A stretch of DNA of 64,000 nucleotides from Escherichia phage Cyrano, in sequence record OV696614; one strand, written 5' to 3'. Both the position numbers and the translations under genes were made by a program. Positions 1-64,000 of the stretch are shown here, piece by piece. Under the pieces are notes generated by a model. It did not search any database and was not told where the DNA came from. It saw only the letters and a program-made list of their open reading frames with translations. Positions within the stretch are counted from its first letter, which is position 1; each line of letters starts with the position of its first letter.

Positions 1-78
1 TTATTTCCGCCCACTTTCCAGAAGAACTGGAAGAAGCACGGCGGTTTATTGATCCCCTATCTAATTAACTAATACTAG

Positions 79-94
79 AAAACAATTTGTTTAA
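79..94. promoter_or_regulatory. Palindromic motif AAACAA-N-TTGTTT upstream of helicase gene
   Basis: aaaacaatttgtttaa about 18 nt upstream of the ATG at 112; same 13-bp palindrome recurs at 7 other gene 5' regions. Confidence 0.4.
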
Positions 95-111
95 AAAACA
101 AAGGAAAGCAC

Positions 112-1452
112 ATGACCGAACTTTGCCATACAGGACGCGGGCTGTCCGAAGAGTTTGATGAAGATTTCCAGAACAGACTGACGGCATATTTTTGTCGTGA
201 TCACGAGTTTCTTACTCGTGCGGGAGATCTGGTTGTGCCTAGCCAATTTGCCAATGCGGCCAATGCCATATTGGTTAATATGGTTTCGGGCTATTACCGT
301 ATGTACAAGAGCGCGCCCTCTTCATCTGCAATTCTGGATATGCTTAAGCGTGCGAAACGCGATAAGACTATCCGTGAGGAACTATTCGCCGATGTTGTTG
401 CTGCGTTTAAGCGCATTCTTGCAGAAAAATTGTCCGATACCTCGTACATGGTTGACCAGGTATCAACCTTCGCAAAAAGTGTAGCGTTTGATGATGCTCT
501 GATTAAGGCTGCTGAACTGAAAGAGAAAGGCGACTTTCAGGGGGCGATGGCAATCATGGCCAAGGTTCAGCAGATTGGATCGAACGAAGCGACCGGAATC
601 TATGACTACTACACCTCCGCAAGTGAGCGATTGAAAGCGCGTGAATATGAGGCTTCAGAGGAGTATGTGCCAAACAGCATTACAACTGGACTCCCTCTGC
701 TCGATAGGTTGCTGTACCAAAAAGGCTGGGCAAAGCGCGAAATGGTGCTCTTCATGGGGTTCGCTAAATCCGGTAAATCGACCGCAATGGGTGAGTTTTC
801 CATAAACGCAACGCTTGCTGGCTACAATGTTCTGTATCTCTCGCTGGAGGTTCACACCACCATTTTATCCGACCGTTTTGATGCAAGATTGTCGGAGACA
901 GAAATGTCCAAGCTGGTGGAACGGCGCGATGAGGTTCATCGTAAGTTGGCAGAGTTGGGAGCCACGAAGGGGATTGGTAGTTTGTGGGTGGTTGAGCGTC
1001 CGTCAGGAAGTATGTCACCGGCAGATCTGGACCGTATGCTTAACAGCATGAAAGCCAACGGCATGGTACCTGACATGGTTGTTGTCGACTACGCAGATTT
1101 GATGCGTGCCAGTTATGACCTTCGTGATGATCGCGCCAACATTCGTAGTATCTACACCGATTTACGTGCTCTTTATGACAAGCATAACGTTGCTGGGATC
1201 ACGGCATCGCAGACAAACCGTGAAGGTGGCGCGTCAGAAGTTGCCACAATGATGCACGCTGCCGACAACATCGAAAAAGTACGTATTGCTGACCTGGTAA
1301 TAACGATCAACAAAACCGAAGAAGAAGAAGCGAAAGGAGAGGCTCGTCTCTACTTTGCTGGTTCACGTAACCAGCAGGGAGGGATCAGCATTCGCGTTAA
1401 ACAAAACCTCGAACAAATGCGCTTCATTGAGCGAATCTTAGACGTTACCTAA
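112..1452 (+). CDS. DnaB-family replicative DNA helicase
   Basis: 446 aa; Walker A GFAKSGKST, Walker B-like VVVDYADLM, SQTNREG motif. Confidence 0.8.
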   Translation: MTELCHTGRGLSEEFDEDFQNRLTAYFCRDHEFLTRAGDLVVPSQFANAANAILVNMVSGYYRMYKSAPSSSAILDMLKRAKRDKTIREELFADVVAAFKRILAEKLSDTSYMVDQVSTFAKSVAFDDALIKAAELKEKGDFQGAMAIMAKVQQIGSNEATGIYDYYTSASERLKAREYEASEEYVPNSITTGLPLLDRLLYQKGWAKREMVLFMGFAKSGKSTAMGEFSINATLAGYNVLYLSLEVHTTILSDRFDARLSETEMSKLVERRDEVHRKLAELGATKGIGSLWVVERPSGSMSPADLDRMLNSMKANGMVPDMVVVDYADLMRASYDLRDDRANIRSIYTDLRALYDKHNVAGITASQTNREGGASEVATMMHAADNIEKVRIADLVITINKTEEEEAKGEARLYFAGSRNQQGGISIRVKQNLEQMRFIERILDVT

Positions 1453-1533
1453 AAAATAAGCGTGGAGAACACCTCCACGCTTGATTCATTGGTGAAACAA
1501 CTTTTCTTTTGCCAAACCACAAAAGAAAAACAC

Positions 1534-2715
1534 ATGAGCCTTTATGTTATATCAACATTTAGGTTGGTCACAATATTGCCTGTTAAAAGTGGAATTATCG
1601 TGAGCGAGCTGAAAGAGCTAATTACCGAATTAGATTTTGAACAATGGTTGGATACTGAAGGTATCGTTTATCGACGTGGAGGCGTGAGTACTCGCGGTCG
1701 TGAAGTGAATATCAAGGAGTGTCCGGTATGCGGCAGCTCCAACTGGAAGGTATATTTCAATCTGACCAGTGGCGTCGGTAAATGCTTCGCTGGTGATCAT
1801 CCCGAAGAGATTCAGTTCAATAAGCTGGTCTTCCTCAAGCACTACAGCGGCAAATCACGACGACAGTTCGAGGAATATGTGCAGAACGCCCTTCTTTCCC
1901 AGGGGTGGGCACCAAAGAAAGAAGAGCTAGTGCTTGCAAGCACAGTCGAGTTAGAGGGGCCAGTTGCACTCCCTCGTCATTACGAGCTTCCTATAGATGG
2001 CCGTCTTCCAGACTATCTGGTTGAACGAAACATATCGCCTGAAATGGCAAAATATTTTGACCTACGATACTGCGTCGAAGGCAAGCACGCCTATGTAGAT
2101 CCGTATACAGATCAGGTTAAAGGACAGATATTCGATATGCGAATACTGATACCGGTTTACGATCTGGATGGGGTAATGAAGACATTTCAGGGACGAGACA
2201 TTACCGGTACAGCAGAACGCCGCTACCTCTTTCCTATGCAGCTTCCAGCTTCAGGTAAGTTTCTCTACAACGGCCATAATGCAGTTGGCAAACAGACTGT
2301 AGTTGTCTGTGAGGGGGCGTTCGATGTTATGGGAGTTAAACGAGCTATTTTTGATGAAGAAACATTACGTGATTACGTGGAACCAATAGGAACGTTCGGG
2401 ATGCATCTATCTGGCAACACCACTCAGGATGCAGAAGATCAGTTGGGCGCGTTCCTGACGCTCAAGGCGCGTGGATTACGTAATGTGATCATGATGTGGG
2501 ATAGTGAAAAGCAAGCTATACGCAACACTATGGCCGCAGCCAAGCGACTGACCAGTATTGGTCTTAATGTCAAAGTAGCGTGTTTGGGCGAGGAAGGACT
2601 CGACCCAGGCGATGCAACGCCAGAACAAATTATCAAAGCCTATTATCGGGCAAAACCGTATACCAGACAGTTGGAGTTGCAAAGCAAGGTTTTAGGCATT
2701 AAGGCTCTATCGTAA
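1534..2715 (+). CDS. DNA primase (zinc ribbon plus TOPRIM-like)
   Basis: CPVCGSS zinc-ribbon motif, acidic VVVCEGAFD segment; start moved from track GTG 1462 to ATG 1534, which sits behind the conserved AAAAACACATG context and after a hairpin at 1460-1480. Confidence 0.65.
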   Translation: MSLYVISTFRLVTILPVKSGIIVSELKELITELDFEQWLDTEGIVYRRGGVSTRGREVNIKECPVCGSSNWKVYFNLTSGVGKCFAGDHPEEIQFNKLVFLKHYSGKSRRQFEEYVQNALLSQGWAPKKEELVLASTVELEGPVALPRHYELPIDGRLPDYLVERNISPEMAKYFDLRYCVEGKHAYVDPYTDQVKGQIFDMRILIPVYDLDGVMKTFQGRDITGTAERRYLFPMQLPASGKFLYNGHNAVGKQTVVVCEGAFDVMGVKRAIFDEETLRDYVEPIGTFGMHLSGNTTQDAEDQLGAFLTLKARGLRNVIMMWDSEKQAIRNTMAAAKRLTSIGLNVKVACLGEEGLDPGDATPEQIIKAYYRAKPYTRQLELQSKVLGIKALS

Positions 2716-2790
2716 CAAGTGCCGATAAAATAAGTAGATGATTACTTATCTTTCTGTAAGAATACTTTCATCTGTTAGCTAGGAGTTTGT

Positions 2791-3573
2791 ATGAAAGACG
2801 AAATTCAGAAATTAGCCTGCGACATCATTGATAAAACTGGTTTAGAAATCAGCGAGAGCAATCGGCTAGACATCATTGAAAAAGCCGTAAAAACAGCAAT
2901 GGATCATATCGCCACTCGTTTGGTCGAGATCCCGCTACCGGGGCTACCTTATCTGAAGGTTAAGTTACACGTATGGGGTGAACCTTCTTGTGCACGGCGT
3001 TCTGCATTAGTTGTTTTTATTAGCAAAGAAAACCCGATCAGTCTTAAAGTGCAGGTTGGGGCATGGATGGATGGCAAAGCGATCTACACAAATACCGTTT
3101 TTTGTGCGTCAAATGACAGTATTATTGAAGAGGCTATTCAAGAATCACTTCTAACTATGCATAGCTTAGTTTTGCTGGAAGACAAGCAAAACTACGAAGA
3201 GTACTTACGGTCGATAAAAGGTGAGAGAACATTGTCACTTAAAGCCGATTTCGTTACCCCGACAAACCTGTTGGAAGTCTTGCTTAATAAAGGGGCTAAT
3301 GATGCTGTAAACCTAATCAGGGAGAGCGAATATTCGACTCTTTGGGACATGTGCAAAAGCCAGTTGGATCTTGTGCATATCATTGTTGATGCGGGTAAGG
3401 CGTGTGATGGCGTAATGGCGGAATTTGCTGGGAAGGTGGTCAGGATTGCTAACGAATTACCGATGATAGAGCAAGAGGCTAAATCATACGCCACCAATCA
3501 TGTCACAGAGCTTCTTGCCCCCTATCGCTTAGAAAGCAATCAGCGCAAGATGATTAGCTGGGGAAGTTGGTAA
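2791..3573 (+). CDS. hypothetical protein
   Basis: 260-aa ORF with AGGAG RBS upstream; no recognised motifs. Confidence 0.45.
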   Translation: MKDEIQKLACDIIDKTGLEISESNRLDIIEKAVKTAMDHIATRLVEIPLPGLPYLKVKLHVWGEPSCARRSALVVFISKENPISLKVQVGAWMDGKAIYTNTVFCASNDSIIEEAIQESLLTMHSLVLLEDKQNYEEYLRSIKGERTLSLKADFVTPTNLLEVLLNKGANDAVNLIRESEYSTLWDMCKSQLDLVHIIVDAGKACDGVMAEFAGKVVRIANELPMIEQEAKSYATNHVTELLAPYRLESNQRKMISWGSW

Positions 3574-3628
3574 TCTCTCAGTGTGTCGTTTTTTACGCAA
3601 AGAATGATAGGTAAGTACAAGATTATTT

Positions 3629-4111
3629 GTGGCGGTGGTTGTGAAAGCTGATTTGTCAAAAATCCCCTCTATTTCAGGAAATAATGGTTATTCACTTCGT
3701 TGTGAGGAAGTAAAGATAAACGGTGAGTCGGCATATTGCAGCTACTCCGTTTGCCAGCACACCATTCTTGCCTTCAAAGAAAACCGTCTTCCTCGAACTT
3801 CATTCCAGTCGTGCGCAACCGCTATCAAAGCAGGCAAATGCAAGGCGTTAAAAATGATGGTTGAAGAGATTCGTAAAGGAGAATCTCTGTATTTCGAAGA
3901 TATGACCGCACTCATTAAGGAGGTTGAAGAACGGAATAAACAAGCCAGAACTATAAAACGAAAACGTGACAGTGTAACGATTAATAGCATGGTTAAGAAG
4001 AGCGCCACATCACAAACAGCGATCACTGACGTGTATGCGGCGTTGCTTGAAGAAACAACAAAAGAAACACATGAGCAAATCGATCAACATATGGAGGCAA
4101 AACAACAATGA
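3629..4111 (+). CDS. hypothetical protein (start uncertain)
   Basis: 160-aa ORF from a GTG; basic C-terminal half; true start may be an internal ATG. Confidence 0.3.
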   Translation: MAVVVKADLSKIPSISGNNGYSLRCEEVKINGESAYCSYSVCQHTILAFKENRLPRTSFQSCATAIKAGKCKALKMMVEEIRKGESLYFEDMTALIKEVEERNKQARTIKRKRDSVTINSMVKKSATSQTAITDVYAALLEETTKETHEQIDQHMEAKQQ

Positions 4112-5430
4112 AAAAGTTGATCGCACTTAAGCATAAGCTGGACGAAATGAAAGCTATGGGAACCAATGCAAAAAAAGAGGCATTGGCCAACATGGATGAC
4201 TTTGAACAAAGCATGGTTTCATTGATGCTCAACCCTTTCATCCGTTTTGGGGTAAAGAAATACAAAGTGGCAGAGCCGCTTAGTGAGTCCGTCCCAAGTG
4301 ACGAAAAAGCCATTGATGTACTGAATAAGCTGGCCTCTCGCGAGCTGACGGGGAACGCAGCAATAGCAGCTGTTGAGTCTATCGTGGCGTCAATGTGCGC
4401 CGATGGGCAGGACGTGTTCCGTCGTTTCCTCTTAAAAGACCCGAAAGCAGGTGTTGGGATTAGCCTATGCAACAAGGTTTTTGAAAATCCCATTCCGAAA
4501 TTCGAGGTGCAGCTGGCGTCACCGTATAAAGAAAAAGGCGACAAATACCCCTTCAAGCCAAATCCTAAAGCAAAATGGCCGATGATTGGCAGTCTTAAGC
4601 TCGATGGTTTGCGAGTAATTTGCGAGGTTATTGTTGACGAGGAAGAGGTTAACTTCCTTTCTCGTACTGGTAATCCAATCACGTCTCTCGATCACCTAAA
4701 GCCAGCAATGCTCGAATTAGGCAAACTTTCAGGCCACAAACACATCTTCTTCGATGGTGAAGGAACAGCCGGTTCATTTAACCAGTCCGTATCTGCATTG
4801 CGCAAAAAGAACGTGCAGGCAATTGGCGCTATTTATCATGTTTTCGACTTCTTCCTACCGGAATGGCGGGCACAGGCTAAATCCAAAGAGTATGCAAAGA
4901 CAGGTATGAAGCTGAAAGAGCGCCTGGCTATTCTCGTGGCGTTGTTCAAAAACGATCGCAGTGAAGGCTACGCACAAGACATTCACCTGCATCCGTTCTA
5001 TATCATCCATAGCCACGAAGACTTCATCGAACGCTTCATGAAACGCCTGGACGATAACGAAGAAGGGGAGATGGGCAAAGATCCGAACTCTGTTTACGAG
5101 TTTAAACGTACCCGCAGCTGGTGGAAGTTAAAAGACGAAGATTCAGAAGATGGTGAAATTATCGATTTTGAGCCGGGCGATCCGGACTCTGGTTTTGCCA
5201 ACACGCTTGGAAAAATTGTTATTCGCCTTGAAAACGGTGTGATTGTTCGTGCGAGCGGCATTAAGCATAAATATCTGGACGAGATCTGGAACAACAAAGA
5301 GAAGTACCGTGGTCGTATTGTTGAGGTTCATTGTCACGAGAAAACACCGGATGGCAGCTTACGCCACCCCCGACTGAAATGGCCGCGTTGCTTACGCGAT
5401 ACAGAAGATCGAATCGGAGATAAAGAATGA
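4108..5430 (+). CDS. ATP-dependent DNA ligase
   Basis: 440 aa; adenylation motif SLKLDGLRV (KxDG) and downstream ligase-like blocks; start overlaps upstream stop. Confidence 0.75.
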   Translation: MKKLIALKHKLDEMKAMGTNAKKEALANMDDFEQSMVSLMLNPFIRFGVKKYKVAEPLSESVPSDEKAIDVLNKLASRELTGNAAIAAVESIVASMCADGQDVFRRFLLKDPKAGVGISLCNKVFENPIPKFEVQLASPYKEKGDKYPFKPNPKAKWPMIGSLKLDGLRVICEVIVDEEEVNFLSRTGNPITSLDHLKPAMLELGKLSGHKHIFFDGEGTAGSFNQSVSALRKKNVQAIGAIYHVFDFFLPEWRAQAKSKEYAKTGMKLKERLAILVALFKNDRSEGYAQDIHLHPFYIIHSHEDFIERFMKRLDDNEEGEMGKDPNSVYEFKRTRSWWKLKDEDSEDGEIIDFEPGDPDSGFANTLGKIVIRLENGVIVRASGIKHKYLDEIWNNKEKYRGRIVEVHCHEKTPDGSLRHPRLKWPRCLRDTEDRIGDKE

Positions 5431-5606
5431 TGCTCGGCTGGATGATTGCATTTTTAGCAGTTGGTTTTTTCATAGGTATTGTGGTGATGTCCAGTTGCAT
5501 CAATGACTACATTAAAAGCGGTGTTATAGAAAGACGCGGTCGTATTTATCGCATTGTAGAAATAACCAACACCCTGAAGGAGATTAAGGATGATCGTATT
5601 AAGTAA
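5427..5606 (+). CDS. small membrane protein (below ORF-track cutoff)
   Basis: 59-codon ORF read by hand, ATG overlapping the ligase stop (ATGA); hydrophobic N-terminus MMLGWMIAFLAVGFFIGIVV. Confidence 0.3.
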   Translation: MMLGWMIAFLAVGFFIGIVVMSSCINDYIKSGVIERRGRIYRIVEITNTLKEIKDDRIK

Positions 5607-5805
5607 ACGGGAGAAGGAAACGCTTCATGAAATCAGTAAGTGGCCGGAGTTCCCTGAGTACTGGAAGCCTAAAACGCGAGCTAAGTTAGAGCGTTTAGGG
5701 TTGGTTGCAAACGTTTCTGAAACGAAGTGTTCGGCCAACTACCAGTTAACTGATAAAGGGAAAGTATTGCTACAGCAATTAGTAGAATCAGGAGTGTTAA
5801 AATGA
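5590..5805 (+). CDS. hypothetical protein
   Basis: 71 aa; AAGGAG RBS; translationally coupled to neighbours. Confidence 0.4.
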   Translation: MIVLSKREKETLHEISKWPEFPEYWKPKTRAKLERLGLVANVSETKCSANYQLTDKGKVLLQQLVESGVLK

Positions 5806-5954
5806 TTCCATACATCTCATTAGCTTTTATGGGTGGCTTCCTTATCGGCTTCGGCATCTGTCGTGATTTAATTAAGCAGGAACTTAAAACCAAAACACTG
5901 TGCATCGGAAAGCGTGTGTATCGGGTAGTTCATGAAACAAAGGTTAGAAAATGA
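5802..5954 (+). CDS. small membrane protein (below ORF-track cutoff)
   Basis: 50-codon ORF read by hand; ATGA overlap with upstream and downstream genes; hydrophobic segment. Confidence 0.3.
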   Translation: MIPYISLAFMGGFLIGFGICRDLIKQELKTKTLCIGKRVYRVVHETKVRK

Positions 5955-6241
5955 GCAATTTAACTTCTTGGGACTGGTGGTTGGCCACCTATTTCTTAGC
6001 GGCCGGAGTCGCATTCGCCTTTTACGTAGGTCAGTTAGTCGTAAAACTGTTGCTGATTAAATTTGCTAGTCATAAACGTATCGATGATGGTCTGTGGCGT
6101 CTTGGCACCCTGGTGGAAACTCGCTACGGGCAACTTAAGGAGAACGAAACCATTACTATCCAGGCGAAACGATTCACTGCCACCATCACAAGAACACCTA
6201 GTCGTAGAGTGGCCTTGATCAAAAAAGTCACAACCGAATAA
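5951..6241 (+). CDS. membrane protein, unknown function
   Basis: 96 aa; N-terminal transmembrane helix WWLATYFLAAGVAFAFYVGQLVV. Confidence 0.4.
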   Translation: MSNLTSWDWWLATYFLAAGVAFAFYVGQLVVKLLLIKFASHKRIDDGLWRLGTLVETRYGQLKENETITIQAKRFTATITRTPSRRVALIKKVTTE

Positions 6242-6250
6242 AAACATCAT

Positions 6251-6272
6251 GATAAGTATTTACTTACTTATC
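6251..6272. repeat. Intergenic palindrome family (GATAGGTAAGT..ACTTACCTATC-like)
   Basis: gataagtatttacttacttatc just after the stop at 6241. Confidence 0.4.
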
Positions 6273-7020
6273 TTTTATGTATAAGATGACTTTGTTTTCG
6301 TTGAGACGCGACTGTTTGAACTTAAATACAAGTGCAAACGAAGAAGTCTATCTGGCAGTAGCCTAATAAGCCAAACACCAGCGAGGTCAGTTTCCAGCCT
6401 CGTTACCGAAATGGGACACACTGAGCGAGTGTGATTGCAGAACGCAGGAGGGAACATTCATGTTCCCTCCGATGAAGTAACAGAATGGGCGGTTGGTATA
6501 TTTTCAACTCCATATGACTCCCGGATTCTTAGCCACTGACCGCCCATCCTGTTACGTCATTTTGTTCAATTATGTCGTTTATACTGGGTTAAAAAGCGGC
6601 GACGTAGCCCGGCTGGTATGGTTAGCCAGCACACAACGTTGAGGCCATTACATTTTTATCAATTCTAAGGTTCTATTCACAGAGATACCGGCGAGCGTTG
6701 ATATGTAACATGTTGGGCAAACATTCAATCGGAGTAGTGGCCTCAACGTTGTGAAGACGGGATTGTTGTGTAGGTTTAACCACTGTTGCCATTGGTGCCT
6801 GTTTTCACAACAAATGATTCCATACATCACATTGTATAAATTACAAAGTAGGTGCTGTCCTCAGAAACATCATCTACTTAAAGATTTTGCCTTCTACTAT
6901 TGAGCGAAGTCGAAAGCGTCTGGCACTAACGAAAAGTGCAAGTAGCGGTGCGTTTCCTGGCAGAAACTAAACCGTCGCGATTGGCACTGTTGAGTAAAAA
7001 AATACTGGCAGTGCCGAATT

Positions 7021-7095
7021 GATGGTGTAGCTCAGTGGTAGAGCAGTTGGCTGTTAACCAACTGGTCGGTGGTTCGAATCCACCCACCATCGCCA
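7021..7095 (+). tRNA. tRNA-Asn (anticodon GTT)
   Basis: Cloverleaf read by hand: acceptor gatggtg/caccatc, anticodon loop ctGTTaa, T-loop ttcgaat, 3' CCA. Confidence 0.85.
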
Positions 7096-7097
7096 AT

Positions 7098-7173
7098 GCC
7101 GGTTTAGCTCAGTTGGTAGAGCACCTGCCTTGTAAGCAGGATGTCAGCGGTTCGAATCCGTTAACCGGCACCA
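7098..7173 (+). tRNA. tRNA-Thr (anticodon TGT)
   Basis: Acceptor gccggtt/aaccggc, anticodon loop ctTGTaa, T-loop ttcgaat, 3' CCA. Confidence 0.85.
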
Positions 7174-7181
7174 ACACAATT

Positions 7182-7268
7182 GGAGAGTAGAGAGCATGGT
7201 GCTCAAGCGGTCTTGAAAACCGTCCCATTGCGCAAGCGATGATGGTTCGATTCCATTACTCTCCGCCA
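7182..7268 (+). tRNA. tRNA-Ser (anticodon TGA), type II with long variable arm
   Basis: 87 nt; acceptor ggagagt/actctcc, anticodon loop ctTGAaa, long variable arm, T-loop ttcgatt, 3' CCA. Confidence 0.8.
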
Positions 7269-7424
7269 GACACAGCGTTGAGCGGTTTGGCCTTTTAATC
7301 AACTCGATTAAGACTCCGCTAACATAAACCAGACCGCTCAACGCTGTGATAGACAATTACGGCAGACGTTCTTAACCATAGCTTGCTAACATCATAGCAA
7401 CACTTTTTTTTCAGCGCAAAATTC

Positions 7425-7448
7425 AAAGGGGCTTCGGCCCCTTTTTTG
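7425..7448 (+). terminator. Rho-independent terminator after tRNA cluster
   Basis: GC hairpin ggggcttcggcccc followed by ttttttg. Confidence 0.6.
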
Positions 7449-7490
7449 CAACTGAAAGAGTCAAGTCTACGAACTTTGTAGGAAGAAATA

Positions 7491-7841
7491 ATGACCAGCA
7501 AAGAGAACACACCACTAAAAGTCACCTCTGAACACATTGAACAACTCATTCAAAGTGAACATTATTTCACTGCATATGATGCCAGCCACGGGGATAACTT
7601 CATCTCTGTTTACAATTCAAAAACAGATATCGACAAAGGTCATGAGTCGTTAAAACTCTTAACGTTCTGCGTTATGGTTCTCAAAAATGGATATACCGTA
7701 ACGGGAAAATCTGCGTGCGTAAGACCAGAAATCTTCAACTTTGATGTTGGTCGCGAGTACGCTCGAAAAGATGCTGTCGATCAAATCTGGCCCCTGGAAG
7801 GCTATCTCCTGAAGCAAAAGTGGCATGAGGCAAAGCAATGA
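7491..7841 (+). CDS. hypothetical protein
   Basis: 116 aa; RBS aggaag; stop overlaps next start. Confidence 0.45.
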   Translation: MTSKENTPLKVTSEHIEQLIQSEHYFTAYDASHGDNFISVYNSKTDIDKGHESLKLLTFCVMVLKNGYTVTGKSACVRPEIFNFDVGREYARKDAVDQIWPLEGYLLKQKWHEAKQ

Positions 7842-8083
7842 CGATCACTATCTACGGACGAGATAACTGCTCATACTGCAAACGTGCGGTCGAGCTGGCG
7901 AGGCAACTAAAGGGACATGGCTACGGTGATTATGAGTACATCGACATCACCACTGCCGGTATCGACAAGAAAAAACTAAGTGAAATTGTTGGTAAACCGG
8001 TAGAGACTATCCCCCAGGTGCTGATCGATGGCCAGCCGATTGGCGGATACACAGAGATGGCATCTTTCGTAAGTTTCTTATAA
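7838..8083 (+). CDS. glutaredoxin-like protein (NrdH/NrdC-type)
   Basis: 81 aa; N-terminal active site IYGRDNCSYCKRA (CxxC) and glutaredoxin-like fold length. Confidence 0.75.
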   Translation: MTITIYGRDNCSYCKRAVELARQLKGHGYGDYEYIDITTAGIDKKKLSEIVGKPVETIPQVLIDGQPIGGYTEMASFVSFL

Positions 8084-8120
8084 GTAAAAGCCACATCTTT
8101 GTACATATAGTACATATAAC

Positions 8121-8146
8121 AAAAAAGGCCCATATGGGCCTTTTTC
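8121..8146. terminator. Bidirectional rho-independent terminator
   Basis: aaaaaaggcccatatgggccttttt: palindromic hairpin with A-run and T-run, between convergent genes. Confidence 0.6.
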
Positions 8147-8267
8147 ATAACTTCTAGCTAACCACTACAGTGGCTTAAAGACCACTTCACCCTTGCGTTC
8201 AGCTTCAGCTTTAGCAGTCATGAATCGTTTGATCATTTCGACTTTGCTAGCATGGATAGTTTTAAAA

Positions 8268-8822
8268 TCAATCTTCCCTTTGTTTTGGGTAGTGTTGTGT
8301 TCGTATCGCATAGGAAGCTCCGTCATTTAAATAAGTTAGGCCACGCTCTTGTGTAAATCTCTTCACATATCTCTTGTATGTGGCCATCAGTTCTTCGCGT
8401 TCTGCCGCAAAGAATAAAATCTGTATGCCTTCATTGTCGGCAACTTTGAGCATTAAGTCAACTAAAGTACCGTAAAGGTATTGAAGTTCACCTAAAGTAA
8501 GATTAAAAGACCCTTCGGGTTTGGCAAATACGTTAATTGGCTCTTCCGCTCCAAGAGCGACATTCTGGAGCTGTTCTTGCTGCCTGTCAAGTTGAATCAT
8601 GTCCACAAAACTAACGACAGATACACACAACCCATAAACATCAGCACCTAACATATTATGCATAGTTTCTGCGGCAACAGGATCTAAAGAAGGAGGGCAA
8701 AAGACTAAACGGTATCTAGCCTTACGAGCTTCATTGCCAGAGAAAACAAAGTCTATATCTAAATATGACAGATCACCCGGCAATGAAGCCAAACCAGGTG
8801 TAACCAACTTATGCAAGTGCAT
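8268..8822 (-). CDS. hypothetical protein
   Basis: 184-aa minus-strand ORF in a locally reversed segment next to the integrase. Confidence 0.4.
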   Translation of the reverse strand: MHLHKLVTPGLASLPGDLSYLDIDFVFSGNEARKARYRLVFCPPSLDPVAAETMHNMLGADVYGLCVSVVSFVDMIQLDRQQEQLQNVALGAEEPINVFAKPEGSFNLTLGELQYLYGTLVDLMLKVADNEGIQILFFAAEREELMATYKRYVKRFTQERGLTYLNDGASYAIRTQHYPKQRED

Positions 8823-9089
8823 CTGTCTCGAATCCCTCTTTATTAGTATAAGTTGTCTTATTGTACCCTACCAAACGTTTATATGCATTGTTATGTATTA
8901 TTTTGATTTTCAATATTACCTCCTAGAACGAAGGGTAGATTTCAAAAAACGCATCCTCAATGATTCCATACCTACTATGTATGGAATCATTACTGAAAAT
9001 GAGTTACTTTTACTCTTGATCCTATAAGAATCTATGCCTAATATACTGTTTACTTATACAGTGCATCGGCGTAACTCGGTGATTGTCAT

Positions 9090-10193
9090 ATGAAAAATAG
9101 CTTTGACAGAGCACGCGCTGCGGAGAACACCTCAAAAGAGGCGATTGAGTATCTCGAAAGAGCATCTCAAATGCAGGCCGTTATGATCTCCCAGGTCAGC
9201 AATGACATGAGATTCTCGGACGCATTCATGTTATTCACTCGCTTATCTCTGCTGATAACAAGACGTCGGCCAGAGATCGCTGTTCATTGTATTTTGATAC
9301 ATGTTTTGCCGCACATTGCCGATGTAAAAGTAAGTGATATTAATAGGTTCATGGTGAACCAACTGGTCAACCCACTAATACTGGATGGCAAAATTGTTAT
9401 GGGTCGCCGCGTTTTCTCTCTGATGAAGCAGTTCCTCAGCTGGTGCGCCTTCCAGGGGATGATCGACGTGTCACCGTTAAACGATATGTCACTTAACAAA
9501 GTTGCCGGTGGCGCAAAGCCCACACCTCGCGAGCGGAAGCTAACCGACGCAGAGGTATGGGTGTTCTGGAATATATGGGACTACTTCAATGTGTGTGCTG
9601 GTACAAAATGGGCGGCCAGGCTATGTCTTGTATCCGCAAGACGACCTGACGAAGTACTGCGGGCTAAAAAAAGTGAGTTCAACCTCCAGCGTGGGGTTTG
9701 GAATCAAGGCAAGAGAAACAAATCAGCCCGTGAGCATTCTCTGCCTTTAAGCACATTAATGCGCACATGCATTGAAGAGTTATTCGAATATGGTAAAGGC
9801 AGCCAGTGGCTTGTGCCTTCGAATAAAAAAATCGGGAAAGATCTTCCGATGTCTAAAGTGGCAATAGCCCAGGCATTACGCCGTATCCTGGAACGACCAG
9901 AACTGATGGAGCTTGAGCCATTTACACCACGAGATTTGCGTCGTACTGCGCGTAGTTACTTCCCAGCATTAGGCATAAGCCAGGAGGTATCACGTAAAAT
10001 CATGAACCACAGTCTTGAGGGGATAGATCGGGTCTACGACCGGCACGATTATATGGACGAGATGCGAGACGCCTTAGAAAGTTTCTCGACGTACATCGCA
10101 TCAATCGTAGAGCAACCGGATTTAGACGAAATTGACCACAAATTTAAGGGAGATCGTCTATCAACAGAGCTTATTCGTGTAAATTTTTCATAG
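9090..10193 (+). CDS. tyrosine recombinase / integrase (P4-like)
   Basis: C-terminal catalytic region PRDLRRTARS..KIMNHSLEGIDRVYDRHDY (R, H-x-x-R-like, terminal Tyr). Confidence 0.7.
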   Translation: MKNSFDRARAAENTSKEAIEYLERASQMQAVMISQVSNDMRFSDAFMLFTRLSLLITRRRPEIAVHCILIHVLPHIADVKVSDINRFMVNQLVNPLILDGKIVMGRRVFSLMKQFLSWCAFQGMIDVSPLNDMSLNKVAGGAKPTPRERKLTDAEVWVFWNIWDYFNVCAGTKWAARLCLVSARRPDEVLRAKKSEFNLQRGVWNQGKRNKSAREHSLPLSTLMRTCIEELFEYGKGSQWLVPSNKKIGKDLPMSKVAIAQALRRILERPELMELEPFTPRDLRRTARSYFPALGISQEVSRKIMNHSLEGIDRVYDRHDYMDEMRDALESFSTYIASIVEQPDLDEIDHKFKGDRLSTELIRVNFS

Positions 10194-10574
10194 AGACTTT
10201 ATGGCCTCAACAACCTTTTGTGATGCGCCTTTCTCTTTACCGAATCGCTCGTTATATGCAGCAAGAACCTGTTTTTCGTCCTCGTTAAGAGGAGCAGTGC
10301 CTTCTTTGTATAAAAATGCTGCGAGTTCGGGTTGGCGTTCTTCCAGCACCATCATCATAAGACGACTTGGCTCAATGCCCAGTGCCAGCGCCAGCGGACG
10401 AACCTTATCGATAGGCAAAGGAATTTTGCCGCTTTTAATTAAAGAAAGGTTGTTGGCGTTTTTATACCCAATTGTTTTGGCTATCTGGGCCTGGCTCATA
10501 GGTGAGGATTCAATCAACCCTGCGATAAAAGCAGCGTAGCGACTTTCTATAAATTCAATCTTGTTATCAGACAT
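10188..10574 (-). CDS. XRE-family helix-turn-helix transcriptional regulator
   Basis: 128 aa; HTH MSQAQIAKTIGYKNANNLSLIKSGK; divergent from downstream genes. Confidence 0.7.
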   Translation of the reverse strand: MSDNKIEFIESRYAAFIAGLIESSPMSQAQIAKTIGYKNANNLSLIKSGKIPLPIDKVRPLALALGIEPSRLMMMVLEERQPELAAFLYKEGTAPLNEDEKQVLAAYNERFGKEKGASQKVVEAIKSL

Positions 10575-10606
10575 GGTTACAACCTTTGCGCGTTCAATTC
10601 TCTCTG

Positions 10607-10620
10607 GTAAGTGCTTACCG
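10607..10620. promoter_or_regulatory. Palindrome GGTAAGTGCTTACC, candidate operator
   Basis: Perfect 6-2-6 inverted repeat about 35 nt upstream of the HTH regulator start; shares core with the recurrent intergenic palindrome. Confidence 0.4.
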
Positions 10621-10825
10621 ATATTACATCAAAGGTTAGGGTTGTAAAGCTATTATCATTTTTTTCGATAGGCACTTAAAAGACCGGTTAAAGGCCATTG
10701 CACGGAGAAAAATTAGCCCAAAACAGGTAAGAAAATCAACTTGCATATGATATGAATGTATTCAGTATTGATATAAATTTTAGTAGTATTCCTTACCATA
10801 GTATAAGTTAGAATGGATTGATTGA

Positions 10826-11038
10826 ATGAACACCACTATTTCCAGCCTAATCGCTCTTGAGATCGGACACGTACAGAAATTAGTTGATGAGTGTGTAGCT
10901 GACATCCTCACCGATCTACCGAATGAGCAGATTCAGGTTGGTGTGAATGACACAACTGGATTTATATTCGAACTTAACAACAAACGCTTCACGCTTCTCA
11001 ATACCGGCTCCGGGTCTTTAGCCGTCAGAATCTGTTAA
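10826..11038 (+). CDS. hypothetical small protein
   Basis: 70-aa ORF in divergent intergenic region; weak support. Confidence 0.25.
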   Translation: MNTTISSLIALEIGHVQKLVDECVADILTDLPNEQIQVGVNDTTGFIFELNNKRFTLLNTGSGSLAVRIC

Positions 11039-11136
11039 CCCCTCTTCTCCCTGCGCGAATGGCTTAGTTCCCTGTTCGCGCAGTGCTACATTAAACACAC
11101 TAGTAAATAATTTGTTTTCATAACAAAGGATTAGCC

Positions 11137-13245
11137 ATGTCTAAAAAACGTTCCATCAAAGAGGTTCAGGACTTCCGTGACAGTGTAAAACGAGTAGTCG
11201 CTCTCCTTTCAGGTAAAAACATCCCTGTTGCAGAACGAGGGGACGACGCTTATGTACGCTATAACGATGATGGAGAGCCAATTCTCGTAAACATCCCATC
11301 AATCCCGGATAACGCAACACCGGCATTGATGAATGCTGTGCGCGGATTTCTCGATCATGAGGTTGCTCACATTTTGTTTACCGATATTCGTGTGTCCAAC
11401 AAAATGAGAGAAAAAGGACGCGTTCCTTCCTGGTCGCTATGGAATGCCTTAGAAGACGTGTTCATCGAGCGAAAAATGGGTCAGGTCTTTAACGGAACAA
11501 GACGTAATCTGATGGCAACTCAGCGCCTTATTATCGAAAAAGTCTTTAAACCAAAGGCTTCAGAGGCTATTGCTTATTGTGGCAAAGATCAGCGCGCGCT
11601 TTTTCTAAACTTCTTTCTCTGTCCGGTTGTAAGAGCCTGGGATGGCCAAGCACCGTTCGTAGATTTCATGGATGAATATTGGCCTGTCATTGAGAAACCA
11701 ATTTCATTATTAAAAGAACATGGTATCGATGTGGCCGTGCGTAACATGTCTTGCACCGAGGATTGTGTAAAGGTGGCTGCGACCATAGCTAAGATCCTCA
11801 AAGACACTGAAAGTGAAAGCAACGGTAAGGAGTCAGCTCCGGGAAAAACTTCCGATCCTTCAGACGCTGACCAGACGGATGCCTCTGGAGAAAACAATGA
11901 AGATAACGAAGATCATGAGACACCCTCAGCGTTAGATAATCACAAATCTATCAAATCAGAATCACACAATAAGCACAAACATGATAATAATGACAGTGAT
12001 GATTTAGATAATTCTGAATCATCAGAAACAATATTCGATGATACAGAAAATGATAAAGAGGTATCAGATTCTGATGCTTCTGATAACGCGGCGTCAGAAT
12101 CATTAACCGCTGACCACGAAAAAAGAAAAACGACAGAAGACGGCTCTTCAGATATTCCAACTCCGTCAAAAATGAGTCTGGAAGAGGCTTTAGAGGAGCT
12201 GGATAGCATAGAAGATGAAGTCGGAGGCATGACAGAAGATGCTCTATCCGAAACGATTAAAAGCGAGTTAACAGAAAGCTCGAAAAGCGAATACAGGCCA
12301 TACAATCGCTCATACGACTTCATCGGCTCGATTGATCAGGCAGAAGCCCATATCAAACGGCTTATTAAAACATTCTCCGATATTGATTTAGGAGGATGTC
12401 CAATCAGCCGCTATCGCATCGTTCCTGAAGGCAACCAGCTCTTCGACAAATATATTGAAAAGCATCTTTCGTCAGGTGTTTCGTCGACGCTGGCAAAAGA
12501 CCTGGAGCGAGCAATAGCAAGCAGAAACAGAGTTCAGTTTATACCGGGCCAGCGTCGGGGGCGCATTCATGGTTCTAGTATCTACAGATTAGCAATGAAT
12601 GATGATCGCGTGTTTCGTAAAAAAGAAGAATCTAAAGCCGTTAACGCCTGTGTTCAACAAGTGATTGATTTATCAGGTTCAATGAGGGGTATAACGATAC
12701 AATTGGCTCTTGCAAGTGCATATACCATCGCCGATGCCCTTGATCGAATAAATGTTCCCAACATTATCACCGGCTTCACTACATTTGGTAGTCATATGGC
12801 GGCAGGAGAACTTAAGGCTGTCAAGTATGAGTTCTCTCGCTTTGAATCTTTAATGCTACCTATCATCAAAAATTGGAATGAAAAGGTAAATTCTCGCGAA
12901 GTTCGCTCACGTATGGGGTGCGTAGGCTACACATTCCCACTTCTTAATAACGTGGATGGTGAAAGCATAGCCAGCCTTGCATCGTTATTTTCCGGTCGCA
13001 TGGAGGACAGGAAGATCATGCTTGTTCTGAGCGATGGCGAGCCGTGGGCTGTTGGGAGAGGTTTTGACGCTCATTTGCGTTCGGTTGCGAAGCAAATTGA
13101 AACGCAGACTGACATTGATTTGATGGCAATTGGCATCATGACTGACGCACCGGAGAGATTTTACTCAAATCATGCCCTGGTAACGAGCGTTGATAGTCTT
13201 GGTTCATCTGTAGTTACTGAACTATCTCGTATCATTTTAAAGTGA
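11137..13245 (+). CDS. von Willebrand factor A domain protein (CobT-like)
   Basis: 702 aa; C-terminal vWA MIDAS motif VIDLSGSM; long acidic Ser/Asp/Glu-rich linker. Confidence 0.7.
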   Translation: MSKKRSIKEVQDFRDSVKRVVALLSGKNIPVAERGDDAYVRYNDDGEPILVNIPSIPDNATPALMNAVRGFLDHEVAHILFTDIRVSNKMREKGRVPSWSLWNALEDVFIERKMGQVFNGTRRNLMATQRLIIEKVFKPKASEAIAYCGKDQRALFLNFFLCPVVRAWDGQAPFVDFMDEYWPVIEKPISLLKEHGIDVAVRNMSCTEDCVKVAATIAKILKDTESESNGKESAPGKTSDPSDADQTDASGENNEDNEDHETPSALDNHKSIKSESHNKHKHDNNDSDDLDNSESSETIFDDTENDKEVSDSDASDNAASESLTADHEKRKTTEDGSSDIPTPSKMSLEEALEELDSIEDEVGGMTEDALSETIKSELTESSKSEYRPYNRSYDFIGSIDQAEAHIKRLIKTFSDIDLGGCPISRYRIVPEGNQLFDKYIEKHLSSGVSSTLAKDLERAIASRNRVQFIPGQRRGRIHGSSIYRLAMNDDRVFRKKEESKAVNACVQQVIDLSGSMRGITIQLALASAYTIADALDRINVPNIITGFTTFGSHMAAGELKAVKYEFSRFESLMLPIIKNWNEKVNSREVRSRMGCVGYTFPLLNNVDGESIASLASLFSGRMEDRKIMLVLSDGEPWAVGRGFDAHLRSVAKQIETQTDIDLMAIGIMTDAPERFYSNHALVTSVDSLGSSVVTELSRIILK

Positions 13246-13261
13246 ACAAAACAGCCTTAAC

Positions 13262-13284
13262 GATAAGTAACCACTTACGATAGA
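13262..13284. repeat. Intergenic palindrome family
   Basis: gataagtaaccacttacgatag just after the vWA gene stop. Confidence 0.35.
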
Positions 13285-13340
13285 TAATGATATATTTATA
13301 TAAGAAGTTGAACGCTCATTAGAAAACAAAGGAAAAACGC

Positions 13341-14576
13341 ATGACTACTACTGCACTGCAAAATGAAAAAAATCCTTCTGATTACCTTGTTTGCAAGTGG
13401 TGCGGAAAATCATTTCACTATTTTAAGTCCCATGTAGCCAATGGTAATTGCGAGGGCATTCCTGAGTCAGTAAAAGATGCCGATCCTGACACCGTACTGA
13501 AAATGTACACAACACAGTTTCCAGATGAGCCAACGCTATCGAAAAAGGCACTTGATGCAATTCAAGCTAAACGTGCCGAGCAAAAAAGCGAAATGGCCAA
13601 ATCATCTGGCGTGACCAGTAGCCCAGGCTACACAGGCACAGTTGAGTACAAGACAGATCTGGTCGCAGCTCACGAACTGCTAAATGTAACGGTGAAAGAA
13701 CTCGGAACAAAACGTGGGACGCCGCTCATGGTTAGCGTCAACGTCAATACGCCGTTTCCAGAGTTCGTTCCAGAAGTGAAGAAGGGCTACGTATATGGCG
13801 ACTTCGAACTGATCAAAGACATTTTCATGATGCTTGAACTTGGCATACCTGGCTATTTGTGGGGTCATGCAGGAACAGGCAAATCGTCATTGCCTACACA
13901 ACTATGTGCTTTGCTCAATCGTCCGTTGATCCGTGCCCAACATACAGCATCAATGGAAGAGGCACATGTTACGGGGCAAATTCTGGCGCGTGATGGCTCT
14001 ACGTATTTCGAGCCTGGCTTGCTTGCGCTCGCAATGAAGCATGGCTGGGTTTACCTCGCGGATGAATACGACTTTGCGTTTCCACAGATTCTTGGCGTGT
14101 ATCAGCCAGTGCTGGAAGGTGAAGCGTTGGTCATCAAAGAGGCGACTCCAGAATGGCGTCGCATTACTCCGCATGAACGGTTTGCTTTCATTGGCACTGG
14201 CAACACGAACGGATCTGGTGATGAAACCGGCTTGTACCAGGGTACAAACATCCAGAACGCCGCGAACTTTTCGCGTTTTGGCATCGTTTCGAATGTGAAA
14301 TACATGAGCAAAGAGGCAGAGATCAACATGTTGATAAATGCCGGTATCGTGGATGAATACGCAGAAAAGATGGTTAAGTTTGCCGGTATCGTTCGCGATG
14401 GATACGAAGAACACCTTATCAGTCAGCCAATTGGCCCTCGTGAACTTTTGTTGTCGGCCAAGATTGGAATGATGCGAGGCGACTTTGTGACAGGTATTGA
14501 GCGTTCTTTCATTAACAAACTCCCTTCAGCTTCTGCACAAGCGGCTCGTGAAGTTGTTCAAAAAATATTTGGTTGA
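13341..14576 (+). CDS. AAA+ ATPase, MoxR/CbbQ/CobS-like
   Basis: 411 aa; Walker A GHAGTGKSS, Walker B VYLADEYDFA; N-terminal Cys cluster; AAAGGAAAAACGCATG start context. Confidence 0.75.
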   Translation: MTTTALQNEKNPSDYLVCKWCGKSFHYFKSHVANGNCEGIPESVKDADPDTVLKMYTTQFPDEPTLSKKALDAIQAKRAEQKSEMAKSSGVTSSPGYTGTVEYKTDLVAAHELLNVTVKELGTKRGTPLMVSVNVNTPFPEFVPEVKKGYVYGDFELIKDIFMMLELGIPGYLWGHAGTGKSSLPTQLCALLNRPLIRAQHTASMEEAHVTGQILARDGSTYFEPGLLALAMKHGWVYLADEYDFAFPQILGVYQPVLEGEALVIKEATPEWRRITPHERFAFIGTGNTNGSGDETGLYQGTNIQNAANFSRFGIVSNVKYMSKEAEINMLINAGIVDEYAEKMVKFAGIVRDGYEEHLISQPIGPRELLLSAKIGMMRGDFVTGIERSFINKLPSASAQAAREVVQKIFG

Positions 14577-14756
14577 TCGTGCGTAAAGGATGTTTCGGCT
14601 CTCTTATCGCTGCTTCTGAAACTGGTAAGGCTTGTCTGGTATGTCCAGACAAGCCCGATTGTCACCAATCAGCAAAAGAAGTTGCGATTTCGATGTATGG
14701 GAAGTTCGTAGGCTTCCCCAATGACAAAATCAAAAAAACCATAAAGGTAAAAACAC

Positions 14757-17700
14757 ATGAAAGCACTGATGGTTCGAACTGACTTCTCACTTGGGGAGTC
14801 GGCTCTAAAAGCAGAAAACGCGGTGAAGATTGCCAGAGAAGCTGGCTACACCGCTGTAATTTCAGCAGATAGCATGAATATTGCGAGTGTTATTCCACTA
14901 CAACGTGCCGCTGGTGACGACATGGCGGTTATTTGTGGTGTGAAACTAAATATCGTTGATGATCCCACATACGAGCACCGGGCTAAACTTGCTAAAGAAT
15001 CTATGAGATGTATGGAATCATTAGAGCGGGGACGTAACTACTCGTTTACCGCTCTAATTAAAAATGAGCAAGGATATCGCGACATCTGCGAACTAATGAC
15101 GGCGGCCAACACACGAGAACAGTTCTACTTTGTACCGCGTCTCTCGCTCGAACAGTTGGTTTCTACATATGCCAAAGGCAACATCATCCTGCTTACTTCC
15201 GACATCGGTAGCGTGTTCCAACGCAACGATTTTGCAAAAATCATAAGCACACTGATTACAGCGGGTGGAAAAGACAACTTCTATAGTGTGGTTTATCCGC
15301 ACCCTACCCCATTCTACGACCAGATTAACGTCCGGGCGATGAAAGTCGCCAGCGCATTGAAAATAGAGCCAGTGGCGTTCTATCCCGCTTATTACGAATC
15401 GATCGACGATGCAGACATTAAAGACATTGCGCACATGGTTACGAACAACATCAAAATCGACCAGCCGCATCGTCTGCGTATCCCCCACCAGCGAGATAAC
15501 GCCATCAATGGTCGTCGCCATCTCCTTGAGGCGCTTAAAGCCTTCTCCGTTCGCATGGATGTGCCGGTAACAGCTGCAATGGCCTCAACAACGCAGGACT
15601 CCATTATCGATGCCTGCACATGGCGCTGGCATGAATTGCCACCAGCACTGCCCAAGATGGCAGACGACGAACCTGCAACGCTGATGAAACTGGCTGTTGC
15701 AGGGCTGCGTAAACGTCTTACCACAAAAGAGTTTGGATACACACCACCTGCTTCTGAGAACAGGGTTTATGTTGAGCGGCTAAAGTACGAAATGGACACG
15801 CTGACTCGCCTGGGATTCTGTGGTTACTTCCTGATGGTACGCGATCTGATGAATCACAGCCGTGAAACTGGCATTCCTGTCGGGCCTGGTCGTGGTTCCT
15901 CTGCCGGTTCTCTGGTGGCGTGGTGCATAGGCATAACCAACGTCGACCCAATCCGTCACGGTCTTCTGTTTGAGCGTTTCATCAACCCTGAGCGTCTCGA
16001 CTTGCCGGATGCGGACTTGGACTTCAGCCAGGCACGTCGCCATGAGGTGATCGAGTATCTGAATGAACGCTACGGCGAAGATTACGTTGCAGGCATTCCG
16101 AACTTCACCTATCTGGGCGCGGCATCTGCACTACGTGACACCGCTCGTATTTATGGTGTGGAGTCCGCAGATATGGCGGTATCAAAAGAACTGAAGAACG
16201 TCGAGGATGATAGCCTTCCATTGGAAGAGCTGCGCGAACAACTGGCAAGTCTCGACAAATACGCAACAAAATATCCTGATGCATTCAATGCAGCCTGCAA
16301 GTTACAAAGCCTTATGCGTGGCTTTGGTAGACATGCGGCAGGGATGATCGTAGCAGGTGTTCCTCTGACAGAACGTACACCGGTTGAGCGCCGTGGTGAC
16401 GCGCGTTGTATCGCATTTGACAAGCGTTACTGCGAGGCTATGGGCCTAATTAAGCTGGACGTGCTTGGCCTGGCAACTCTCGATTTGCTCGATAGTGCAA
16501 AACGCTACATCAAAGAGAGTACCGGGGAAGACATCAATCTCGACGCTATCCCACTGGACGATCGCAAGGTTCTGGATGGGTTCGCTGCAGGGTACACGCA
16601 GGGCGTATTCCAGCTGGAGTCCGGCCCCATGCGTAAGTTGCTTAAAGATCTGGGCGGTGGCATCGAGCCAATGAGCTTCAAGACCGTTGTCGCCACGACC
16701 GCACTCTTCCGACCAGGCCCGATCCAATCCGGCATGTTGGACGACTATGTCTCCGTGGCCAAAGGCTTCATGGCTCCACATTCAATTCATCCGCGTCTTG
16801 AGGAAGTCACCCGGGAGACTAATGGTGTTTTGCTCTATCAGGAACAAATCATGCAAAGTTCCCGAGTACTTGCCGGGTTCTCTATGGCCGAAGCAGACGC
16901 TCTGCGTTCCGCTATCGGTAAAAAGAACATGGATAAGATGAAAGCGATCGGCAGCGATTTTGTAGAACGAGCACAAGCAGGCTGGGTGACACTGTCACTC
17001 AAAAATGGAGGTACTGTAGAGGTTCACAAACACGCAAAACTGGATTGCTCAGACGGTAAGCGTAGAAGCTACAGCGAGGCTATTAGTGACGGCATAGACT
17101 ACGTGGAGATCGTCTCTGAACAAGAAGGTCTCAGTAAGGAAAAAGCCCAAGAAATATGGGACGCCTTTGAGAAGTTCGGTGGATATGCCTTCAACAAATC
17201 ACACAGTGTTGCTTATTCTTTAATCAGTTATCAGTCTATGTGGCTAAAGACGCACTACCCTGCTGAGTTCTTCGCAGCTGCGCTCACCATTCTGGGCGAG
17301 GATAAGCATCAGGGGCTGGTGAAGGATGCGCTGACCTATGGCATTCGCGTATTGCCACCAGACGTTAATGTGTCATCTAACCGAATTGAGATCCGCACAC
17401 TCGAAGACGGCAGTCAGGCACTGTATGCGCCATTCTCTGCTGTGAAAGGCTGTTCTGAAAATGGTTGTCAGGCAATTATGCGTGCGCGTGAGAAAGTTGG
17501 TGGCAAATTCGAGTCAGTGGCACAATTCGATGAAGCGGTCGAGAAGCGTGCATGTAACAGTCGTGTACGCGAGTCGCTTCATAAAGTAGGGGCTTTTGCG
17601 TCAATTGAGCCAGGCAGTCTGCCAGCAACTGATCCTGAACGACTGCGCGACCAGGCTGAGCTGATGGGCAATCTCATCATTGACGCTGTTAAAGCATCAC

Positions 17701-18263
17701 GTCCGTTCGAAATGAATCCTAAGCGTTCTGCCGAAATCAACGTACTCATGACACGTATGGCGGCTGAAATGGGCTTGGGTGAGGAGTTGATACGCCCGAC
17801 TATTGGTATTAAACCCAAAATCATGATCATTCTGGACAATGCGAACGGCAATGACGCTCGTACCGGCTACTTCATGGAGAACGGATACGACGACTTTAAG
17901 GCAAAACTACTGACAGTTGGAGATCTGCGCATGGGCGATCTTTATGTCACGGGTGTTTGTAAGAAGGTTAAGGACAAAGAGAAAGACTATACCAAAGACG
18001 AGATAGGCCAGTTCACAGACTTTATGCGGGAAGAAATTAATCTTGTACGACCAACCTACATTTTGACGTGTGGTAGTCGTTCAACCGCACTATTTAACAA
18101 TAAGAGTAAACCATCAGATCTGATTGGTCGTAAGGAGTACTTCCCAGAGCTTGATGCAACCGTCTTCTACGGATTTAACCCGAATATCCTGTACTTCCGA
18201 CCGGAAGAAGGAGAGCGACTGGAGGCCATTCTGGCTGATATCGCGGAGACAATAAATAAGTAA
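14757..18263 (+). CDS. dnaE: DNA polymerase III alpha subunit (DnaE-type, family C)
   Basis: 1168 aa; GPGRGSSAGSLVAWCIGIT palm motif; N-terminal PHP-like region lacks the usual His motif. Confidence 0.85.
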   Translation: MKALMVRTDFSLGESALKAENAVKIAREAGYTAVISADSMNIASVIPLQRAAGDDMAVICGVKLNIVDDPTYEHRAKLAKESMRCMESLERGRNYSFTALIKNEQGYRDICELMTAANTREQFYFVPRLSLEQLVSTYAKGNIILLTSDIGSVFQRNDFAKIISTLITAGGKDNFYSVVYPHPTPFYDQINVRAMKVASALKIEPVAFYPAYYESIDDADIKDIAHMVTNNIKIDQPHRLRIPHQRDNAINGRRHLLEALKAFSVRMDVPVTAAMASTTQDSIIDACTWRWHELPPALPKMADDEPATLMKLAVAGLRKRLTTKEFGYTPPASENRVYVERLKYEMDTLTRLGFCGYFLMVRDLMNHSRETGIPVGPGRGSSAGSLVAWCIGITNVDPIRHGLLFERFINPERLDLPDADLDFSQARRHEVIEYLNERYGEDYVAGIPNFTYLGAASALRDTARIYGVESADMAVSKELKNVEDDSLPLEELREQLASLDKYATKYPDAFNAACKLQSLMRGFGRHAAGMIVAGVPLTERTPVERRGDARCIAFDKRYCEAMGLIKLDVLGLATLDLLDSAKRYIKESTGEDINLDAIPLDDRKVLDGFAAGYTQGVFQLESGPMRKLLKDLGGGIEPMSFKTVVATTALFRPGPIQSGMLDDYVSVAKGFMAPHSIHPRLEEVTRETNGVLLYQEQIMQSSRVLAGFSMAEADALRSAIGKKNMDKMKAIGSDFVERAQAGWVTLSLKNGGTVEVHKHAKLDCSDGKRRSYSEAISDGIDYVEIVSEQEGLSKEKAQEIWDAFEKFGGYAFNKSHSVAYSLISYQSMWLKTHYPAEFFAAALTILGEDKHQGLVKDALTYGIRVLPPDVNVSSNRIEIRTLEDGSQALYAPFSAVKGCSENGCQAIMRAREKVGGKFESVAQFDEAVEKRACNSRVRESLHKVGAFASIEPGSLPATDPERLRDQAELMGNLIIDAVKASRPFEMNPKRSAEINVLMTRMAAEMGLGEELIRPTIGIKPKIMIILDNANGNDARTGYFMENGYDDFKAKLLTVGDLRMGDLYVTGVCKKVKDKEKDYTKDEIGQFTDFMREEINLVRPTYILTCGSRSTALFNNKSKPSDLIGRKEYFPELDATVFYGFNPNILYFRPEEGERLEAILADIAETINK

Positions 18264-18269
18264 TAAAGA

Positions 18270-18295
18270 AAACCCGCCTGTTGGCGGGTTTATAA
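18270..18295 (+). terminator. Rho-independent terminator after dnaE-like gene
   Basis: aaacccgcctgttggcgggttt hairpin then T-rich tail. Confidence 0.7.
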
Positions 18296-18566
18296 AGAAT
18301 TATGGCGCTTGTTGAGGAAGTCACTCCTCTTACGCACTTTGTTTTGCCATGCCGGCAGTTAGCTTCTGCCTTTGACTATTCATGCGGCAACCCCGCATTT
18401 CGCCACAATGGGCAATTCACTTTTATGGAATAAACTGGCCGTTGTGTCGATTTAATTAGCATGGCCTTACCATGCTAATTTATTCAACTTGTACAATCCT
18501 ACAAATCTATCCACTCAGGCTTACACCGTCTTCGTTATTGTAGAAATGAGGATCATCAGCGTTGAA

Positions 18567-18782
18567 TCAGCTTAGAGCAACGACATTTGCTGCTGCTGGG
18601 CCTTTAGCACCATTCTCGATAGAGAATTCGACCTGCTGGCCTTCTTCCAAAGTGCGGAAATTATTACTCTGAATTGCCGAAAAATGTACAAAAACATCTT
18701 TACTGCCATCAGCAGGAGAAATAAAGCCAAAGCCTTTATCAGAGTTAAACCATTTTACTAAACCAGTCATTTTATTAGACAT
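18567..18782 (-). CDS. cold-shock protein, CspA family
   Basis: Start moved to internal ATG giving about 70 aa: [30 protein letters not shown] (RNP1/RNP2 motifs). Confidence 0.85.
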
Positions 18783-19111
18783 AGATATTACCTTCTTAAT
18801 TTTGTGAGCCACATAGTGCGGCGAGAATTTGATCTGTATAGATTGGGACTTACTTAGGCACTTAAGGAGGAGACTCACGAAGAAGGGAAATCAGAAGATA
18901 ACACTGAACTGAGACTGCTTTACTAAAACTGCTTACATAAGGTCTGTCTTGCAAACCAACGATGCTATTAACGCATACCCCTTCTTTTCATGCAACCTTT
19001 ATTTTTCAAAGATAACTAATTTTTGTCACCATTGGTTTAGTAAACGTTAACGAACCAGACGATGCCAGACACCTTTACAGAGAACAGATGCCCGCCAATT
19101 GGCGGGCATCA

Positions 19112-19675
19112 TTATGCGCATTTCGCAATATCTTTGCGGCGTTTAATCAGTTTCTCCGCAATTTGCTCTATTTCGTTGAAATCTTTCGAGACGCTGTTTC
19201 GAAGCGCCAGATTCCATTTACTCAAAGTTCGGGCATTTTGGACAATTTGATCGCCCTCTTTAAGTCGTCCGTTATTCATGAGCCATTCAGCCACATCAGC
19301 CCAATCCCAGAGAGGAGACTGGCCTTTTATGCGTTGTACAGGGCAAGGGAAGTCGCCGCTTCCGCGCTTACCGTCTTTGAGCAACGCCACTGCCTGGCGA
19401 GACAGGTCTGTCAGTTCCGCGATATCGCTTAAGCCCACAAGAGCCGAGTCGACGGATTCAACAATTGCACCGATACCGGCTGATTCAATATTGTCGACCG
19501 CAGATGCGATAGCTGCATCAAGTGATTGTGCTTCGCGGTCAAATTCTACATAGACGGAGTTTCCATATGCGCAAATTAGCGCATCGTCACAGCCGTTTTG
19601 GTACAGCGCGTCTTCCAGTCCTTCCGTCTCATACGATACGCCTGAGAGCGTCAGAGTGAAGTTATAAAGCGCCAT
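19112..19675 (-). CDS. hypothetical protein with probable HTH
   Basis: Start moved to MALYNF with AAGGA RBS; central LSDIAELTDLSRQAVAL resembles an HTH. Confidence 0.4.
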   Translation of the reverse strand: MALYNFTLTLSGVSYETEGLEDALYQNGCDDALICAYGNSVYVEFDREAQSLDAAIASAVDNIESAGIGAIVESVDSALVGLSDIAELTDLSRQAVALLKDGKRGSGDFPCPVQRIKGQSPLWDWADVAEWLMNNGRLKEGDQIVQNARTLSKWNLALRNSVSKDFNEIEQIAEKLIKRRKDIAKCA

Positions 19676-19735
19676 AGTTTTCCTTTGAAGATAGTTGGAC
19701 AGTTTCTGCAAAAGGCGGCTAATGCCGCCTTGAAA

Positions 19736-19960
19736 TCATTTACAACGATCAACCATTCGTTTGATCTGTTTGGCATGGTTTTCGGGATTACCCGGAGTCG
19801 ACCATACGCTCATTTGGTGAGTTTTGTGTTCACCTTCTGGATTACCGCATCGCAGTCTGCAAAAACAATGTGCAGCACCACCAGCAGCTACCCAGATCCA
19901 GCCTTTACTTAATGCATAGTCAATGGCTGCTTGAATATGCTTATTCGGATGTTGCTTCAT
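19736..19960 (-). CDS. hypothetical small Cys/His-rich protein
   Basis: 74 aa, upstream of and co-directional with 19112-19675. Confidence 0.35.
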   Translation of the reverse strand: MKQHPNKHIQAAIDYALSKGWIWVAAGGAAHCFCRLRCGNPEGEHKTHQMSVWSTPGNPENHAKQIKRMVDRCK

Positions 19961-20213
19961 TCGCCTCAGATAATAGTATTCTATTCACAGTGTTGACATC
20001 TGTCAACGGCGACTGAATTTCATCCGTTCATGCCACACCCCATCCATCTCATGTATGTGACCTAAAGATGGTCAGCACAGCTTACCAAAATAAGACAACT
20101 AATTATCTTCGGTGATCTCAATATCTTCCCCTGAACAAAGTTGACATGACGCCATAAACCCGTTCTCTGTTTGATATAATTGATACAGATTTTATAAGTA
20201 GGAACCTATTAGA

Positions 20214-20645
20214 GTGAACACTGATATTTTTTCTAAAATCATGGCCGATCTGGAGTTCGACCGCGACAACCTTGAGGAAGTATGGCGTAAACAGCCACGG
20301 CTTTTAATGGAGTATGGGTCAAAACTAGCGCAGGCAGATCGAGATGTCGCAGAGGCAAAACTTAACCTTGAAGCTGTTGAAGCAAAGCTATACGACACAG
20401 AGCGTAAGAACTTGAGTATGAACGGCATTAAGTTCAACGAGTCTGTACTGGACGCTAAGGTTAAAACAAACCCACAGTATCTGTCTAAACGGCAGAAGTT
20501 GGATGAAGCACGGCACATCGCAGACATATACAAACATGCTGTCGCCGCCTTTTCGCATCGCCGAGACATGATCGTTCAGGCGTCAAAGATGGCCATCGTT
20601 GAATTAGAGCGATTAGGCTCTGAACGCTTTATTACTCCCCGTTGA
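20214..20645 (+). CDS. hypothetical protein
   Basis: 143 aa from a GTG; coiled-coil-like composition. Confidence 0.4.
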   Translation: MNTDIFSKIMADLEFDRDNLEEVWRKQPRLLMEYGSKLAQADRDVAEAKLNLEAVEAKLYDTERKNLSMNGIKFNESVLDAKVKTNPQYLSKRQKLDEARHIADIYKHAVAAFSHRRDMIVQASKMAIVELERLGSERFITPR

Positions 20646-20762
20646 TTTTTGATAGATAATAAGTAAGTACTGATCTATCATTTAACAGCTCGAAAGAGCC
20701 ACGAATGAACGAAAGCCCAACGCGCATAGCGCCATCGGCCAAATCACAACAAGGAGAAACAC

Positions 20763-21791
20763 ATGTCTAAGACATTACTTGATTTGCTTAACAAAACTCG
20801 TGAAGACATTGCCGCCAAACGTGGCAACAACGTTGATCTGACTCGCTTAAAAGACGGCGTCAACTATATCCGCATCTTCCCGAATAAAGACGACCCAAAC
20901 GGTAAGTTCTTCCAGACTTTCGGTATGCACTACGTTAAGTATCAGAACGAGGAAGGTAAAGAAGCAACCAACGCTTATATTTGTGAGCAACATACTCACG
21001 GTCGCGCTTGTCAGCTATGCGAAATGGTGATGGAAGGTCGCGCTCGTCACAAGGGTAACAAAGCAATGGAAGAACGCATCGGTCAAATGCGTGCCACTCC
21101 TCGCTACCTGGTCAACGGCATTCTTTCTGCTCGTGAGGATTTCGCAGATGCTGAGAAATGCCAGTTAATCGAGCTGCCGTCTACTGTATTCGATGATATC
21201 TGCAAAGCAATCACCGAAGACATCGCTGATGATATCGGCAATCCACTGAGCAAAGAGGAAGGCTACGCATTCCTGATTAAACGTACTGGCTCTGGTCGCG
21301 ATACCAAATATGACGTCTCGCCTAAGCGTAAAGTCTACAAAGGCGATATCGAAGATAAATTCTGGAACACCCAGCATGATCTGATCGCATACGCAAATCA
21401 GGCTGATGAAACTCGTCTTCTGTCGACAGTTCGCACTATGGGTCGTCTGATTGGCATCGCTGCACCAACTGCCGCAGCATCTGCACCAGCAATTTCCTCA
21501 ACCGCGAAAACATCGGCTGCGGCACTACCTGGATTTGGCTCTGTCACTGGTCATACAGAAGGAGCGACGGCTGTAGCAACCGCGCACACACCGGCTTCTG
21601 AACCAACCAGTCTGGTTGATGAAGAAATCCTCCGTGCCGTTGAAACTGAATTTAAACCAGAGGCAAGTTCCGCTGCCGTTGCCGTATCAGTCAAAGAGTC
21701 TGAAGCAGTCGCAGCGACATCTGTAGCAACCGCATCTGCGACGGAAGATGAAGGTCTGGATGACCTACTGAGAGAGCTGGACTCTCTGTAA
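20763..21791 (+). CDS. single-stranded DNA-binding protein, T4 gp32-like
   Basis: 342 aa; IRIFPNKDDP resembles gp32 N-terminal block; zinc motif CEQHTHGRACQLC; Ala/Ser-rich acidic C-terminal tail. Confidence 0.7.
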   Translation: MSKTLLDLLNKTREDIAAKRGNNVDLTRLKDGVNYIRIFPNKDDPNGKFFQTFGMHYVKYQNEEGKEATNAYICEQHTHGRACQLCEMVMEGRARHKGNKAMEERIGQMRATPRYLVNGILSAREDFADAEKCQLIELPSTVFDDICKAITEDIADDIGNPLSKEEGYAFLIKRTGSGRDTKYDVSPKRKVYKGDIEDKFWNTQHDLIAYANQADETRLLSTVRTMGRLIGIAAPTAAASAPAISSTAKTSAAALPGFGSVTGHTEGATAVATAHTPASEPTSLVDEEILRAVETEFKPEASSAAVAVSVKESEAVAATSVATASATEDEGLDDLLRELDSL

Positions 21792-21807
21792 TCCCATTAC
21801 GTGACCA

Positions 21808-21836
21808 GTAAGGCGTCTACGGACGCCTTACTTTTT
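21808..21836 (+). terminator. Rho-independent terminator after SSB gene
   Basis: taaggcgtctacggacgcctta hairpin then ctttttgg. Confidence 0.6.
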
Positions 21837-21851
21837 GGAAGGAATGTACCG

Positions 21852-22796
21852 GTGAATTATCTCTTCGTAGATGGCAATAGCCTGGGTTATTACCACCAAC
21901 AATCTGACAAATTGCACAACGGCGAAATGGAAGTACAGGCTGCTTTCGGCTTTGTTAAGAACGTCCGTCGTTATGCCTCCATCCTCCATGCCCGACCTAT
22001 GATTCTTTGGGATGGATTTAGTGACAAGCGTCGCGACTTTTACCCGGACTACAAGGCAAATCGCGACGACGATCCTGATATGAAAAAGATGAAGGAAGGC
22101 TTTGCTATCCAGAAGCCATACATCCTCAAAATGATGACCGCGCTTGGAGTTACCCAACTCATTGCAAAAGATGCAGAAGCGGATGATCTGGCCGGGCTGC
22201 TGGTATCCCGCATGGCACCGCAGCCAACCGTTGAACACATCTATCTGTTAACAGGCGATAGCGACTGGCTTCAGTTAGTTCGTGAAAACGTAAGCTGGGT
22301 AAGCCTGCGTGAAGACGCCAAAAACAAGCAGGTTAATTTTGAGCAATTTGCGGAGCTGACAGGATTCGCTACTCCTCGCGCATTTTTGGAAGCAAAAGCA
22401 TTACAAGGCGATAAATCGGACAACATTAGCGGTGTTGGTGGCATTGGTGCTGGCGGTGCGAAAGAGCTGCTGCATGAATGGGGAAGTGTCGCAACGATGG
22501 TACGCGGCATCAACGACGGCTCAATCGTGGTTGACAAAGGACGCCATAAGACCGCCTTCAACAAACTAGCGAAGAATGCCTTCAACGAGAAAACAGGCTG
22601 TCGAATGCTCGAAGCGTTCAAGAGAAACATCACGCTAATGAACCTGATTGAGACGAAGTTTCCGCCTACCGAAATCGAAACAATCAAAGGCAATCGTGAC
22701 GTGAAAGCATTCGAGCAACTGTGCTACGAGCTGAATTTCCGTTCGTTCCTTGAAGACCTTGAAGTGTTTGTTCTTCCATTCGAAAGGTATTGCTAA
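21852..22796 (+). CDS. 5'-3' exonuclease / flap endonuclease (RNase H-like, FEN family)
   Basis: Start moved to GTG 21852 behind GGAAGGA RBS because track start 21801 lies inside the terminator hairpin; NYLFVDGNSLGYY, GDSDWLQLV and KSDNISGVGGIG motifs. Confidence 0.8.
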   Translation: MNYLFVDGNSLGYYHQQSDKLHNGEMEVQAAFGFVKNVRRYASILHARPMILWDGFSDKRRDFYPDYKANRDDDPDMKKMKEGFAIQKPYILKMMTALGVTQLIAKDAEADDLAGLLVSRMAPQPTVEHIYLLTGDSDWLQLVRENVSWVSLREDAKNKQVNFEQFAELTGFATPRAFLEAKALQGDKSDNISGVGGIGAGGAKELLHEWGSVATMVRGINDGSIVVDKGRHKTAFNKLAKNAFNEKTGCRMLEAFKRNITLMNLIETKFPPTEIETIKGNRDVKAFEQLCYELNFRSFLEDLEVFVLPFERYC

Positions 22797-23062
22797 TGCT
22801 TAAATCGATTATTAATGGCGCTACAACCACCCCCACCCAACTGGCAAAAGAGATTGTCTTTTATCACGGTGAGTACGCTGTCATCGCACTGCCGTCAATT
22901 CTAGGCGCTGCCGGAATGAAAGCGACAGATCGCGAGTTTGGATTAGTCAGCGAGCAGGTCGTAAAAATCCTCGCTCGTGTATCCAGACTCCTTAATCACG
23001 ATGCGATTGTATTCGACGAATCCGCCGCTTTAAAACGAATCAACGAAACAAAAGGAGCCTGA
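22790..23062 (+). CDS. hypothetical protein
   Basis: 90 aa; translationally coupled between FEN and RecA-like genes. Confidence 0.4.
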   Translation: MLMLKSIINGATTTPTQLAKEIVFYHGEYAVIALPSILGAAGMKATDREFGLVSEQVVKILARVSRLLNHDAIVFDESAALKRINETKGA

Positions 23063-23064
23063 TC

Positions 23065-25404
23065 ATGGCAAAAGGAAAATCCGCACTGGCACTTGCTCTG
23101 AAAAAGAAAATCGGTAGCAACGACGAAATTCAGAAAGTAACTCATTGGATTGACACAGGCTTTCCTCCGTTAAACAAAGCTATTTCCGGTCGTTACGATG
23201 GCGGTTTCCCATGTGGTCGTATCGTAGAAGTATTCGGGCCACCAAGCGCGGGGAAATGTGTTACCGCAGACACCATGCTGCTGACGGAGCGTGGAATGGT
23301 AACAGTGAAAGAACTGTTTGAGATTGAGGGGCACAAAGCAACATGCACTACTCGCGATGTAGAGCATAACGTTGGACTCATCAATGAAAATGGCGTGATA
23401 GAGAAGACCTCACACCTGACATGGAACAACCGTCGCAAATTCAAGCGTATTAAGCTGGCATCAGGCGGTTATATCGAGGCTACGTTCCGTCACCCAATCC
23501 GTGTGGTTGACGACTTAGGTAATGTCGTCTGGCGACATGCTGAAAAAATCAGTGTAGGCGACACGATTCCTTCAATGGTTGGCACACATCAATTCGGCGA
23601 TCAGCACCTGGATGCCAATATCGCAAAACTGATGGGCTATTTAATTGCTGACGGATACGTGGCCTCTGAAAATTCAGTGAATTTTTCTAACACAGATCCT
23701 TTCATCAAGGATGAGTACTACCGCCTCATTTCGCTGGTATCAGACAAGATGCCAGTTACGAGAAAACATAACGGCTCGGAAGACCATGTGCTGTTTAGCA
23801 AAGAGGTGCGTTCGCTGCTTTTTAAAGAGTATGGTCTGGAGTATGAGAAAGCTGCTGGCAAGCAGGTTCCGTTGAGTGTGCGTCGCGCCAATAGCGAGGC
23901 TCAAATTGCATTCCTTCGCGGCTACTTTGAGCTGGAATGCCACGTCAATGATGGTCGCTGCATTGAGGTTGTGAGCGCGAGTGGGCTGCTGCTACAGCAA
24001 ATTCGCCTCATGCTCCTGAATCTGGGGATTACGTCAACTATCTCTGAAAAACACGTCGCGGGTTATGAAAATACATATTACCGGCTGTCATTCAGTGGCT
24101 CTAATTACGACCTTTTTCTGTCAACGATTGGTTTCGAATCTCCGGCACGTTTATCAGTGGCAACCAAACGGGACATTGGTTTTGACCGCACTTACTCAGG
24201 CTATGTTCCGCACATCAGCGGCTTAGTGAAATCACTCTACGAGTCGCTCACCAAGACCACCCGTGAAGACTACGCTCTGGTAGACCACGTTATTGGCCGC
24301 GGCGATCGTGTCGGAATAGACAAACTGCGAGAAATCTATGTCTCCTTCATTGGCAGAAAGAATCGTTTTAACGAGCATCTGTTTGCACAACTGGCAGCGG
24401 TAATTGGCTCTAACTTGTTCTACGACGAAGTCGTGGCTATTGAGGAAGGTGAAGCACCAACGTTCGACGTAGCGATGCCGGAAACACACTCTTTCTGGTC
24501 TAACGGGATTATCAGCCACAACACATTCCTTGCAACAGCAGCGATGATCTCCGCTCAAAAACAAGATGGTCTGGCGGTATTCCTCGATCATGAAAACAGT
24601 TTTGACGTTGGCCTGGCTGTAGCCAATGGCCTGAACGCAGATGAGGATGACGGTCAGTGGGTATACAAGCAGCCAGATACCTTCGAAGACTCTGTAGAGT
24701 TGATCGGCACAATACTTAAATTGGTTCGTGATGAAGAGCTTATCCCCGAATCAGCACCTATCTGTATCGTGGCTGACTCTCTTGCGTCTATGGTTCCGAA
24801 CTCCAAAGCCGAGAAGTTCGAAAAGATGGCTGAAGGCACTGCCAAAGACAAAGATCAGCTAAACATGAACGACAATACGGCACTGGCTCGTGCGACGAGT
24901 GCGAACTTCCCTACTCTGGCTTTGTGGGCACGCAAATACAACGCCTGCATCATCTTCTTGAATCAGGTTCGCACAAAAATCGGTGTAATGTTTGGCGACC
25001 CTACTACGTCGCCAGGTGGAGATTCACCGAAGTTTTACGCTTCTGTGCGCATCCGTCTCGGTGCATCGGTGATGAAGGATGGGAAAGAGAAGATCGGCCA
25101 GGACGTAGGCGCAGAATGCATCAAAAACAAAGTTGCACCACCGTATGGCAAATGCACCTGGAAATTCTACTTCGATCCTACTCGTGGCCTCGACGTTATC
25201 GAGTCGCTCGTCGAGTACATGCTGGAAGAAGGATACCTGCCAAAGAACGCCAGCGGGCGAGTTGAAATTGGTGACAAGAAATACACCAAATCGCAGATCG
25301 TCGACATGTATCGGGAGAAGCCATTAGCAGAAATCATTGCTGCGTTACAGGCGATAGATGACCGACGAGAGAAGACATCACCAACAGAAGAACTAGAAGA
25401 TTAA
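23065..25404 (+). CDS. recA: RecA-like recombinase interrupted by an intein
   Basis: 779 aa; extein GRIVEVFGPPSAGK..TFLATAAMISAQ resembles the RecA P-loop region GRIVEIYGPESSGKTT; 422-aa insertion inside the Walker A motif. Confidence 0.85.
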   Translation: MAKGKSALALALKKKIGSNDEIQKVTHWIDTGFPPLNKAISGRYDGGFPCGRIVEVFGPPSAGKCVTADTMLLTERGMVTVKELFEIEGHKATCTTRDVEHNVGLINENGVIEKTSHLTWNNRRKFKRIKLASGGYIEATFRHPIRVVDDLGNVVWRHAEKISVGDTIPSMVGTHQFGDQHLDANIAKLMGYLIADGYVASENSVNFSNTDPFIKDEYYRLISLVSDKMPVTRKHNGSEDHVLFSKEVRSLLFKEYGLEYEKAAGKQVPLSVRRANSEAQIAFLRGYFELECHVNDGRCIEVVSASGLLLQQIRLMLLNLGITSTISEKHVAGYENTYYRLSFSGSNYDLFLSTIGFESPARLSVATKRDIGFDRTYSGYVPHISGLVKSLYESLTKTTREDYALVDHVIGRGDRVGIDKLREIYVSFIGRKNRFNEHLFAQLAAVIGSNLFYDEVVAIEEGEAPTFDVAMPETHSFWSNGIISHNTFLATAAMISAQKQDGLAVFLDHENSFDVGLAVANGLNADEDDGQWVYKQPDTFEDSVELIGTILKLVRDEELIPESAPICIVADSLASMVPNSKAEKFEKMAEGTAKDKDQLNMNDNTALARATSANFPTLALWARKYNACIIFLNQVRTKIGVMFGDPTTSPGGDSPKFYASVRIRLGASVMKDGKEKIGQDVGAECIKNKVAPPYGKCTWKFYFDPTRGLDVIESLVEYMLEEGYLPKNASGRVEIGDKKYTKSQIVDMYREKPLAEIIAALQAIDDRREKTSPTEELED
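23257..24522 (+). mobile_element. Intein with LAGLIDADG homing endonuclease domain
   Basis: Begins with Cys right after GK of the P-loop, ends SHN followed by Thr that completes GKT; LAGLIDADG-like blocks LMGYLIADGYV and FLRGYFELECHV. Confidence 0.8.
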
Positions 25405-25409
25405 TTATC

Positions 25410-25434
25410 AGGCGTCCAAACGGACGCCTTTATT
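25410..25434 (+). terminator. Rho-independent terminator after recA-like gene
   Basis: aggcgtccaaacggacgcct hairpin then ttatt. Confidence 0.65.
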
Positions 25435-25497
25435 GTATGTTGAAAATGTATAAGCACTTACTTATCATTAGCACACAATAACCACATAGGAAAACAC

Positions 25498-25698
25498 ATG
25501 TTCAAACTCTATCTTATGGCAGTAGTTACAGGTCTATCTGTAGTTTTCATCTACTGTTTGCTGGTTCCGTCGCTGATCTCTGCTAAAAGCGACATTGCCG
25601 TAATGCTTGGAATCATCGTTGCTTTTGGTGCTCCTGTGATCGGGTTTATTGCAGGTCGTAAGTTTCTAAAGTCACTCATCAATTCGAAGGAGAAGTAA
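25498..25698 (+). CDS. small membrane protein (two predicted TM helices)
   Basis: 66 aa, hydrophobic; coupled to downstream SPFH gene. Confidence 0.5.
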   Translation: MFKLYLMAVVTGLSVVFIYCLLVPSLISAKSDIAVMLGIIVAFGAPVIGFIAGRKFLKSLINSKEK

Positions 25699-25701
25699 GT
25701 A

Positions 25702-26532
25702 ATGAAGAAAGGTTTACTTGCAGTTGCTCTGGCGGCTATTTGCACAATGGGTCTTACTGGCTGCGATCGCGTGGAGCCTGGATACGTTGGCATCAAAGTA
25801 AACAAATTAGGTGAAGACAAAGGGATTGGTGAAGTGGTTGGCGTTGGTCGCCAATGGACAGGTCTTAACACCGAACTTTACGTATTCCCGACCTTCAAAC
25901 AAATGAAGACCTACGACGAGCCGTTCACATTCCAGATGAGTGACGGTACTGCTATTGGTCACAAAATTGGCGTTGCGTATCTGGTTAATCGTGACAAGGT
26001 AACGACGGTGTTCCAGACCTATCGCAAAGGCGTAGACGATATCACCGAATCAGATCTGCGTCAGAAAATTGCCGACTCTCTAAACCGTTTGGCCAGCCGT
26101 ATGACCACTGACTCATTTATCGACGGTGGTAAGGCACAATTGCTGGACAACGCACTGAAAGATATTCAGAAAGAGATGTCTCCGGTTGGTATTGAGGTAC
26201 TGAGCCTGTCATGGGTTGGAAAGCCTGATTACCCAAAAACTGTCATTGAATCTATTAACGCCAAAGTAACGGCTAACCAGCGTACTCTGCAACGTCAGCA
26301 GGAAGTTGAACAACGTAAAGCTGAGGCGAATATGCTACGTGAACAGGCTAATGGTGAAGCTGATGCTATCCGTGCTCGTGCGCAAGCAGAAGCAGACGCC
26401 ATTCGTCTGCGCGGTGAAGCTCTGCGTCAAAACCCGAACGTTATGGAACTGGAAGCCATCAATAAATGGAATGGCCAGTTACCGCAGTACATGACTCAAG
26501 GGGCTAACACTCCTTTCATTACAGTGAAATAA
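25702..26532 (+). CDS. SPFH/band-7 family lipoprotein
   Basis: 276 aa; lipobox LTGC after signal peptide; C-terminal coiled coil rich in A/E/R/Q typical of stomatin/HflK-like proteins. Confidence 0.6.
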   Translation: MKKGLLAVALAAICTMGLTGCDRVEPGYVGIKVNKLGEDKGIGEVVGVGRQWTGLNTELYVFPTFKQMKTYDEPFTFQMSDGTAIGHKIGVAYLVNRDKVTTVFQTYRKGVDDITESDLRQKIADSLNRLASRMTTDSFIDGGKAQLLDNALKDIQKEMSPVGIEVLSLSWVGKPDYPKTVIESINAKVTANQRTLQRQQEVEQRKAEANMLREQANGEADAIRARAQAEADAIRLRGEALRQNPNVMELEAINKWNGQLPQYMTQGANTPFITVK

Positions 26533-26548
26533 CTCCCCTTAAAAGTTC

Positions 26549-26574
26549 AGGCGTCCAGTTGGACGCCTTTTTTA
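26549..26574 (+). terminator. Rho-independent terminator
   Basis: aggcgtccagttggacgcct hairpin then ttttttat. Confidence 0.65.
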
Positions 26575-26593
26575 TCGCAATTATCTTATTAAG

Positions 26594-26609
26594 AAAACAA
26601 TTTGTTTAA
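26594..26609. promoter_or_regulatory. Palindromic motif AAACAA-N-TTGTTT
   Basis: aaaacaatttgtttaa immediately after terminator, upstream of the 26747 gene. Confidence 0.4.
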
Positions 26610-26746
26610 AGGGTTAAGAAAATATAACAGCTATTAAGAAACTCTACGATGCCGCAAACGCGGCTCTGGATGTTATTGATGATGAAGTATCAAAAGGCTT
26701 TCCTGAACCTGATTGGGCGCATCAGCTACGAAACGCTATCGCCGAA

Positions 26747-27049
26747 ATGAATCCACCAGATCCGACCACCGAGGAGACAGACTGGCAGCGATTCATCCGT
26801 ATGTACGCTCAGGAAATAGGTCCAACGCCAACGGCAGAGCAGGCAATGCTGCTGAAATACTTCAAAGAGGCGGGAGAGGATTTACCAATTGATGACTCAG
26901 CATATTGGTTCCACTGCGCATGGCGTAAGTATGACGTGATATTCACACAAGGCATGGGAAGCAAAGATATGGTTGTGTGGCATCTACTCCATATAGACAC
27001 AGCCGTTGACAGAGTTATTGAACAGTTTTTCCCTAAACAAGAAGATTGA
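26747..27049 (+). CDS. hypothetical protein (start uncertain)
   Basis: 100 aa; about 40 in-frame stop-free codons upstream without an ATG, so start may be non-canonical. Confidence 0.35.
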   Translation: MNPPDPTTEETDWQRFIRMYAQEIGPTPTAEQAMLLKYFKEAGEDLPIDDSAYWFHCAWRKYDVIFTQGMGSKDMVVWHLLHIDTAVDRVIEQFFPKQED

Positions 27050-27104
27050 TCGCCTATTCATAACTAACAAAATAAGTAAACACTAACCACAAAAGGAAAA
27101 ACAC

Positions 27105-27380
27105 ATGAGAGTTTTAGTTCGAATCGTTACCAGCACTGTCTATGACGTGTTTCCGGTTTTTATGGTCAAAGCCGATGGCCTTAACGACGAAGAAACTGAC
27201 GCGCTGATCCAGCGTATTCTCGTTGAATATACAGGTCATGACGCTGATTCAGTGATGGTTGATGATGATGGTGTTTGTTGGCATAACGGCAACTGTTGGT
27301 ACGTAGAAGAGACTCAACAAATCAGTGATGAAGATGCCGAACATCTTGAGCGTATTTTAAGCATCAGCACTTTTGAGTGA
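27105..27380 (+). CDS. hypothetical acidic protein
   Basis: 91 aa; AAAAGGAAAAACACATG start context. Confidence 0.5.
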   Translation: MRVLVRIVTSTVYDVFPVFMVKADGLNDEETDALIQRILVEYTGHDADSVMVDDDGVCWHNGNCWYVEETQQISDEDAEHLERILSISTFE

Positions 27381-27595
27381 GTTTACAGTAAAATTTATAT
27401 AAGTTAGTATCTACCTATCATGAAGATTTTTATTGAATACTTGTTACTCATCGTTTCAATAGCTTTTGTCATCGACTGCATTTTCACTGGTGTCATTCGT
27501 AAAGTCTTTTCCCCGGTGCACGACGTAGTCATAAACGCTTTGGCTATCGTGCTCGTATTTAATTCAGCATTTGATGTAATCAAAGAGGTGGCAGC

Positions 27596-27931
27596 ATGAA
27601 GGCCATCCCATTCGCGCTGTTGTTCCTTTCTTCGATCGTTGTGGCCGACACCACTGTTTATCAGTGTGAAATGTCTGTAGCCGACGTTAAGAATGGCGCT
27701 CTTACCGACGTCATAAAAGCACCATATGGAGCGATGGTCGTAGACAGCGGCGACCAGTTCTATGTTGTGCGTGACGATCGAGTGTTGTCATCCCCATATC
27801 TCACAAATCGTAATGGCAAATTAACCGGCGTCGGAGAAGACCACTTCGTATACAACAAATACAAGGGCTTCTATGGCGTTCACGCTTCTCAGCAAAGCTA
27901 CCTTTTCGATGACTGCAAGGAGGTTGGATAA
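27596..27931 (+). CDS. secreted or periplasmic small protein
   Basis: 111 aa; N-terminal signal peptide MKAIPFALLFLSSIVVA. Confidence 0.5.
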   Translation: MKAIPFALLFLSSIVVADTTVYQCEMSVADVKNGALTDVIKAPYGAMVVDSGDQFYVVRDDRVLSSPYLTNRNGKLTGVGEDHFVYNKYKGFYGVHASQQSYLFDDCKEVG

Positions 27932-28143
27932 TGGCATTAACACTGGCAGGTCTGGAAATCGAGAAAACAAGCGGCTACTGGCGTGCCAAGGGTTTCAAGC
28001 AACCTGGCATTCTTGAGCGTCTGGAACGTGAAGATGGGTATATCGTCCACCAGCGGCGTGAATGGCGTATGTACAATCCAGAAACAGGAAAACTGACTAC
28101 AAAAGCCGGAACACTTTGGGGTCTGTTGAAGAAAATACACTAA
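27931..28143 (+). CDS. hypothetical protein
   Basis: 70 aa; coupled start. Confidence 0.35.
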   Translation: MALTLAGLEIEKTSGYWRAKGFKQPGILERLEREDGYIVHQRREWRMYNPETGKLTTKAGTLWGLLKKIH

Positions 28144-28150
28144 TAGCACC

Positions 28151-28634
28151 AACCACTGCGGTGAGTAGTCTGCTCACCGCATTCGTATCCAGCTCATTAT
28201 CCACTGTAGTCAGTAACAAAACCTTCCTACATATCTGCTAACCACTGTAGCGAGTAGACAGCCTTTCATTCGCATCAAACAACCACTATGGTGAGTATTG
28301 GAGTGAGATGTCCAGCGGGTATCCACTATGGTGAGTAAGCCTTTGCTGTTTTCAGTGGATATCCACTCGCCACAGTGGATACGCTCAAAGATGAGGGCGA
28401 CAACAACCACTATAGACAGTAAATTTTCCAAGATACCCAGTGACCACTAACCTCGCAGCCCTTGTTTCATCAGTGTTAGTGATCACTAACATTTAATTCA
28501 GTATTTGCATTCTACTGCCTACAGTGGTTATCAACAGATAACGATACTCACTATAGTGGATAGCGAATTACAGATATAAGTAAGGCTCACTACAGTGGAT
28601 AGTGAGCCTTACTACTAACTACAGTGGTTGGGCT
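28151..28634. repeat. Iteron array downstream of repA (incA-like copy-control region)
   Basis: About 7 copies of aaCCACTRYRGTGAGTA then about 4 inverted copies (ctacagtgg / cactatagtgg). Confidence 0.75.
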
Positions 28635-29688
28635 ATTTGCGAGTCTTTGCCTTGCGCAACTCTTCGAGAAGCGCCAGTTCTTCTTTACTCAACATGACCA
28701 TTTTGCCTTCTTTTTCGTCAGGCACAACGTCGATAATGTCATCTTGATTCTCATCTGGGAGGCTATATTCCGTCTCATCATTATCGATTTTTGTTGATAT
28801 TTGTGCCTGGCGTAACTTTGGCCGCCTATAGTGGATGACGAAGTAGACCGAGTTTCCGCGCTTAACTTCCGTGTAATCGAGATATCCTATCTCTCGCAGC
28901 TGTTCCATAGCCTTTCTTACCGTCGCATTCTGAGTAATAGTGCGACTTGTCAGATTAAGTCTGGCGCGTAAACGGGCTAGTGATATTGGTGCCGGATCAG
29001 GCGGCAAACTTTCAATAAAAGTATAAAGCGCCTGAGCGGATTCTTTTCTTGAGAGTTCGTTTATAGCCCGGAGTTGCAGAAGAACCTTTTTGTCGAACTG
29101 GTAGAGTTCGAAAATCTTGGGATCTGCTTTCAGTTCGACCGTATCGTGCTTGACACTATATTTTGCCGTTTGCACAAGATGCGTTACGTAAAACTCATCA
29201 GAGCCTTTGCTACGGAACGAGATGGTATTTGTGGCAATACGGCTTAGCGAACTGTCCAGGCGTTTGCGTAACTTCGCTGATGACCTGGCGGTCGGAATGC
29301 CACACAGCCTTACAAACTCAACGAACGGCAACGTGACAGTATCGCCAACGACCTTGTGTTTGGCAAACGCGTGGATTATTCCCACCCACGTTTTAAAGTC
29401 GTTATCCATATCAAGCCGAAGGCCAGAGATCCTTATGTCTTCGTACCCTTCGGCTTTTGCCAGAGACAGCTGTTTGAGTTCAGCAGAGGCATCCATAGAG
29501 ACCATTTGCCCCTTTCTTCCTCTGGATGTCGATTTCAGCGTCGGAACGAAGAGGCCCAGACGCATCAAAGCAACAGGCTGAACAGTGTTATTAGTGTTAG
29601 GAACCAACGTAACAACTTCGCCTGTCTTTTTATCTGTTTCTGAAAATGCTTCAACGATCGCTATGTTTTTATTGCCGTTTTCGCTCAT
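28633..29688 (-). CDS. repA: Plasmid replication initiator RepA (P1 RepA-like)
   Basis: 351 aa; flanked by iterons; blocks [54 protein letters not shown] match my recollection of phage P1 RepA. Confidence 0.8.
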
Positions 29689-29732
29689 TCCAAATGTCTC
29701 TTGTTATTCGACGGCTTTGGTGGCCTTTGCTG

Positions 29733-29856
29733 ATTACAGTGGATAGTAGCACTCATCACAGCGGTTATCCTACCGTCTATAGTGGTTTTTCTCCTCTCTA
29801 TAGTGGTTGCTTTGCTCCCTATAGTGGATTATTCGCTCTCTATAGTGGATATCGAT
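29733..29856. repeat. Iteron array upstream of repA (origin/incC-like)
   Basis: ctctatagtggWT units at about 22-bp periodicity. Confidence 0.75.
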
Positions 29857-29898
29857 CATGTCTGAAGGCAGATGGCACAACGGTTTGAGGTGGGCGGG

Positions 29899-29971
29899 GA
29901 TCTTATTGGGTCTTTATGGGTCTCTTTGGTTCTCTTTGTGATCTGAATTACTGGATCGGGCCTGTGGATAA
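29899..29971. promoter_or_regulatory. Origin core elements: GATC sites and DnaA box
   Basis: GATC at about 29899, 29940 and 29954; perfect DnaA box tgtggataa at about 29963-29971; AT-rich stretch follows at about 30040-30110. Confidence 0.6.
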
Positions 29972-30129
29972 AAATCAGAGGATTTCAAGAACAGGTAACT
30001 CTACTCTTCTGTGGATATTTAAGGACATAAGAATCATGACTAAGAGTAGAGTTTAAAATATATCTATGTATATCAGTATGTTAATGAAGAATTAAGTCAT
30101 TAAGTTATCCATAAAAGACAATGTGCTCT

Positions 30130-30235
30130 ACTCTCTACAGTGGATATATACAGCTCTCCAGAGTGGTTGTTTTACTCTTCATAGCGGTTATTCAGCTCTC
30201 TACAGAGGTTTCTTTGCTCTCCATAGTGGATGGCA
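30130..30235. repeat. Second iteron array on far side of origin
   Basis: Five units (ctctacagtgg, ctccagagtgg, cttcatagcgg, ctctacagagg, ctccatagtgg) at 22-bp spacing. Confidence 0.7.
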
Positions 30236-30272
30236 ACACCCTTTCAGACCAGTAACCGCAACGGCTAGAGGC

Positions 30273-30330
30273 GATCGGGGATCTCTTTGGATCTTCTATT
30301 TGATCTTACTTGGGATCTCTTATTTGGATC
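30273..30330. promoter_or_regulatory. GATC cluster (probable Dam/SeqA-controlled origin element)
   Basis: Six GATC within about 58 bp at 7-13 bp spacing, followed by a DnaA-box-like agtggataa. Confidence 0.6.
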
Positions 30331-30431
30331 TATCCAGTGGATAACTGGGATAAGTAAAACAGGCAAATGCAGATTAAGGTATGCCTAATGAGTTATCGTA
30401 GCATCGGCCAATAACTACTGAAAAAACGATT

Positions 30432-31076
30432 ATGGATCTAAAACGCACGCGCTGGGTTCGTCGTCTTGAGGACGGCTCCTACACTATCGAATCAAATTCC
30501 AACCTGAATAAGCAGAAGTTACTTTGTGATATCTGCGGTATAGCGGCGAAGTGCCCGATCTACGAAACCAGAATTAAACTTGATAAGGCTGGTGTGAACT
30601 TTCATTTGAATAGTTGTATCAGGTACGTTCCATTGCTCGCATTTCGTAAACCGATCATCGGATTGGATGCGCCCTACTTCAACACACTCCGTTCAGGAGT
30701 AACGTGGCGAGATCGTTTAACACCAGACAAACTGATTTGCCTTGTATCCGCAGATACAGGAAAAATCATTCGTTTTGGGAAAGTAGACAAGGTTTACTCA
30801 GGCCCAGTTGACGAGATGTTGCGGAAACACAGCCGGTTTAATCACCTCTGCATGGGTGGTGAGAAAATCGAGAAGGTTGAAGAAGTGATCCGCAAATCCT
30901 ACGGACACTTCCTGACCAAAGATAGCCTGCTCACTGCAATCTACATCAGACATGTAAAACGTGAGTTCGACCTTGAATACCATAGCGAAGAAGAACTGAA
31001 CCTTGTCGATCCACGTCCTAAAGCTGGCGTCATAAGCATAAATGCAGCGCGTAAAAAGCCCACTGACGCGCTGTAA
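30432..31076 (+). CDS. hypothetical protein
   Basis: 214-aa ORF. Confidence 0.45.
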   Translation: MDLKRTRWVRRLEDGSYTIESNSNLNKQKLLCDICGIAAKCPIYETRIKLDKAGVNFHLNSCIRYVPLLAFRKPIIGLDAPYFNTLRSGVTWRDRLTPDKLICLVSADTGKIIRFGKVDKVYSGPVDEMLRKHSRFNHLCMGGEKIEKVEEVIRKSYGHFLTKDSLLTAIYIRHVKREFDLEYHSEEELNLVDPRPKAGVISINAARKKPTDAL

Positions 31077-31330
31077 CCCTCCAGATCGTATATTGGCGTA
31101 GATAGAATCTACGCCCCCTCAAAATAGCTCTCATAGCGTTCTACAGTGATCCAGTCTTATTTTTAGTCATACAGACAAGCAAAGTTGCGCCACGATAAAT
31201 AGGTATATACTTACTTATAAATTTTGTATATTAAGGCGCTCGTTTCATTCCTAACATACCGTTATGCATAGTTGTTTACCTCCTCATTGCTCTTAGAATT
31301 TGTATCAAAATAACCACAAAGGAAAAACAC

Positions 31331-32416
31331 ATGACTTTGCCATACGGCGTCATTTCTGACTGCCACTACCACAAATGGGATGCGTTCTCCACGACGAACG
31401 CTGAGGGGCTTAACTCCAGACTTGAAATACAGTTGGAAGCAACGAAAGAAGCAGCCATCGCCATGAAGAAGGCCGGTTGTAAGTACATGTTGGTTGCCGG
31501 TGATACATTTCACGTCCGAGGAACTGTGTCCCCTTCTGTTTTGCATTACGTAACTGAAACGTACAAGTGGATTATCAACGAGCTTGATCTGACAGTAGTA
31601 ATGCTGGCCGGTAATCACGATCTTGAAACCAACGATTCAGTATATAGCGCCAACGCAGCAGCATCGCTGAGTTCTATCGGCGTGGTAATCGTATGTGGCA
31701 AGCGCCCACACTCAATAAAAATTGGTGATGTGACTGTCCACCTGATTAGCTGGCGTAACAATCATGCGGAGCTTATCAGCGATCTGAAAGCATTACGTAA
31801 GAGCGTAGAAGGTGATAATCATGACGTTGTTATCCATACATCCATTAACAAAGCCATTCCAACAATGCCTGACGTCGGTATCGATGCGCAGGAGTTAAAG
31901 GATATCGGCTTTCGTCTCGTGCTTAGTGGGCATTACCACAACCACAAAGAGGTCATTCCTGGAGTTATCAGTGTCGGTGCACTGACTCATCAAAATTGGG
32001 GAGATGTTGGATCTCTGGCTGGCTACATGATCGTAAACCCGGACGGCAGTTTCAGTCACTACGAAACCAGTGCGCCTAAATTCATTAACCTGGAAGATGA
32101 TGTTGCTGATGACCAAATTCGCGGCAACTACGTGCGTTTCCGCGCCGTAATTGAGAACGATGAAGAAGGCATTAAGTACCAGAACATCCTCAAAACAATG
32201 GGTGCAAAAGGTGTCGTGTGCAACTTCATCCGTAAGTCATCAATGATGGAAGGGACAGCCAGCACAACTGAAACCAGCAAAATCGATAGCCTGGGAGAGT
32301 CGGTATCTGCTTATTGCAAGATTGTCCACGATACTGACGGCGGATTTGATCTGAGCAAATTGGATATTTTGTGTCAGGAAATCCTCACCGAAGCGGAGAG
32401 TTCGGAGGCTGTGTGA
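31331..32416 (+). CDS. SbcD/Mre11-family nuclease
   Basis: 361 aa; phosphoesterase motifs GVISDCHYH, LVAGDTFH, LAGNHD, SGHYHNH. Confidence 0.8.
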   Translation: MTLPYGVISDCHYHKWDAFSTTNAEGLNSRLEIQLEATKEAAIAMKKAGCKYMLVAGDTFHVRGTVSPSVLHYVTETYKWIINELDLTVVMLAGNHDLETNDSVYSANAAASLSSIGVVIVCGKRPHSIKIGDVTVHLISWRNNHAELISDLKALRKSVEGDNHDVVIHTSINKAIPTMPDVGIDAQELKDIGFRLVLSGHYHNHKEVIPGVISVGALTHQNWGDVGSLAGYMIVNPDGSFSHYETSAPKFINLEDDVADDQIRGNYVRFRAVIENDEEGIKYQNILKTMGAKGVVCNFIRKSSMMEGTASTTETSKIDSLGESVSAYCKIVHDTDGGFDLSKLDILCQEILTEAESSEAV

Positions 32417-32649
32417 AGCAAAGTCGTTATGGGAGCTTTCGAGACTTTGCCATCACGATGAAAAGACTTGAACGAGGCCAGACGGTGATGTTTCACAAGC
32501 CCTACCCGCCACAAGGAAATCCCGTAGCGTTTTATCTTGGAAGGTTAACAAGAAAAGGCGTATTGAGGCGCAGATCCTTCCCGGCGCATACGGAGTTCAG
32601 ATTGAAAGAAGGTCAAAAGCTAACACACGGTATCAAAGGTGTTATATGA
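32413..32649 (+). CDS. small hypothetical protein between sbcD and sbcC
   Basis: GTG start overlapping the sbcD stop; basic 78-aa product; weak support. Confidence 0.3.
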   Translation: MKQSRYGSFRDFAITMKRLERGQTVMFHKPYPPQGNPVAFYLGRLTRKGVLRRRSFPAHTEFRLKEGQKLTHGIKGVI

Positions 32650-34562
32650 AGTTTTTAAAGCTCCAGGTTGAGAATTTTATGGCTATCGCCAGCGCAGAGG
32701 TCGAGTTAGATCAGCGTGGTTTAGTGCTTATTCAGGGTGTTAATAGTGATGATAGTTCCGCATCAAGTAATGGCTCTGGAAAGTCAACTCTAATGAATAG
32801 CCTGATGTGGTGTCTTTATGGCGAAACAGCTCATGGTGTGAAGGGTGAAGATGTGTTGTCTACCGACCATGAAAAGAACTGTCGTGTTGCAGTAACCATC
32901 GAGGATGAAGGCAAGAGATACGCAATCATTCGTCACCGTAAACACAAAGAGTTCAAAAATCGTCTTATCGTTCGTGGTGAAGATGGCGATATGACGAAAG
33001 GCAAAGATGCGCTGACGCAGGAGTTCGTCGAGCGTCTGATCGGTGCATCTAAAGAGGTTTTCATGGCTTCCATCTATGCGAGCCAAGAAGCTATGCCAGA
33101 TTTACCTGGAATGTCCGACAAAAACCTCAAAACCATCGTAGAAGAAGCCGCTGGCGTTGACAGACTGACACGCGCCTACGCTATTGCTCGTGAGCGAGCT
33201 AATGCAGCTGCCGCACGTATGGATGTGGTTAAAACCAAATTGGAGTCGACAATCTCGACCATTGAGGCAACACAGTCAGAAATTGAGTCAGCGAAAGCCT
33301 CCTCTGAATCATGGGAGCAAGAGCGTTCTAAACGTTATGACGATGCCCTGGCTGGGCTGGCCAGTGCCGAAGTTGAGTTAACGGAAGTTGAACTTGAGAT
33401 CCGCACTCTTCCCGAACAGATACGTGATACCGAGAAGGCAATCGAAAGTGAGCGCAAAAAGTTAGCCTCAAAAGAAGAACATGACGCCAAGTTGCTCAAA
33501 GTTCGTGGTGCGATAACTGATATTCGGGCAAGCATCAAAGCTACAGAAAATAGTCAGGCTGATGCAATGAACCGCGCGCGTAATTTTAAGACCAAAGCAG
33601 AAGAGGTTGGTACTAAAGTGGGATCACCATGCCCTACTTGTGGCAAAGCCTACTGCGAAGAAGATCTATCAACGGTGAAGGAGAGTTTCATTGAACAAGC
33701 ACGTCAGGAAATTGGTCAGGCGAAGACACTTGCAGAGGCAATGGCTAAACACAAAACGAATCTTGAGAAAGCGTTAAGCATTGAGTCTGCCCTTGTTAAA
33801 ACGACACCTGATGTAACGGCTATCATTGCCCGGATTGAAGAGCTTACGAAACAACTCTCATCTTTGCGTCATCGTGAGAAGGAGGTTGTTGCTATTGAGT
33901 CTCTTGTGACTCGTGCTCGTACTGAGGTCGATCGTATATCAAAAGAGATTAATCCGTTTATTGCTCTTATCGCCAGACACGAAGATAACTTGGTATCCAG
34001 TAAGTCTACCTTCAAGTCCTTAAAAGATGAGTTGAAGGCTATTCAGGAACAAACGTTGCTATTGGAAAAAGCTCGTCAGGTCTACTCTCCTGCCGGGGTG
34101 CGTTCTCATATTTTGACGTCTGTTACGCCTTTCCTGAATACACGCACTGCCGAGTATCTCAATACGTTGTCTGACGGGAATATTACTGCTGAGTGGTCGA
34201 CGATGGATGTCACTAAAAAAGGTGAGTATCGCGACAAATTCAACATTAGTGTGCAGAAGAAAGGTTCAAGTAAGTCGTTCCAGACCCTCTCTGGTGGTGA
34301 GAAGCGGAAGGTTCGCATTGCGTGTTCTTTGGCATTGCAGGATCTGGTTAGTAACCGGGCGAGTAAAAACATCGATTTGTTTATCGGCGACGAAATTGAC
34401 GATGCACTCGATACAGCCGGTCTTGAACGCCTCATGGGTATTCTGGAGTCCAAAGCTCGCGAGCGAGGTACTGTGCTGATTATCTCCCATAAAGAGATGA
34501 AGTCATGGTTCCGGGAAACTATTACGCTGGAAGTTAAAGAGGGGCGCAGCTATGTCGTTTAA
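32646..34562 (+). CDS. SbcC/Rad50-family ATPase
   Basis: 638 aa; Walker A GVNSDDSSASSNGSGKST, coiled-coil middle with CPTCGK zinc hook, signature SGGEKRKV, Walker B LFIGDEIDDALD. Confidence 0.8.
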   Translation: MKFLKLQVENFMAIASAEVELDQRGLVLIQGVNSDDSSASSNGSGKSTLMNSLMWCLYGETAHGVKGEDVLSTDHEKNCRVAVTIEDEGKRYAIIRHRKHKEFKNRLIVRGEDGDMTKGKDALTQEFVERLIGASKEVFMASIYASQEAMPDLPGMSDKNLKTIVEEAAGVDRLTRAYAIARERANAAAARMDVVKTKLESTISTIEATQSEIESAKASSESWEQERSKRYDDALAGLASAEVELTEVELEIRTLPEQIRDTEKAIESERKKLASKEEHDAKLLKVRGAITDIRASIKATENSQADAMNRARNFKTKAEEVGTKVGSPCPTCGKAYCEEDLSTVKESFIEQARQEIGQAKTLAEAMAKHKTNLEKALSIESALVKTTPDVTAIIARIEELTKQLSSLRHREKEVVAIESLVTRARTEVDRISKEINPFIALIARHEDNLVSSKSTFKSLKDELKAIQEQTLLLEKARQVYSPAGVRSHILTSVTPFLNTRTAEYLNTLSDGNITAEWSTMDVTKKGEYRDKFNISVQKKGSSKSFQTLSGGEKRKVRIACSLALQDLVSNRASKNIDLFIGDEIDDALDTAGLERLMGILESKARERGTVLIISHKEMKSWFRETITLEVKEGRSYVV

Positions 34563-35295
34563 ATTAAGCCGCTCGCAGTTTTTGCAGGTATTTGCAGTGA
34601 TGCAGTCGATAAAACTGATCAATGGGCATACTTCCAATGGTGCGGCTCCACGTATTCTGTGGGGCAGCAACAATATTGACGGAGTACAATTCGCCGCGTT
34701 GCTTGGTCTAATATCCGAGACGCCATTGATGCAAAGTTTGAAATCACTACCACCTGGATGTATTGCGCCGATCCTGATTAATCCTTTTGTTGAGGGGGGA
34801 TATCTTCCCAACGTCGGGCCTGGGTTTATTGCATCCCATGAAACTGAAGATCTTAACATTAATAGCGAAGGGTTCTTTGGGGGAATGGGTGCGCATCACT
34901 GTATGGCTTTCACGAACCTTATTCGACTTGCCAATAAGCGGGTGGATAGTTTGGCATCGCCAGGTGATGCTTTTACTGGTTTCCTTATCCAAAGGAGGGA
35001 TAAAAAGTACAGTGCGGACAAACTACAGTTTGTTGGTAAGTATGGAGAAATGGTAGAAATCGAACTTCAGCTCCCTCATGTTTTAGCAAACGATAGTGCA
35101 GACAGTCGGAGGCTATTGGGCATCATGCGTCATTTCATAGCAAGTGGTGTTAAACATGCCGCAGATAAACGTGTCACGCAGGAAAATGAGTATTCAGACT
35201 TTGCAAACTATCCCCAACCAACGTTGCAAACGGCAATAGTAGCCAATTCGTTGGAGGCGAGATTATTGGAAAACCCTATATGGGGAACATGGTAA
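34552..35295 (+). CDS. hypothetical protein (possible sliding-clamp-like)
   Basis: 247 aa; N-terminus loosely resembles T4 gp45; size fits a clamp; weak. Confidence 0.3.
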   Translation: MSFKLSRSQFLQVFAVMQSIKLINGHTSNGAAPRILWGSNNIDGVQFAALLGLISETPLMQSLKSLPPGCIAPILINPFVEGGYLPNVGPGFIASHETEDLNINSEGFFGGMGAHHCMAFTNLIRLANKRVDSLASPGDAFTGFLIQRRDKKYSADKLQFVGKYGEMVEIELQLPHVLANDSADSRRLLGIMRHFIASGVKHAADKRVTQENEYSDFANYPQPTLQTAIVANSLEARLLENPIWGTW

Positions 35296-35304
35296 GGAGA
35301 CTAT

Positions 35305-35874
35305 ATGAGTAAAAAAATCAGCGTAGTTGGTGTTGATCCCTCAATGAGCAACTTTGGGCTTGCTGTGGGCACTTTAGACCTTGAGACGGACGAACTTGAG
35401 ATTCACGGCCTTACTCTTGTTGAGACTAAAGCGGGGAGTAACAAAAAGACCGTTCGTGTGAACAGTGACGATCTGCGCCGCGCCAGTGAAATATGGCGTG
35501 TTGCGAAGCCAATCATTGATAAGGCAAATATGGTTTTTTGTGAGCTACCGGTTGGGAGCCAAAACTCTCGTTCGCAGACGTCTTACGGTATTTGTATCGG
35601 TGTACTTGCGTGTGTGGATAAGCCATTGATCCAGGTTACTCCAAACGAAATCAAGCATTTTGTCGGCAATAAACTTACTACATCGAAAGAAGAGATTATC
35701 CAGTGGGCTACGAAAAAACACCCTAAAGCACCGTGGCTGCGTCGTAAGCAATCTGGACAGGATGTTCTCGTGAACAAAAACGAACATTTGGCTGATGCGG
35801 TGGCTGCCATCCATACCGGTATGCAAACAGATCAGTTCCGCCAGGTGCGCGATGTTCTTAAGTCTCTCATTTGA
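35305..35874 (+). CDS. RuvC-like Holliday junction resolvase
   Basis: 189 aa; ISVVGVDPSMSNFGLAVG N-terminus and HLADAVAAIHTG C-terminal motif, both RuvC-like. Confidence 0.55.
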   Translation: MSKKISVVGVDPSMSNFGLAVGTLDLETDELEIHGLTLVETKAGSNKKTVRVNSDDLRRASEIWRVAKPIIDKANMVFCELPVGSQNSRSQTSYGICIGVLACVDKPLIQVTPNEIKHFVGNKLTTSKEEIIQWATKKHPKAPWLRRKQSGQDVLVNKNEHLADAVAAIHTGMQTDQFRQVRDVLKSLI

Positions 35875-35881
35875 TTTCATT

Positions 35882-35902
35882 GATAGGTAAGTGCTTATCT
35901 AT
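35882..35902. repeat. Intergenic palindrome family
   Basis: gataggtaagtgcttatctat just after the stop at 35874. Confidence 0.4.
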
Positions 35903-35947
35903 TAACATGGGCCACTATATTTAGTGGCCCTCTTTATTTGGTGATAC

Positions 35948-38263
35948 ATGATAAGCATCGTAAAACGTAACGGCCAAACAGAGCCGTTATCCGAAGAAAA
36001 ATACAACCGCGTCGTAATGTATGGCGTAGAAGGCATTCGTGGTGTAAGCGCATCCGCTGTAGCAATGGGAGCTGCGGCCAGCATTTTTGATGGGATTACC
36101 ACCAGCCAGTTGCATGAGGCTTTGGTTAAATCTGCCGCTGATTTGATCTCACCAGAAGCACCAAATTACTCACAGGTGGCTGCCCGCCTGAACATTTTTA
36201 AAATCCGCAAAGATGCCTTCGGTCGTTACGACTATCCGAACTTCTACCAACACATTGTCAAGAACGTTAACAAGGGCGTTTATGACAAGGATTTGCTGAC
36301 ACATTATTCGTTTGAAGAGATCGAAGAACTCGGCAATTACATTAAGCCGAAACGTGACGATCTTTTTGGCTATGCAGCTACGGTGCAGTTGCAAAGCAAA
36401 TACCTCGTTCAAAACCGTGTTACTGGTGAGATTCATGAGGGGCCGCAACATATCTATATGCTGGTAGGCATGTGTCTGTTCCAGAATTGGGAAGACGACT
36501 GCGCTGGCAAAACACGTATGGAGATGGTCAAAGGTTTCTATGACGTTACAAGTACGTTCAAACTGTCTCTGCCCACACCAATCATGGCCGGCGTCCGTAC
36601 TCCAACCCGTCAGTTCTCCAGTTGTGTGCTGATTGAGTCTGGCGATAGTCTGAAAGGGATTAGTGCAGCTTCAGCCGCAATTATCGACTACGTTTCACGT
36701 CGTGCTGGAATTGGTATTGGTTTTGGCCGTATCCGTGCGCTGGGCAGCGAGATCCGCAATGGTGAAGCCACCCATACTGGAGTTATTCCATTCCTGAAGC
36801 ATTTCCAGACGGCTGTTAAATCTTGTTCGCAAGGTGGTGTTCGTGGTGGCGCAGCAACAGCGTTTTACCCGATCTGGCATCTTGAAGTTGAAAGTCTGCT
36901 GGTGGTGAAAAATAACCGTGGTATTGATGAAAACCGCGTTCGCCATCTTGATTACGGCGTCATGAGTAACCGTCTAATGTACCGTCGACTCGTCAGAAGC
37001 GAGAACATCACTCTGTTCAGCCCGCATGATGTGCCTGATATGTACGAAGCCTTCTTCACAGACCAGGAGCTGTTTGAAAAGCTGTACCATAAATACGAAG
37101 CCGATGATTCAATTCGCAAGAAGTCAGTACCTGCCATTGAGCTGTTCTCATCTCTGATGCAGGAACGAGCGTCCACGGGCCGAATTTATATTGCGAACGT
37201 CGATCATATTAACGAGCATGGCGCTTTCATTCCCGCTCTTGCACCTGTTCGCCAGTCAAACCTGTGCATGGAGATCACTCTACCCACTCGTCCACTGGCA
37301 TTTACCGACGACCCGAACGGTGAGATCGCGCTATGCACTTTATCCGCTTTTAACCTCGGAGCCATCCGTTCACTGGAGTCTCTTAAAGAGGTGGCGTTCT
37401 ATGCCGTTGCTGCACTGGATTCGTTACTGGATTATCAAGACTATCCGATGGAGGCAGCCGAAGTGCCTGCCAAAGCTCGTCGTAGCTTGGGAATTGGTGT
37501 AACCAACTTTGCTTATTACCTGGCAAAGAATGGCGTTCGTTATTCTGATACCGCTGGCAATAAACTGGTGCATGAAACGTTCGAAGCTATCCAGTATTAC
37601 CTTCTTGATGCCAGCTGCCGACTTGCTGAAGCAAAAGGTGAGTGTGACTGGTTTGAGCAGACCAAGTACGCAATTGGTCAGTTGCCGATCGACCATTACC
37701 GTTCTTCATTAGACGAAAGTGGCGAAACCAACTTTGAGTTAAAGATGCCGTGGGAAGAACTGCGTGAACGTATTGCAAAATACGGCCTTCGCAACTCCAC
37801 ACTGACGGCACAAATGCCATGCGAGACTTCCAGCCAGATCACTAATTCCACCAACGGCATCGAACCGCCTCGTGGACCGGTGTCGGTGAAATCTTCTAAG
37901 GACGGCATCGTTAAGATGGTCGTGCCTGAGTTTGAAAAACTGAAGGAACAGTATGAATACCTGTGGGATATGCCGGACAACCGCGGCTATCTGACAAAGG
38001 TGGCGATCATCCAGAAGTTCTTTGACCAGGCTATTTCAGCCAATACCAACTATGACCCTTCTCGCTTTGAAGGCGATAAAGTCCCAATGATGACGCTACT
38101 GTCAGATTTGCTTCTCGCCTACAAGATGGGAGTTAAAACGCTTTACTACCACAACACCAGAGATGGGGCAGGAAAGCGTGATGACGACGAACCGCAGAAT
38201 CCACTGACGCAAGCTGTAGCCGTCGAGCCAGAAGATGAGTGCGACGGAGCCTGCAAAATCTGA
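35948..38263 (+). CDS. nrdA: Ribonucleoside-diphosphate reductase alpha subunit (class Ia)
   Basis: 771 aa; active-site block SNLCMEITLPT, C-terminal Cys pair ECDGAC; overall enterobacterial NrdA-like. Confidence 0.9.
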   Translation: MISIVKRNGQTEPLSEEKYNRVVMYGVEGIRGVSASAVAMGAAASIFDGITTSQLHEALVKSAADLISPEAPNYSQVAARLNIFKIRKDAFGRYDYPNFYQHIVKNVNKGVYDKDLLTHYSFEEIEELGNYIKPKRDDLFGYAATVQLQSKYLVQNRVTGEIHEGPQHIYMLVGMCLFQNWEDDCAGKTRMEMVKGFYDVTSTFKLSLPTPIMAGVRTPTRQFSSCVLIESGDSLKGISAASAAIIDYVSRRAGIGIGFGRIRALGSEIRNGEATHTGVIPFLKHFQTAVKSCSQGGVRGGAATAFYPIWHLEVESLLVVKNNRGIDENRVRHLDYGVMSNRLMYRRLVRSENITLFSPHDVPDMYEAFFTDQELFEKLYHKYEADDSIRKKSVPAIELFSSLMQERASTGRIYIANVDHINEHGAFIPALAPVRQSNLCMEITLPTRPLAFTDDPNGEIALCTLSAFNLGAIRSLESLKEVAFYAVAALDSLLDYQDYPMEAAEVPAKARRSLGIGVTNFAYYLAKNGVRYSDTAGNKLVHETFEAIQYYLLDASCRLAEAKGECDWFEQTKYAIGQLPIDHYRSSLDESGETNFELKMPWEELRERIAKYGLRNSTLTAQMPCETSSQITNSTNGIEPPRGPVSVKSSKDGIVKMVVPEFEKLKEQYEYLWDMPDNRGYLTKVAIIQKFFDQAISANTNYDPSRFEGDKVPMMTLLSDLLLAYKMGVKTLYYHNTRDGAGKRDDDEPQNPLTQAVAVEPEDECDGACKI

Positions 38264-38324
38264 CATATGGTGGGGGATATCCCCACCTTCTCTTTGATTT
38301 GTAAGCCTTGTTTAAACACATAAG

Positions 38325-38340
38325 ATAACAACTTGTTTAA
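38325..38340. promoter_or_regulatory. Palindromic motif AAACAA-N-TTGTTT
   Basis: ataacaacttgtttaa about 30 nt upstream of the nrdB start. Confidence 0.4.
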
Positions 38341-38369
38341 ACCCACCAAAAAAGAAAAAGGAAAAACAC

Positions 38370-39512
38370 ATGTCATATTCAACGTTCCGTTTGGGTGCTA
38401 ATGATGCAACCAAAGAGCCTATGTTCCTCGGACAATCTGTCAACGTGGCACGTTACGATCAGCAAAAATACCGTGATTTTGAAAAGTTGATTGAACGTCA
38501 ATTGTCTTTCTTCTGGCGGCCGGAAGAAGTTGATATTTCGAGCGATCGTATCGACTTCAACACGAAGCTGCGGGACCACGAACGTCACATTTTTCTGAGC
38601 AATCTCCGTTATCAAACGTTACTCGATTCAGTTCAGGGACGTAGCCCAAATGCAACGCTGCTGCCGCTTATCTCTATTCCTGAACTGGAAACGTGGGTTG
38701 AAACATGGTCTTTCTCTGAGACTATCCATAGCCGCAGCTACACCCACATTATTCGTGGCATGGTGGACGATCCGAGCATTGTTTTTGACGGTATTGTTAC
38801 GGATGAAGAAATCATCAACCGAGCGATCAGTATCTCTGCTGAATATGACAGGCTTTATGGGATGACCTGCGAGCGCCAGTCGTTAGGTGAGAAAGAGTTT
38901 GAACGTCTGTACGTAAATGAATATGGCTGGGAGCCATACCCTTTGCATCGTCAGCTTTTCCGCACGTTGGTGTCCATTAATGCGCTTGAGGCGATCCGTT
39001 TCTATGTAAGTTTTGCATGTACGTTTGCCTTTGGCGAACGGAAGTTGCTTGAGGGTAACACCAAAATTATGCGCTTTATTGCCCGTGATGAAGCTCTGCA
39101 TTGCGAAGGAACTGAACGCATGATCCGCTTCATGCGTACCGGTCGCGAAGGTTTATTGTGGAAAGAGATTGCTGCTGATGAAGAAAACGTCATTTACGAC
39201 ACCATGAAATCAGTCGCCGAACAAGAAATGAACTGGGCAGACTATCTCTTCAAAGACGGTTCGATGATTGGTTTAAACGCGGATATTCTGAAGACCTATG
39301 TAAAATACCGAACCAATCTGGCTATGAATCGTCTTGGCCTGAAGGCTTTATTTCCAGAGGTTACCACCGATCCGCTGGTCTGGATGAACAAGTGGTTGTT
39401 AACCGACACACTGCAAATTGCACCACAAGAGGCAGAGCAAAGCACATATCTGGTAGGTCAGATCGATTCTACCGTGGATAAGGCTTCTCTAAGCCAGTTT
39501 GCTGACCTGTAA
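38370..39512 (+). CDS. nrdB: Ribonucleoside-diphosphate reductase beta subunit
   Basis: 380 aa; blocks [51 protein letters not shown] match my recollection of E. coli NrdB. Confidence 0.85.
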
Positions 39513-39589
39513 ACCGATACAAAGCATTATGTGGCCTGGCAACGCTGGGCCACAATGGATCACAAGAATTAAGAAGGAACAAAACTAGC

Positions 39590-40459
39590 ATGAACTTTAC
39601 CAAACTGACTGACCACCTGAAACTTGCCACCGATCGACTCATTGGATTTAAGCCAGAACCATATGAGTTGCATGAAGGTCATGGTGTAGCTACTGAAAGT
39701 ATTTACAAGATGGTCGATCAGTTTCATGAACTCTTCCAGCATCCGAGACGCGTTATGCCGACACCAGAGCTGCTTCGTCTCCGTGCAAGCCTGATTCATG
39801 AAGAAGCTGTAGTGGAAGGTATTCCAGCTGCAATGAATGGGGATATTGAGCAACTGCTGGATGCAATGGCCGACTTTTTATACGTTGGTGTTGGTACGAT
39901 GGTCGCCATCAAAGGTGGTATTTCTACCGGCATGACCTATTACACGCAGGAACAGAGCATTGATCGCTTTATGCAGACAATTTTTGTGCCTGGTAACACT
40001 GTTTTCGATGATATGGCAATGCCATTTCAGGAAGCTCGTGAGGCGTCATGTATGCTCGAAGAGCTGGCAGATAAACTTGAGAACAAGACTGTTAAGGATT
40101 CTGAGCTGATTCAGGAACTGCGCCGTGTCATGAACAAAATCTATGTGGCGTGCATGATGACCTATCGACTGGCTGATTTCCTCGGTATCAATGTAGTCGA
40201 GCTGGTTGGCGAAATTCATCGGTCTAACATGACAAAATTATGGCCTGCTGATGTTGAGGAACGTCGCCAGGCTGTGGCCAACTGCAAATACGACTCTTCA
40301 GATCTGGGATTCCGCCATGCTGATGGCACCGATAAGATGATCGGTTTTCGAATTTCCGATGGAAAGATTCTGAAGTCTCCAACCTATAGTGATGTCGATT
40401 TATCCTCCTTTGTTGAGCAAGCTAAAGCCTCAGCAATGTACGGAATGATCAAAAAATAA
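39590..40459 (+). CDS. hypothetical protein, possibly MazG-like NTP pyrophosphohydrolase
   Basis: 289 aa; acidic helical motif LIHEEAVVEGIPAAMNGDIEQLLDAMADFLYV resembles the MazG EExxE..D pattern; tentative. Confidence 0.4.
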   Translation: MNFTKLTDHLKLATDRLIGFKPEPYELHEGHGVATESIYKMVDQFHELFQHPRRVMPTPELLRLRASLIHEEAVVEGIPAAMNGDIEQLLDAMADFLYVGVGTMVAIKGGISTGMTYYTQEQSIDRFMQTIFVPGNTVFDDMAMPFQEAREASCMLEELADKLENKTVKDSELIQELRRVMNKIYVACMMTYRLADFLGINVVELVGEIHRSNMTKLWPADVEERRQAVANCKYDSSDLGFRHADGTDKMIGFRISDGKILKSPTYSDVDLSSFVEQAKASAMYGMIKK

Positions 40460-40629
40460 TTGTAGGTAGTTATCTATCTGTGTATATTTAACATGCGTAA
40501 TAAAACTCTGGAATGACTATTCGTTTTGGTGGCCTATGGCCACCATTTTTTTATCTGTCTGGTCTTGTTCTCTCAATGAATGTAAACTCACACGATGAAT
40601 AAGTAATTACTTATCTTTGTGAGGTTTTT

Positions 40630-41733
40630 GTGTCACTCCTTTTGAATCGAGAGCATACGAACGGTCAGGTAACAAACGCATCGTATGCAAAAGTTATTGA
40701 GACGGTGCTTAAAAGCGGCGTGCAGGCTGATGATCGCACAGGCACTGGCACTTTAAGCACCTGCTACGTTCCCTCTTACTACATGCTTACTGGTGGGACT
40801 GTGCCGCTTATTTCTGGAAAGGCGGTAAATCTTAAGCCACTACTTGTCGAACTTGAGTGGTATCTGAAAGGCACGGGCAACATCCAATTTCTCAAGGATA
40901 ACGGCGTTAAGATTTGGGATGCATGGGCCGATGAGAATGGCGATTTGGGGCCGGTTTACGGTAAGCAGTGGCGTCGATGGGAAGATACCCGCATCGTGAG
41001 CCATAGTGAATATCTGAGCAAGATCGCTACTTTCCGTGAACGCGGGTACAAAGTCGAGGGATACCTGGGTATCAGTGAAGATCGCGTAGTGCTGTCCCGT
41101 GAAATCGATCAGCTACAGCGTATTGTCGATACACTGCGCACGAACCCTACCGATCGTCGCATCATGCTTAACGCATGGAACGTAGGCGAGCTTGAGGATA
41201 TGAAACTGCCACCTTGCCACTTTGTCTTCTCTTTGTGGAGTCGTGAGCTGGATTTTGAAACCCGTTTAACGATGGCAACTGACATTGGTCTTCAACACAG
41301 TCGCCTCGGTTACGAGTCTATCTACACCAAGATGCTATACGATCTGGAGATGGACGGCAGTGTTACTGAAGCTGAACTGGATGAACTTGGAATCCCCAAA
41401 CGCATCCTCAACTCCTGCCTCGTACAGCGTAGCGTAGACACTTTTGTTGGTATGCCATTCAATATTGCTGGCTATGGCATTCTCACTCATTTTCTCGCGA
41501 AGATTACGGGTCACATGGCCGGTGCATTTGTGCATTTTGGCTTTGACGTGCATTTGTACAACAACCACATGGAAGGTGTGTGTGAGCTAATGAAACGACA
41601 GGCTCCAGAGCATTCAGATCCGGTCGTTATTTTCCCTCATGAATGGTCAGAGTTGGATGATTTCAAATGGGACGAGGTTTTAATTCTTGGCTATGACCCT
41701 CTACCGTGGATCAAGGTTCCAGTGGCGGTGTGA
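40630..41733 (+). CDS. Thymidylate synthase with internal insertion
   Basis: 367 aa; ThyA blocks DRTGTGTLS, DENGDLGPVYGKQWR, NAWNVGELE, PCH, GMPFNIAGY; about 100 extra residues. Confidence 0.85.
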   Translation: MSLLLNREHTNGQVTNASYAKVIETVLKSGVQADDRTGTGTLSTCYVPSYYMLTGGTVPLISGKAVNLKPLLVELEWYLKGTGNIQFLKDNGVKIWDAWADENGDLGPVYGKQWRRWEDTRIVSHSEYLSKIATFRERGYKVEGYLGISEDRVVLSREIDQLQRIVDTLRTNPTDRRIMLNAWNVGELEDMKLPPCHFVFSLWSRELDFETRLTMATDIGLQHSRLGYESIYTKMLYDLEMDGSVTEAELDELGIPKRILNSCLVQRSVDTFVGMPFNIAGYGILTHFLAKITGHMAGAFVHFGFDVHLYNNHMEGVCELMKRQAPEHSDPVVIFPHEWSELDDFKWDEVLILGYDPLPWIKVPVAV

Positions 41734-41734
41734 T

Positions 41735-42148
41735 ATGGCAAGAGGTATGTATGTCTTATGCGAAATTGAAGGTGTGCTGGCAAATGCCAGCCATCGTAAA
41801 TCAGTATCTGACGCGGATGCAGGCCAGCTCATTGCCGGTGATGAACTCATTTTCCCCACCAGCCGTATGTTGCGTGGTTTTGCTCGCTCAGGGGCTGAAG
41901 TGGTGCTTATCAGTAGCCGCTCTGAAACTCTTGAAGCGCCCACTAAACGATGGCTGAAAGATTTTGGCGTTGATTACGACTGGCTTCATCTCGTACCGAA
42001 TAGCACCAGTTATGAGAAGCATATTAAGCGCACATTAGCGGAGCATAAAGGCGATCTGCTTATCGCTGCGCTGGTGCACGATCCTCGACTCCGTGCCGCT
42101 TTAGCTGACTCTCATCATAGACCGGTCATCTATGAGGTGAGCAAATGA
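41735..42148 (+). CDS. hypothetical protein
   Basis: Start moved to ATG right after the thyA stop (MARGMYVL); 137 aa. Confidence 0.4.
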   Translation: MARGMYVLCEIEGVLANASHRKSVSDADAGQLIAGDELIFPTSRMLRGFARSGAEVVLISSRSETLEAPTKRWLKDFGVDYDWLHLVPNSTSYEKHIKRTLAEHKGDLLIAALVHDPRLRAALADSHHRPVIYEVSK

Positions 42149-42621
42149 AGATGATAGCTGCTGTTGGCCGTAACTATGAGATCGGCATAGCGAACGAACT
42201 GCCCTGGCGTTGTTCTACCGATCTGAAGCTATTTAAGAGACTCACCAAAAACGCCACTGTCGTTATGGGGCGTAAAACGATGGAAAGTCTCAAACGCCCT
42301 CTTCCAGAGCGTCATAACCTCGTTTTGACGCGCTCTCATGGCTTTGTACCAAATGGATTCTACCCTGCTGGTGTGGATGATGTGTTGCGATTACCAGAGC
42401 CTGTGTGGGTGATTGGCGGGGAACAAATTTACTCGCTATTCATGCCGCATGTTGAAGAGATTTGGCTCTCCCACATCGGCGTTGATGTACCAAACGCCGA
42501 TGCATTCTTCCCGGCAAGCATGATGCGTAACTTAGGCTTTGTGCCTGTTGAAACAGCTTATACCCAACGAGCCAGCGAGGAAGAGCCTGGCTTTTCGCAG
42601 ATCGTATACAGAAGGTCGTAA
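42145..42621 (+). CDS. Dihydrofolate reductase
   Basis: 158 aa; MIAAVGRNYEIG..LPW, VVMGRKT, VIGGEQIY motifs. Confidence 0.85.
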   Translation: MKMIAAVGRNYEIGIANELPWRCSTDLKLFKRLTKNATVVMGRKTMESLKRPLPERHNLVLTRSHGFVPNGFYPAGVDDVLRLPEPVWVIGGEQIYSLFMPHVEEIWLSHIGVDVPNADAFFPASMMRNLGFVPVETAYTQRASEEEPGFSQIVYRRS

Positions 42622-43265
42622 TGGATTACCGGATTGGGATCACTGGTGCTCAGGGCAGTGGGAAAACAACCCTGGCTAAATATATCGACAAACATTACGG
42701 AATCCCTTACGTGGATGCTGGTGTCGGAAGTTTGATGAGCCGCCTCGGTGTTCGAGTAGGTGAGTCTATGCCTCTATATGAGCGGCTTCAGATTCAAATG
42801 GAAATAGCAAAGCATATAGAGCTACTTACACGTGGTGTTGAAGGCTTTGTTATCGATCGCACACCTGCTGATGTTATGGCCTACACGTTGGATTTGGTCG
42901 GCCATACAAATGAAGATCGGTGTATTGAGTTAGCCCTCGATATCGAAAAGTTTTGCCACAAAACTGCTATTTCAAACTTTAACGCCATTGCTGGCCTACG
43001 CCCGGGGGTCGCTCTCTCAGAGCGAGATTACTTGCGATCACAACGAGCATCATTAGACCGTCTGTATGTCGCTCGTATTGATGCGTTGATGTGCGGGGAA
43101 CTGACAAAAATTCACCTGCATCCGCAAAGGGGAGATCTGCAAACCTTCGTCGTTTCCAACCGATATCGCACGGTTGAAGCAAGAGCCAGATCAGTGATGA
43201 GAATGCTAGATAACGCTGTAGAAAAGATAGAAAACCGGTTCTGTGGCCGAGTAACCGTTCATTAG
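42621..43265 (+). CDS. P-loop nucleotide kinase (dNMP kinase-like)
   Basis: 214 aa; Walker A GITGAQGSGKTT near N-terminus; sits in the nucleotide-metabolism cluster. Confidence 0.55.
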   Translation: MDYRIGITGAQGSGKTTLAKYIDKHYGIPYVDAGVGSLMSRLGVRVGESMPLYERLQIQMEIAKHIELLTRGVEGFVIDRTPADVMAYTLDLVGHTNEDRCIELALDIEKFCHKTAISNFNAIAGLRPGVALSERDYLRSQRASLDRLYVARIDALMCGELTKIHLHPQRGDLQTFVVSNRYRTVEARARSVMRMLDNAVEKIENRFCGRVTVH

Positions 43266-43326
43266 AAATTGTTCGCCTCTTCGACATTGCGACAATAAAA
43301 CTCTCAAAATGGGTTAAGGATAAAAA

Positions 43327-43746
43327 ATGTTTAGTGAAATGTTACTTGAAGATGAACTGGATCGGAAAACAACAGAGGCTTTGATTCGTGTAGCGGACGA
43401 ACATTCCCGGTCGCTTATGAGCGATCGAGAGGCTCGTCTGGCTATTCGTACCGTATTCGAAATTGCGCAAGGGCTTGTTGGCGCACAAGTAGGTGAAGCC
43501 ATTAACATCGCCATGTCTCAGTTCAGTGAAGACAGTAAAAAGCCTCTGTTTCCTATGCATTTGATGCTGGCTGGTGGCACGGTGCTTTATATCTCTGTTT
43601 GTCTGGATAGCAACCAAATCAATATTCTCAACACTGCGTCAGGTAAGTGGAAAGATCCGATTGTCTGTGAAACCAGTGAAGAAACTTTGAAAAAAGCGGC
43701 TCAATTTGTACGTAGCGCACTACTTAAGGGCGCTAAGAAGTTGTAA
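43327..43746 (+). CDS. hypothetical protein
   Basis: 139-aa ORF. Confidence 0.4.
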   Translation: MFSEMLLEDELDRKTTEALIRVADEHSRSLMSDREARLAIRTVFEIAQGLVGAQVGEAINIAMSQFSEDSKKPLFPMHLMLAGGTVLYISVCLDSNQINILNTASGKWKDPIVCETSEETLKKAAQFVRSALLKGAKKL

Positions 43747-43755
43747 GGAGTTCTG

Positions 43756-44313
43756 ATGACAACGATTGTTGCAGGCATCGATATCGAGTCTACGGGACTG
43801 GATTTCCTTGCTGGTCATAAAATTATTGAAATCGCAATTACCCGCTATGAACTGGAGACACAGAGACATATTGATAGTCTGGAGATGCGTTTTAACCCTC
43901 GCAGAAACATAGATCCGAAAGCTCAAGCCGTTCATGGCATTTCATTAGAACAGCTGGCAGCTGAACCTTTGTTGTCAAATCATGCCAGCGAAATTGGCGC
44001 TTATATGGAGGCATGTAGTGCGTGGGTTGCTCATAACGGCGAAGCATTTGATATACCATTTATTAGACACGAGTTTTCAGGGTATGGAGTAAGACTGCCA
44101 GACGTTCCCGTTATAGATACTATGTTATCGGGATTGTGGGCCACAGAAGACGGTAAACGTCCTCGTCTTGAAGAATTGGCCTTCTCTCTTGGCTTTATAT
44201 ACGATCATGCCAAAGCACATAGTGCCTTATATGACACAAACTTAATGATGCAATGCTTCTTTAAGGCACGTAATAAATACGGATTTTTTAAATTACCCTC
44301 TGAAATTGTGTAA
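43756..44313 (+). CDS. DnaQ-like 3'-5' exonuclease
   Basis: 185 aa; Exo I GIDIESTG, Exo II AHNGEAFDIPF, Exo III HSALYDT; AGGAG RBS. Confidence 0.75.
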   Translation: MTTIVAGIDIESTGLDFLAGHKIIEIAITRYELETQRHIDSLEMRFNPRRNIDPKAQAVHGISLEQLAAEPLLSNHASEIGAYMEACSAWVAHNGEAFDIPFIRHEFSGYGVRLPDVPVIDTMLSGLWATEDGKRPRLEELAFSLGFIYDHAKAHSALYDTNLMMQCFFKARNKYGFFKLPSEIV

Positions 44314-44317
44314 AACA

Positions 44318-44357
44318 AAAGCCTGCTTTAAAGAGAGTTTGAAGCAGGCTTTCTTTT
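44318..44357 (+). terminator. Probable rho-independent terminator
   Basis: agcctgctt .. aagcaggct stem followed by ttcttttaaag. Confidence 0.5.
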
Positions 44358-44473
44358 AAAGAACAGTCGCCTTTCAATCATTTCCTGCCTGTATTTAATA
44401 CTTTTCCGCCTGATAGGTTTAGTCAAAATGTAGCCATCGAAACGCAAATGCAACTAAACAGAAGGAGACTTAC

Positions 44474-45283
44474 ATGAGTTCGGTTGAAAATGTAATGACA
44501 AATGATGATCTGGATGAGCTGACAGCCATGTTGCAATCACTTGATGAACCAGTAAAAAAAGCTGCACAGGTTGAAAATACTGATGATATTGACGATCTGC
44601 TTCTCGGCCTCGATGCTGGCGTAGCCATGAGTTCTGATGATGTTGCCGAAGAACTGTTCAATGAAGAAAAAGCAGGTGATTTCAGCTCTGCTTTAAATGA
44701 GTTGGAGTTAGCGCATGAGCCTATAAACGTAATTAATGCTGAAAGTGTTGAAGCTGCCGTAAACGAGCCAGAACAATTGGGATTTATTGAGGTTGAAGGG
44801 TGTGTTGAGGTTAATGAAGAATTAAAAGTTCAACAGTCAAATGATAGCAATACAAATAAAAAAGCTCGTACTGCAAGAGGTCCTCGCTTCACTTTAAGTG
44901 ATAAAGATGATTCGTTTTTCAATAAAGCGGGCTTAGAAAAAGATATTTTCTTAGACGCTTACGATAACGCGCCTGTCAAAGCAAAGGATAAGATATTAAA
45001 CCTTCTTAATTGGTTTAGCGGAGGTCCAGATATTAGTGTTTACACGGTAATTTCCATGAGACACCTTCTCACAGAAAAGAAGGCTACAAGTAATAGTATT
45101 AAGATTGCTTTAATGAGCAATCCAGAAAAACCGTATCCGCTTAACACTGCGTCAACTCAGGCTGGGCAAATGATGGCTGTATTTCCAGCGACAGGAATTG
45201 CCGTTAGAGACGGTGGAAATCTAACATTGAACGAAGAATCACCGATCGTTAAGAAGTTTGTAGCGGAGTACACTATTGGATGA
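44474..45283 (+). CDS. highly acidic protein, unknown function
   Basis: 269 aa; N-terminal half very rich in Asp/Glu; GAAGGAG RBS. Confidence 0.5.
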   Translation: MSSVENVMTNDDLDELTAMLQSLDEPVKKAAQVENTDDIDDLLLGLDAGVAMSSDDVAEELFNEEKAGDFSSALNELELAHEPINVINAESVEAAVNEPEQLGFIEVEGCVEVNEELKVQQSNDSNTNKKARTARGPRFTLSDKDDSFFNKAGLEKDIFLDAYDNAPVKAKDKILNLLNWFSGGPDISVYTVISMRHLLTEKKATSNSIKIALMSNPEKPYPLNTASTQAGQMMAVFPATGIAVRDGGNLTLNEESPIVKKFVAEYTIG

Positions 45284-45435
45284 CGTCCCCCTACTGAAAA
45301 TAAAGCCCATAGAGAGCTTTATAGTGCTGGGTAAGCCAATCACATATCCAGCACCACAAAAACGCGCCAGAGAGCTTCTCGTTTGCATTTCTGGCGCGTT
45401 TTATTTGATTGCCAGACATAAAATCAAATGCAAAA

Positions 45436-45456
45436 ATAGGTAATCACTTACCTATC
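45436..45456. repeat. Intergenic palindrome family (best copy)
   Basis: ataggtaatcacttacctatc, near-perfect inverted repeat just upstream of the methyltransferase gene. Confidence 0.45.
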
Positions 45457-45466
45457 GAGAAAGAAG

Positions 45467-46060
45467 ATGATTGCAGCCGAAAAAATCAAACAGCGAAAGC
45501 GCGACAACTCTCTTCGTGACCTCTGGAGAACACCTGACTGGCTGTTTTCTGCCATTCAACGTTATCTTGGAGTGACATTTGATGTTGACGTTGCCTGCAA
45601 CAAGGACAATGCGAAGCTGCCTAATTTCATAGGCGTTGAGCGTGATGCTTTGAAATCTGAATGGGGACAGCCAGGTACAATTGCCTTCCTCAATCCACCC
45701 TACTCCAAAATCTCCCCCTGGATTGATGCGGCTATACGTGAGCAGGCTCGCGGAGTTACAACAGTGATGCTAATTCCTCAATCCCTCGATACAAAGTGGT
45801 ATGAGCGTGCAACAGAGTGTGCGAATGAGACGATTATTCTGTCTGGTGGCCGCGTAGCGTTTGTCGAGCCTGACGTCAATTTGGGTCAGGTAGAAGTAAA
45901 CATCAACCCCGGTGGCAGTATGCTCGTTGTTTTTCGAGGATTCTGTCAGGACGCTGGGCACTCTATAAGCAAGATCCCTTTGGACGTCATGAAAAGTCTG
46001 GGAGGGTATGATCCTGCGAATGTGATCAGGAAAAAAAGACCATCAAAGAAGGCTGCTTAG
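45467..46060 (+). CDS. DNA N6-adenine methyltransferase (phage Dam-like)
   Basis: 197 aa; catalytic motif FLNPPYS. Confidence 0.7.
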   Translation: MIAAEKIKQRKRDNSLRDLWRTPDWLFSAIQRYLGVTFDVDVACNKDNAKLPNFIGVERDALKSEWGQPGTIAFLNPPYSKISPWIDAAIREQARGVTTVMLIPQSLDTKWYERATECANETIILSGGRVAFVEPDVNLGQVEVNINPGGSMLVVFRGFCQDAGHSISKIPLDVMKSLGGYDPANVIRKKRPSKKAA

Positions 46061-46222
46061 TTTGTTCTGGCGTCTGTAATTAGCCTGCTTCTGTATATAT
46101 AAATAACTACATATTAATTATTAATATACGGAAGCAGGCTGTTTTATATCAGAGACTCCCAGACCTGAACACCACTACAGAATCCACTAGAACCCCTTCC
46201 CAGACGCTTTAAAATCGATTTT

Positions 46223-46477
46223 ATGAACCACTTTAAGGAAACCAACATGTCATACCCGACTAATGTCGTTGCGCTCGTAGAGAGCGATTTTCTGGCCCAG
46301 GCTCGTGAAATGATGAAAGATCGTGAGCAGGCTTTCAACTTGTACGAGTGGGCAATTAAGTGCTTGCATCTTGGCGAGCATCGCGAACTTGTTGAACAGC
46401 TTTTAGGTGAGTTGATCAATGAGGTGTTTGCCTTGAATGTTCAACTACATGGTCGAGAAAATAATCAATCACAATGA
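46223..46477 (+). CDS. hypothetical protein
   Basis: 84-aa ORF. Confidence 0.4.
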   Translation: MNHFKETNMSYPTNVVALVESDFLAQAREMMKDREQAFNLYEWAIKCLHLGEHRELVEQLLGELINEVFALNVQLHGRENNQSQ

Positions 46478-47060
46478 TAGATAAGTACAAACTATTTATA
46501 AAGTGAATTGTAAGTGCTAAGATCTGATAGTTTCCAGTCGTAGACTGGAGACTCGACCTGATGGGTGGGGGTAAGCGTCACTGGCGTCAGGTTTAAAAAA
46601 GCTCACTACCAGCGTAGAACCGGCACCGTTTAGGGGTTGGGGAAGGGGGAACCAAAGTGGGCAGAGACAAGGGTCACTTTATGATTGTCGAGTCTGGAGT
46701 GTTTCGAGAGGTTGAATCCAGTACTCCCCTTCATAAAGTGTGGGAAGATCTCGGTTCTGGGGTGCTGTCATCCATAACTTCCCAAGCCTAAGCTGGCAGT
46801 AGACTTAGGTCATAACTTTTCAGGTTATGAAACGACCAGGTTGGTGAGGAAATTTTGTACTCACCTCCCTGGGAGAGTATTACCTGAAAAGACAACCTCT
46901 CACTTCGTTCGAGGTGAACTTCACTCACTTCGTTCGTTCAGTTCAGGTTTATAAAAACCTGTTCTGGGAAGTAATTTGTTTATTTTAATAATTATTAACA
47001 CGCACGCGTGTGCGCACGCGCGAGGAAAAAATCGGCGCGGCGCTTGATTCAGGAGTTTAT

Positions 47061-47654
47061 ATGACGACGAAGACACCAGCCCGATCGCAAGCAAAAACTC
47101 GCAAAAAAGCCAAAAACAAAAATTCTCCCCGCACCAATCCCACAACGTCTGTCGTAGAGTTCAATCCCCAGCTTAAAACCGTGAAAATCTTCAGTGATGG
47201 CTCTTGCCTTAAAAATCCGGGTGGCCCGGGCGGTTACGGTATAGTTCTCCAGTATCGTGGTGAGGAACGCGAGTTCTCAGATGGTTTTCATAGCACCACC
47301 AATAACCGCATGGAGATGATGGGGGCACTTATCGGGCTGGAGCGTTTGAAATATCCATGCAACGTTATTTTGCACTCTGATAGCCAGTATCTGAAAAACG
47401 GCATGACACTGTGGATGAAATGGTGGAAACGCAATGGATGGATGACTTCTGACAAAAAACCGGTAAAGAATGTTGATCTGTGGAAGCGTCTGGATGAGGC
47501 CGCAAGTCGACATAATGTTCGCTGGAAGTGGGTTAAAGGTCACGCCGGGCATCGTGAAAATGAAATATGTGATCGACTCGCGAAGATCGCAGCTTTTTCA
47601 GCAGCAGATATGCCTCACAAGAAAGATATTGGTTTTGTTTATAACAAGTGGTAA
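47061..47654 (+). CDS. Ribonuclease HI
   Basis: Start moved to internal ATG behind AGGAG RBS; basic N-terminal tail then RNase HI blocks [29 protein letters not shown]. Confidence 0.85.
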
Positions 47655-47671
47655 GTAAGTGTTTACCTATC
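47651..47671. repeat. Intergenic palindrome family
   Basis: gtaagtaagtgtttacctatc just after the RNase H stop. Confidence 0.35.
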
Positions 47672-47799
47672 ATTTTAAATCATGTATCTTATCAGCGTCA
47701 GGATGACAATGTGTCGGTAAGACACAGTTCCAGGATGGAACGAGAAAGGCGGCTGGCAATCGCCAGCCGCAACTCTTTCTGACACTGGATGGAGTCCAC

Positions 47800-48294
47800 A
47801 TGGCACGTCAAACCTATTTCACTTCTGCAACTAAACGTCCTCGTTCACTACGTCAAATTTTGGCCGAATTATTTAGCGGTCGTGTTCTGTCACGTCTTGA
47901 TGAACTGGAGACTACCGTTCGGTTGCTGAATGAACGTTTAGATAAGCAAGCGTCAGTTGTTGCGAACGTGGGGGCGATTGTTACCTCTGGTTCTTCACAC
48001 CAAGCGAAAAATGCACGGCCTTTAGTGAAGGAGAAAAACAACAAGGACAGTTCGAATGGAAAATTTTCAAAGAAAGAGGCTGAAACCAATGGCCTACGTT
48101 CTCATTATAGTTTCACTGGCGACGGTAGCCGTTCCAGCCGGCCAGAGCCTTTTGATGCCGGGTTCATCCATCACCACACCTCCGTCGACGACAATTACCA
48201 CCACTCCAGTAGAGCGTCCTGTCACTCTGGATGGGATGACGGTGGATGCGATACCTCAAGTTCATCCGGTTACTCAGGATCATGCTGTGACTAA
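47800..48294 (+). CDS. hypothetical protein with Ser/Cys-rich C-terminus
   Basis: 164 aa; C-terminal low-complexity tail SSSSGYSGSCCD. Confidence 0.4.
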   Translation: MARQTYFTSATKRPRSLRQILAELFSGRVLSRLDELETTVRLLNERLDKQASVVANVGAIVTSGSSHQAKNARPLVKEKNNKDSSNGKFSKKEAETNGLRSHYSFTGDGSRSSRPEPFDAGFIHHHTSVDDNYHHSSRASCHSGWDDGGCDTSSSSGYSGSCCD

Positions 48295-48303
48295 GGCGGT
48301 TGT

Positions 48304-48492
48304 ATGAACTGGTTTTCAAATCACTTTGGAAAAATTTGGCTGGCAATTCTTGCCCTCATGGCCGCCGGTTGGGTATCGAACATTATAAAACTTGTTTGCT
48401 CTGGCGATCTCCAGTTTCAGGCTGGCATGACCTTGGCTCGTGTAGTTGGGATTTTTGTTTTTCCAGTCGGTTCGGTACTTGGTTATTTCTGA
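48304..48492 (+). CDS. small membrane protein
   Basis: 62 aa with two hydrophobic segments. Confidence 0.4.
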   Translation: MNWFSNHFGKIWLAILALMAAGWVSNIIKLVCSGDLQFQAGMTLARVVGIFVFPVGSVLGYF

Positions 48493-48546
48493 CGGCTGTT
48501 AGTGCATATGCATTGACCATCTTTGCGTAAGCAATTTATGAAACTA

Positions 48547-48561
48547 TAAAACAACTTGTTT
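48547..48561. promoter_or_regulatory. Palindromic motif AAACAA-N-TTGTTT
   Basis: aaaacaacttgtttt about 25 nt upstream of the 48586 start. Confidence 0.4.
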
Positions 48562-48585
48562 TGACAAATAACAAAAGGAAAACAC

Positions 48586-49011
48586 ATGTTAGGTTTCTTC
48601 AAAAAGAAAACTCGTAAAGCAGTTATCGAAGTCAAAAAAATGGAGAACCGTGATGCGGTTGAGGCCACCGTGTGGGGCGCGTACATGATCTCCTATGCCG
48701 ACGGCACATGTGACGCAAAAGAAATTGCCATTCTTGAGAAGACAATTGCAGCTCTGCCTGCGTTTTCTCCGTTTGCTGGTGAAATTGCCCAAATGAGCGC
48801 CAATATCCGTGCTCGTTACGAAGCGTCCCCTCGTTCTGCTAATGCACAGGCTATTCGTGAGCTGTCTGATATTGCGGGTACTCCAGAGGCGGTCGATGTT
48901 CTGTGTCTGTGCCTTGATATTGCCGACCAGGACGGCATTGATGAACCAGAAGAGCAGGCGCTGAAAAAGATCGCCCAGGCGCTTCAGTTGTCACTGGATG
49001 CTTATCTCTAA
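48586..49011 (+). CDS. TerB-like domain protein (tentative)
   Basis: 141 aa; helical acidic pattern ADGTCDAKEIAILEK..EQALKKIA reminiscent of TerB; tentative. Confidence 0.4.
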   Translation: MLGFFKKKTRKAVIEVKKMENRDAVEATVWGAYMISYADGTCDAKEIAILEKTIAALPAFSPFAGEIAQMSANIRARYEASPRSANAQAIRELSDIAGTPEAVDVLCLCLDIADQDGIDEPEEQALKKIAQALQLSLDAYL

Positions 49012-49276
49012 TGCTTGAGAGATTCCGGCTTGTGACCGTCATTGCTCTTCTGGTGATAGCGGTGTTGGTGGATTTTACGGGAAAGATGATGTCTGTCATT
49101 TCTGATGGCGTCCTCATTGGTCTGGCGATCTACTTCGCTTATCCGCTAGTCCGTAAAGCAACGTGTTAATGACAAGGGCCAAATGGCCCTTGTGTTTCGT
49201 TGACCGAAATAGAGAGTTTGCACCTTTACGTTTAGCTTGCTCCCCTTTTATGCCACATCACAATAAAGCCAATAAG

Positions 49277-49292
49277 AAAACAACTTGTTTAA
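49277..49292. promoter_or_regulatory. Palindromic motif AAACAA-N-TTGTTT
   Basis: aaaacaacttgtttaa upstream of the 49309 start. Confidence 0.4.
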
Positions 49293-49308
49293 GCATTAGG
49301 AAAAATAC

Positions 49309-49878
49309 ATGTGCAAGAAATGCAAAGCGATAGCTGATGAACAAAACGCCTTATTCGAAGAAATGGATGCTAATGAGCTGGTCAAAATGTTAGCCATTCT
49401 TCGAGGAATAGAAGACGTTTCCATATTTGAGAGAGTGGTTACAGCACTTAATTTTGAGTCCACCTTTGAAGAGCCAACTCAGGTTGTAGCTTTAGCACAT
49501 CATTTCGGTGTTCATTATCTTGCTGAAAAAGAGCGCGCTGATAAGTTGCAGGCGACTTTGGATATGGTGAGCGAGACTCAACGAACTGATGACACTAACA
49601 AGAGTGAGGCGATTATTGCCAGCAAAGATCGTGAAATTGCTGGGCTTAAATCCTCTCTAACGATGTTGATGTCTGCGTTCAATCTTATGTCTTCTCAGGC
49701 GGGTTATAAAATGCCATCACTAAACAGCGATGATCCGATGGCCGTTCGTCAGCTTTTGGGAGCAATGGCCGACCAACTCGACGACACAAAGAGTCGCCTT
49801 GAAGACATGATGCGTGAGTTAAGCCATCGACATAACCTCGCAACACAACCACACAAAGTCTTTCAAAGCTCTAATTGA
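49309..49878 (+). CDS. hypothetical protein
   Basis: 189 aa; N-terminal CKKC. Confidence 0.45.
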   Translation: MCKKCKAIADEQNALFEEMDANELVKMLAILRGIEDVSIFERVVTALNFESTFEEPTQVVALAHHFGVHYLAEKERADKLQATLDMVSETQRTDDTNKSEAIIASKDREIAGLKSSLTMLMSAFNLMSSQAGYKMPSLNSDDPMAVRQLLGAMADQLDDTKSRLEDMMRELSHRHNLATQPHKVFQSSN

Positions 49879-49932
49879 TCTGATATGGCCGCATGATCGG
49901 CCATATTGTGTTGATAAAAACAAGGGTGAAAA

Positions 49933-50214
49933 ATGGCATACGGTACAGGGATTTACAACAATAAAGGAATTAACGTTACTGGCTTCCTTACACCTATTTT
50001 TTTTCTTGATCGATTTACGGCGTCATCAGGCTCTAAGACGTACTCTAATCCGCCACCGGGTAAATCACTACATGCCGTGTGGTCATTAATGCCTCTTAAC
50101 AACGACAACTACATCAATTTACCTGTTCCAAATGTTACTATTAATGGAAATACGGTTAGTTGGTCAAATTTATATACGGGGCTTGGTTCTTACATATACA
50201 CATACTGGGGATAA
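49933..50214 (+). CDS. hypothetical protein (AT-rich cassette)
   Basis: 93 aa; Asn/Tyr/Thr/Gly-rich; noticeably AT-rich local DNA. Confidence 0.4.
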   Translation: MAYGTGIYNNKGINVTGFLTPIFFLDRFTASSGSKTYSNPPPGKSLHAVWSLMPLNNDNYINLPVPNVTINGNTVSWSNLYTGLGSYIYTYWG

Positions 50215-50216
50215 TT

Positions 50217-50831
50217 ATGTTCGGGATGTCAATTACTCAATCAGATGGAAGTTTGTGGATGAGTCCAGAATTTACTCCGCAAAATCTGATTAATAAAGGG
50301 ACAATGTCTACATCTAAAGGTTCTGTTTTTCAAACATCAATCCCATCAAACAAATCATGTTTTTTTTTCATAAAAAGCAGTAATAAGGCGAACATGATGT
50401 TTATTCATGAGCATAGTAACGGATACAATGCTCTCAGATTGCATCAGGTAAATGGTAGCCCCGGAACAATAACAGTTTATGCTTTTTCTGATATGGTGTT
50501 ACCACATTCTGGCTATGGCATTGCCATGTATAACAGCGCAGGCGCAATGGTGTATCACGGTGAGATGATGCCCCTTGATGCGAAACTTATCACTATTTCT
50601 GACCCTCAATTTACAATAGATATGGGGTATCCATGTGCGGTAATGCCTGCTATGGTTGGAGTATATAACTATAGACGAACCGATTACGACAGACCTGTCT
50701 ATGTAACAATGACAGGTGCAACTGGAAACCAAGTATATAACGGTAAATGGTATTCCGGTAATGTCACATGGGATATTAAGAAGATTTATACAAACAAAAT
50801 TCTGGTGATAAATACCTCCAAGTATGATTAG
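50217..50831 (+). CDS. hypothetical protein (AT-rich cassette)
   Basis: Start moved to ATG 3 nt after the upstream stop; about 204 aa; beta-rich Tyr/Asn/Thr composition. Confidence 0.45.
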   Translation: MFGMSITQSDGSLWMSPEFTPQNLINKGTMSTSKGSVFQTSIPSNKSCFFFIKSSNKANMMFIHEHSNGYNALRLHQVNGSPGTITVYAFSDMVLPHSGYGIAMYNSAGAMVYHGEMMPLDAKLITISDPQFTIDMGYPCAVMPAMVGVYNYRRTDYDRPVYVTMTGATGNQVYNGKWYSGNVTWDIKKIYTNKILVINTSKYD

Positions 50832-50934
50832 CCAATGCCTTTATTTGAAGGATTGCCTGTTTATTTCTATTTAGTACCTTTTCATTTTTGAAATAATTGC
50901 ACCATTAAACAAATCACTTCTTAATGGTGCAATT

Positions 50935-52620
50935 ATGAATACAGCCCTTTCCATCATCGACGATGCCAACTCAAACACTGCTATCGACTATCGGCAGGAA
51001 ATGAACGTCATCCACGAAATTGTGGCCGAGTGCGAGAAAGAGATCGCTTTCATGTACCAGGTTCACGACTTCGTTTATGGCGACGAACGCCACAACATGA
51101 TTAATCGCCTGCTGCAACTGAACCACCGACCAGATGAAGAACGCTCACGTTTGAATCGAGCTTGGCTGGATAAAGTCGATCTGGAATGGGTGAAACAGAA
51201 TATTTGGGCCGAGTACTGGAGGAAGGTCACGGACATGACTAACGTTTTGCTGATCATGCCAGCTTCCCGTCGAGATGAGTGGCGCGAGCAGTTTATAGAG
51301 GGCAAACAGGAAGTCATCAAAACTGACAGAACCGGCTACCAGATGAAGGTTAAAGAGTTCGTTGGTGTACCGGAGTTCAAAGCAGAAACGGTCATACCCA
51401 CGATGCTTAATTTGCTGAATGACAGGCACAAATATCTCTCTGAGCGCGTGTATGGCTTGTTTAAGGCGCTGAGTCCTGCGCACAAGACAAATAAGACAAA
51501 CGGTTTCAGCGAGCGGCTGATAATCGCTGACTGCATTTCTGATTTCTGGCGGGACAGCGTTAGCGTGAACTATCGCAAAGAGGACTACATCGACGATCTG
51601 CGTGTCTTGCTTCATTTCTTCGCGCACAAAGAATTTATTACCATCAACCGCACTGCTGAGGTGCTATCAGCTGCGTATCGGGCAAACGACTGCCAGACCG
51701 GTGACTGGATGAACGTCGATGGAAATCTGATGCGCGTGAAGATGTTCAAGAACGGCAACGTTCACTTTGAAATACATCCTGACGTGGCCTGGAAGTTGAA
51801 TGAGGTGCTGGCTTACAGTATGCCTGCTGCAATTCCCGCGCCATGCCGAACTGCGCCAAAAACACGGGCACCAAAGCAGTTCGGGTTAATCCAGAAGACG
51901 ATCTCCGTGCCGGTTCGCACTGCGCTTCGTGACGGGCGATTGAGCAAAGACAAAGGCGTATGGTACTTCTCTGATTCAGCTCTCCAGAAGTCGCAGGTGG
52001 AAGAGCTTGAGCGCACACTGAGCTTCATTGGCGGCGTGCAGGAGAAAAAGCACTGGCAGTTCCCGTATGACATCGGCCATACGCTAAATACGATTGTGGC
52101 TACCGGTTTAATACCGGATACAAAATCACACCAGTTCTACCCTACCCCACGCTTGATTGCTGAGTACGTTGCCAGAGCCACTGAATTGAAGCCTGGTGAG
52201 AAGCTGCTTGAGCCTCAAGCCGGACGTGGGGATCTTCTGGCCTATATTAACGCCGATCTGGAAGATGTTACCTGCATAGAAATCGCACCTCTCTTCGCTG
52301 ATATCCTGCGTGGAAAAGGGTATACGAACACGATTTGCTGCGACTTCATAAAGTGGTCTGAGGACAACGCAGGTTATCAGTTCGACAAAATCGTTATGAA
52401 CCCGCCGTACTCGCTTGGTCGTCATAGAGAGCACACGCTGGCTGCGCTGGGGCATCTGAAAGTCGGCGGGCGTCTTGTAGCAGTATTGCCGGGCACTGCG
52501 CCAATCCTGAGCTGGATGACGATGGATAATTACGTTTATGCCAAAGGGAAGTCGTTTACCAACGAGTTTGAAGATACCGGGATCACAGTCAGCGTATACG
52601 TTTTCAAACGCGTTAAATGA
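50935..52620 (+). CDS. N6-adenine DNA methyltransferase with large N-terminal domain
   Basis: 561 aa; C-terminal SAM-binding LEPQAGRGDL and catalytic MNPPYS; N-terminal about 380 aa unassigned. Confidence 0.65.
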   Translation: MNTALSIIDDANSNTAIDYRQEMNVIHEIVAECEKEIAFMYQVHDFVYGDERHNMINRLLQLNHRPDEERSRLNRAWLDKVDLEWVKQNIWAEYWRKVTDMTNVLLIMPASRRDEWREQFIEGKQEVIKTDRTGYQMKVKEFVGVPEFKAETVIPTMLNLLNDRHKYLSERVYGLFKALSPAHKTNKTNGFSERLIIADCISDFWRDSVSVNYRKEDYIDDLRVLLHFFAHKEFITINRTAEVLSAAYRANDCQTGDWMNVDGNLMRVKMFKNGNVHFEIHPDVAWKLNEVLAYSMPAAIPAPCRTAPKTRAPKQFGLIQKTISVPVRTALRDGRLSKDKGVWYFSDSALQKSQVEELERTLSFIGGVQEKKHWQFPYDIGHTLNTIVATGLIPDTKSHQFYPTPRLIAEYVARATELKPGEKLLEPQAGRGDLLAYINADLEDVTCIEIAPLFADILRGKGYTNTICCDFIKWSEDNAGYQFDKIVMNPPYSLGRHREHTLAALGHLKVGGRLVAVLPGTAPILSWMTMDNYVYAKGKSFTNEFEDTGITVSVYVFKRVK

Positions 52621-52681
52621 TAGGTAAATGCTTACTTAATTTGTGTAAGAATGTAGTAACTAAACGATAAGAGAAAAACAC

Positions 52682-53386
52682 ATGAGCAACCTCCAGTTAG
52701 AGCATTTTAACGTCACAGGACATTCCGATTTTCCTTTCAAGTTTACATTGAAAGGTTATGCAGAGGATGCGGTAGGCCAGATCATTATTGATAAAGGCAT
52801 CGTTAAGTTTGAGGGGAATTTTGATGAATCCGCGAAAACATTCATAGACTTCGTTGCCAAACGTTGGAGCGAGCAATGGAAAGACCTGGAAAAGCGCGCT
52901 AGTGAGTTTGATCGGTTCATGGATGCAATGGATACAGCAAAAGAGGCTATTGCTGCCGGGACTCCGTTAGATCTGGAGTCACTTTTCAACGGCGAAGTGG
53001 CCTCTGCGATGTTCGCTACCATGTTCGCGGGTGAGTTCGTCCGCAGCGGTGCCAAAAACTACCTTGAGCTGGATTACAACGTCCCTGCAATTGGCGATTT
53101 CGTCGTTACCATCCAACGCAAAGAAGGTAAGACGCCAGGTGAACGCGTCGCAGAACTTGAGGCTGTTGTGGATCAGCGTAACGGAGAGTGTGACCGTTTG
53201 ATCAACGAGCTTCATGCACTTCGGGAAGAAAGAATATGCGAGGGTAGTAATACACGTAATGCAGCGGATATCTACTTCCAGTTAGTTGAGGAATGCCAGA
53301 TTCCACCAGGTGGCTCTCTTGTCGATTACGTCGGACATTTAATGGCGGAAGTTAACTCCAGCCATAAAGATGGTGAGGTGCGCTGA
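52682..53386 (+). CDS. hypothetical protein
   Basis: 234 aa; GAGAAAAACACATG start context. Confidence 0.45.
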   Translation: MSNLQLEHFNVTGHSDFPFKFTLKGYAEDAVGQIIIDKGIVKFEGNFDESAKTFIDFVAKRWSEQWKDLEKRASEFDRFMDAMDTAKEAIAAGTPLDLESLFNGEVASAMFATMFAGEFVRSGAKNYLELDYNVPAIGDFVVTIQRKEGKTPGERVAELEAVVDQRNGECDRLINELHALREERICEGSNTRNAADIYFQLVEECQIPPGGSLVDYVGHLMAEVNSSHKDGEVR

Positions 53387-53766
53387 TGTTTGGCATTGAC
53401 GCACAGCGTATAGCCGCTTTTGCAAAAAGCCCTCTTGATAATCCCTTGTCTCGTAGTGAGCAAATGGAGCTGGCAAGGCTTTTTCTTCACATTCAAAAAC
53501 AGGCAGACATTTTCAATAACATGCCTAATCAACCTATTCTGGATGGTCACATCCAGATGGTCATTAACAGTCATGAGAAAGGCTGGGCTGCAATCGTCCC
53601 CTGCACAATTACATACAGGTTGGCTAAAGAGGTTCAAGAGTTTCGAAAAGTCAGTGTCGAATCAGAGTCTACCAAAGCCGCAATAAACACTCTTATTCGC
53701 ATGGGGTTCACATGGACCGGTGGAGCCTACTGGCAAGCACCTCACCCCATTTTATCCGGCAATTAG
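53386..53766 (+). CDS. hypothetical protein
   Basis: 126 aa; ATGA-coupled start. Confidence 0.4.
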   Translation: MFGIDAQRIAAFAKSPLDNPLSRSEQMELARLFLHIQKQADIFNNMPNQPILDGHIQMVINSHEKGWAAIVPCTITYRLAKEVQEFRKVSVESESTKAAINTLIRMGFTWTGGAYWQAPHPILSGN

Positions 53767-53903
53767 ACGCTACAAATCCTTCGGCATGAATAAATAAAGG
53801 CCATAAGTTGTGGCCTTAAATAAATTGTTTTCTACCTTTTCTTATTTGTGAAAATAACCAGCACTTGGTAGTGCTTATGTAACAGCAAAGAAGAGAAAAA
53901 CAC

Positions 53904-54455
53904 ATGAGTAACAAAATCGAAAATCCCGTAGTTCTCATTCACAAGCGCGAGAACCACGACTCCTATGCGGTGGCGATCACCAATGGGAGTCACGATTTTT
54001 ACGATGGCCTGCTAATGGCCTCAGTGTCGCCTGATAAGGCAGACAACTCTTTTGCCGTCTTCGCTATGGTTGGTTACTACATGGCTGCCGAAATTGAGAA
54101 GTTGCGGGCGCAGAGAGACGCATTAGCGGCGGAGAATGTGGCATTGCGATCTAAGGCTGCGGAACTGGCACATGAAGCGTCAAAAATTTACTCGGCATAT
54201 AACGCCACTATCACAGAGCCTGACGGGGATTTTATGGACATGCAGACATTGCATGAAATGCAGTGCATAGAAACTCCAGCCACCGATGCTTTTCTGGCTG
54301 AAGTACGTGCGCAGGGCGTGGATATGGCTCGTAACGCGATGATTGATTTTGTTGATGGTGAAGTTGGGCCAAACAAGAACGTTCCGGGGCTGATTAGAGG
54401 CGCAGAGATATGCGTAAGTATTGCTGAACAGCTTCGTAAAGGAGTCATCCAGTGA
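53904..54455 (+). CDS. hypothetical protein (lambdoid early-region-like)
   Basis: 183 aa; AGAGAAAAACACATG context; DAFLAEVRAQGVDMA resembles ead/Ea22-type proteins. Confidence 0.45.
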   Translation: MSNKIENPVVLIHKRENHDSYAVAITNGSHDFYDGLLMASVSPDKADNSFAVFAMVGYYMAAEIEKLRAQRDALAAENVALRSKAAELAHEASKIYSAYNATITEPDGDFMDMQTLHEMQCIETPATDAFLAEVRAQGVDMARNAMIDFVDGEVGPNKNVPGLIRGAEICVSIAEQLRKGVIQ

Positions 54456-55012
54456 GCAAGATTGACTATCAGGCACTGCGTGAGATAGCAGAGAAAGCAA
54501 CGTGTGGTGTGTGGTCGCTCGAGTATGGAGAGGGCCGATTTGATGGTGATGATGCACTAATTCATCGCGAGGCTGCTGGATATATTCCCATTTGCAGAAT
54601 TGAAGGAGCGCATCCTGAAAGCGGTTTCGATGAAGATTTCCAAATGGAACAGCAGGCCAATGCTGAATTCATCGCCGCAGCCAATCCGGCTACTGTGCTG
54701 ACGCTGCTGGATGAACGGGAAGGAAACCAGCAATACATCAAACGCCGCGACCAGGAGAACGAGGAGATTGCGTTAACGGTAGGGAAGTTGCGCGTTGAGC
54801 TTGAGGCAGAAAAACAGCGGGCAAAGGATCTGTTTATGGAAAATGCTCGGCTTAAGTCAGGCATAGCTGGTCTGATACACCTCGGTATTCGATATGCGGA
54901 TGTTGAGGTCATGAAAATTGCTGGAGATGCCCAGCTTTCTACTCCATGCACTGACAGCATCATAAACAGCATTGCAGCAGGCATTTTCACCAAAGAGGGG
55001 GCAGCACGATGA
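54452..55012 (+). CDS. Ead/Ea22-like protein
   Basis: 186 aa; EFIAAANPATVLTLLDE block typical of Ea22-like prophage proteins as I recall them. Confidence 0.45.
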   Translation: MSKIDYQALREIAEKATCGVWSLEYGEGRFDGDDALIHREAAGYIPICRIEGAHPESGFDEDFQMEQQANAEFIAAANPATVLTLLDEREGNQQYIKRRDQENEEIALTVGKLRVELEAEKQRAKDLFMENARLKSGIAGLIHLGIRYADVEVMKIAGDAQLSTPCTDSIINSIAAGIFTKEGAAR

Positions 55013-55194
55013 GAACACTAGAGGTTCGCGCTGAAGACGTAATCCCTGGTGATGTGCTCATAACATCTAAAGGTCAACAATGTGCGGTTAAATCTTTTTG
55101 GATGGAAAATGACAAAGTGACTCTGTTCGGTACGGATGGTTCCGAAACTGATTATGACTACGACGAATTGCTTGTTGTTGAGAGAGCTGCCTAA
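55009..55194 (+). CDS. hypothetical small protein
   Basis: 61 aa; coupled starts on both sides. Confidence 0.35.
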   Translation: MRTLEVRAEDVIPGDVLITSKGQQCAVKSFWMENDKVTLFGTDGSETDYDYDELLVVERAA

Positions 55195-55847
55195 TGACCA
55201 CCGTTAACAATAAGAAATGCTACCCAAGCGAGAAATATCTTAATGAGCTGATCACCAACATTGAGTTTGCTGCAAGGGCACCAGTTGAAGTCGTGAGAGC
55301 GATTGCAGCAGAGCTACAGAAGCACCGTAAGGCCTATGCCAATACAGCCGCATCTAAGGATGGTTGGATAAGCTGTAGTGAGCGAATGCCTGTAATCGGC
55401 GAGCTAAATTGGAGAACTGGTTTTCCTTTGCTGATTACGTGTGAGATCGGCGTTATACCTGCTTATTACGGCTTTGTGAGCGTTAATGGTGATAGGCATT
55501 ATGGCTTTATGGAGAGTCTTAAATACGGAGACGATAACGGCAACCATCCTCAAACTAATGAATATGGTCTGATTAGCAATGTCACACACTGGATGCCACT
55601 ACCAGAACGCCGCAGGAGTCGAACAGTGAATAATGCAGAGTTATTTCAGAAAATATCGGCTCTCGCGACTGAATGCCACGCTATAGCATCTGAGCTTGAT
55701 GTTGGCGATGAACGAACCGAGATGTTCGAAATATACAGTGTGCTGCGCAATCTCTGTCGGCGTGGCTACGCCACTCAAGTAGGGCGAATGACTAACCCAC
55801 TACTCTCATCCTGTGATGAGGATGACTCGGATGAGGATGACGAATGA
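55194..55847 (+). CDS. DUF551-like protein
   Basis: 217 aa; GWISCSERMP block resembles the DUF551 signature of lambdoid prophage proteins. Confidence 0.45.
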   Translation: MTTVNNKKCYPSEKYLNELITNIEFAARAPVEVVRAIAAELQKHRKAYANTAASKDGWISCSERMPVIGELNWRTGFPLLITCEIGVIPAYYGFVSVNGDRHYGFMESLKYGDDNGNHPQTNEYGLISNVTHWMPLPERRRSRTVNNAELFQKISALATECHAIASELDVGDERTEMFEIYSVLRNLCRRGYATQVGRMTNPLLSSCDEDDSDEDDE

Positions 55848-56509
55848 TGCATAAATCAGTAGCCGGTGAGTTTCAGAAGGAAGTCGATAATACTACCGTT
55901 CTATTGGACGATATTTTAAGCATTCTCGCGCTTCTTGAGGCTGGCGATTGGTCAGAACATTGCACTAAAACGGAGTTAGGCGGTCGGCTTGAAAGAGAGA
56001 TTACACGACTTATTGGTGATGCGCAGGAAGCTACAGTCACTAGTTATGAGTTAATCGCTGAAGCCTGGCGTTTGATGGATGGACAAGATCCTAAAACCAG
56101 CGATTGGCATAGCAAGGCTTCGAAGTATTTAAATTCCGATAGGGTAGAAAAAGTTGATGATGTGAAACCGAAGCCAGTAGACCACGGTTTCCGCGATAAC
56201 TGCGAATGCTCTAGTTGCCAGACCACGGCCCGTATTTGTTCCGAATTGACAGATAAGTCCAGCCTAATCTACGAAGTTAATGTAGGCGGTAATACATGGG
56301 TCGAATGCACAAGAGCTGCATACGTAAGAGCAAAAGACAAGGGTGAATTAACCAGAGTTGTTACCAATCACCCAAATAATGAGCTTAAAGATCACCAGAT
56401 TCGAGAACTGGTGAACGAGTTGAGAGATATTGCGGTTCAGTACCACGGAACGCAGCAATTGCGGGAGAAGATTGCCAGAGCAGTGAACAACTCAGTCCGT
56501 AAAAAATAA
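55844..56509 (+). CDS. hypothetical protein
   Basis: 221 aa; ATGA-coupled start. Confidence 0.45.
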   Translation: MMHKSVAGEFQKEVDNTTVLLDDILSILALLEAGDWSEHCTKTELGGRLEREITRLIGDAQEATVTSYELIAEAWRLMDGQDPKTSDWHSKASKYLNSDRVEKVDDVKPKPVDHGFRDNCECSSCQTTARICSELTDKSSLIYEVNVGGNTWVECTRAAYVRAKDKGELTRVVTNHPNNELKDHQIRELVNELRDIAVQYHGTQQLREKIARAVNNSVRKK

Positions 56510-56949
56510 GCAATAGTACGATAAAGAGGCCCCATGCTCTTGATGGGGCCTGTAGCAACTAGCGTTATGGACGCTGGTTTACGTACTCAATGATCGCTTT
56601 GATAATCGCGAACATCGGCGGCACGATTTTGAACAGTAAGTTAACCATAACAGGCCTCACTTAGTTTTATCGCGCCTAGCTGCAAATACCTTTGGGCTTG
56701 CCTTTGCAGTTGCAATATCTGTAGTCGCCAGATACTTACGGCACGATTTCGAGTTAAGGTAAGGTTTTAGAGTCACCAAAAACCTGGACTTAAATCTTCT
56801 TTGAGAACAACGATGTTTAGTAAATGGTCATTATTACCTGGTATGACCACTCAACGTTTCTTGATGAATCCAGTACATTCGGTTAATCTTAATTCAGTCG
56901 CCAGATACTTATGGCTCAGGAACAGAGCCGCAAACTCTGTTTCCTTTTA

Positions 56950-56980
56950 AAAAGCCCAGCCTAGTCAACTGGGCTTTTTA
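56950..56980. terminator. Bidirectional rho-independent terminator
   Basis: aaaaagcccag..ctgggcttttta hairpin with flanking A and T runs. Confidence 0.6.
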
Positions 56981-57274
56981 ATGTCTATTTTTAACCCAAT
57001 GAACCTTCAATACCGCAACATCAGTGTCTTGCGAATTAAGATAGTGTGTATAGGTTATGCATGCAAGTGCATAACTCTGTGGATAACTCAGGAAGGAAAA
57101 AGTAGCTTCCGCGCAATTTAGGCCAGACAAGGCTTTCGCAAAAGTCAACAGAGAGAAAAAATTTGTTAAAAATAACGTTTGTTGGAATTGTATATATTTA
57201 TGCCTTTCAATAGTTAGCATCTTATTAACATCTTTTTTAAGAGATAGAGTTCAAAAATATATAGCTTCAACATA

Positions 57275-57294
57275 TACTGTATGTGTATACAGTA
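57275..57294. promoter_or_regulatory. LexA (SOS) box
   Basis: tactgtatgtgtatacagta: perfect CTGT-N8-ACAG palindrome about 17 nt upstream of the humD-like start. Confidence 0.8.
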
Positions 57295-57310
57295 TTAAGA
57301 GGCGAGTATT

Positions 57311-57700
57311 ATGGGCTTCCCTTCTCCTGCGGCGGATTATGCTGAGAGCCGTATTTCTCTTGATCAGCAGATAATTAGACATCCTTCAGCGACCTACTTC
57401 ATGAGGGCAGCTGATAGTCATCATCGTGAGGGAATATTACAGGGTGCATTGCTGGTGGTCGATTCCTCACTTACCCCGGTTGATGGTTCTCTGCTTGTAT
57501 GCGCTCTGGATGGGGAATATCGCGTAAAAAGATACCGGAAGTACCCACGTCAGCATCTGGAGGATTTAAGAACCGGTAAGAAGGAAGCATTGCCAAAGGA
57601 TGACGATGGATGCACGGGCAGCAATGCCGTGTTTGGTGTGATCACTCACATTATCAACGACGCAAGAAGTGGCGAGTTTGATGATTGTCCCGTGATGTAG
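57311..57700 (+). CDS. humD: UmuD'-like protein (P1 HumD-like, pre-truncated)
   Basis: 129 aa beginning MGFPSPAADYAE, i.e. at the position of the UmuD Cys24-Gly25 cleavage site; S24 peptidase-like core. Confidence 0.8.
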   Translation: MGFPSPAADYAESRISLDQQIIRHPSATYFMRAADSHHREGILQGALLVVDSSLTPVDGSLLVCALDGEYRVKRYRKYPRQHLEDLRTGKKEALPKDDDGCTGSNAVFGVITHIINDARSGEFDDCPVM

Positions 57701-57712
57701 GAGAACTGATTA

Positions 57713-57736
57713 GGCGGTGCATTGCACCGCCTTTTT
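57713..57736. terminator. Bidirectional terminator between humD-like gene and mrp
   Basis: ggcggtgcattgcaccgcc hairpin followed by tttttat. Confidence 0.7.
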
Positions 57737-57737
57737 A

Positions 57738-58838
57738 TCACACTGCGCGGAATGCGATTTCGCCAGGTATTACTTCACCTTGCCAATACATTTGGGCAGC
57801 AACGCGATCTGCGAGGTCACGATAAATAGCCGTAAATTCGCTATCTGGACGACTAATAACGGTTGGTGTTCCGTTATCCAGATCTTCACGAAGAGAGATA
57901 TGAAGTGGCATTTGGCCTAACAACTGCGTGTTGTATTTCTCGGCCAGTTTCTGTGCGCCACCGGTGCCAAAAATTGGCTCGTGATGACCGCAGTTACTGC
58001 AAATATGCACACTCATGTTTTCGACGATACCCAGTACCGGCACTTCGACTTTTTCGAACATCACAATGCCTTTCTTCGCATCGATCAGCGCGATGTCTTG
58101 CGGCGTAGTTACCACAACCGCACCAGTTACAGGAATGTTCTGCGCCAGCGTCAACTGAATATCACCAGTGCCCGGCGGCATATCGAGAACGAGATAGTCC
58201 AGATCAGGCCACAGTGTTTCCTGCAACATCTGCATCAGCGCCTTGCTGGCCATCGGTCCACGCCACACCATCGCATTGTCGTCAGTGACCAGATAACCAA
58301 TTGAATTGGTTGCCAGGCCATGAGACATGATAGGTGCCATGTGAGTACCGTCAGGTGAGGTTGGACGTTGGTTTTCCGCGCCCAGCATGGTTGGAATTGA
58401 TGGCCCGTAGATATCGGCATCCAAAATACCAACTTTCGCACCTTCAGCCGCCAGCGCCAGCGCCAGGTTTACCGCCGTGGAGGATTTACCCACGCCGCCT
58501 TTACCGGAGCTGACCGCAATGATGTTCTTCACGCCATTAATGCCTGGTTGGTTTTTGACGCGCTTAAGCGTGGCAATGTTGTACGACAGCTTCCAGTCAA
58601 TAGCCTTTGCGCCAGTGATACGGAGCAGATCACCACTACATTGCTCTTTCAGATCTTCAAAAGGCTTATTCCACACGAAAGGCATGATTAGTTCGACATG
58701 CAGTGTGTCATCCATCAACGCAACATGGTGTAACGCTTTAAGCGTAGTCAGGTTGTGTTTCAGGGTTGGGTGCTGAAAATTAGCCAGCGTACCGGCTACC
58801 ATTGCTCTCAGGGCATCCGGCGATTTGGACTCGCTCAT
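57738..58838 (-). CDS. mrp: Iron-sulfur cluster carrier ATPase Mrp/ApbC
   Basis: 366 aa; P-loop SSGKGGVGKSST, CxxC motif ICSNCGHHEPIFG; enterobacterial Mrp-like; divergent from metG. Confidence 0.9.
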   Translation of the reverse strand: MSESKSPDALRAMVAGTLANFQHPTLKHNLTTLKALHHVALMDDTLHVELIMPFVWNKPFEDLKEQCSGDLLRITGAKAIDWKLSYNIATLKRVKNQPGINGVKNIIAVSSGKGGVGKSSTAVNLALALAAEGAKVGILDADIYGPSIPTMLGAENQRPTSPDGTHMAPIMSHGLATNSIGYLVTDDNAMVWRGPMASKALMQMLQETLWPDLDYLVLDMPPGTGDIQLTLAQNIPVTGAVVVTTPQDIALIDAKKGIVMFEKVEVPVLGIVENMSVHICSNCGHHEPIFGTGGAQKLAEKYNTQLLGQMPLHISLREDLDNGTPTVISRPDSEFTAIYRDLADRVAAQMYWQGEVIPGEIAFRAV

Positions 58839-58995
58839 CCCGTCTCCTTTATTTTAATTTGCGCAATTGTCGCCTTGTAGTGTACTCCAGCTACGACATT
58901 TAATCATTTATGAGAAATGCTGTTATCACATGGCAGACATAAGGCCATTTTGTTACTATCAAGCCCCTTTTCACTACAAAGAAGTAATGCCTACT

Positions 58996-61029
58996 ATGAC
59001 CCAAGTCGCGAAGAAAATTCTGGTGACGTGCGCGCTGCCGTACGCTAACGGCTCAATCCACCTCGGCCATATGCTGGAGCACATCCAGGCTGATGTCTGG
59101 GTTCGTTACCAGCGAATGCGCGGCCACGAGGTTAATTTCATCTGTGCCGACGATGCCCACGGTACGCCGATCATGCTGAAAGCACAGCAGCTTGGTATCA
59201 CACCGGAGCAGATGATTGGCGAAATGAGTCAGGAGCATCAGACTGATTTCGCAGGCTTTAACATCAGCTATGACAACTATCACTCGACGCACAGCGAAGA
59301 GAACCGTCAGTTGTCTGAGCTTATCTATACTCGCCTGAAAGAGAACGGTTTTATTAAAAACCGCACTATCTCTCAGTTGTACGACCCGGAAAAAGGCATG
59401 TTCCTGCCGGATCGTTTTGTGAAAGGCACCTGCCCGAAATGTAAAGCGCCAGATCAATACGGCGATAACTGTGAAGTCTGCGGCGCAACATATAGCCCGA
59501 CTGAATTGATCGAGCCGAAATCGGTGGTTTCTGGCGCTACCCCGGTAATGCGTGATTCCGAACACTTCTTCTTTGATCTGCCTTCTTTCAGCGAAATGTT
59601 GCAGGCATGGACCCGCAGCGGCGCGTTGCAGGAGCAGGTGGCAAACAAAATGCAGGAGTGGTTTGAATCTGGCCTGCAACAGTGGGATATCTCCCGCGAT
59701 GCGCCTTACTTCGGTTTTGAAATTCCGGACGCGCCGGGCAAATATTTCTACGTCTGGCTGGACGCGCCGATTGGCTACATGGGTTCCTTCAAGAATCTGT
59801 GCGACAAGCGCGGCGATACCACCAGCTTCGATGAATACTGGAAGAAAGACTCCACCGCCGAGCTGTACCACTTCATCGGTAAAGATATTGTTTACTTCCA
59901 CAGCCTGTTCTGGCCTGCCATGCTGGAAGGCAGCAACTTCCGCAAGCCGACCAACCTGTTTGTTCACGGCTATGTGACGGTGAACGGCGCGAAGATGTCC
60001 AAGTCTCGCGGCACCTTTATTAAAGCCAGCACCTGGCTGAATCATTTTGACGCTGACAGCCTGCGTTACTACTACACTGCGAAACTCTCTTCGCGCATTG
60101 ATGATATCGATCTCAACCTGGAGGATTTCGTTCAGCGCGTGAATGCCGATATCGTGAACAAAGTGGTTAACCTGGCCTCCCGTAATGCAGGCTTTATCAA
60201 CAAGCGTTTTGACGGCGTGCTGGCAAGCGAACTGGCTGACCCGCAACTGTACAAAACCTTTACTGATGCCGCTGAAGTGATTGGCGAAGCATGGGAAAGC
60301 CGTGAATTTGGTAAAGCTATCCGTGAAATCATGGCATTGGCTGACCTGGCTAACCGCTATGTCGATGAACAGGCTCCGTGGGTGGTGGCGAAGCAGGAAG
60401 GACGCGATGCCGATCTGCAGGCGATTTGCTCTATGGGCATTAACCTGTTCCGCGTGCTGATGACGTACCTGAAGCCGGTACTGCCGAAACTGACTGAACG
60501 TGCAGAAGCATTCCTGAATACAGAACTGACCTGGGATGGCATCCAGCAACCGTTGCTGGGCCATAAAGTGAATCCGTTCAAGGCACTGTATAACCGCATC
60601 GATATGAAGCAGGTTGAAGCACTGGTGGAAGCATCCAAAGAAGAAGTGAAAGCCACAGCCGCACCGGTAACTGGCCCACTGGCTGACGACCCGATTCAGG
60701 AAACTATCACCTTTGACGACTTCGCCAAAGTTGACCTGCGCGTGGCGCTGATTGAAAACGCAGAGTTTGTAGAAGGTTCTGACAAACTGCTACGCCTGAC
60801 GCTGGATCTCGGTGGTGAAAAGCGTAATGTCTTCTCAGGCATCCGTTCTGCTTATCCAGACCCACAGGCACTGATTGGTCGTCACACCATTATGGTGGCT
60901 AACCTGGCTCCGCGTAAAATGCGCTTCGGTATCTCCGAAGGCATGGTGATGGCTGCTGGCCCCGGCGGGAAAGATATCTTCCTGTTAAGCCCGGATGCTG
61001 GTGCTAAACCAGGCCACCAGGTTAAGTAA
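58996..61029 (+). CDS. metG: Methionyl-tRNA synthetase
   Basis: Start set at [26 protein letters not shown] (HIGH motif), KMSKS present, zinc-knuckle CPKC..CEVC, C-terminal tRNA-binding domain; 677 aa. Confidence 0.9.
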
Positions 61030-61049
61030 TTAAACAACCTCTCTTCGCA

Positions 61050-61076
61050 ATGCCCGGCAACACGCCGGGCATTTTC
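61050..61076 (+). terminator. Rho-independent terminator after metG
   Basis: gcccggcaacacgccgggc hairpin then atttt. Confidence 0.65.
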
Positions 61077-61102
61077 ATATAGACACAATCCCTTCTGATT
61101 TA

Positions 61103-61117
61103 CACAGTACCTAAAAC
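61103..61117. promoter_or_regulatory. Palindromic motif AAACAA-N-TTGTTT
   Basis: aaaacaatttgtttt downstream of metG. Confidence 0.4.
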
Positions 61118-61153
61118 AATTTGTTTTCTGCCTTTTGTTGATTGAGATAATAA

Positions 61154-61167
61154 GCCACATAAGAAAA
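61154..61167. promoter_or_regulatory. Palindromic motif AAACAA-N-TTGTTT
   Basis: aaaacaaattgttt about 15 nt upstream of the 61182 start. Confidence 0.4.
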
Positions 61168-61181
61168 CAAATTGTTTCGGA

Positions 61182-61490
61182 GTGGTTGAAATGTTGAACA
61201 TTACCCAAGCCTACCAGGTGGCATTGATCAGTTCATCTCATACATCAGAGGAAGATGCTCGCCGATTCATGATCGCAAGCAATGAGCTGGATTGGGTTTC
61301 ACAAATTGATGGCGGTTGTATTGTCCACGCCGGGTTACAGGATGATGTCTGGAAAGAGGACTTGCGTCGATATGGTATATCCGAAGGCGCGATTGCTAAC
61401 ATTCAGAAAGTACTTGATGTAGGCTTTGACTCTGTACATTTTGATTGTGGTGCACCGGTCGTTGAAGGGCTTGAGTGCTGGAACTGGTAA
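61182..61490 (+). CDS. hypothetical protein
   Basis: 102 aa. Confidence 0.45.
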   Translation: MVEMLNITQAYQVALISSSHTSEEDARRFMIASNELDWVSQIDGGCIVHAGLQDDVWKEDLRRYGISEGAIANIQKVLDVGFDSVHFDCGAPVVEGLECWNW

Positions 61491-61535
61491 CAGATATTAA
61501 AGCATTGGTAGTTTGTTTTTAGGATTATCAAAGAA

Positions 61536-62270
61536 ATGAAAAAGTTGAAAAGTTTAGAAATCCCTGGAACTGGTTATAAATTCTTTATGGACAACGCGGA
61601 GTGTGCACCTAACGCGTTGGAAAAAATACAAAGTCTTATCAACAGCCTTACTGAAGAAGCGAAAGAACTGAAGAGCGAGGCGACAAAGGACAATACAGCT
61701 AAAATCCAATGCTTAAATCTCGTCTCTTATTGTTTATATCAAGTATCCAAAACACTGATTAAAGGCAATATCTATTACGACGATGAAGACACCTCGACAC
61801 CTGAAGAAAAAGATAGCGATGAAGAACTCTATGAAGATATCTCTACTAGTGCGGGTCACGCTGCCTTCGATGCTATGGGTGAATCGTCAGGCATCAGATC
61901 ATTTGTTGAACAGAACAATTCGACAATAATGATTGAGTACTGTGAACAAACAAGCTCCAAGGCCATACATGTTCTTCACGATGTTGCTGCAGGGGTTCGC
62001 TGTGAGGCTGAAGCGGTCAGAAAAGATGTATTTGGTGCAGACAGTAATACCGTGAAAGCGTTTATCAACAGTGCTCTGCTAAATTCTTACTCAAACCTTA
62101 TAGTCAATGCGGCACTATGCGCAAATTCAGGTGAAGAACACATTGTCATAACTGAAACCAAACATGAGCATCAACAGTCACCAACCATAGAAGAGGTAAC
62201 TGCATTGGCTATCAAACAGGCGAGTGAAATTAGTGATGAAATTCTCTCTCTGCTAAACAAAACTAAGTAA
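61536..62270 (+). CDS. hypothetical acidic protein
   Basis: 244 aa; acidic, Ser/Glu-rich. Confidence 0.45.
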   Translation: MKKLKSLEIPGTGYKFFMDNAECAPNALEKIQSLINSLTEEAKELKSEATKDNTAKIQCLNLVSYCLYQVSKTLIKGNIYYDDEDTSTPEEKDSDEELYEDISTSAGHAAFDAMGESSGIRSFVEQNNSTIMIEYCEQTSSKAIHVLHDVAAGVRCEAEAVRKDVFGADSNTVKAFINSALLNSYSNLIVNAALCANSGEEHIVITETKHEHQQSPTIEEVTALAIKQASEISDEILSLLNKTK

Positions 62271-62399
62271 AACATTGATAATGGCGGTCACAATTTGATT
62301 CTTTTCTATAAGAATCCGTTGATCGCCACTACTCCCCTTCCATACCCGCAACCACATCCTTAAATATCAATAAGTTATAGTTGTTTATACAATCAAGAA

Positions 62400-63120
62400 A
62401 ACAACTGAATAACAGATCAACGAAACGTCAACGCTTTCACCCGATTTGGCCTAAAAAATTGACGTTTTCACACATCACTGCTTATACCCGTAATTCTACG
62501 CAGCAGACAGCACCACAGCGTTCAATTTTCACCACAGACGACTCAACACACTACCAACAAAAACACACGCTCAAAATCGCTCCCGTTGCGTTACATAACC
62601 ATATAAACAACTTATTTTCAGGCATAACAAAACAACTAAATAACACATATGCCATTACCCAAAACAACCAACCTCTTTATGGCAGGCTACCGAAAAGACC
62701 CACCTCTTCTTCCCAGGCTACCGGACAACCAACCTAACTTTCACAGGCAATCCGAAAACATTCATACGCGCGATACCCACGACACGCCATTACCCAAACA
62801 GCGAAGAAACACCAGAATCACTGAAACCCCAACGAAGCCTGTAACCGCAAGGTTTCTCTCAATCCCAAAAGACACGAAACATAACAATCACGGGAAACGC
62901 CATTACCCAATACACGAATAACTACAAAAGCCTTTCACACACTCCAGACAAACAACTCAAACACAATAACGAAAGGAATCGCCCACCTGCCATTACTCCA
63001 TACACGGAGAAGAACAATCACCAAAACGACGAGAACACCCCATAGAAGAACCACCGCAAAACTAACGAAACCACATACACCGACAGAGAAAACAACACAC
63101 CCAATTCACCAACAGAAATA
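62400..63120. repeat. Strand-asymmetric A+C-rich noncoding region with dispersed GCCATTACYC repeats
   Basis: Top strand almost devoid of G and T runs; four copies of gccattac(c/t)c at about 62651, 62786, 62899 and 62989. Confidence 0.5.
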
Positions 63121-63329
63121 GTCGCCGTATAGAACGTTCTGGAAGGAGTGAGCATTAACGCCTATAGAGAGGTTGAAACAGATAAAACACGAAGAAAACA
63201 CAACATGTATAGCGAACAAGACAGGTATGTATAAGTGGGGAGGGAAGGAGGGGTGTCGCCTCCTTTTTCGTATTTATTCAACTCCTGATTTTATCCCCCG
63301 TAACACCCCTACGGTCAGCCTTCGGTCCA

Positions 63330-63475
63330 TACAGGGAAAAGGCTGCATCCCGCTACAGAAACGGCTGGGTTGCCTTCGGGGAACGGCTGGAGGTTTTCAG
63401 GGAAACGGTCGAGTTGCCTGTGTGGATTTCGGGAAAAGGCTCGATGCCGGTTCAGGAACGGCGGCGTACCGGTAT
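63330..63475. repeat. G-rich iteron-like direct repeat array
   Basis: About six units resembling cAGGGAAAcGGCTsG at 22-23 bp periodicity. Confidence 0.5.
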
Positions 63476-63789
63476 AGCGTGAGGGAGAGTTGCGGCTACC
63501 CACCTGTAATGTGCGGGAAGAAGAGAGGCGCTCACGTGCAGGCGAACTTACTTACCGCAGGATTCCCTCTGAATGCCCAACTACAGCGTAATTGTGCCAG
63601 ACAGCCAACGGGCCACAATCGATTTCAGTAGGTTTTCGGGGAGATGATTATTCTGCCCACCAGCCACCTTCGGCCACTAAATCAGAATAATGTAAAAAGT
63701 GTACTCGGTACTGAACCTGAAAACTCACTGCCAAAACCACATTCACCGGAATAAAATCCTTTTTCGCCTTTGCGTTATTGCGATAATAA

Positions 63790-63805
63790 CACCATCAAGA
63801 AAACA
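63790..63805. promoter_or_regulatory. Palindromic motif AAACAT-N-TTGTTT (one mismatch)
   Basis: gaaaacatgttgtttaa about 10 nt upstream of the partial gene. Confidence 0.35.
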
Positions 63806-63815
63806 TGTTGTTTAA

Positions 63816-64000
63816 GGATTGCTTTATGTTTGCAAATATCGACATCAACCAAATTAAGAAATTGACTCAAAAAGAGTTTGACCAGTTTTATGAGTTAGAA
63901 GGTTGGTCTTCCACTCTGATTAATTCAAGATGGGTGCTGGAACTGATGACTCGTGATGACGCACCTGCTTTGATGATCAGCGACCTGGGTGAAGATGCTG
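63816..64000 (+). CDS. hypothetical protein (3' truncated by window end)
   Basis: ATG at 63816 read by hand, open to the end of the window. Confidence 0.4.

What the first reader, a model, noticed from the sequence alone, without database searches (positions are those of the whole stretch)
62400..63120. 700-bp noncoding tract with extreme A+C strand bias and dispersed GCCATTACYC repeats
The top strand is dominated by A and C (long runs such as caacaaaaacacacgc and aaccaaaacgacgagaacacc). The ORFs called here translate to low-complexity Thr/Pro/Gln/His strings and are probably spurious. Four copies of gccattac(c/t)c(a)a(w)aca recur at roughly 90-135 bp intervals. Such skew and repeat structure fit a CA-rich regulatory or sponge RNA, a protein-binding platform such as a centromere or pac region, or a replication or packaging landmark.
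Basis: seen in the sequence. Interest (0 to 1): 0.6.

Follow-up and report, generated by a model that had tools for sequence, protein, structure and literature searches.

The report
Conserved gene-less A+C-rich tract, phage-plasmid
A stretch of about 800 bases in an SSU5-type phage-plasmid of E. coli has a top strand made almost only of A and C, codes for no protein and is conserved across hundreds of related plasmids; it most likely acts as naked, unfoldable RNA that stops transcription between two gene blocks, but this has not been shown.

Summary
Window 62,300-63,120 has 74% A+C on the top strand, about 6 sd above the window mean and unique in 64 kb. It holds four exact, same-strand GCCATTACYC boxes.

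The window is collinear with the SSU5-type phage-plasmid Cyrano/pLF82. The tract lies in its longest intergenic gap (1,534 nt), between variable cargo genes and a conserved cluster of small genes. The tract, its composition and its boxes are kept in 49 distinct relatives and in 837 PLSDB plasmids. No reading frame on either strand evolves like a gene.

As + sense RNA the tract is the least foldable sequence in the window; as - sense RNA it is ordinary. Published strand-specific RNA-seq of a Cyrano lysogen shows no + strand RNA over it, although the genes on both sides are expressed.

It is not the RepA plasmid origin, is not next to par or terminase genes, matches no Rfam family and lacks the known sponge motifs.

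Best guess (confidence about 0.3): an untranslated, unstructured, C-rich/G-poor RNA tract where host Rho loads, acting as a transcription insulator. The conserved boxes would bind an unknown factor. The rivals are a lytic-phase decoy RNA and a DNA-level protein platform. The function is inferred, not demonstrated.

The parts
62282..62327 (.). Imperfect palindrome or hairpin (GGCGGTCA...TGATCGCC with inner GATTCTT/AAGAATC) just after the stop codon of the upstream gene. It marks the left edge of the conserved noncoding block. It may protect the 3' end of, or terminate, the upstream mRNA.
   Evidence: Folds to -19.1 kcal/mol (+ sense) and -20.3 (- sense), z -5.5 and -6.4 against shuffles. Nearly invariant in 10 relatives, while the sequence to its left differs between clades.
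62394..62495 (.). Highly conserved block. It holds the half-motif AAGAAAACAAC, two TCAACG direct repeats, and an inverted repeat CGAAACGTCAAC (62421-62432) / ATTGACGTTTTC (62458-62469). A promoter-like TTGACG-N18-TATACC has a poor -10 element.
   Evidence: Conservation 0.89-0.93 over 49 relatives. The inverted-repeat arms were found. The promoter scan did not call it. This block also survives in truncated remnants next to IS elements.
62300..63120 (+). The A+C-rich, G- and T-poor tract itself.
   Evidence: Skew and composition. 300-nt + sense RNA folds at -30 to -45 kcal/mol against a window mean of -80.5 (sd 12), and the 8 least structured windows are all here; the - sense is ordinary. All 15 top C/G ratios for 78-nt windows on the + strand lie in 62,291-62,931.
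62605..62617 (.). One copy of the genome-wide palindrome AAACAAnTTGTTT (operator-like), here AAACAACTTATTT. Its direction is undetermined.
   Evidence: The window has 16 sites with up to 2 mismatches, against 4.0 in shuffles; most lie 15-75 nt upstream of + strand gene starts. This copy is invariant in 10 relatives. A position matrix built from the gene-proximal sites scores it only on the - strand (23 bits against at least 31 for true sites).
62659..62750 (+). Three tandem repeats of about 30 bp, with cores ACC(C/A)ACCTCTT and CAGGCTACCGAAAAG.
   Evidence: family D1, spacing 31 and 30 bp. The first two units are nearly invariant in all clades; Klebsiella keeps two. Conservation 0.87-0.94.
62651..62660 (+). 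GCCATTACCC box 1.
   Evidence: Orthologous copies in all clades.
62786..62795 (+). GCCATTACCC box 2.
62899..62908 (+). GCCATTACCC box 3.
62985..63040 (+). Box 4 (GCCATTACTC at 62989) with its extension CATACACGGAGAAGAACAATCACCAAAACGACGAGAAC. This is the best-conserved segment of the tract.
   Evidence: Nearly invariant in the 10-sequence alignment. It is the only part that megablast still matches to SSU5. An exact pattern from it recovered 52 IMG/VR loci.
63242..63275 (+). Terminator-like hairpin (GGAAGGAGG...CCTCCTTTTT) followed by a T-rich tail.
   Evidence: Called by the pattern scan, but 3 such sites were found against 2.4 expected. It is more stable in + than - sense in 25 of 25 variants, yet no better than shuffles (z -1.3, +0.2, -1.1), and the T-tail is lost in the SSU5 clade. 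Weak evidence.
63333..63466 (+). Six iteron-like direct repeats with core (C)AGGGAAA(A/C)GGCTGG. The five starts found by pattern search (63,333-63,430) are 22, 22, 22 and 31 bp apart; the sixth copy, near 63,452, was read by eye.
   Evidence: No stable or covarying RNA fold on either strand. A second array of the same motif lies 3.3 kb downstream in relatives (L001 10555-10720).
63775..63813 (+). Expression signal of the downstream gene: an extended -10-like TGCGATAAT inside the palindrome TTATTGCGATAATAA, then the palindrome AAACATGTTGTTT, with the ATG at 63827.
   Evidence: second-highest matrix score.

Best explanation
The tract is a conserved, untranslated spacer that works as + sense RNA. 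When RNA polymerase reads rightward out of the cargo genes (or starts inside the gap), it makes about 0.8 kb of RNA that is nearly all A and C. Such RNA cannot base-pair. It offers almost no NUG start codons or Shine-Dalgarno sequences, so it stays free of ribosomes, and it is C-rich and G-poor.

That is the substrate on which the host termination factor Rho loads. Rho would then stop transcription inside the gap. Exonucleases would trim the RNA back to the stable hairpin at 62,282-62,327, and a terminator-like hairpin at 63,242-63,275 would back this up.

The tract would therefore insulate the conserved downstream cluster of small genes, each with its own promoter/operator signal, from the cargo genes that are expressed in the lysogen. 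The GCCAUUAC boxes and the 30-nt repeats would be binding sites for an unidentified factor that modulates this, for example by relieving it in lytic growth.

Shown: the composition, conservation, lack of coding, strand-specific lack of structure, and the absence of steady-state + strand RNA in lysogens. Inferred: transcription into the tract, the involvement of Rho, the insulating role, and the role of the boxes.
For: 1. C/G is about 2.7 over 620 nt, and all 15 top-ranked 78-nt C/G windows on the + strand lie in 62,291-62,931.
2. The + sense RNA is the least foldable in 64 kb (-30 against -80.5 +/- 12 kcal/mol per 300 nt), while the - sense is ordinary. Any selection on single-strandedness therefore concerns the + strand.
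3. There is no coding signature on either strand.
4. All flanking genes are on the + strand, and the gap is the longest in the window.
5. In strand-specific RNA-seq of the collinear Cyrano lysogen, the upstream gene CYRAN_102 is about 6x background (log2 5.6-9.2). CYRAN_103, which covers 62,381-62,737, is at the floor (2.32) in LB and at most 4.3 elsewhere. The downstream CYRAN_105 reaches 5.5-7.8 in the four non-LB conditions. Transcripts vanish at the tract while both neighbours are on.
6. The position is conserved at the junction between variable cargo and conserved genes.
7. Composition is kept at 0.64-0.71 A+C in 48 of 49 distinct relatives despite 30-40% sequence divergence.
8. From established knowledge rather than tests here: rut sites are C-rich, G-poor and unstructured, and Rho acts on untranslated RNA. 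Rho-terminated RNAs are trimmed back to upstream hairpins. Rho-dependent terminators sit in the immunity leaders of the plasmid-prophages P4 and N15.
Against: - No transcript through the tract has been seen, so its sense is inferred.
- The RNA-seq drop occurs within 110 nt of the stop codon, so hairpin a alone could be the terminator.
- 800 nt is far more than a rut site needs.
- T is depleted as strongly as G, and YC dinucleotides are not enriched (82 against 95 in mononucleotide shuffles). This is not typical of rut sites.
- Rho loading does not explain the invariant boxes, the 30-bp repeats, the TCAACG repeats or the operator-like palindrome.
- The closing hairpin is not better than shuffles, and the terminator scan is at chance level.
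Confidence: 0.3

Rival explanations
1. A dedicated lytic-phase noncoding RNA that acts in trans. The gap would be a gene-less transcription unit, repressed in lysogens. Its 0.6-0.8 kb naked A/C-rich RNA with 4-6 GCCAUUAC boxes would soak up a host or phage single-strand RNA-binding factor. Candidates are Rho itself, a ribonuclease toxin, GU-rich small RNAs such as GcvB, or a phage RNA-binding protein.
For: The boxes are all in one orientation, have variable spacing and tolerate indels between them, as expected for independent sites on a flexible RNA. An operator-like palindrome of the type found in front of most phage genes lies 32 nt upstream of the first box. A terminator-like hairpin closes the unit. 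Silence in lysogens is what a repressed lytic unit would show. The tract is extremely unstructured in the + sense. From my own knowledge: prophage-encoded anti-sRNA sponges such as AgvB exist.
Against: There is no convincing + strand promoter. Block b lacks a usable -10 (and by reading the sequence), and the matrix built from gene-proximal signals scores the palindrome only in the - direction. No RNA was seen in five conditions, including macrophage infection, where neighbouring genes rise. Known sponge motifs (GGA, ARN, AANAANAA, ACA) do not exceed the dinucleotide expectation. No complementary partner of the box exists elsewhere in the window. There is no Rfam match.
Confidence: 0.2
2. A DNA-level platform for several proteins, such as a lytic replication origin or a regulatory or looping hub. 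The boxes, 30-bp repeats, TCAACG repeats, palindrome and 22-bp iteron-like array would be protein-binding sites on duplex DNA. The strand bias would reflect a need for one unstructured single strand (helicase or SSB loading) or long exposure of the G+T strand as single-stranded DNA.
For: Five different repeat families are packed into 1.5 kb. The six 22-bp-spaced GGGAAA(A/C)GGC repeats look like iterons and show no RNA structure. A second array of the same motif flanks the small-gene cluster 3.3 kb away and is conserved in Kluyvera and in a metagenome-assembled genome. The phage carries its own replisome and T4-type recombination genes (UvsW, UvsY, gp32-like, RNase H) according to the published annotation. 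The lytic origin of this family has not been mapped (no paper found).
Against: Proteins that bind duplex DNA do not need 800 bp of strand-asymmetric composition. The tract is not AT-rich (GC about 0.44, like the genome), so it is not a typical unwinding element. Box spacing is not in helical phase and is not conserved. Cumulative GC skew rises monotonically around the genome with no turning point here. The RepA iterons are a different sequence 33 kb away. No rep, par or terminase gene is adjacent. For R-loop priming by + strand transcription the RNA would be C-rich, which, from my own knowledge, disfavours R-loops.
Confidence: 0.25
3. No present function for the skew. The tract would be a by-product of strand-asymmetric mutation (for example leftward transcription exposing the G+T strand) or decayed remains of former gene leaders, with only a few embedded protein sites under selection.
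For: Half-copies of the leader motif AAGAAAACAAC occur at 62,395 and 62,626. Leaders of some phage genes are locally A/C-rich. A<>C changes are frequent, roughly as composition predicts.
Against: The skew is about 6 sd from the window mean, and other intergenic DNA of the same genome is unbiased (0.513). It is kept at the same level in three clades 30-40% apart, with many invariant blocks. Its sign is opposite to the genome-wide coding-strand skew. A mutational skew of this size is not known in bacteria (my own knowledge).
Confidence: 0.08

Closest known systems
Rho-dependent terminators and rut regions in phage leaders (lambda tR1; the immunity leaders of the plasmid-prophages P4 and N15). 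Recalled from the literature, not tested here.
   Same: Untranslated, C-rich/G-poor, unstructured RNA downstream of a gene, followed by hairpins. It lies in a temperate element at a boundary between genes expressed in the lysogen and genes that are silent.
   Different: It is about ten times longer than a rut site and is depleted in U as well as G. It carries conserved repeated boxes. No antisense or processed small RNA partner was found. Dependence on Rho is untested.
Protein-sequestering sponge RNAs (CsrB/RsmZ for CsrA; CrcZ for Hfq/Crc) and prophage anti-sRNAs (AgvB)
   Same: Noncoding, with several same-sense copies of a short motif spread along an accessible RNA.
   Different: The GGA and AANAANAA motifs are not enriched. 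The RNA is not detected in lysogens. It is far longer than AgvB-type sponges. No own promoter is established. There is no Rfam match.
Iteron-type origins and dispersed-iteron systems (RepFIB/P1 oriR; P4 ori/crr octamers)
   Same: Short direct repeats in one orientation. The adjacent array with 22-bp spacing resembles iterons.
   Different: The RepA iterons of this plasmid (CTCTCTATAGTGGATA, 21-bp period) are a different sequence at 28.1-30.3 kb. There is no adjacent initiator gene. The box spacing is irregular (41-142 bp).
Tobacco mosaic virus omega leader (G-poor, CAA-rich, three ACAAUUAC repeats). A resemblance recalled from memory only.
   Same: A G-poor, A/C-rich unstructured RNA with a repeated 8-mer of similar sequence (ACAAUUAC against GCCAUUAC).
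   Different: Omega is 68 nt long and sits directly before a start codon as a translational enhancer. Here the tract is 800 nt long with no conserved ORF behind it. The likeness is probably a coincidence of composition.

Membership tests
Rho-dependent terminator (rut region) | C-rich, G-poor stretch of at least 60-80 nt with little secondary structure | tested here: met
   C 0.325 and G 0.119 over 621 nt. All 15 top-ranked C/G 78-nt windows on the + strand lie in 62,291-62,931, and the 300-nt MFE is -30 against -80.5 +/- 12 kcal/mol.
Rho-dependent terminator (rut region) | The RNA is not translated | tested here: met
   No 3-nt periodicity of substitutions in any candidate ORF, frames broken in relatives, and indels that are not multiples of 3.
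Rho-dependent terminator (rut region) | The region is transcribed in the C-rich sense | tested here: inconclusive
   The flanking genes are all on the + strand, but published RNA-seq shows + strand signal at the floor over 62,381-62,737. This fits both termination with trimming and no entry at all.
Rho-dependent terminator (rut region) | 3' ends or read-through depend on Rho (bicyclomycin, rho or nusG mutants) | not testable with these tools
   This needs an experiment or a dataset with bicyclomycin on a strain carrying the plasmid.
Sponge RNA (CsrB/RsmZ, CrcZ type) | Abundant discrete transcript | tested here: not met
   At the floor in five conditions of a collinear lysogen. Full lytic induction was not sampled.
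Sponge RNA (CsrB/RsmZ, CrcZ type) | Multiple copies of the known binding motif (GGA in loops; AANAANAA; ARN repeats) | tested here: not met
   GGA 4 observed against 5.1 expected, AANAANAA 2 against 2.3, and (ARN)x4 0 against 1.0 in dinucleotide shuffles. A different motif (GCCAUUAC) is repeated.
Any curated RNA family (Rfam 15) | Covariance-model match | tested here: not met
   Nothing in the gap at gathering threshold. Only chance-level hits at E of 0.66 or more in the permissive search.
IncFIB RepA iteron origin | RepA iterons and adjacency to repA | tested here: not met
   The iterons CTCTCTATAGTGGATA, with a 21-bp period, flank repA at 28,150-30,250. They are a different sequence, 33 kb away.
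Partition centromere (parS/parC) | Repeat array next to its parA/parB operon | tested here: not met
   On the Cyrano map parA is at 29.3 kb and the tract at 94.4 kb of 108 kb. In PhiR41_1 parA is at 73.2 kb and the tract at 30.6 kb.
pac/cos packaging site | Location in or next to the terminase genes; defined genome ends | tested here: inconclusive
   The small terminase gene starts about 14 kb downstream, which argues against this. No virion-end data are available.
Type I toxin or small hydrophobic ORFs on the G+T strand | A conserved reading frame under purifying selection | tested here: not met
   For the two - strand ORFs open in most relatives, variable states by codon position are 34/35/26 and 39/34/42. 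The start codon is absent in Klebsiella, and truncated variants exist. By my own estimate, open frames of this length are expected by chance in a strand this poor in A.

The most novel reading that the evidence does not exclude
The gap is a gene-less lytic unit whose only product is 0.6-0.8 kb of naked, C-rich, box-studded RNA. This RNA traps the host termination factor Rho, or another host protein that binds single-stranded RNA (for example a defence ribonuclease). It would switch off host termination or defence in trans: an RNA counterpart of protein Rho inhibitors such as P4 Psu.
Probability: 0.1. Interest if true: 0.8.

Novelty: new variant of a known kind. Interest (0 to 1): 0.5.

Why it matters
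SSU5-type phage-plasmids are common in clinical Escherichia, Klebsiella, Salmonella and Enterobacter. This region alone matched 837 PLSDB plasmids. They carry resistance and other cargo genes at exactly this position.

The tract is their longest conserved noncoding region. It is left unannotated or carries spurious ORFs, and the paper searches run here found no study of it. If it is the barrier between cargo expressed in the lysogen and the silent phage genes, it explains how new cargo can be inserted there without waking the phage, and it gives a handle on the lysogeny/lysis decision.

If it turns out to be a decoy RNA or the lytic origin, it fills a gap in a poorly studied phage family. Either way, an 800-nt sequence selected to be nearly free of G and T on one strand is an unusual object, and it is easy to test.

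Tried and rejected
- Rfam at gathering and permissive thresholds: nothing.
- Tandem Repeats Finder: nothing.
- Structured RNA in the GC-rich part at 63,225-63,720: z +1.0 on both strands and covariation term -0.11. Rejected.
- Hairpin f as proof of + sense transcription: it is more stable in + than - sense in 25 of 25 variants, but no better than shuffles, and its register shifts between clades. I treated this as a composition effect.
- Block b as a sigma-70 promoter: it is not called by the scan and lacks the conserved final T of the -10 element.
- The palindrome in the tract as a + strand phage-type promoter: the matrix scores it only on the - strand. Its direction is left open.
- Antisense partner for the boxes: none in the window. 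The duplex folding against the highly expressed CYRAN_43 locus was not informative.
- Hfq, CsrA and MazF-type motif enrichment: none beyond composition.
- Coding on either strand, including hydrophobic peptides on the - strand: rejected.
- RepA origin: rejected.
- Genome-scale skew inflection: none.
- Large Klebsiella plasmids with partial matches: these are remnants truncated by IS or Tn elements and are uninformative.
- Distant relatives through the downstream 131-aa protein: this found only the same family (13 proteins; 3 loci in Kluyvera and a metagenome-assembled genome), all with the same architecture. It therefore gave no test of whether the composition survives where sequence similarity has been lost.
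- Literature: no paper on this region, on SSU5 lytic transcription or on its lytic origin. One preprint could not be opened. The pLF82 accessions are not in the collections.
- A link between the nearby FljA-like regulator and the boxes, through a resemblance to the start of fliC: seen in one box of one clade only. Dropped as a coincidence (one search gave no binding site).

Full report
**Observation.** The top strand between about 62,300 and 63,120 is strongly enriched in A and C. In 200-nt windows the GC skew is -0.41 to -0.52 and the AT skew rises to +0.63. Bases 62,500-63,120 are A 0.411, C 0.325, G 0.119, T 0.145, against 0.283/0.220/0.239/0.258 for the window. Over all 300-nt windows of the 64 kb, A+C has mean 0.503 and sd 0.041. 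The tract reaches 0.76, and every window above 0.64 lies in it. GCCATTACYC occurs exactly four times in the window, all on the + strand, at 62,651, 62,786, 62,899 and 62,989. By my arithmetic about 0.24 exact matches are expected by chance. It missed three tandem repeats of about 30 bp at 62,659-62,750, and it missed that the gene-free gap is 1,534 nt long (62,271-63,804), the longest in the window.

**What the window is.** The region is 96% identical to Escherichia phage CMS-2020a, 92% to PhiR41_1, and distantly related to Salmonella phage SSU5. Gene coordinates published for the LF82 phage-plasmid Cyrano (pLF82), minus 32,000, fall on start codons in the window for 64 of 66 + strand genes. 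The window is therefore collinear with that element. Upstream lie cargo genes: a UmuD-like gene, mrp/apbC, a full-length metG, and a coiled-coil protein ending at 62,270. Downstream lies a cluster of small genes of unknown function, all on the + strand.

**Conservation.**
- A distant search of PLSDB found the 1.5-kb region in 837 plasmids of Klebsiella, Escherichia, Enterobacter, Salmonella, Citrobacter and Cronobacter. Most have no gene annotated under it.
- In ten representatives of three clades, 60-74% identical to the window in the tract, the gap lies at the same place. The gene to its left differs and the genes to its right are conserved.
- All ten keep the A+C bias and 2-6 GCCATTAC boxes at mostly orthologous positions.
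- Forty-nine distinct sequences, including IMG/VR contigs, show A+C of 0.64-0.71, except one whose upstream flank differs.
- Two Kluyvera genomes and one metagenome-assembled genome show the same architecture.
- Conservation peaks at the hairpin at 62,282-62,327, at block 62,394-62,495, at the 30-bp repeats, and at box 4 with its extension.

**Noncoding.** The long + strand ORFs, annotated as CYRAN_103 and as a hypothetical protein in PhiR41_1, are not kept in other clades. Variable states by codon phase are flat (165/148/153 and 114/128/126). Two short - strand ORFs that are open in most relatives are also flat (34/35/26 and 39/34/42), lose their start codon in Klebsiella and occur truncated. 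Indels of 1, 2 and 23 nt separate the clades. Open frames are expected here because stop codons need T plus A or G.

**Anatomy of the gap, left to right.**
1. A significant palindrome or hairpin right after the stop codon (z -5.5 and -6.4 in the two senses).
2. A conserved block with TCAACG repeats, a 10-11-bp inverted repeat 27 bp apart, and a promoter-like pair of hexamers with a poor -10.
3. The A+C tract. It holds one copy of a palindrome AAACAAnTTGTTT, the three 30-bp repeats and the four boxes.
4. A terminator-like hairpin at 63,242-63,275.
5. Six GGGAAA(A/C)GGC repeats spaced mostly 22 bp apart.
6. The expression signal of the next gene.

The palindrome turned out to be a genome-wide signal. 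The window has 16 sites against 4 in shuffles, and most lie 15-75 nt upstream of + strand starts, including those of the helicase, parA and terminase genes. The GGGAAA(A/C)GGC array has a twin 3.3 kb downstream, on the other side of the small-gene cluster, and the twin is conserved in distant relatives. The GC-rich part shows no stable or covarying RNA fold, so these repeats look like DNA sites.

**A strand-specific physical property.** Folded as + sense RNA, 300-nt pieces of the tract reach only -30 to -45 kcal/mol, against -80.5 +/- 12 for the window. The eight least structured pieces of 638 are all in the tract. As - sense RNA the same pieces are ordinary, at -59 to -77 against -77 +/- 12. 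All 15 top-ranked C/G ratios in 78-nt windows on the + strand lie in 62,291-62,931. Other + strand intergenic DNA of this genome is unbiased (A+C 0.513). The tract is therefore not just a long version of an ordinary leader.

**Transcription.** The published RNA-seq of LF82 is strand-specific. CYRAN_102, just upstream, is about 6x the prophage background. CYRAN_103, which covers 62,381-62,737, is at the floor in LB and at most 4.3 (log2) in the other four conditions. CYRAN_104 is low. CYRAN_105, downstream, reaches 5.5-7.8 in the four non-LB conditions. Steady-state + strand RNA is thus absent from the tract even when both neighbours are on. The - strand cannot be judged from the table.

**Exclusions.**
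- The RepA iterons of the plasmid origin are a different sequence at 28.1-30.3 kb.
- parA and the terminase genes are far away.
- Cumulative GC skew rises monotonically around the reconstructed genome with no turning point here.
- Rfam has no match.
- GGA, ARN, AANAANAA and ACA motifs do not exceed the dinucleotide expectation.
- The box has no complementary partner elsewhere in the window.
- The closing hairpin is more stable in + than - sense in all 25 variants, but it is no better than shuffles and the terminator scan is at chance. I do not count it as evidence of direction.

**Mechanism.** A bias of one strand towards A+C leaves the properties of the duplex largely unchanged, but it changes the single strands a great deal. 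The A/C strand cannot pair with itself. As RNA it has almost no NUG starts, no Shine-Dalgarno sequences and few stops. The property is extreme only for the + strand, the neighbouring genes are all + strand, and + strand RNA disappears exactly here. I therefore think the tract most likely works as + sense RNA: a long, ribosome-free, unfoldable, C-rich/G-poor stretch. From established knowledge this is what Rho needs to load. Rho would end transcription coming out of the cargo genes, and the RNA would be trimmed back to the hairpin at 62,282-62,327. The tract would insulate the downstream cluster, whose genes carry their own promoter/operator signals. I give this 0.3.

The model does not explain the invariant boxes and repeats, the excessive length, the equal depletion of T, or the lack of YC enrichment. 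The upstream hairpin alone could also account for the RNA-seq drop.

The rivals are as follows:
- A lytic-phase decoy or landing-pad RNA (0.2). The same-sense boxes and the silence in lysogens favour it. The absence of a convincing promoter and of any detected RNA weakens it.
- A DNA-level platform such as the lytic origin or a looping hub (0.25). The five repeat families and the paired iteron-like arrays favour it. It does not explain the strand bias and has no support from skew or gene neighbourhood.
- A functionless mutational or decayed tract (0.08). The size of the bias and its conservation contradict it.

**Comparison with known systems.** The tract works most like a Rho-dependent terminator region in a phage leader, but membership is unproven because transcription sense and Rho dependence are untested. 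It is not a member of the CsrB/CrcZ type of sponge, of any Rfam family, or of the RepA iteron origin. It is not placed like a centromere or a pac site. A resemblance to the G-poor, CAA-rich omega leader of tobacco mosaic virus, with its ACAAUUAC repeats, is recalled from memory and is probably compositional.

**Novelty.** Searches of the held literature found work on SSU5-type phage-plasmids but nothing on this region, on their lytic transcription or on their lytic origin. I rate it as a new variant of a known kind, with moderate interest. The object is unusual, widespread and easy to test, but its function is inferred.

Noticed in passing
window 80, 1495, 11105, 26595, 38326, 46969, 48549, 49278, 53818, 61114, 61165, 62605, 63801; L001 5597, 5648, 7875, 8359, 9264, 10029; L064 7677, 7702, 35105, 38039, 39454: A palindrome AAACAAnTTGTTT (up to 19 bp as AGAAAACAAnTTGTTTTCT) recurs 15-75 nt upstream of many + strand genes, usually after an AT-rich -10-like element. 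The genes include those for helicase, primase, parA and the small terminase. The window has 16 sites against 4.0 in shuffles. It looks like the operator or promoter signal of a phage-wide regulator.
   Followed up: partly
window 63333-63466; L001 10555-10720; L065 4208-4327 and 8287-8309; L066 4275-4393 and 7586-7608: Two arrays of GGGAAA(A/C)GGC direct repeats, mostly 22 bp apart, flank the cluster of small + strand genes about 3.3 kb apart. They are conserved in distant relatives. They look like iterons or operator arrays for an unknown protein and show no RNA structure.
   Followed up: partly
window 58867-61029 (+), with mrp/apbC and a umuD-like gene upstream (L001 1794-5512): The phage-plasmid carries a full-length methionyl-tRNA synthetase next to a divergent mrp/apbC gene. 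As far as I recall (not checked here) this is the arrangement of the E. coli chromosome, so it looks like captured host DNA. A UmuD-like gene is also present.
   Followed up: no
window 18542-18960 (-): A full-length Rfam match to the cspA thermoregulator 5' UTR (187.6 bits). A cold-shock-type leader lies inside an 848-nt gap of the phage-plasmid.
   Followed up: no
window 7021-7268 (+): Three adjacent tRNA genes: Asn-GTT, Thr-TGT and Ser-TGA.
   Followed up: yes
window 28150-28630 and 29730-30250: More than 20 RepA-type iterons (core CTAYAGTGGATA, 21-bp period) lie on both sides of repA. This is the plasmid origin and its control arrays.
   Followed up: partly
window 8268-8822 (-): A 184-aa ORF (CYRAN_43 in the published annotation) is reported at 723x the prophage background in lysogens, by far the most expressed gene of the element. 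Its function is unknown, and it lies next to the integrase and repressor genes.
   Followed up: no
whole window; e.g. 63657-63664 (- strand); L001 10705 (+ strand): The window holds 13 Chi octamers (GCTGGTGG) on both strands, against about 2 expected by chance. One lies about 190 bp right of the first GGGAAA(A/C)GGC array. In PhiR41_1 another lies inside the second array, in the opposite orientation.
   Followed up: no
L001 12612-13130 (-): About 5 kb downstream of the tract, the annotated 'transcriptional regulator' is a full-length match to Pfam Flag1_repress (FljA, repressor of phase-1 flagellin; 230 bits). To my knowledge members of this family act on mRNA.
   Followed up: partly
window about 62271-62280 (left edge of the conserved block); A1 columns 1-100: Sequence conservation between clades begins abruptly at CCGTTGACATTGGCGG. 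The gene to the left differs between relatives (DUF262, DUF4942, coiled-coil and other hypothetical genes), so this is a cargo insertion junction. IS- and Tn-truncated copies of the first 100-330 nt occur in large Klebsiella plasmids.
   Followed up: partly

What the first reader, a model, noticed from the sequence alone, without database searches (positions are those of the whole stretch)
63330..63475. Second iteron-like array (G-rich 22-bp repeats) unrelated to the RepA iterons
About six direct repeats resembling cAGGGAAAcGGCTsG at 22-23 bp spacing lie right after the A+C-rich tract. Their sequence differs entirely from the RepA-associated iterons (CTATAGTGG type). This suggests a second protein-binding array: a partition centromere, a second origin, or a packaging recognition site. 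The overlapping ORF 63173-63631 is probably an artefact of the repeats.
Basis: seen in the sequence. Interest (0 to 1): 0.55.

Follow-up and report, generated by a model that had tools for sequence, protein, structure and literature searches.

The report
Helically phased protein-binding repeat array
A real, conserved array of six GGGAAA(C/A)GG repeats, spaced in whole turns of the DNA helix, lies in a non-coding part of an SSU5-type phage-plasmid; it has a twin 3 kb downstream and most likely binds a still unidentified protein on the DNA.

Summary
Six same-strand units with the core G(G)GAAA(C/A)GG end at 63342, 63364, 63386, 63408, 63439 and 63461 (gaps 22, 22, 22, 31, 22). The window is an SSU5-like phage-plasmid. 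The array is conserved and unannotated in 712 plasmid records from Escherichia, Klebsiella, Salmonella, Enterobacter, Citrobacter and Cronobacter.

New facts:
- A paralogous second array lies about 3.1 kb downstream, outside the window. The two bracket a conserved operon of five small genes of unknown function.
- Each array sits just after a terminator-like hairpin.
- Motif positions follow a 10.8-nt period in both arrays and all lineages (R 0.96 in the window). Indels between lineages change the spacing by about one helical turn.
- Tests for RNA structure were negative on both strands, and Rfam gave no match.
- The overlapping ORF is a composition artefact.

Best reading: a helically phased DNA array that binds a protein and acts in cis with its twin. 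The exact role is unresolved. My ranking is phage-mode origin or replication control, then operon control by looping, then centromere, then RNA decoy, then packaging site. No Rep, Par or terminase gene is adjacent, and RepA varies while the arrays do not.

The parts
63334..63461 (+). Array 1: six direct units with core G(G)GAAA(C/A)GG. Cores at 63334-63342, 63357-63364, 63378-63386, 63400-63408, 63431-63439 and 63454-63461; gaps 22, 22, 22, 31, 22.
   Evidence: Sequence. Clustering against shuffles. Conserved cores with variable spacers in 13 aligned relatives and 26 representative lineages. Period 10.8 nt with R=0.96; 0.34% of random gap sets reach this.
63242..63275 (+). GC-rich hairpin followed by a T-run: a terminator-like element directly upstream of the array. 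Copy 2 has a homologous one.
   Evidence: Terminator scan. Fold energy -13.9 kcal/mol. Hairpin kept with different stem sequences in other lineages. The homologous, clearer terminators before copy 2 have covarying stems.
63290..63327 (+). Conserved lead-in: TTTATCCCCCGTAAC (63290-63304) and two CCTNCGGTC boxes 11 bp apart (63308-63316 and 63319-63327).
   Evidence: Invariant or nearly invariant columns in the alignment. Also present in the distant elements L110 and L099.
63462..63486 (+). Conserved distal edge of the array: CGGCGTACCGGTATAGCGTGAGGGA, containing the GGTATAG and GAGGGA blocks.
   Evidence: Conserved columns. Recurs in all lineages.
63641..63693 (+). Inverted repeat GATTATTCTG...CAGAATAAT with CCACCAGC (the complement of Chi) in its loop at 63655-63662. 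It lies between array 1 and the operon promoter.
   Evidence: Sequence. CTGCCCACCAGC is conserved in most lineages. Absent from the SSU5 subtype, which has a minus-strand ORF there instead.
63779..63787 (+). Extended -10 promoter-like element TGcGATAAT for the downstream operon g1-g5.
   Evidence: Sequence. The block TGCGATAATAACACC is conserved in SSU5 and PhiR41. Inference only; the strict promoter scan did not call it.
63826..64000 (+). Start of g1 (109 aa in relatives, cut by the window end), first gene of the operon bracketed by the two arrays.
   Evidence: Annotated CDS at the same place in p15ODDR (L014 13826-14155). PHROG 7645, unknown function.
62459..63150 (+). Context: A+C-rich tract (A+C 0.6-0.8) carrying four GCCATTACCCA repeats, preceded by TTGACG-17-TTATAC (62459-62487). 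Probably a G/U-poor non-coding transcript that ends at the hairpin before the array.
   Evidence: Composition. Conserved in composition and motifs even in the distant lineage L041.

Best explanation
The array is a cis-acting DNA element. It is a row of binding sites for a sequence-specific protein, laid out on one face of the double helix; the core GGGAAA(C/A)GG recurs at integer multiples of about 10.8 bp.

It is one of two paralogous arrays in the same orientation. The twin lies about 3.1 kb downstream, beyond the window end. Together they bracket a conserved operon of five small genes of unknown function. Each array sits just behind a terminator-like hairpin, which would keep transcription out of it.

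Shown: the repeats, their conservation, the twin, the helical phasing, the phase-preserving indels, the flanking hairpins, and the lack of any RNA-structure signal.

Inferred: a protein, probably encoded by the phage-plasmid backbone, coats each array cooperatively, and the two arrays communicate by looping or handcuffing. Candidates for the protein are the basic 103-aa g2, the 160-aa g5, or the highly conserved 216-aa m2 next to the twin array.

My ranking of the biological role:
- about 0.3: origin or replication control for phage-mode replication, arranged like P1 incC/incA or P4 ori/crr;
- about 0.2: control of the bracketed operon by looping;
- about 0.12: partition centromere;
- about 0.1: an RNA-level role;
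- about 0.05: packaging (terminase recognition) site.

The confidence figure refers to the DNA-level protein-binding array, not to the specific role.
For: - Real and non-random.
- Conserved with invariant cores and drifting spacers in 712 plasmid records of six genera, with no annotated feature under it.
- Whole units are lost in PhiR41 (22 nt) and Cronobacter (23 nt).
- A second paralogous array is found in the same elements, same strand, 3-4 kb away.
- Synteny array1 - g-operon - terminator - array2 - m1/m2 is kept even where the proteins are only 30-60% identical.
- GG[GA]A[AT] sites have a best period of 10.8 nt (mean R 0.90 for copy 1, 0.81 for copy 2, 26 representative arrays each; period 22 gives only about 0.5). 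Pair distances peak near 10.5, 21.7, 31.5, 44, 53 and 66.
- Window array: R 0.96, reached by 0.34% of random gap sets.
- Lineage indels keep the phase: 22 nt in Klebsiella against 31-32 in E. coli and SSU5, 33-34 in copy 2, and 25+28 in L099.
- Both arrays follow a hairpin plus T-run. Copy 2 starts 10-15 nt after a clear terminator and is followed by convergent terminators.
- No excess RNA folding on either strand (mean z -0.09 and -0.21).
- No covariation and no Rfam match.
- The window's repA allele matches far fewer plasmid records than the array region does (385 records with at least 80% coverage against 712), so RepA varies while the arrays do not; the arrays therefore look like part of the conserved phage backbone and are not RepA sites.
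Against: - No Rep, ParA/ParB or terminase gene is adjacent.
- No clear DnaA boxes or GATC cluster, and no strongly AT-rich stretch directly abuts array 1.
- The lineages are related, so the phasing statistics are not independent samples.
- An 11-nt periodicity could partly be a legacy of tandem duplication.
- Transcription of the arrays by terminator read-through is not excluded, because no expression data were available.
Confidence: 0.6

Rival explanations
1. Operon control by looping. The two arrays are operator clusters for a regulator that bridges them, closing a 3-kb loop over the g1-g5 operon and setting its expression. This rival is nested within the DNA-array reading and differs only in the biological role.
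For: Array 1 lies about 320 bp upstream of the conserved extended -10 element of g1, and array 2 lies directly after the operon terminator. The arrays share an orientation and a core motif. Operator-like palindromes and a FljA-family regulator gene lie just beyond array 2.
Against: Arrays of five or six phased direct repeats are unusual for repressors. Array 1 does not overlap the promoter. No regulator has been shown to bind.
Confidence: 0.2
2. Partition centromere. The arrays are the sites on which a centromere-binding protein assembles for segregation of the prophage plasmid.
For: Phased direct repeats of about 11 bp resemble R1 parC, and paired arrays resemble pB171 parC1/parC2 (own knowledge). 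The ParA-like (MipZ/CbiA) gene and its 117-aa partner in the relative show no strong repeat array next to them.
Against: The par cassette is about 43 kb away around the circle, outside the window. It has its own GGCTATAGCC palindromes upstream. No NTPase lies between or beside the arrays. The arrays match about twice as many plasmid records as the window's repA allele, so they track the conserved phage backbone rather than at least that variable plasmid-maintenance gene.
Confidence: 0.12
3. RNA-level element. The array is transcribed by read-through of the upstream terminator and acts as an unstructured, purine-rich decoy or target for an RNA-binding protein, such as the FljA-family protein encoded 1.7 kb beyond array 2, or host CsrA.
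For: Many units read (U/A)CAGGGA or CGGGA, so GGA motifs recur about every 11-22 nt. A full-length FljA-family protein (PF03614, E 9e-81) is encoded nearby, and that family blocks fliC mRNA translation (PMC2652032). E. coli-type copy 2 shares an exact 12-mer, TGAGCCGACGGG followed by GAAAC, with the E. coli fliC 5'UTR. Both arrays have the same sense as the surrounding transcription.
Against: There is no promoter, and copy 2 has no room for one between terminator and array. No match to any Rfam family, including the Csr/Rsm families that Rfam contains (own knowledge), even at E<=10. No folding excess and no covariation. The conserved core is 9 nt, not just GGA. The 10.8-nt quantised spacing has no obvious RNA rationale. 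The FljA-like gene is missing next to m2 in the distant lineage that still has both arrays. The 12-mer occurs only in the E. coli lineage.
Confidence: 0.1
4. Packaging recognition site (pac or cos) bound by the small terminase.
For: Terminase recognition sites often consist of phased short repeats on bent DNA (own knowledge). The arrays carry phased A/T tracts.
Against: The large terminase gene and the genes just upstream of it lie about 13 kb downstream. Two copies 3 kb apart are not expected for a pac site. No data on virion DNA ends were found.
Confidence: 0.05
5. Protein-coding sequence (ORF 63173-63631) or a chance cluster.
For: An open frame of 152 codons spans it.
Against: All three + frames are open because the sequence is T-poor. 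Indels of 9, 22 and 23 nt occur between lineages. PGAP annotates no gene there in most relatives. Clustering is far beyond chance.
Confidence: 0.01

Closest known systems
Iteron arrays flanking a rep gene in P1 and F prophage-plasmids (incC-repA-incA; ori2-repE-incC)
   Same: Five or six degenerate direct repeats at about 22-bp, helically phased spacing. A second array of the same motif lies a few kb away on the other side of a gene block. The element is a low-copy prophage-plasmid.
   Different: No Rep-family gene lies between or beside the arrays. The element's Rep3 RepA has its own, different iterons 34 kb away. No DnaA boxes or GATC cluster. The repeats are more degenerate than classical iterons.
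Phage P4 ori and crr (two clusters of alpha-protein binding repeats 4.5 kb apart, both needed in cis)
   Same: Two repeat clusters with the same motif, a few kb apart, in a phage that can also live as a plasmid (own knowledge).
   Different: The P4 repeats are octamers in mixed orientation bound by a large primase-helicase, and no such protein is encoded next to these arrays.
Phage lambda ori iterons (four 19-bp O-protein sites on bent DNA)
   Same: Comparable number and spacing. Some units are imperfect palindromes, GGGA-N10/11-TCCC: 27 of 143 GGGA sites in copy 1 against 0.2 expected. Phased A tracts.
   Different: The lambda iterons lie inside the O gene next to an AT-rich region. Here the array is intergenic, most units lack the dyad, and no O-like gene is present.
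ParR-type centromeres (R1 parC, pB171 parC1/parC2)
   Same: Direct repeats with an 11-bp period on one DNA face, and paired arrays flanking an operon.
   Different: No parM or parA ATPase lies in the bracketed operon. The only ParA-like gene is about 43 kb away.
CsrB/RsmZ-type protein-sponge RNAs
   Same: Many GGA-containing repeats at 10-25-nt intervals on one strand.
   Different: No promoter, no hairpin-loop presentation, no Rfam match, no folding signal, and the array sits downstream of a terminator.

Membership tests
Rep-type iteron origin or control locus | Tandem direct repeats of 17-22 bp, helically phased | tested here: met
   Six units with gaps 22, 22, 22, 31, 22; best period 10.8 nt, R 0.96; same in 26 lineages.
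Rep-type iteron origin or control locus | Gene for the cognate initiator (Rep with winged-helix domains) adjacent to the iterons | tested here: not met
   Neighbouring genes have no Pfam or NCBIfam Rep domains. The only Rep3 protein is at 28633-29688 with CTATAGTGG iterons. The g2 and g5 models do not resemble Rep.
Rep-type iteron origin or control locus | Adjacent AT-rich unwinding region and DnaA boxes | tested here: inconclusive
   No 9/9 DnaA box. The nearest AT-rich stretch (GC about 0.3) is 300 bp downstream of array 1. A stretch of only moderately lower GC (0.35-0.43) lies 100-400 bp beyond copy 2.
Rep-type iteron origin or control locus | Supports replication, or exerts incompatibility or copy control | not testable with these tools
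   Needs cloning and replication assays.
Partition centromere (parS/parC) | Located next to the parA/parB (or parM/parR) operon it serves | tested here: not met
   The ParA-like (MipZ/CbiA/ParA) 222-aa gene plus its 117-aa partner are at 19.9-20.9 kb of the relative's record, against arrays at 89.7 and 92.9 kb. The two ParB_N proteins are 9 kb downstream, between the helicase gene and the terminase region.
Partition centromere (parS/parC) | Array of repeats bound by the centromere-binding protein | not testable with these tools
   Repeats are present, but binding is untested.
Phage pac/cos site | Adjacent to or inside the small-terminase gene, and coincident with virion DNA ends | tested here: not met
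   The large terminase gene is about 13 kb away. No terminus data were found.
Csr/Rsm sponge RNA | Own promoter and terminator delimiting a small RNA | tested here: not met
   A terminator-like hairpin lies upstream, not downstream. No promoter was called. Copy 2 begins 10-15 nt after a terminator.
Csr/Rsm sponge RNA | GGA motifs presented in hairpin loops, and a match to family covariance models | tested here: not met
   No Rfam hit at E<=10. Folding z about 0. Covariation term +1.17.
Type III toxin-antitoxin (ToxI-like repeats) | Near-identical tandem RNA repeats followed by a terminator and a toxin gene | tested here: not met
   The units are degenerate. The order here is terminator, array, about 320 bp (364 bp to the g1 start codon), promoter, then genes with no toxin family hits.

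The most novel reading that the evidence does not exclude
The arrays are made into RNA by terminator read-through and act as decoys or targets for the phage-plasmid's FljA-family RNA-binding protein. In the E. coli lineage one unit of the twin array copies 12 nt of the host fliC 5'UTR. On this reading the locus would be a phage-encoded RNA-protein switch that also ties prophage state to host flagellin synthesis.
Probability: 0.07. Interest if true: 0.8.

Novelty: new variant of a known kind. Interest (0 to 1): 0.5.

Why it matters
SSU5-like phage-plasmids are common in clinical Escherichia, Klebsiella, Salmonella and Enterobacter and can carry resistance genes. Their lysogeny control, lytic origin and segregation sites are essentially unmapped.

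This work defines a pair of conserved, helically phased cis-elements. They sit around a conserved operon of unknown function, next to an unusual A+C-rich non-coding tract. That gives a concrete, testable handle on how these elements replicate or switch state. It also points to candidate binders (g2, g5, m2, the FljA-like protein) that currently have no assigned function.

Tried and rejected
- Tandem Repeats Finder found nothing because the units are too degenerate.
- Rfam at E<=10 gave only noise.
- Single-sequence folding of 411 nt gave z 0.10 (+ strand) and 0.75 (- strand).
- Array-only folding of 26 representatives gave mean z about 0 on both strands.
- RNAalifold on 8 lineages gave a positive (unfavourable) covariation term. 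Hand-drawn 'GGA in the loop' hairpins and UNCG mini-hairpins are 2-4 bp long and shift register between lineages, so I dropped them.
- An 8-bp closing stem, or Chi pair, CCACCAGC/GCTGGTGG around copy 2 is not kept in L016 and L068.
- m2 has no PDB, Pfam, NCBIfam or PADLOC relative.
- Cumulative GC skew of the whole 112.8-kb relative follows gene orientation and shows no origin signal.
- L099 seemed to place the array in a new gene context, but it is an IS insertion.
- Literature searches found nothing on this locus, and one relevant 2026 preprint was not held.
- The afdb50 fold library was unavailable.

Full report
**What the window is.** The last 1.4 kb of the window is 96.6% identical to Escherichia phage CMS-2020a and about 98% identical to many 100-113-kb non-mobilizable IncFIB E. 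coli plasmids. It is 82% identical, in patches, to Salmonella phage SSU5. The window is therefore part of an SSU5-like phage-plasmid. A close, fully annotated relative, p15ODDR (NZ_MG904996.1), is collinear with it; locus L014 coordinates equal window coordinates minus 50000. I used it as the gene map.

**The observation.** Six units lie on the + strand:
- GGGAAAAGG, 63334-63342
- AGAAACGG, 63357-63364
- GGGGAACGG, 63378-63386
- GGGAAACGG, 63400-63408
- GGGAAAAGG, 63431-63439
- AGGAACGG, 63454-63461

Measured from the terminal GG, the gaps are 22, 22, 22, 31 and 22 nt. The copies are degenerate, so Tandem Repeats Finder reports nothing and the repeat finder gives only weak families. The clustering is nevertheless far beyond chance. 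A 12-nt degenerate consensus hits five times in 110 bp on one strand, against about 25 other hits in the other 128 kb of both strands. In the complete 112.8-kb relative only two such clusters exist. The motif is unrelated to the RepA iterons, which read CTATAGTGG and cluster at 28.2-30.2 kb around the Rep3-family repA gene at 28633-29688.

**It is not coding.** The 152-codon ORF 63173-63631 is an artefact. All three + frames are open across the array in most lineages, because the sequence has few T. Relatives differ by 9-, 22- and 23-nt indels. Genome annotation places no gene there in most relatives.

**Conservation.** A sensitive search finds the 491-bp region in 712 plasmid records. These come from Klebsiella (310), Escherichia (223), Enterobacter (90), Salmonella (44), Citrobacter, Cronobacter and others, nearly all non-mobilizable and mostly about 100-125 kb. 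In an alignment of 13 relatives the cores are invariant or nearly so, while the spacers drift. PhiR41_1 lacks exactly one unit (22 nt) and Cronobacter lacks one (23 nt). All lineages have a 1.5-2-kb gene-free gap here.

**A twin array.** A pattern scan of IMG/VR returned 109 stretches. Many contigs had two hits on the same strand, 3-4 kb apart. Inspection shows a paralogous second array. In p15ODDR it lies at L014 about 16470-16650, equivalent to roughly 66.5 kb and so just beyond the window end. It starts immediately after the stop codon and terminator of the fifth gene downstream.

The homology between the copies extends to the upstream hairpin (TAAG[T/A]GGG.AGGG, stem, CTTTCT). The duplicated unit is therefore 'terminator plus array'.

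Synteny is conserved, and reads in order:
- the A+C-rich tract,
- a hairpin,
- array 1,
- the g1-g5 operon (+ strand),
- a terminator,
- array 2,
- the convergent genes m1 and m2.

It holds even in a distant lineage (L041, L118) whose proteins are only 30-60% identical.

**DNA or RNA?** I took an RNA reading seriously. Many units resemble CsrA-type (A)CAGGGA sites, and a FljA-family gene lies nearby. The tests came out against a structured RNA:
- No Rfam match at E<=10.
- Folding energy equals that of dinucleotide shuffles in the window (z 0.10 and 0.75).
- The same holds in 26 representative arrays on both strands (mean z -0.09 and -0.21).
- The RNAalifold covariation term is unfavourable.
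- No promoter was called between the upstream hairpin and the array.
- In copy 2 only 10-15 nt separate a clear intrinsic terminator from the first unit. In L041 that terminator is GCGTCG-GAAA-CGGCGC followed by T6, and the stems covary between lineages.
- Convergent terminators follow copy 2.

The geometry points to duplex DNA:
- Pairwise distances between GG[GA]A sites peak near 10.5, 21.7, 31.5, 44, 53 and 66 nt.
- A Rayleigh scan gives a best period of 10.8 nt in both copies (mean R 0.90 and 0.81), whereas period 22 gives only about 0.5.
- The six window units give R 0.96 at 10.8 nt, reached by 0.34% of random gap sets.
- Indels between lineages change the spacing by about one helical turn. 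The gap is 22 nt in Klebsiella where E. coli and SSU5 have 31-32. Copy 2 has 33-34-nt gaps. In L099, gaps of 25 and 28 sum to five turns.
- A and T tracts (GGGAAA, GAATTTTC) share this phase, so intrinsic bending is likely.
- A subset of units are imperfect palindromes, GGGA-N10/11-TCCC (27 of 143 GGGA sites against 0.2 expected). Most units are plain direct repeats.

These lineages are related, so the statistics describe the family rather than independent trials. Part of the 11-nt period could be a relic of duplication. The phase-preserving indels are the stronger argument.

**What it is for.** No cognate gene is adjacent.
- The five bracketed genes, and m1 and m2, have no Pfam, NCBIfam, PADLOC or PDB relatives and fall in PHROGs of unknown function.
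- The only ParA-like gene (MipZ/CbiA/ParA hits), with its 117-aa partner, is about 43 kb away around the circle and has its own palindromes upstream.
- Two ParB_N proteins and the terminase lie 9-13 kb downstream.
- The window's repA allele is at least 99% identical in only 63 plasmid records and 80-90% identical in 272, and covers at least 80% of the query in 385. The array region is found in 712 records with an unchanged core.

From the last point, the arrays look like part of the conserved phage backbone, not of the variable plasmid-maintenance part, and they are not RepA sites.

That shifts the odds towards a phage-mode function. The candidates are a second (lytic) origin or its control, by analogy with P1 incC/incA, F ori2/incC or P4 ori/crr, or looping control of the bracketed early operon. 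The operon's conserved extended -10 element, TGcGATAAT, lies at 63779-63787, about 320 bp from array 1.

A centromere or packaging role is less likely but not excluded.

**Candidate binders.**
- m2 is 216 aa and is the best-conserved neighbour. It could not be modelled under the tool's restrictions.

None of this identifies the binder.

**The FljA lead.** A full-length FljA-family protein (PF03614, E 9e-81) is encoded 1.7 kb beyond array 2. This family blocks translation of fliC mRNA (PMC2652032). The E. coli-type copy 2 shares an exact 12-mer, TGAGCCGACGGG followed by GAAAC, with the E. coli fliC 5'UTR. I estimate the chance of such a match at about 1e-3, but I noticed it post hoc. It is confined to the E. 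coli lineage. The FljA-like gene is also absent next to m2 in the distant lineage, which still has both arrays. I keep this as the low-probability, high-interest reading.

**Verdict.** The repeats are real, conserved, non-coding and unrelated to the RepA iterons. They are best explained as a helically phased DNA array that binds a protein and works in cis with a twin array. I found no annotation or literature for this element. It works like iteron or centromere arrays, but it fails the adjacency criteria for membership in either family.

Noticed in passing
window 62459-63275: An A+C-rich, G/T-poor tract of about 800 bp (A+C 0.6-0.8) is conserved in composition in every lineage, including distant ones. 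It carries four copies of GCCATTACCCA(A/C)A (62651, 62788, 62899, 62989) and a conserved block AATCGCTCCCGTTGCGTTA (62576-62596). It is preceded by a conserved TTGACG-17-TTATAC (62459-62487) and ends at the hairpin 63242-63268. It looks like a non-coding transcript of about 770 nt, which could be a Rho- or Hfq-type binding platform or an insulator for the array.
   Followed up: partly
L014 16470-16650 (equivalent to about 66.5 kb, beyond the window end): Paralogous second array of GGGAAACGG units, directly after the terminator of the fifth downstream gene. It is present in all lineages examined.
   Followed up: yes
window 63655-63662 (within inverted repeat 63641-63693): CCACCAGC, the complement of Chi, is conserved in most lineages. 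Copy 2 is flanked by CCACCAGC on the 5' side and GCTGGTGG on the 3' side. It is either a weak long-range pairing or oriented Chi sites, and it is not kept in every lineage.
   Followed up: partly
L014 16552-16575 versus L125 340-365 (E. coli fliC 5'UTR): An exact 12-mer, TGAGCCGACGGG followed by GAAAC, is shared between the E. coli-type twin array and the host fliC leader. It occurs only in the E. coli lineage.
   Followed up: partly
L014 18308-18832 (minus strand): A full-length FljA-family protein ('repressor of phase-1 flagellin', PF03614, with a weak Hfq-like hit) is encoded in the phage-plasmid. It is also present in relatives found in Klebsiella (non-motile, own knowledge), so it probably has a phage-internal target.
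   Followed up: partly
L014 16724-16800: An 18-bp perfect palindrome, TAATCACATATGTGATTA, with further TGTGAT/ACGCG repeats lies in the convergent intergenic region after the twin array. It looks like an operator.
   Followed up: no
window 28633-29688 and 28200-30230: The repA allele (Rep3 family) with CTATAGTGG iterons on both sides is shared at 99% or more by only 63 plasmid records, although about 170 records share the array region at 95% or more. The replication module has been swapped among otherwise near-identical phage-plasmids.
   Followed up: partly
window 63308-63327: Two CCTNCGGTC boxes exactly 11 bp apart lie just before the array. They are conserved across lineages, with the N varying (A, T, C or G). 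They may be a separate small binding site.
   Followed up: no
L099 700-2540: In one 145-kb relative, a transposase-like ORF pair on the opposite strand, which I judged by eye to be an IS21-like element (not run against any family library), has inserted about 60 bp after the array. The array itself is left intact.
   Followed up: yes
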